Shown: piece after piece, positions 1 to 10,023 of the stretch
Position numbering within the stretch: the first letter of the stretch is position 1
Layout of the letters: each line of letters begins with the position of its first letter
NCBI GenBank assembly: GCA_038217285.1
Contig: JBBQPO010000233.1
Coordinates: forward strand, 1 to 10,023
Source: Chthonomonadales bacterium
GTDB taxonomy: Bacteria; Armatimonadota; Chthonomonadetes; Chthonomonadales; Chthonomonadaceae
Direction: 5' to 3'
DNA length: 10,023 nucleotides
The notes under the pieces: model-generated
What the model was told of the DNA's origin: nothing
The model's input: only the letters and a program-made list of their open reading frames with translations
The model's database searches: none
Translations under genes and position numbers: made by a program

Positions 1-1572
1 CAGGCGCGCAAAGTTTGCGGTCACGCCCATGTTTTTTAGAGCGTTGCCCGCCACAGTGATCTGCTCACTGAGGCTCAAACCACCTGTACGTACAGCCTGA
101 CCTTCGTCATCTAGGGCGTTTCGGGTGGTCTCCTCATGCACCGAGGGGACAAAAGCGTCCTTCTCAGGTGCATCATGGCGTAGCCCCAGGGTGTCTTTGA
201 CCAGTTTGAAGCCGGAAAGCAGGCCTGCTGTTTCCACGAACGAAAAGCACGAGACGGCCGACGTTTTGAAAGCGTTCCAGGAGTATTCCAATCGGCGGGA
301 GAAGGACTGCTTCCGGAGAGCGTTCGCCTCCTGGTCGGGCGATGCCCCCCTCAATGTTTCCCGAATGCGAAATGCCGGCTTCAGCAAGACCGGGCATTGG
401 GCCTGACCCTCCTGCTGACCAAAAGGAATATATTCTATCGGAAAGCCGAAGAAACCAGCGAATCCTACCGTTGCGATTCCTGGAGTTTCCGCTTCCAGAG
501 CGCGACGTAACAGTTCCGAACGTACATCGATGCAAAACACGGCCTGCACTTTAGGACGGGCCGTAGGCGCAGTGAGAGGAGGTGATGCCGTGCCAAGATG
601 CGCGAGCAACTGGCGCTGGTAAGCGTTCTCCGCTGCCAGTTGCCATAGGAAGCGCGGTAGGTGGGATTGGCTCCCAACATTTGGCATCTTCTCTGAGATG
701 CCGGTCGGTGGCCAGTAGTGTCGAAGCTCAGATGCATCGTATTTGCGGTACAGGGCGACATCGTAGACCATCCGAATGGCCAGTAGTTGGTGCAACGACT
801 CGTCGTCTCTGCCGTTCATGCGGTTGTCGCGCACCTTCTGCCGCGTATATCCGCTCCAGCCGGCTATCGACATCAGTTCGCGATGCAGAAATTCGGTCGT
901 GTCGGCAGACGCTATCTGCAAGACGTTTAGCGCCTCTGCGATTACCGTGACGACGTCATCCGGCAATCGAGCAACGCATGCACGAAAGTCGCGCAGCCCC
1001 ATCATCTCCGGATTGGCATCGCGCAAGGCGGCTTGTTTCCAGGCGGCAAAAATCGGTTCCTCCCGCCAGGGCATCCGCCAGGACGCCTGGCCTTCATCGT
1101 AGTAGGCAGAACACCACTTGGAGATCTCGTCCACCACGAAAGCAGCCCACGATGTGCCGCACTGTCGATCTACCGCATCCGCGACCGTGAAAACGGCATC
1201 TTTTGCCTGGCCCCGATCAGGTAGGCTCTCCGTATCTCGTAGCACAGCTTTAAGAGAATCCGCCGTCCATTGGTCCAGTTCCACAGCGTACTCCTGCGGC
1301 AGGGTCTGCCTGGCCTGAACGATGGCGCTGCACAGATCGGTGTTTTGAATGTGGCCAATATCGAGCTGCTGTTTATAGTAGGAGAGAGGCATGACCAGGT
1401 CGCCATGCGTCACGCGACTTAAAAGGGCGCACGCATCGACGAATGGCCTATCGGAGAGGCCGACAAACGGATTGACGGCGACGAAACTTTTCAAGGGCCA
1501 CAGCGGAGGAATGCGCGCACAGGCTTCCTCGATCCGTCTTTGTAGAACGTCGGTAGTAATGCAGTCTCTCAT
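1..1572 (-). CDS. dabA: Inorganic carbon transporter soluble subunit DabA (DUF2309/UPF0753; MpsB-like, cryptic beta-carbonic anhydrase site); 3' end outside window
   Basis: Translated by hand: ATG at 1572, preceded by AAAGGAGA, open for 524 codons to the window edge. It begins MRDCITTDVLQRRIEEACARIPPLWPLKSFVAVNPFVGL. Family motifs: ISKWCSAYYDEGQASW, GWSGY, QAVFCIDVRSE (Zn ligands C347/D349, nt 534-526), GFAGFFG, CPVLL, FSFVETAG, NFARL. It lies directly downstream of dabB. Confidence 0.96.
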   Translation of the reverse strand, partial: MRDCITTDVLQRRIEEACARIPPLWPLKSFVAVNPFVGLSDRPFVDACALLSRVTHGDLVMPLSYYKQQLDIGHIQNTDLCSAIVQARQTLPQEYAVELDQWTADSLKAVLRDTESLPDRGQAKDAVFTVADAVDRQCGTSWAAFVVDEISKWCSAYYDEGQASWRMPWREEPIFAAWKQAALRDANPEMMGLRDFRACVARLPDDVVTVIAEALNVLQIASADTTEFLHRELMSIAGWSGYTRQKVRDNRMNGRDDESLHQLLAIRMVYDVALYRKYDASELRHYWPPTGISEKMPNVGSQSHLPRFLWQLAAENAYQRQLLAHLGTASPPLTAPTARPKVQAVFCIDVRSELLRRALEAETPGIATVGFAGFFGFPIEYIPFGQQEGQAQCPVLLKPAFRIRETLRGASPDQEANALRKQSFSRRLEYSWNAFKTSAVSCFSFVETAGLLSGFKLVKDTLGLRHDAPEKDAFVPSVHEETTRNALDDEGQAVRTGGLSLSEQITVAGNALKNMGVTANFARL

Positions 1573-1637
1573 GCCGGGAATGTCTCCTTTGCAAAGTAGC
1601 CTTGTGATACCTATAGTTCACCCACCAATGGCCGTTC

Positions 1638-3236
1638 TCACCTCGGTCTTACGGGCCAGATAGCGTGGATCGCACGGTTTGCCAGCGTGTTGAAGTAGAA
1701 GCCGTTCCGAGCGTGGACATAGAGGCTGCGGCACCAGGAACGCGAAGCCCACTGTGGAAGCTGCGCTTGAAGCACCAGCATTCCTCCAAAAAGCATCCAG
1801 ATCGTAACCAGCAACACCCCATGACCTGGAGAGCGGCGCTCGCTGAGCAGCGGCAAGGCAGAGGCCAGCAAGGCTCTGAAACCGAGATGGAGCCCGAAAT
1901 AGAGCCCGCTCAGTGTGGCGCACAATAGTAGACCAGCAGTGACGAGGCGCGGCGTGATCGATTGGCCCCATATACTCCACAGCCAGTACGCCAGGGACAC
2001 CAGTAGTACGGAATGGAGAAGCGCTTCGCCCGGCTCTGCAAGGGGAGAAACACCCCAGAAATAGGCCGTCAGAGAGGTCACAAGAACAGAGGTGAACAGA
2101 GAGGCTGCGAATACGGCGGGATGCGCGGCAGGTCGTTCACGTGGAACCCAGGAAGTCTTCGATATCGCCACCACGCTGCCGGAGGAAAGAAAGGCGTGCG
2201 CCTTGTAGAGTGAGTGAGCCACAATATGCAAGACAGCAATAGAATAGGCGCCCAGCCCGCACTGCAGGAGCATAAAACCCATCTGCGCAATGGTCGAAAA
2301 GGCGAGCATCCGCTTGATGCTCGCCTGCGTCATCATCACCAGGGAGGCAAAAATGGCCGTACACGCGCCCACAATCGCCAGGGTATCCAGAGCGAGCGGT
2401 GAGAGAGAGACGATCGGGCTGAGACGCAGGATCATAAACCCGCCCGCATTGATGATGCCGGCGTGCATCAAAGCCGAAACGGGGGTTGGGGTCTCCATCG
2501 TATCGGGCAACCAGGAATGAAACGGAATTTGGGCCGATTTGAGCATCGCGGCGACTACCAGTAAGAGGCAGACTGGGATGATCGCGGGCGGTAGATGGCC
2601 ACTGGCATGGAGCGCTCCTGCATCCGCGAACAGTTCACGAAACTCCCAGGTGCCAAACACGTGGTAAACCAGTACGAGCACTGCCAGCAGGCAGAGATCC
2701 CCCAGGCGACTGATCACGAACTTTTTGCGTGCGGCGACGAGCGCGGCAGGCCGATGAGCATAAAAAGTCAGTAATTTGTGCAGCGCCAGGCTGGTGCCCA
2801 TCCACGCTCCTGCAAACAGCGCCAGATTGCCGGAGACGAGCAGCGTCAATACGGCACCTATGGTGACGCACAGCCATTTTAGAAAATACCCTTGCTCCGC
2901 ATCTCCCTGTAGGTATCGGCACGCATAGCGCGTGACGATCATCCCCAGAAAGGCTACCAATACGAGCATCACAATAGAGAGAATGTCGCAGTAAATCCCG
3001 ATCTGGAGGTGATTCCACTCCACAAAGACATTCTGAATTCGCCCAATAAAAGCTTGATGCAATGCACATAAAAGGGCAGCCGCGAACGCTAAGACGGTCA
3101 CACAGGAGGCCAGGTGAGAGATCTGCTTTGCATGGTGGTTGGCCCATCGCCTTGGCACCAACAGAAAGGCTAACAGCAGCAGTGGCCCGGATACCACAAG
3201 CATCGCTGCGGACGAACAGTTCCAAAGTAAAGGCAT
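1638..3236 (-). CDS. dabB: Inorganic carbon transporter membrane subunit DabB (NuoL/ND5/MrpA-like proton-translocating subunit, MpsA-like)
   Basis: 532-aa polytopic protein with ND5-family motifs SRLGD, KSAQIPFHSWLPDTMETPTPVSALMHAG, IKRMLAFSTIAQMGFM and HIVAHSLYKAHAFL. C-terminus LYVHARNGFYFN is DabB-like. RBS GAGGAGG lies 7 nt upstream. It is adjacent to a DUF2309 gene, with no other nuo or mrp genes in the window. Confidence 0.95.
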   Translation of the reverse strand: MPLLWNCSSAAMLVVSGPLLLLAFLLVPRRWANHHAKQISHLASCVTVLAFAAALLCALHQAFIGRIQNVFVEWNHLQIGIYCDILSIVMLVLVAFLGMIVTRYACRYLQGDAEQGYFLKWLCVTIGAVLTLLVSGNLALFAGAWMGTSLALHKLLTFYAHRPAALVAARKKFVISRLGDLCLLAVLVLVYHVFGTWEFRELFADAGALHASGHLPPAIIPVCLLLVVAAMLKSAQIPFHSWLPDTMETPTPVSALMHAGIINAGGFMILRLSPIVSLSPLALDTLAIVGACTAIFASLVMMTQASIKRMLAFSTIAQMGFMLLQCGLGAYSIAVLHIVAHSLYKAHAFLSSGSVVAISKTSWVPRERPAAHPAVFAASLFTSVLVTSLTAYFWGVSPLAEPGEALLHSVLLVSLAYWLWSIWGQSITPRLVTAGLLLCATLSGLYFGLHLGFRALLASALPLLSERRSPGHGVLLVTIWMLFGGMLVLQAQLPQWASRSWCRSLYVHARNGFYFNTLANRAIHAIWPVRPR

Positions 3237-3286
3237 CAGCGATCCTCCTCTTAGTGGAAATAATTTACCGTTTAGGGTACTATCAC

Positions 3287-3315
3287 TTCACGATTCCTAT
3301 GACACGAAGTATTAT
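3287..3315 (+). promoter_or_regulatory. Putative sigma70 promoter of the regulator operon
   Basis: TTCACG (3287-3292), a 17-nt spacer, then TATTAT (3310-3315). The -10 overlaps the -10 of the dabBA promoter on the opposite strand. Confidence 0.5.
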
Positions 3316-3340
3316 ACACGAAACATAGTTCGTATGTCAA
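3311..3340 (-). promoter_or_regulatory. sigma70-type promoter of dabBA
   Basis: Minus strand reads TTGACA (3340-3335), an 18-nt spacer, then TATAAT (3316-3311). Both hexamers are perfect consensus, about 75 nt upstream of the dabB start. Confidence 0.88.
3314..3337. promoter_or_regulatory. Palindromic candidate operator ATACACGAA-N6-TTCGTATGT (core ACGAA-N6-TTCGT)
   Basis: Inverted repeat centred at 3325/3326, with a perfect 5-bp core (3318-3322 / 3329-3333) and 7 of 9 matches in the arms. It fills the -35/-10 spacer of the dabBA promoter, next to a divergent wHTH gene. Confidence 0.7.
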
Positions 3341-3386
3341 GCGGCATGAAGCGCGTTTGACGGAATATTTTAGATGAGGAACAGAA

Positions 3387-3686
3387 ATGACAGAAGTGAG
3401 GAAATCCGCCCAGGGGTGGACATTTTTGACCAATCACGCACACGTGCTGATCTGCCTGGTGCGTGAGCCCGATTTGCGCCTACGTGATGTCGCATTACAG
3501 GTGGGTATTACAGAACGCGGTGTGCAGCGGATCGTCACGGAACTCGAAGAGGCCGGAATTTTAACGCGCAATCGTGACGGACGGCGAAATCATTATCAAG
3601 TGGATACGACCCGTCCTTTGCGTCATCCAATCGAAGCGCATTGCACGATAAGTCAACTGCTGGAGATGGTGGCAACAGATCCGTGA
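3387..3686 (+). CDS. Small winged helix-turn-helix transcriptional regulator (MarR/ArsR/AsnC-like HTH, 'WTFLTNHAHVL' type)
   Basis: 99 aa, with RBS GAGGA 6 nt upstream. HTH: LRDVALQVGITERGVQRIVTELEEAG; wing: RNRDGRRNHYQV. Divergent from dabB. Confidence 0.9.
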   Translation: MTEVRKSAQGWTFLTNHAHVLICLVREPDLRLRDVALQVGITERGVQRIVTELEEAGILTRNRDGRRNHYQVDTTRPLRHPIEAHCTISQLLEMVATDP

Positions 3687-3737
3687 AGATTCGTGTTTGA
3701 GCGACTCAGAAGAATGTCTTTTTCAAGGAGCGTTACT

Positions 3738-4868
3738 GTGGCGATTGGTATGACGTATGCGCGAGCGCGATTGTGGCTGGGAATCAGTTGCGTGGGAACG
3801 ATGGTCGTGGTTTCAATTCTGTTGTTGCTGTTCCGGGTTCCGGCGTATCTGCTTACGACGGGGATGGCACCGTTCGGTACGGAGGTCGCGGAGTTAGTAG
3901 GAGTTCTGTTCGCCTATGCGTTCCTGAGCATCCCCTTCGACTTTTTCGGCGGCTACATCCTGCCGAAAGAGTACGAGCGTTCCACGCTTCGTTTCCCGCA
4001 GTTTCTCGGTAGATGGCTGCGCGGCGTCATACTTCACAGCACGATTTTGCTGCTGATCGCCCTTGCTCTGTTGCACGCGGCGAAGGTGGGCGGCTTCCCC
4101 ATGTTTCTCGGCGCGTATCTTACTCTCAACCTCGTCTTGCTGCTCCTGCAAGCCCTGCTTGCAAATCTTCTCGGCGGTACGACGTATCGTAAGACGGATA
4201 CAGAGACGGCGCCATCCAAAGTGCTTTTCGCCGTAAATCCGAATCCCTACTACACGGGCGGCATTGCGGGATTGCCGGGTATGGAGCGCGTGATTGTGCC
4301 GGAATGGTGGCGAACTGAGTTCTCGGCGGAACAACTGGAAACGATACTGCTTCGTCGAACAGCCGTCCTGCGAAATGGTTCTCGCACACGCGGACTACTG
4401 CTGGCTCTGCTCTGGAATACCTTCGGGGTGTGTCTCTGCGCGTTGCTGTCGGGGCATCTCGCGACAGTTGGGGGAGTGGTCACGTTCAGCCTATGGTTCA
4501 CGCTCTGGAATTTCATCGGGCTGTTGCTGTTGCCTGCGCCGTCGCAAAGAGGTGTGTTTGGCGGCGATACGTTCGCGCTACGGCACGGTGCAAAAATGCA
4601 GACGCTGGAAGCTATTATCGCGCAACTCGACTCGTACCAGGACGATGAGGTTTCCCGCGTTCCCAGCGTTGAGACCTATTTCCATCCGATTCCCTCCGTC
4701 GAGCGGCGGCTGACTATGCTCGATGCGGGCGGTTCTGCCGAAATCGGCGCGTGGAATGGGGCAAGAATGGCGATCTATCTCTCGTGGGCAGGCGGCAGTT
4801 TCCTCTCCCGCGCCGTCCATTGCAACTGCGGACGCCCCGATGTCTGGGTCTTCCTGCCGTGCGATTAA
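3738..4868 (+). CDS. Polytopic membrane protein, degenerate M48 (Ste24/HtpX-like) peptidase fold lacking HExxH; His/Cys-rich C-terminus
   Basis: The ORF is open from 3693; the best start is GTG at 3738, 7 nt after AAGGAG (3725-3730). It has several hydrophobic segments. Collinear M48-like blocks: LSIPFDFFGGYILPKEYERS, NPYYTG..ERVIV, FSAEQLETILLRRTAV, SQRGVFGGDTFA, FHPIPSVERRL. It ends RAVHCNCGRPDVWVFLPCD. The CDS is well supported; the fold assignment is by eye. Confidence 0.75.
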   Translation: MAIGMTYARARLWLGISCVGTMVVVSILLLLFRVPAYLLTTGMAPFGTEVAELVGVLFAYAFLSIPFDFFGGYILPKEYERSTLRFPQFLGRWLRGVILHSTILLLIALALLHAAKVGGFPMFLGAYLTLNLVLLLLQALLANLLGGTTYRKTDTETAPSKVLFAVNPNPYYTGGIAGLPGMERVIVPEWWRTEFSAEQLETILLRRTAVLRNGSRTRGLLLALLWNTFGVCLCALLSGHLATVGGVVTFSLWFTLWNFIGLLLLPAPSQRGVFGGDTFALRHGAKMQTLEAIIAQLDSYQDDEVSRVPSVETYFHPIPSVERRLTMLDAGGSAEIGAWNGARMAIYLSWAGGSFLSRAVHCNCGRPDVWVFLPCD

Positions 4869-5017
4869 ATCGCAATGCCTCCGTGCTTCTTCATTTCCGG
4901 TGTTGGCACGATACTGATTCTGCCGTCCACTTCAAACAAGACATGGGAATTATAGCGGTTCCTTGCTCGTTACAACAGTGCACAGTAATGTATTCTTTCG
5001 TGCCAGGAGTAGAGACC

Positions 5018-5665
5018 ATGTTCATAACCAGAAATGTTTTGTCCGCCCTATTAGCTGTCACCGGAAGCACCTTGATGGCCGCTCTGACCGTCAGTGCACA
5101 GGAAAAGCCAGTCGGGCAGGAAGAGAAGGCCGCAGGCAACAAAGTGGCCCCCCAAGCGAAATACGTGAAACTGAAGACCACCCTCTACACCCTTGAGCTA
5201 CCCGCTGGCTGGGAGGCAGGCCCCGAGACGCCTTTCGGGCAGCGTGAGATCAAGCCCATGCGGGCGACCGATATGGGAAAGCCAGCCGAGAAGTCTGTCG
5301 AGCAGGACTCGATCAAAGGGGACGAAGGGCAGTCCCTCGGTGGAATGACCGCCATGACCGCACAGGGGTTGACCACGTCCTCCTGGGACCAACTCTACAA
5401 GACGTCGCTCTTTTACATCACGCGCTATGACCGCAGCGACAAGATTAAGGCGACCCCCTACAAACTCTCCAAAACGAAGCGGGGCCTGGCGTCCTGCTCC
5501 TGGACGATGCAGGACGCAGAGGGCGTATCCCACGCGCGCTACACTATTCTGAAAAGCCCGAAAGGGCCTATTCTTGCGCTCAGCGTCAAGTTCCCGAACA
5601 AGGCGAGCCAGAAACGCCTCGACGCCTATTTCCAGCATGTCGTGGACACGGCCCTCTTCAACTAA
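5018..5665 (+). CDS. Secreted/periplasmic hypothetical protein (215 aa), possibly PsbP/Mog1-like fold
   Basis: AGGAG RBS just upstream of the ATG at 5018. Sec-type signal peptide MFITRNVLSALLAVTGSTLMAALTVSA|QE. The pattern YTLELPAGWE ... DAYFQHVVDTALF recalls PsbP-like domains (weak). Confidence 0.75.
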   Translation: MFITRNVLSALLAVTGSTLMAALTVSAQEKPVGQEEKAAGNKVAPQAKYVKLKTTLYTLELPAGWEAGPETPFGQREIKPMRATDMGKPAEKSVEQDSIKGDEGQSLGGMTAMTAQGLTTSSWDQLYKTSLFYITRYDRSDKIKATPYKLSKTKRGLASCSWTMQDAEGVSHARYTILKSPKGPILALSVKFPNKASQKRLDAYFQHVVDTALFN

Positions 5666-5761
5666 CAGTCCTGGACTCACTGCTCGAATGCCTGGCGCTC
5701 CATGACCAACCGCTCGCTCATGTCCAGATCGAAACGACCATAGAGATGAACAAAGGGTGGT

Positions 5762-5833
5762 GAACCGCCGTATGCGGATCCGCATGAACGATGGTGTGAG
5801 AGGCGGAGCCTGAGAAGACTCCGCCTACTCGAT
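5762..5833 (+). mobile_element. Group II intron 3' remnant (domains V and VI, class IIC-like), degenerate, no RT ORF in window
   Basis: GAACCGCCGTATGCG-GATC-CGCATGAACGATGGT matches a short DV with CGC triad and AY bulge. GAG-AGGCGGAG...CTCCGCCT-A-CTC matches DVI with a bulged branch A at 5827. The element ends in ...CGAT (AY 3' terminus). Confidence 0.85.
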
Positions 5834-5846
5834 GACGTATCCCGCG

Positions 5847-8336
5847 TTAAGCGACTGCGGCGGGCTCGTCGAGGGCCGTCAGTCCTTCTTCCGGAAGGCT
5901 TGGCCGGAAGATGATCTCGTTGTTCTCAAGCGACGCGTGAATGATATCGCCTGCTCGGAAAGTGCCGCGCAGCACTTCCTCTGCCAGCGGATCTTCGATC
6001 AAGCGCTGGATTGCCCGGCGGAGCGGACGCGCGCCCATAGTAGGGTCGAAGCCCTCTTTTGCCAGCATCTCCCGCACTTCGGTCGAGACGGTGATACTCA
6101 TCTGCTGGGTCGCAACCTGCTTGTTGACGCGCGCCAACATCAGATCCACGATCTGGAGGATCTCGCCCTCAGTAAGTGACTGGAACACGATGACTTCGTC
6201 TATGCGGTTCAGGAACTCGGGACGGAAGGTCTTCTTCATCTCGTCCATGACCCGGTTCTTCATGCCCTCGTAGACTCGCTCGCCGGTGCCTTTGCGCTCC
6301 TCATCCGACCGGAGGCCCATGCCGCGTTCGGGGTTGATGGACCGCGCCCCGATATTCGAGGTCATGATGATGACGGTATTCTTGAAGTCGACGATGCGGC
6401 CCTGCGAATCGGTAAGGCGACCGTCTTCTGCGACTTGCAGCAGAATATTGAAGACTTCCGGATGCGCTTTCTCGATCTCATCCAGAAGGACGACCGAGTA
6501 CGGGTTGCGGCGGACGGCTTCCGTCAACTGACCGCCCTCCTCGTAACCGACGTAGCCTGGAGGCGCGCCAACAAGGCGACTGACGTTGAAGCGCTCCGAG
6601 TACTCGCTCATGTCGATCCGGATCAGGTTGTTCTCGCTGTCGAAGAGGAACGACGACAGGGCGCGGGCCAGTTCGGTCTTGCCGGTGCCGGTCGGCCCCA
6701 TGAAGATGAACGTGCCCATCGGGCGCTTCGGATCCTTCATGCCGGAGCGAGCGCGGCGAACCGCCTTGCTCACAGCGACGATGGCGTCGTGCTGACCGAT
6801 GATCTTCTTGTGCAGCTCCTCTTCCATACGGAGCAGCTTCTGGGTTTCGGCCTCTACCAGACGGCTGACCGGGATTCCGGTCCAGGCGGTGACGATCTGG
6901 GCGACCTCTTCCTCCGTCACGATGCGGGGCATGCTTTCGCGGCGACTGTTCCAGTCCAGTTCGAGTTCCGCGATCTGCTGCTTGAGCTCTTCCTGTCGGG
7001 CCTGAAGGTTGTTTTCGCCCATCTCCCATTTCGCGCCATTCACCATGGCGTTGACTTCCTTCTGCACCTCGACCAGCTTCTGCTTGGCCTGACGTAGTTC
7101 GGCAGGGGGCAAGGCATAGAGCAGTCGGACACGGCTGGCGGCTTCATCGATCAGGTCGATGGCCTTGTCCGGCAGGAAGCGGTCCGTGATATAGCGATCC
7201 GCCAGTTGCGCGGCAGCCACAAGCGCGTCGTCCGTGATTTTCACATGGTGATGCGTCTCGTAGCGTTCGCGCAGACCTTTCAGGATCTCCACGGCTTCGT
7301 CCGGCGTGGGTTCGCTGACCTTTACCGGCTGGAAACGACGCTGCAGGGCGGCATCGCGCTCGATATACTTGCGGAACTCGTCGAGTGTGGTCGCGCCGAT
7401 ACACTGCAGCTCACCACGGGCGAGCGCTGGCTTCATGATGTTCGAGGCGTCGATCGCGCCTTCGGCAGCGCCAGCGCCGACGAGGGTGTGCAGTTCGTCT
7501 ACGAACAGGACGATCTCGCCTGCCGCTTTCCGAACCTCCTCCATCACGCGCTTCATCCGCTCTTCGAACTCACCGCGATACTTGGTACCGGCAACCAGGC
7601 CAGCCAGATCGAGCGAGACGATACGCTTGTCTTTCAACATCTCCGGGATGTCTCCGGTAATGATTCGCTGCGCCAGCCCTTCGGCAATCGCCGTCTTGCC
7701 CACGCCGGGCTCACCGAGCAGGACCGGGTTGTTTTTGGTGCGGCGACTCAGGATCTGGATCACGCGCTCGATCTCGGTGTTACGTCCAACGACCGGATCG
7801 AGCTTTTCGTTGCGGGCCAGTTCCGTGAGGTCGCGTCCGAACTCATCGAGGGTAGGGGTGCGGGATCGCTGACCCTGTTTCTGCGTCGGGCCGGCGCCAC
7901 TATCGTTGTCCTGCAGCGCCATAACCTCACGCCGAGTCCTCTCCAGCTCCACGCCGAGTTTCGCCAGCACACGTCCTGCCAGACCCTCGCCCTCGCGGAT
8001 CAGGCCGAGCAGAAGGTGCTCCGTTCCGATATAGTTGTTGCTCAGTTGCCGCGCTTCGTCGTAAGCGAGATCGATCACGCGCTTGGCCCGAGGCGTGAGC
8101 TGCATGTCTTGTCCCTGACGTCCGTCCCCGCGTGCCACCTGTCGCTCGATCTCACTGCGAATGCGACCCAGCGAGACACCCATTCTATCTAATATCCGAG
8201 CGGCCACGCTGTCGTTCTCGCGTACCAGTCCGAGGAGCAGATGTTCGGTGGAGACATAGTTCTCACCGAGCCGTCCGGCCTCTTCCTGGGCGAAAAACAC
8301 GACGCGTCGCGCCCGTTCCGTAAATCGTTGCCACAT
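5847..8336 (-). CDS. clpC: ATP-dependent Clp protease ATP-binding subunit ClpC (829 aa)
   Basis: Start at [10 protein letters not shown] (8336) after RBS AAGGAGG. Two Clp_N repeats (TEHLLLGL twice). NBD1: [16 protein letters not shown]. Short coiled-coil M domain. NBD2: [28 protein letters not shown]. Confidence 0.96.
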
Positions 8337-8408
8337 CGTTCTGAGTCCCTCCTTCTGTATGCTGCGCCGTCTCCACCATGCAGACAAACCGTCTGCGGGC
8401 CACCTGAC

Positions 8409-8437
8409 AACTTACAGAAATGAATCCCTGTTCTCAA
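8409..8437 (-). promoter_or_regulatory. Putative sigma70 promoter of clpC
   Basis: TTGAGA (8437-8432), a 17-nt spacer, then TAAGTT (8414-8409), about 70 nt upstream of the start. The -10 is only a partial match. Confidence 0.4.
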
Positions 8438-8586
8438 ATACCGTCGAGACCGAGGATCGGGTTATGTCGCGCAAGGCGCGGCATTCCTTTCGGTCGGCTC
8501 TACGGAGGATCGCACTTTCAGACTACCTGAATCTTTTTACGTTTGAGCTTCGGCGTTCGTTTAACGCTTTTAACCTGACCTTTCGA

Positions 8587-9501
8587 TCAGGCTGGCACCC
8601 CATCGTGCGACGTACGCTCCCGAAAGCCCGCGATAACGCGATTGGTGAGCGGACCGGGAATTCCGTCGCCGATCTTCCTGCCATCGCAGGAGACCATGGG
8701 TATGACTTCGGCGGCTGTCCCGGTCAAAAACGCTTCGTCGGCGTTGTAGACATCGTAGAGTGTCGTCACGGTTTCGCTGCAGGTCAGACCCATCTCGTGG
8801 GCCAGTTCCATCACGACTGCACGCGTTATTCCAGGCAGGGCGCCCTCACTCGTCGGCGGAGTGGTGAGCTTGCCGCCCGTTACCAGGAATAGGTTGTCGC
8901 CACTGGCTTCTGCGACGTTGCCCGCCATGTTGAGCATGAGCGCTTCGCCCGCACCGACCCGGTTGGCTTCCATCTTGGCCGCGATACTGTTGATATACTT
9001 GCCTAGGGACTTGATCTGTGGATCCATGCAGACCGCCGGGGGAACGCGCGTTGACGCAGTGATGACGTCCAGGCCACGCTCGTAGAGTTCCTGTGGGTAG
9101 AGGCGCAACTGCTCGGTCGAGATGATGACGGTAGGGGGACCCTTCAGATGCTTGGGATCAAGCCCAAGGCCTACGCCTCGAGAGACCGTAAGGCGAATGT
9201 AGCCGGAGACCACACCGTTGGCGCGCACGGTTTCGACCACATGCGATTGAAGAGTTACCTTGTCGATCTGAAGGTCGATAGCGAGGCCACGGGCGGAGCG
9301 GAAAAGGCGCGTCAAATGGTCGTCCAGGCGGAATATGTTATGGTCGTAGACGCGGATGCCTTCGAAAGCCCCATCTCCATAGAGAAAGCCATGATCGTAG
9401 ATGGAAACGTGGGCCTCTGCCTTGGGAGTCAATTTCCCGTTAAGGCTGACCCACTGCTCAGACTCTCTTGAAGCCCCGGCCTCTCTCTGTTCCGCCCCCA
9501 T
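8587..9501 (-). CDS. ilvE: Branched-chain amino acid aminotransferase (PLP fold IV)
   Basis: Motifs DHGFLYGDGAFEGIRVY, IFRLDDHLTRL, YIRLTVSRG, IKSL (PLP lysine), EASGDNLF, LPGITR, ADEAFLTGTAAEV. GGGGAG RBS upstream. Confidence 0.93.
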   Translation of the reverse strand: MGAEQREAGASRESEQWVSLNGKLTPKAEAHVSIYDHGFLYGDGAFEGIRVYDHNIFRLDDHLTRLFRSARGLAIDLQIDKVTLQSHVVETVRANGVVSGYIRLTVSRGVGLGLDPKHLKGPPTVIISTEQLRLYPQELYERGLDVITASTRVPPAVCMDPQIKSLGKYINSIAAKMEANRVGAGEALMLNMAGNVAEASGDNLFLVTGGKLTTPPTSEGALPGITRAVVMELAHEMGLTCSETVTTLYDVYNADEAFLTGTAAEVIPMVSCDGRKIGDGIPGPLTNRVIAGFRERTSHDGVPA

Positions 9502-9587
9502 ATCGCGTACTCCCCGGCGTCAGGCAGGTCAGTGCGCATGAAGCGGCTAAAAGAACGCCTGTGCCTCGTCTCGTGTAGTTGAAAAGC

Positions 9588-9617
9588 AGTATACCATACC
9601 CGCCGAAACGATTGCAA
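9588..9617 (-). promoter_or_regulatory. Putative extended -10 sigma70 promoter of ilvE
   Basis: TTGCAA (9617-9612), an 18-nt spacer ending in TGG, then TATACT (9593-9588), giving a TGn-TATACT extended -10. Confidence 0.6.
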
Positions 9618-9746
9618 CGACAGCGCGGAGCCATGTGAATCGCTGCGGCCTCCGGCGTGAGGCAGGAGTTGTCCCGTAGTGTGTGGAAATCTTACCCGAA
9701 CTTTGTGTGTTACCAGGTTCGTTCGTGCCTTCCGACGAGGAGTCCC

Positions 9747-10023
9747 ATGGAACCCGATGCTATTCGTGAAACTGTAAATGAGATCGCGCCGGCCTATGCC
9801 GGGGTTCGTCACCATCTGCATCGGAACCCGGAGCTAAGCGGGCAGGAGCAGGAGACGTCGGCGTTCGTCGCAACGGAACTGCATCGGCTTGGAATGGATG
9901 AGGTGCAAACGGGGGTAGGAGGCCATGGCATTGTCGCTCTTTTAAGAGGTTCCGGCAAGGGGCCTCTGTTTGCCATTCGCGCCGACATGGACGCGCTGCC
10001 TATTCAAGAAGAGGGAGATCTTC
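9747..10023 (+). CDS. M20 family amidohydrolase (aminoacylase/hippurate hydrolase-like), 3' end outside window
   Basis: Hand translation after GAGGAG: MEPDAIRETVNEIAPAYAGVRHHLHRNPELSGQEQETS...GHGIVALLRG...AIRADMDALPIQE. LHxxPELS and RADMDALP are hallmark M20 motifs. Not in the ORF track. Confidence 0.93.
   Translation, partial: MEPDAIRETVNEIAPAYAGVRHHLHRNPELSGQEQETSAFVATELHRLGMDEVQTGVGGHGIVALLRGSGKGPLFAIRADMDALPIQEEGDL

Follow-up and report, generated by a model that had tools for sequence, protein, structure and literature searches.

The best explanation of the stretch of DNA analysed here (the window; 10,023 bp, an entire contig), to which we assign a probability of roughly 0.7 as a whole, is a unit of three genes in which dabB-dabA is divergent from a gene for a 99-amino-acid winged-helix (wHTH) protein, and this protein would be a homodimeric, autoregulated repressor of dabBA that reports inorganic-carbon status. 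The wHTH protein is read as a dimeric and autoregulated repressor of dabBA because a conserved palindrome sits in the predicted dabB promoter and over the predicted start of the wHTH transcript.

The arrangement described in the initial annotation, with dabB-dabA facing away from a wHTH gene and a membrane-protein gene across 150 bp, was recovered in every element (Table 1). The gap between dabB and the wHTH gene measures exactly 150 bp (3237-3386), dabB lies 65 bp upstream of dabA on the same strand, and 51 bp separate the wHTH gene from the membrane-protein gene, which comes next on its strand. The end of the contig cuts dabA.

Table 1. Genes and predicted control elements of the window, with the evidence for each.
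Feature	Position	Strand	Evidence
dabA, N-terminal 524 codons	1..1572	-	PF10070, E 4.8e-123; remainder past the contig end
dabB, NuoL/Mrp-like membrane subunit, 532 aa	1638..3236	-	PF00361 (Proton_antipo_M), E 5.1e-46; PF00662
Predicted wHTH promoter, TTCACG-17-TATTAT	3287..3315	+	9/12 sigma-70 matches
Additional direct half-site, ACACGAA	3302..3308	+	14 bp upstream of the left arm of the palindrome, over the expected dabB transcription start
Predicted dabB promoter, -35 TTGACA (3340-3335), 18-nt spacer, -10 TATAAT (3316-3311)	3311..3340	-	12/12 sigma-70 consensus
Putative operator palindrome, ACACGAA-acatag-TTCGTAT	3316..3335		13/14 against the family consensus ACACGAA-N6-TTCGTGT
99-aa wHTH regulator, uncharacterised inorganic-carbon-linked family	3387..3686	+	HTH_24 match; family neighbourhoods
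Ste24/M48-fold membrane protein without HEXXH, 376 aa	3738..4868	+	Fold match; homologue lengths

The encoded part of DabA scored 412.6 bits against PF10070 (cut-off 25) and covered profile positions 1-465 of 747. A C-I-D motif was invariant in all nine aligned DabA sequences, that of the window and eight others; we take the beta-carbonic-anhydrase-like zinc ligands of DabA to be Cys, Asp, then His and Cys, and the distal His/Cys region lies past the contig end. DabB gave 377.7 bits with NF006029, which is below the cut-off of 380, and the window's dabB was 81% identical to that of a locus arranged alike (L025). Judged by these profile matches, dabB-dabA is a DAB/MpsAB-type operon for a CO2-hydrating pump, with energy-coupled uptake as its putative activity.

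Both promoters predicted at the outset could be located in the gap, although the number of promoter sites found there, two, is not above that of shuffled sequences (mean 1.0, sd 1.0). The palindrome fills the spacer of the dabB promoter, overlaps its -10 and -35 hexamers and also covers the predicted start site of the wHTH promoter. The palindrome as well as the GTCAAG/-35 block were kept in the four closest dabB-wHTH intergenic regions, and the 14-bp spacing of the direct half-site is also present in actinobacterial dab loci. The palindrome had been noted initially, and its occurrence goes beyond chance. The motif TACACGAA was found in 17 of 80 regions upstream of wHTH genes versus 0 of 73 coding controls. 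When at least 12 of the 14 specified bases were required, the palindrome occurred upstream of the wHTH gene in 24 of 81 genome loci, compared to 1 match in the remaining 704 kb of locus DNA and 3 matches in 702 kb of control loci. Similarly, metagenomic loci gave 21 of 80 upstream regions versus 3 matches in 387 kb elsewhere. At the same threshold, the genome to which the window belongs (G000) contains 13 matches in 6.2 Mb, compared to 9, 9 and 16 in three shuffled versions, and the flanks of its best other sites (on C76, C322, C61 and C15) contain no carbon gene, so that no wider regulon is visible at 12/14.

The only model passed by the wHTH protein was the generic HTH_24 (27.6 bits, cut-off 21.9). 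Scores remained below the curated cut-offs for MarR_2 (25.1 versus 27), MarR (21.9 versus 24.6) and the NCBIfam ArsR/SmtB model NF033788 (22.5 versus 55), and neither an HTH_1 nor a LysR_substrate domain is present in its 99 residues. In the predicted structure, helices span residues 16-26, 32-39, 43-55 and 88-96 and a beta-hairpin residues 59-72. The top Foldseek matches of this model were PcaV, Rv2887, MepR, AdcR, ArsR and SmtB, with ZitR also among the matches. A sequence search against solved structures gave a best E value of 0.052, and thus no close solved relative, and in the ESM Atlas only generic or unannotated wHTH clusters were matched. In an alignment of 79 family sequences, T12, H17, H19, V20, C23, V39, T42, R44, I49, G65, R66, N68, Y70 and R79 were invariant and H80 nearly so. 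The predicted homodimer scored 0.76, with a best control of 0.00; among proteins of solved structure, 20 of 30 pairs of one chain and 1 of 23 single chains scored as high. Separate runs agreed in at least 82% of contacts with a partner pLDDT of at least 83, and the predicted interface (residues 10-23 and 78-95) coincides with invariant residues of the family. As wHTH dimers are textbook knowledge, the score may derive from likeness to solved structures.

The family to which the wHTH protein belongs is very large, with members 55-89% identical over at least 12 phyla, and has neither a specific name nor a curated model. We studied the neighbourhoods of the best 80 of 207 relatives found in genome contigs, counting as inorganic-carbon genes dabBA, sbtA(-PII), SulP, beta-carbonic anhydrase (beta-CA), PEP carboxylase (ppc), purK/purE and isocitrate dehydrogenase (ICDH; icd). 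Such a gene lay within 500 bp of the wHTH gene in 54 of these 80 loci, namely DabB or ICDH in 17 each, SbtA in 6, PurE or PEPC in 4 each, SulP or PurK in 2 each and DabA or beta-CA in 1 each. Whether ICDH belongs among the inorganic-carbon genes is a matter of interpretation, and without it the count is 38 of 80. The corresponding number for metagenomic loci was 49 of 80. The queries were drawn from the wHTH loci themselves, and the identical queries, applied to 80 control loci of similar size from overlapping taxa, identified such a gene in only 1 of 80, anywhere in the locus (about 5 kb). The family assignments of the neighbour genes were confirmed by Pfam. In four loci (L093, L060, L282 and L283), multi-gene clusters of the sbtA-PII-betaCA-purK-purE type diverge from the wHTH gene, and in the first three of them a PII gene follows sbtA. 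The bicarbonate-uptake regulator SbtB is likewise a small protein dedicated to such control, but SbtB works at the protein level, on the transporter itself, without binding DNA, and in the wHTH-linked clusters PII would be a target gene, not the regulator. In the remaining 26 genome loci no inorganic-carbon gene lay within 500 bp of the wHTH gene. Among the genes that adjoin it in those 26 loci are some for ABC-3 metal permeases, for efflux proteins of the outer membrane and for NaChBac-like channels.

The closest dabBA-wHTH cassettes were those of L025 and L268, whose wHTH proteins are 89% and 77% identical to that of the window. Loci of the dab type are often kin, 15 of 18 falling within one Microbacteriaceae-type clade. 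A tree built from 79 members of the family places the window and L025 apart from this clade; the label 'dab' needs four changes on it, and well-supported branches impose at least two of them. In the family of genomes to which the window belongs, icd and not dab is the usual neighbour of the wHTH gene (9 of 11 loci of relatives); the genomes G006 and G011 own both dabA and the wHTH gene, but on separate contigs. The window's genome has a single copy of the wHTH gene. An orthologue of the icd-linked arrangement was sought there and rejected, since the best match to the ICDH type of the relatives is only 46% identical.

Seen from the DAB side, a wHTH gene of this family was present within 6 kb in 5 of 80 DabA loci, whereas a divergent LysR gene lay upstream of dabB in 26 of 66 cases and was the commonest DAB neighbour. 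This makes the wHTH protein a minority regulator of DAB and agrees with the expectation that carbon uptake is usually regulated by LysR proteins. In 15 loci, of the Verrucomicrobia type and others, minus-strand open reading frames of about 100 amino acids lie upstream of dabB; they were considered as further small regulators and rejected as low-complexity antisense frames unlike the family, and only that of L260 is a true member of the wHTH family. As we propose for the wHTH protein of the window, the LysR regulators CbbR, CmpR and CcmR/NdhR are encoded divergently from a transporter operon, are autoregulated and control inorganic-carbon acquisition. However, they comprise about 300 residues with HTH_1 and LysR_substrate domains, whereas the 99-residue wHTH protein ends in a short C-terminal helix and has no separate effector domain. 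High-CO2-requiring phenotypes are described for LysR regulators in H. neapolitanus (10.1101/476713).

With the operator in the dabB promoter and over the start of the regulator's own transcript, a wHTH dimer bound to the palindrome, and to the additional half-site, would shut both promoters together. Gene content, conservation of the operator, enrichment of the neighbourhoods and the fold are results of the analysis, whereas repression instead of activation, the kind of signal and the ligand site are inferences. On this reading the protein would respond to inorganic-carbon status: family members would report inorganic-carbon sufficiency, repressing at ample bicarbonate or CO2 and releasing their targets at scarcity, and they would sense the signal through H17, H19, C23, R79 and H80, which would form a site across the dimer interface. 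The predicted functions of the neighbours are consistent with such a role, as these would import inorganic carbon (DAB, SbtA with PII, SulP, beta-CA), consume bicarbonate (PEP carboxylase, PurK/PurE, carbamoyl-phosphate synthase (CPSase)) or release CO2 (ICDH). A bolder version is possible, and we hold it only tentatively: proteins of 95-110 amino acids in this family might be direct CO2/bicarbonate sensors and the master inorganic-carbon repressors of non-photosynthetic bacteria in a dozen phyla. Bicarbonate would then bind at the inter-subunit His/Cys/Arg site, possibly via a metal as in carbonic anhydrase, and the regulator would turn on the supply route present in a given genome, be it DAB, SbtA, SulP or CA, along with enzymes of high bicarbonate demand (PEPC, PurK/E, CPSase) and a dehydrogenase that releases CO2.

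Among the other explanations, the one that survives best, unlikely as we consider it, is that the signal is not CO2 or bicarbonate itself but a metabolite of carbon (2-oxoglutarate, PEP/oxaloacetate or AIR) or pH/Na+ status, or that the family activates at some promoters. Neighbouring icd and ppc genes, and those for the E2/E3 components of a 2-oxoacid dehydrogenase in L064, form a theme of TCA cycle and anaplerosis that would suit a metabolite, and Mrp-like (L101) and NaChBac-like channel (L037, L052) neighbours would suit a response to Na+ or alkalinity. In cyanobacteria, the regulators of carbon respond to 2-OG and NADP+ and not to carbon as such (PMC3401165). However, bicarbonate is the sole common denominator of DAB, SbtA/PII, SulP, beta-CA, PEPC, PurK/E and CPSase. 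As for activation, the operator lies inside a promoter that matches the consensus at 12 of 12 positions and so should need no activator.

We give still less credit to the proposal that the family is a metal sensor, for example for zinc, of the ArsR/SmtB or AdcR type, with the carbon link arising from the zinc demand of DabA and beta-CA. The alpha5 metal sites of SmtB lie at the dimer interface, which is also where H17, H19, C23 and H80 are predicted to lie, and such a conserved His/Cys cluster would be expected of a metal sensor too. The weak NCBIfam match to the metalloregulator model and the presence of AdcR, ZitR and SmtB among the Foldseek matches point in the same direction. The wHTH protein shares with ArsR/SmtB and MarR repressors (SmtB, AdcR/ZitR, PcaV, MepR) the fold, the predicted homodimer, a palindrome overlapping the predicted promoters and conserved His/Cys residues at the interface, but it differs from them in its scores below the curated cut-offs, in having no significant solved match and in an apparent regulon of inorganic carbon rather than metals, aromatics or drugs. 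Most neighbours (SbtA, PEPC, PurK/E, ICDH, SulP, CPSase) are non-zinc proteins, and genes typical of zinc regulons are uncommon (2 of 42 loci scanned). ABC-3 metal permeases adjoin the wHTH gene in 2 of 80 loci (L031 and L077), but the former also has a divergent purE-purK pair at 192 bp.

The membrane protein encoded downstream of the wHTH gene most likely starts at GTG 3738, which gives the length of its closest homologues. Its AlphaFold model (pLDDT 91.3) matched ZMPSTE24 (2ypt/4aw6) with a TM score of 0.67 and an E value of 6.5e-7 over about 370 columns, and yeast Ste24p (4il3) with a TM score of 0.64. The protein therefore has the seven-helix barrel fold of the M48A proteases Ste24 and ZMPSTE24, but differs from them in the HEXXH motif, as neither HExxH nor HxxxH occurs in any of 27 family members. 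The Pfam M48 catalytic model gave no match and M48_N remained below its cut-off, while the C-terminal motifs SRxGVFxxD and FHPxPSxxxR, which we take to be M48-like, are retained. The designation as an M48 pseudoprotease is thus well founded. In contrast, its assignment to the DAB system is not. Homologues were found in 0 of 80 genome and 0 of 80 metagenome wHTH loci and in none of 80 DabA loci, and the L025 and L268 cassettes lack it. Conversely, none of the 80 loci of the membrane protein itself contained DabA, DabB or the wHTH, and clustering of 1,530 flanking ORFs revealed no conserved neighbour, the largest cluster covering 9 of 80 loci. Two genomes of the same genus (G001 and G003) carry the gene elsewhere. 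The membrane protein is possibly co-transcribed with the wHTH gene; it is a passenger of the window's genome and not part of a conserved module.

A wHTH repressor with an M48/M56-type membrane protease is a known design (BlaI/BlaR1), and the wHTH and membrane proteins might likewise form a regulatory or accessory pair for DAB, in the BlaI/BlaR1 style or with the membrane protein as a partner of DabB, as the close spacing of the two genes on one strand, the lack of a predicted terminator between them and the BlaR1 chains in the Foldseek list (only at ranks 13-14, E 0.18-0.23) would allow. We rejected this very improbable pairing because of the counts of neighbours given above and because HEXXH is lacking; in contrast to BlaR1, the window's membrane protein is not linked to a wHTH in any conserved way. 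The initial annotation had proposed a self-contained CO2/bicarbonate-responsive unit of a small regulator and a membrane partner, and had set as a test whether homologues of the two are enriched near inorganic-carbon genes. Of this proposal, a small non-LysR wHTH linked to DAB and other carbon genes by neighbourhoods (54/80 and 49/80 versus 1/80) and operator holds, whereas the membrane partner, absent from all 160 wHTH loci and without Dab in its own 80, fails that test. Annotation of the Ste24-like pseudoprotease as an accessory of DAB should be avoided.

Bicarbonate is needed by most bacteria, for anaplerosis and for the synthesis of purines, arginine/pyrimidines and fatty acids. To our knowledge, the sensing and regulation of inorganic carbon are almost unstudied outside cyanobacteria and a few chemoautotrophs. 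For non-photosynthetic bacteria, the openly accessible full texts that we searched describe no small wHTH protein that regulates DAB/MpsAB, SbtA or enzymes using bicarbonate. The occurrence of the wHTH family beside bicarbonate-handling genes suggests an undescribed route of inorganic-carbon control in ordinary bacteria, and a compact regulator with a defined operator beside nearly every known class of carbon uptake offers a testable entry point. If confirmed, the wHTH protein would provide a ready CO2/bicarbonate-responsive switch for engineering, would improve the annotation of thousands of 'MarR/ArsR-like' genes and would help to predict which DAB, SbtA and SulP homologues truly act in carbon supply.

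In this Chthonomonadaceae (Armatimonadota) metagenome-assembled genome, the window makes up one complete contig of 10,023 bp. Coordinates and Pfam matches agree with the anatomy described in the initial annotation, namely dabBA, a 150-bp gap, a divergent gene for a winged-helix protein (wHTH) and a gene for a membrane protein; dabA, dabB and the wHTH gene constitute a three-gene cassette. Among the family models, generic HTH_24 alone clears its cut-off for wHTH, the MarR and ArsR models being below theirs. For the signal-peptide protein, searches of Pfam and NCBIfam gave zero matches, and it was not found adjoining the membrane-protein homologue in locus L001. The N-terminal part of the ClpC-type ATPase recurs as a 148-aa fragment, 94% identical, at G000:C151:5030-5473 on another contig of the same genome (G000); either there are two copies or the assembly has split one.

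Features of the window and of the dabB/wHTH control region
Feature	Position	Strand	Remarks
dabA	1-1572	-	PF10070, E 4.8e-123; cut by contig end
dabB	1638-3236	-	PF00361, E 5.1e-46
dabB/wHTH intergenic gap	3237-3386		150 bp; genes divergent
Predicted wHTH-gene promoter	3287-3315	+	9/12 consensus matches, promoter scan
Additional ACACGAA	3302-3308		14 bp left of palindrome, over expected dabB transcription start
Palindrome ACACGAA-acatag-TTCGTAT	3316-3335		fills predicted dabB promoter spacer, touches both hexamers
Predicted dabB promoter	TTGACA 3340-3335, TATAAT 3316-3311	-	18-nt spacer; perfect sigma-70 consensus, simple promoter scan
wHTH gene	3387-3686	+	99 aa; HTH_24 above cut-off
Membrane-protein gene	3738 (GTG) to 4868	+	376 aa; 51 bp after wHTH gene; AAGGAG precedes start
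Signal-peptide protein gene	5021-5665	+	214 aa; clear signal peptide (MFITRNVLSALLAVTGSTLMAALTVSAQ...)
ClpC-type ATPase gene	5847-8387	-	rightward of signal-peptide gene
Class IV aminotransferase gene			right-hand part of window, beyond 5021-5665 gene

An operator inside the spacer of a consensus promoter is a classic repressor layout. By word counting, TACACGAA was picked from the regions upstream of wHTH genes, where it was present in 17/80 cases versus 0/73 coding controls. When the family palindrome ACACGAA-N6-TTCGTGT was scored at ≥12/14, it was encountered upstream of the wHTH gene in 24/81 loci, in most of them at a distance of 50-110 bp, while there was 1 match in the remaining 704 kb of these loci and 3 matches per 702 kb in control loci. 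Among metagenome wHTH loci, 21 of 80 had the palindrome upstream, versus 3 matches in 387 kb elsewhere. It occurs alike in dab, icd, sbtA, ppc, purE and beta-carbonic anhydrase contexts, the actinobacterial dab loci showing a direct-repeat variant with a 14-bp step equal to that in the window, and in the four closest dabB-wHTH spacers, once aligned, both the operator and, next to it, the GTCAAG (-35) block in the dabB promoter are conserved. Judged from sequence, this candidate operator is common to the wHTH family. A scan of the whole genome G000 gave no excess of sites, no other carbon gene adjoining one, and the regulon looks local there. A lone half-site (TTCGTGT, 3690-3696) lies 4 bases past the wHTH stop codon, within the 51 bp that separate the wHTH and membrane-protein genes, and could be due to chance, being a single 7-mer.

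The wHTH family is large, with 7,992 of 8,000 scored database clusters at E ≤1e-10, every name being generic, and its remarkably conserved homologues (55-89% identity) are found, according to record titles, in Armatimonadota, Planctomycetota, Verrucomicrobiota, Myxococcota, Bdellovibrionota, Pseudomonadota, Actinomycetota, Acidobacteriota, Deinococcota, Chloroflexota, Bacillota, Spirochaetota, Thermodesulfobacteriota and Abditibacteriota. Neighbouring genes around the 80 best genome loci were located by tblastn and confirmed with Pfam. A gene for supply or use of inorganic carbon was present at ≤500 bp from wHTH, usually divergent, in 54/80 loci (dabB 17, icd 17, sbtA 6, purE 4, ppc 4, SulP 2, purK 2, dabA 1, beta-carbonic anhydrase 1), or in 38/80 if icd is left out, versus 1/80 when the same queries were applied to 80 membrane-protein loci, a control set matched in size and overlapping in taxa. 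From metagenome contigs, often short, an independent set of 80 gave 49/80 at the same distance, and in the closest relatives that it contains, L268 (77%) and L269 (75%), wHTH is divergent from dabB. Further combinations near wHTH are icd with beta-carbonic anhydrase and SulP (L026), SulP with dabA (L045) and purK with carbamoyl-phosphate synthase (L058). Other neighbours, among them ABC-3 permeases, efflux proteins and NaChBac-like channels, were found in 26/80 loci. This neighbourhood bias, together with the conserved operator, bears out the earlier proposal of a small non-LysR regulator tied to inorganic carbon.

In Verrucomicrobiota (L093 and L060 from genomes; L282, L283 and L274 from metagenomes), a cluster of sbtA, a sbtB-like PII gene, beta-carbonic anhydrase, purK and purE is divergent from wHTH; as a putative single operon, it would join the uptake of bicarbonate to the purine step that depends on it. 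In the Opitutales loci L037 and L052, the gene directly 3' of wHTH codes for a voltage-gated channel that resembles NaChBac (Ion_trans, E 1e-52 to 1e-54), and L101 has a Mrp-like antiporter nearby, which hints at a sodium or alkalinity side to the regulon.

Kinship exists among the loci, so that rows of these counts are not independent, and 15/18 dab-labelled rows belong to one Microbacteriaceae-type clade of the wHTH tree. On this tree, which is that of a short protein and poorly resolved, the dab label needs 4 changes, at least 2 of them forced by well-supported branches. Two dabBA-wHTH cassettes (L094, L100) from a genome labelled Acidobacteria G2_35 are nested within the Microbacteriaceae clade; their placement suggests that they were mis-binned or recently transferred, so they are not to be counted as a separate phylum. 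Within the taxonomic family of the window, wHTH adjoins icd in 9/11 loci, and in L006-L014 (G001, G003, G008, G010, G011, G015, G020, G021, G024) the isocitrate dehydrogenase bears the bacterial C-terminal domain PF18324; in G006 and G011, dabA and wHTH are on separate contigs. A close copy of this PF18324-type enzyme was not found in G000 (best 46% identity), and the wHTH of G000 is about 65% identical to same-genus copies, versus 86-91% for its membrane protein, so that the dabBA-wHTH cassette may have arrived by transfer. Seen from the DabA side (L188-L267), a wHTH family member is present at ≤6 kb in just 5/80 loci, whereas a divergent LysR gene is immediately upstream of dabB in 26/66, which rules out the family as the general DAB regulator. 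At one locus, L233, the operon has purK fused in front of dabBA, and wHTH is divergent from that operon.

The initial annotation had also proposed the membrane protein as a partner of DAB. Its family, with 342 database proteins at E ≤0.001 among 8,000 candidates scored, nearly all annotated as hypothetical, is real and widespread (Armatimonadota, Deinococcota, Chloroflexota, Acidobacteriota, Planctomycetota and others). The confident model (27-row alignment, pLDDT 91.3) can be superposed along nearly its full extent on the human ZMPSTE24 and the yeast Ste24p structures (TM 0.67, E 6.5e-7), and HExxH is absent from all 27 aligned members, for which reason the label 'M48 pseudoprotease' is a fair description. 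Invariant are D277, D303-E304, H316 (FHP) and, at the C-terminus, a VHCN-G-P-WV-P-D block; as invariant blocks of its own the family has the N-terminal MTYARARLWLGI, QDDE, FHP-PS and the C-terminal VHCN-GRP-WV-P-D. In a Ste24-fold family lacking HEXXH, such blocks suggest a conserved non-M48 activity or a binding function. DabA, DabB and wHTH were encountered within about 5 kb in none of 80 membrane-protein loci (the best among 187 relatives), no flanking family occurs in more than 9/80, and in the same-genus genomes G001 and G003 the gene is in other contexts. Conversely, the protein is absent from all 160 wHTH loci (80 genome, 80 metagenome) and from 80 DabA loci. The membrane protein is a bystander at the dabBA-wHTH locus; thus, of the neighbour scoring proposed for both genes, wHTH homologues proved enriched near inorganic-carbon genes and membrane-protein homologues did not.

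The wHTH model (mean pLDDT 74.6) combines a three-helix wHTH with a beta-hairpin wing and a helix at the C-terminus; among solved structures, MarR/ArsR repressors come nearest in fold, and no close sequence relative was found. Across 79 sequences T12, H17, H19, V20, C23, V39, T42, R44, I49, G65, R66, N68, Y70 and R79 are invariant, and W11, N16, H80 and others nearly so. Homodimer prediction gave 0.76 versus 0.00 for the best of three controls, a mark attained by 20/30 proteins solved as one-chain pairs and by 1/23 solved as single chains; solved structures include many wHTH dimers, so the score may reflect likeness to them. Contact agreement between runs was ≥82% and partner pLDDT ≥83. The predicted interface comprises residues 10-23 and 78-95, which coincide exactly with the two family-defining blocks, WTFLTNHAHVLIC at the N-terminus and LRHP-E at the C-terminus, and H19 would touch H80 of the opposite chain. 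As sensing sites of ArsR/SmtB proteins are at the corresponding place of the dimer interface, we propose this interface, by analogy, as effector site. Anion binding by R79/H80/H17/H19, with or without metal, is our guess. A carbamate switch is unlikely, since no lysine is invariant across the 79 sequences.

We consider it likely (about 80%) that wHTH binds the candidate operator and controls dabBA and its own gene. Probably it acts as a repressor, which would leave the operator when inorganic carbon is scarce and so free the dabBA promoter; that bicarbonate itself is the ligand is a guess, less likely than not. Isocitrate dehydrogenase may belong to the regulon because CO2 made inside the cell can stand in for uptake. 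According to a 2026 preprint, a B. subtilis strain without carbonic anhydrases and without the MpsAB-like transporter is rescued by suppressors that raise CO2 production (PMC13622662), and PurK is described as using bicarbonate, purK mutants needing high CO2 (PMC10880623). No match to beta-carbonic anhydrase (PF00484) was found in G000, a genome 95% complete, so DAB may be its main CO2-hydrating route. G000 also has one RuBisCO_large-family gene (C27:1289-2134, 243 bits), coding for a true RuBisCO or a RuBisCO-like protein.

Known regulators of carbon uptake are the LysR proteins CbbR, CmpR and CcmR/NdhR and the PII-like SbtB, whereas the candidate regulator of the window is a small wHTH protein. 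For H. neapolitanus, LysR and Crp/Fnr regulators are described (10.1101/476713). In a full-text literature search, outside which lay subscription journals and preprint supplements, so that a prior description is possible, no small wHTH protein was found to be described as regulating DAB/MpsAB, SbtA or enzymes that use bicarbonate, and Pfam, NCBIfam, PDB and ESM Atlas have no entry specific to the family. We class wHTH as a probable winged-helix repressor whose regulon is new, coherent and very widespread, its family being a carbon-gene regulator that was recruited to DAB several times.

Follow-up and report, generated by a model that had tools for sequence, protein, structure and literature searches.

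What is a membrane protein built like a Ste24-type M48 zinc protease but stripped of its zinc site doing in a bacterium, and does it belong with the DAB genes beside which it lies? The window, that is the whole stretch of 10,023 nucleotides analysed here from a Chthonomonadales bacterium, carries such a gene. An earlier note, made from the sequence alone, had called it a pseudoprotease of the M48/Ste24 type, repurposed and possibly tied to DAB. We know of no inactive M48 homologue of Ste24 type with an assigned role. The accessible part of a review of pseudopeptidases (PMC11266112) mentions neither Ste24 nor M48, and literature searches on rhodopsin operons, pseudoproteases, DUF2867 and photolyases returned no paper that ties a M48/Ste24 homologue to rhodopsin operons or describes this family.

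Reading frame and domain layout

The reading frame is intact as claimed, being open for 376 codons plus stop at 3738-4868, and its translation contains all of the motif blocks quoted earlier, namely PFDFFGGYILPKEYERS, NPNPYYTGG..MERVIV, FSAEQLETILL, SQRGVFGGDTFA and FHPIPSVERRL. The open frame extends back to 3693 on the + strand, and GTG 3738 is the likely start codon because AAGGAG sits 7 nt before it. The two closest relatives also keep an ATG that lies in frame at 3714, and the family-wide N-terminus MTYARARLWLG corresponds to a start at ATG 3750 and a product of 372 aa, the form on which residue numbering is based. The features are as follows.

1-1572, - strand: dabA, running off the window (Pfam; outside the feature under study)
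1638-3236, - strand: dabB (Pfam; outside the feature under study)
3387-3686, + strand: winged-helix (wHTH) regulator of 99 aa, HTH_24/MarR-like, divergent from dabBA (Pfam; a neighbour in the source genome only)
3725-3730, + strand: Shine-Dalgarno sequence AAGGAG
3738-4868, + strand: gene of the zinc-less Ste24-like membrane protein, 376 aa from GTG 3738 (translation)
3750-4175, + strand: residues 1-142, made up of four long membrane helices and aligned with ZMPSTE24 from its residue 68 on (model, alignment)
3933-3965, + strand: invariant PFDxxGGYxLP (D64, G67, G68) within the membrane helices (188-sequence alignment)
4182-4301, + strand: residues 145-184, small β-sheet insert with TGGxxGLPG, counterpart of the M48 NAYxTG strand region (model, hhalign)
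4353-4367, + strand: RRTAV at the HExxH position, with R202 at the first His, R203 at the catalytic Glu and V206 at the second His (hhalign)
4542-4577, + strand: SQRGVFGGDTFA, region of the third ligand (hhalign, family alignment)
4554-4556, + strand: V269 in place of the Glu that is the third zinc ligand (hhalign)
4566-4568, + strand: D273, invariant and retained from M48 (hhalign, 188-sequence alignment)
4680-4712, + strand: FHPIPSVERRL, counterpart of the C-terminal HP..R motif of M48 (hhalign)
4731-4865, + strand: family-specific C-terminal extension, residues 328-372 (family alignment, VIA-align)
4809-4838, + strand: RAVHCNxGRP, the most conserved motif of the family (R354, V356, H357 and C358 in 188/188; family alignment)
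4863-4865, + strand: C-terminal Asp (D372), Asp in 187/188 (family alignment)

The first helix of Ste24 (TM1) is absent from the family protein. G170 and G174 of the β-sheet insert are invariant in the family alignment, and in the C-terminal motif the Pro and Arg of M48 have P315 and R320 as their aligned counterparts, while the invariant H312 stands two positions N-terminal of the His of M48. The C-terminal extension of 45 residues, with the pattern RAVHCNxGRP ... [LF]PxD-COOH, falls outside the coverage of any Ste24 structure compared, and it matched no known family or structure in Pfam, NCBIfam or VIA-align searches. In one ice metatranscriptome library, contigs 90-95% identical to the window were found over 3995-4197 and 4404-4933, contigs from an RNA library being no proof of transcription.

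Relationship to Ste24 and the former zinc site

The AlphaFold2 model (pLDDT 92.0, pTM 0.91) predicts the membrane-barrel and cap fold of Ste24. Model residues 1-327 were matched by VIA-align to ZMPSTE24/Ste24p chain 68-472 over 323 residues (Z 22.0, rmsd 3.3 Å), the next matches, BepA (8.7) and BlaR1 (8.4), being far lower, and the best 11 Foldseek matches were ZMPSTE24/Ste24p without exception (E 7e-7, TM 0.68/0.61 to ZMPSTE24). Profile comparison by hhalign of 46 family sequences (alignment A2) with 17 canonical Ste24-like M48 proteins (A3) gave a probability of 98.1% and E 1.1e-13 over 331 colinear columns, in agreement with the Ste24-like order of motifs proposed before; an alignment of several canonical proteins was required for this, one lone Ste24-like sequence giving no match (probability 0.7). 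The family profile retrieved canonical 385-aa HELGH Ste24-like genes at E ~1e-13 and, among PDB sequences, ZMPSTE24 as its sole match (E 0.003-0.005), while in the ESM Atlas unnamed clusters came first and M48 clusters followed at 0.91. The two Pfam families named in the earlier note behaved differently, PF16491 matching weakly (E 1.6e-4, 22 bits, under the 27-bit cut-off) and PF01435 having no match at E<=1; the protein thus lies under the gathering thresholds of both, and an NCBIfam search returned no family. Structural search and profile comparison nevertheless both came out in favour of the M48/Ste24-like fold, and the resemblance, far above chance, shows common descent with the canonical Ste24-type members of M48.

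The closest known proteins, Ste24p/ZMPSTE24 (MEROPS M48A; PDB 4aw6, 2ypt, 6bh8, 5syt, 4il3) and the bacterial PF16491 plus PF01435 peptidases, have in common with the family the barrel, the small β-sheet and the cytoplasmic cap. The family also keeps the Asp that follows the third ligand, the Pro and Arg near the C-terminus and an NLxDP-like block, but differs from Ste24 in having RR/KxxV and Val instead of HExxH and Glu, in missing the first helix, in adding the 45-residue extension with RAVHCNxGRP and the terminal Asp, and in scoring below the Pfam thresholds.

The HExxH motif is present nowhere in the 188 distinct family sequences. Both readings of the erased site given earlier, RRTAV for HExxH and Val for the third-ligand Glu, agree with the hhalign columns, and the replacements hold across the family: position 202 is Arg in 185/188 sequences, Arg or Lys occupies position 203 in 187/188, the place of the second His is taken by a small hydrophobic residue, and V269 is Val in 179/188 and never Glu, while D273 is kept in all. 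R354, R339, R320, H357 and C358 are each found in 188/188 and H312 in 187/188, and 31 columns of the 46-sequence alignment are invariant. The invariant polar residues H312, H357, C358, D273, E300 and D372 would also suit a new catalytic or metal site. With its three zinc ligands and the catalytic Glu replaced, the family lacks the M48 zinc site; the protein therefore presumably cannot work as a M48 metalloprotease. None of the three findings that would have spoken against the pseudoprotease reading, namely a lack of structural similarity to M48, close homologues with HExxH and a variable Arg pair, turned up.

Spread and gene neighbours of the family

The family is bacterial, widespread and without a name in Pfam or NCBIfam, and its profile matches point to descent from Ste24-type M48 zinc proteases. 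We found 343 homologues, 337 clusters at 50% identity (E<=1e-30) and family members in at least 584 species genomes, carriers including the cultured Truepera radiovictrix and Armatimonas rosea. Copies from Rhodanobacteraceae nest in an Acidobacteriaceae clade (support 99) together with a xanthorhodopsin (XR) operon.

Neighbours within 7 kb were surveyed in 80 related loci. A microbial rhodopsin lay within this distance in 8/80, against ~0.12 expected by chance. Four loci (L016, L024, L026, L051) carry, on a single strand, the family gene, an XR with DTE motif, crtE, crtI, crtB, crtY and blh, the family gene lying directly upstream of XR with gaps of ~160-250 nt, and in a fifth (L052) gene and XR are divergent. 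The XR-crtEIBY-blh/brp operon that directly follows the gene in those four loci is known to move horizontally (PMC7701988); in the available part of that report the operon excludes the family gene, and neither the source copy nor most other members stand beside a rhodopsin, the operon being absent from the window itself. Seven further loci have adjoining photolyase-related or BLUF genes, and a phytoene-synthase gene ends 1 nt before the family gene in L045. Across phyla, the gene recurs beside xanthorhodopsin/retinal operons and carotenoid, photolyase-related and BLUF genes. Anaerolineae have it inside a prenyl-quinone operon, with UbiD upstream in six loci, RNHCP (4 loci) or UbiA (2) directly after it and, in some, UbiE- and UbiX-like genes further downstream. 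Fusions to a NmrA-like SDR and DUF2867 were also found (P0167, P0224, L074), and the same SDR-DUF2867 gene lies nearby in L022, L029 and L040. Light-linked neighbours are absent from 64/80 loci, and no single neighbour is common to more than 13/80, the most frequent being a UPF0227 hydrolase in the Bryobacter group; partners shared as immediate neighbours are confined to clade-level synteny.

At the genome level, rhodopsin PF01036 was found in 33/80 family-bearing genomes versus 6/182 in matched samples (1/61 for the phylum, 5/121 for Terriglobales), an enrichment confounded by habitat, since rhodopsins are common in lakes and glaciers and many of the family-bearing genomes are lake and glacier MAGs, with kin that are not independent. 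PF01036 was not found in the remaining 47/80. Both kinds of exception occur, namely the family without rhodopsin (G012, G026, G081) and rhodopsin without the family (G167, G195, G196, G227, all XR-bearing Terriglobales). The source genome has one XR-type rhodopsin, alone on another contig (C115). Blh (PF15461) had no match in the source genome (95% complete) and heliorhodopsin (PF18761) none in 51 genomes, but the respective controls were likewise without match, which leaves both results uninformative.

Possible roles

A M48 gene in decay after recent loss of its active site, or an annotation artefact, would account for the missing motif and for nothing further, and is refuted by conservation: the frame is intact, 188 distinct relatives from at least eight phyla have these substitutions, as well as 31 invariant columns, in common, and the likelihood left to this explanation is negligible. 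The replacement of the zinc site is instead ancient and conserved in an old family under selection. A role beside DAB looked tempting. The earlier note had envisaged the Arg-Arg pair as a candidate anion (bicarbonate/carboxylate) pocket, or the protein as a sensor or assembly factor for the DabAB system of CO2/bicarbonate uptake, and a kindred reading would be a BlaR1/BlaI-like pair with the wHTH protein; the gene indeed follows the wHTH gene in the same orientation after 51 nt that hold neither a promoter-like nor a terminator-like site, the wHTH gene is divergent from dabBA, and the Arg pair is conserved. However, dabA, dabB or the wHTH gene occurs within 7 kb in 0/80 related loci, and the synteny breaks just upstream of the gene: relatives 87-91% identical (L001, L002) lose homology upstream of ~3713, L002 having a FIST gene there, metagenome contigs of relatives pass into unlike sequence at 3713/3747, and an environmental dabB-wHTH contig, read from the dab side, turns unlike after 3686. 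The association of the gene with dabAB and with the adjoining wHTH gene is not conserved. BlaR1/MecR1 (M56) with BlaI-type repressors resemble the arrangement in the window in setting a membrane M48-clan domain beside a small wHTH gene, and BlaR1 is partially similar in structure to the family model (Z 8.4 over 160 residues), but BlaR1 still carries HExxH, along with a sensor domain, whereas the family lacks HExxH and a conserved wHTH neighbour. Guanidinium groups occupying the former zinc site in a putative pairing with the invariant D273 would be an equally simple account of the Arg pair. The link to DAB, largely refuted, is thus very improbable and is corrected here as wrong; of the repurposing proposed earlier, the fold, the lost ligands and their ancient, conserved replacement stand, and the DAB/wHTH role falls.

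The best overall explanation, to which we assign a probability of about 0.6, is an old Ste24-derived, zinc-less family whose chamber is reused non-proteolytically in a light-adaptation gene set. The membrane barrel, β-edge and cytoplasmic cap are retained from Ste24, and the chamber would hold, rather than cleave, a lipophilic and probably isoprenoid-type molecule, candidates being compounds related to retinal, carotenoids or prenyl-quinones. This cargo would be presented to the Arg-rich cytoplasmic cap and to partner oxidoreductases, R202 and R203 probably filling the former zinc site with putative salt bridges to D273 and other conserved acids. In the source genome, the protein would work alongside the lone xanthorhodopsin-type gene. 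The particulars, namely the holder role, the presentation to cap and oxidoreductases and the placement in a light-adaptation set, are tentative and stand at slightly less than even odds.

Two other explanations compete for the same observations. The Ste24 scaffold may have gained a new catalytic or metal centre. H312, H357, C358, D273, E300 and the C-terminal Asp would make up this centre, the VHCNxGRP loop would serve as its nucleophile or anion cradle, and the enzyme, whether a hydrolase, phosphatase-like or an isomerase, would have a lipid or a peptide as substrate. Invariant polar residues outnumber those usually kept by a passive scaffold, the SDR fusion suggests a small-molecule pathway, and the extension is modelled at pLDDT ~80-96 and is therefore predicted to be packed, not floppy. 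VHCxxG..R presumably resembles the phosphatase P-loop signature, yet its Cys-to-Arg spacing is CX3R and not the CX5R of that loop; with the extension matching nothing known and the conserved cap residues being mostly inherited M48 structural positions, a new enzyme is unlikely, if still a serious contender. The protein could also be a dedicated partner or biogenesis factor of xanthorhodopsin that binds the opsin or helps it fold and handles no lipid. Ste24 and HtpX have a part in membrane-protein quality control, the gene adjoins XR in the five loci given above, and gene and XR operon moved together between phyla. Against this, rhodopsin is absent from over half of the carriers, the four XR-bearing Terriglobales lack the gene, and the SDR/DUF2867 fusions and prenyl-quinone context fit an opsin-only role poorly; the Tardiphaga XR-crtEIBY-brp operon is likewise reported without such a gene in the accessible text of PMC7701988. 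An opsin-only partner is accordingly quite improbable.

Returning to the reused Ste24 chamber, its most specific form would make the protein an accessory component, not described before, of both bacterial light adaptation and xanthorhodopsin-based phototrophy, in which an Arg pair replaced the zinc site and a Cys-His-Arg loop was gained. An isoprenoid (retinal, antenna carotenoid or prenyl compound) would be what it takes up or converts, jointly with SDR and FAD oxidoreductases, and it would move between phyla with XR-crtEIBY-blh; taken as a whole this is doubtful. For a large and very well conserved family without a Pfam or NCBIfam name, the recurrent rhodopsin/retinal, photolyase-type and prenyl-quinone neighbours provide a concrete, testable functional lead. 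The source genome carries a single copy of the gene alongside at least eight canonical PF01435 genes.

Reading frame, Ste24 fold and erased zinc site

The window is laid out as follows, "family" denoting the zinc-less Ste24-like membrane protein and its homologues:

1–1572, minus strand: dabA
1638–3236, minus strand: dabB
3387–3686, plus strand: winged-helix (wHTH) regulator gene, 99 aa, divergent from dabB
3693–4868, plus strand: family-gene ORF, open from 3693, stop at 4868
downstream of the family gene: unannotated ORF, then a ClpC-like gene and a class IV aminotransferase gene

Translation of 3738–4868 was uninterrupted and contained all the motif blocks quoted in the earlier note, and RRTAV at 4353–4367 was read as claimed there. 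Candidate starts are GTG 3738, preceded by AAGGAG (3725–3730) at 7 nt, ATG 3750, where the family-wide N-terminus MTYARARLWLG begins, and a further in-frame ATG 3714 kept in the two nearest relatives (loci L001 and L002); residues are numbered here from ATG 3750 (372 aa). The plus-strand ORF listed at 4751–5665 most likely starts at ATG 5018 (AGGAG 8 nt upstream) and opens with the signal-peptide-like MFITRNVLSALLAVTGSTLMAALTVSAQ; Pfam and NCBIfam give no family for 5018–5665, and a homologue lies 3' of the family gene in L001 only.

The proposed likeness to Ste24/M48 was upheld by the structural comparison that the earlier note had called for. The AlphaFold2 model (pLDDT 92.0, pTM 0.91) had ZMPSTE24 or S. 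mikatae Ste24p as all of its best 11 Foldseek matches (E 7e-7, TM 0.68/0.61, 338 columns), followed by BlaR1 at E 0.37. VIA-align placed residues 1–327 of the model on ZMPSTE24 68–472 (Z 22.0, rmsd 3.3 Å, 323 residues), with BepA (Z 8.7) and BlaR1 (Z 8.4) as runners-up; by this span, the protein differs from Ste24 in lacking its first helix and in having 45 last residues without counterpart. ZMPSTE24 was also the sole match, in two colinear stretches (E 0.003–0.005), of a profile of 46 family members against all PDB sequences. Profile-profile comparison with 17 Ste24-like proteins from same-phylum genomes, every one with HExxH, gave 98.1% probability (E 1.1e-13, 331 colinear columns). In Terriglobales the family profile also reached ordinary Ste24-like genes of 385 aa with HELGH (E about 1e-13), the weak matches in that order numbering nine, one in genome G197. 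In Pfam, Peptidase_M48_N (PF16491) matched at E 1.6e-4 and 22 bits, under the 27-bit cut-off, PF01435 did not match, and NCBIfam returned nothing for the protein. Judged from model and profiles, the protein is Ste24/M48-like.

The canonical H-E-x-x-H aligned by hhalign to R202-R203-T-A-V206 and the third-ligand Glu to V269, with the following Asp retained as D273; HMMER alignment to ZMPSTE24, whose zinc ligands are H335, H339 and E415, placed the third-ligand Glu likewise. The comparison took in 188 distinct sequences of the family: that of the window, 120 proteins from the database and 67 distinct others, each 330 aa or longer, from related loci. None had HExxH anywhere. At position 202, 185 sequences have Arg and 3 have His; at 203, Arg is found in 152, Lys in 35 and Val in one. 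A residue from the set Val, Ala, Leu, Ile, Thr and Ser occupies position 206 in 186 sequences, and position 269 was Val in 179 and never Glu. The loss of motif and third ligand noticed earlier is a property of the family, and the Arg pair is conserved among homologues, with Lys as the usual substitute at 203. Invariant throughout were D64, G68, G170, G174, F255, D273, R303, F311, P313, P315 and R320. Of the features that define M48A peptidases, the protein has neither the motif nor the third ligand, and it falls short of the Pfam thresholds; it should be filed as a non-peptidase homologue of M48A, not as a member.

Recent decay of an M48 gene was ruled out by the 188 sequences without HExxH, their conserved substitutions and the wide spread of the family. 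The family was confirmed in at least 584 species genomes (584 of 600 matched stretches); a search of clustered database proteins gave 343 matches, and at E≤1e-30 there were 337 clusters at 50% identity. No source of protein-database matches offered a meaningful name, and ESM Atlas neighbours were unnamed clusters. In the window's genome the family gene is single copy, beside at least eight ordinary PF01435 genes.

Separation from dabAB

The earlier note had also considered a sensor or assembly factor for DAB, a tie that did not survive comparison of loci. Relatives of DabA, DabB or the wHTH protein were absent from the up to 7 kb compared on each side of the family gene at all 80 related loci (tblastn, E≤1e-5). 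L001 (91% identical) and L002 (87%) share homology with the window from about 3713 onwards and not before; in L002 the upstream DNA holds a gene with a FIST domain. Among metagenome contigs, a near-identical one (run X2) spans 3000–3742, those of relatives in X3 and X17 have unlike loose ends before 3713, with an upstream of L001 type, those in X2 have unlike loose ends before 3747, and an X3 contig with dabB-wHTH runs into unlike sequence after 3686. These breaks make the family gene and the dabB-wHTH unit separable both ways, and the wHTH/dab neighbourhood is not kept even in the closest relatives. We regard a zinc-less Ste24 descendant unrelated to DAB as the best reading, with a probability of about 0.9.

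A perfect sigma-70 consensus (TTGACA-18-TATAAT, 12/12; 3340–3311, minus strand) faces dabB (start 3236), and a weaker plus-strand promoter-like site (3287–3315) faces the wHTH gene; this classic divergent arrangement of regulator and operon suggests that the wHTH protein controls dabBA. The window sequence has no promoter- or terminator-like site between the wHTH and family genes, and their co-transcription there is possible.

Light- and isoprenoid-linked neighbours

There is no general single neighbour, the best cluster (13 of 80 loci) lying inside the Bryobacter group. A microbial rhodopsin gene was found within 7 kb at eight of the 80 loci (L011, L016, L024, L026, L035, L045, L051, L052), against a rough chance expectation of about 0.12. 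The one-strand order family gene, rhodopsin, crtE, crtI, crtB, crtY, blh occurs in Terriglobus (L016, L024) and Rhodanobacteraceae (L026, L051); in L075, crtY-crtI-crtB precede the family gene and the contig also carries a rhodopsin at a distance of about 8 kb, and in L045 the end of a gene with a phytoene-synthase domain lies 1 nt 5' of the family gene. With photolyase-related (DPRP, photolyase FAD domain) or BLUF genes at seven further loci, 16 of 80 have a light-linked neighbour, a theme that recurs across phyla.

Adjacent rhodopsins carry RY[VA]DWLLTVPLL..E (DTE), the motif of xanthorhodopsin/proteorhodopsin-type proton pumps, and 18 of 25 rhodopsin ORFs extracted from family-bearing genomes are of DTE type. 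Five of the 25 (L114, L115, L116, L125, L126) read RY[IV]DW..TTPL...K[FT], with Lys at the proton-donor position. A Truepera MAG has an in-frame TAG in the rhodopsin closest to its family gene (L011:2008-2799), and the genome has four more rhodopsin matches.

Rhodanobacteraceae copies of the family protein are 56–57% identical to Terriglobus, 64% to Granulicella and 39% to another proteobacterial copy, and nest in the Acidobacteriaceae clade with support 99 in a quick IQ-TREE tree of 77 rows (L004, L061 and L075, under 330 aa, and L072, with no ORF found, were left out). Nesting and identities together indicate that the family gene moved with the xanthorhodopsin (XR) operon. Horizontal transfer of this operon is described in PMC7701988, where the operon as set out is without the family gene.

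At genome level, rhodopsin (PF01036) was found in 33 of 80 family-bearing genomes (19/50 and 14/30) against 6 of 182 sampled genomes (p 3e-14), and in pooled samples in 2 of 5 carriers against 4 of 177 non-carriers (Fisher p 0.009), figures inflated by kinship and habitat, since MAGs from lakes, glaciers or streams are frequent among the carriers. When the window's phylum was sampled evenly, the family was present in 3/61 and rhodopsin in 1/61, the window's own genome; in a sample of Terriglobales the full-length family occurred in 2/121 and rhodopsin in 5/121, one genome having the two together. The window's genome has one XR-type (DTE) rhodopsin (G000:C115:5830-6603, L113), alone among unrelated genes; Blh (PF15461) was not matched in this 95%-complete assembly, nor in any control genome. 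Sampled sister genomes of the same taxonomic family have neither rhodopsin nor the Ste24-like gene. Given that lone rhodopsin, genomes with the family and no rhodopsin (G012, G026, G081) and the reverse (G167, G195, G196, G227), the link is facultative.

At six Anaerolineae loci (L015, L043, L044, L053, L056, L067) a UbiD gene lies immediately upstream, and RNHCP (L015, L044, L053, L056) or UbiA (L043, L067) directly 3'; UbiE-like, flavoprotein (UbiX-like) and PNPOx-like genes follow, each in three of the six. By its composition the set looks like a prenyl-quinone (menaquinone-type) operon. Fusions carry an NmrA-like (NmrA/NDUFA9-like) SDR and DUF2867 N-terminal to the family domain:

P0167, database protein: 881 aa
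P0224, database protein: fragment
L074:142-2838: ORF of a related locus

The same SDR-DUF2867 gene stands close by in L022, L029 and L040. Three distantly related carriers, L003, L028 and L040 (Chthonomonadaceae, Blastocatellia, Acidobacteriota), have a same-strand gene for a classical short-chain dehydrogenase 15–99 nt upstream of the family gene.

Proposed role

The protein has the Ste24 barrel and cap but none of the M48 zinc ligands. Two basic residues replace the first His and the Glu, structural residues of M48 are retained (D273, P315, R320, the QDDEP block), and the tail is new and invariant. In the C-terminal part R339, R354, V356, H357, C358, G361, W366 and P370 were identical in all 188 sequences; H312, E300, N359 and the C-terminal Asp were each found in 187; family C-termini read [LFY]PxD. 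(Fused P0167 ends in Glu, not Asp.) We infer from the alignments that the protein is not a metalloprotease. Most simply, R202/R203 would fill the place left by the metal, facing D273 and further conserved acids. The Ste24 chamber receives a farnesylated substrate, and may here be reused as the holder of a lipophilic, probably isoprenoid-type molecule, to be acted on by neighbouring or fused oxidoreductases or used by the rhodopsin system. Such light/isoprenoid handling, to which the neighbourhoods point, is put forward tentatively. The main rival, a new catalytic centre built from H312, H357, C358 and the acids, with which the constancy of these residues is consistent, is considered less likely.

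Literature searches found no paper on the family. Its novelty lies in the Ste24-type scaffold, the replacement by Arg-Arg, the tail with RAVHCNxGRP and the association with rhodopsin and photolyase genes.
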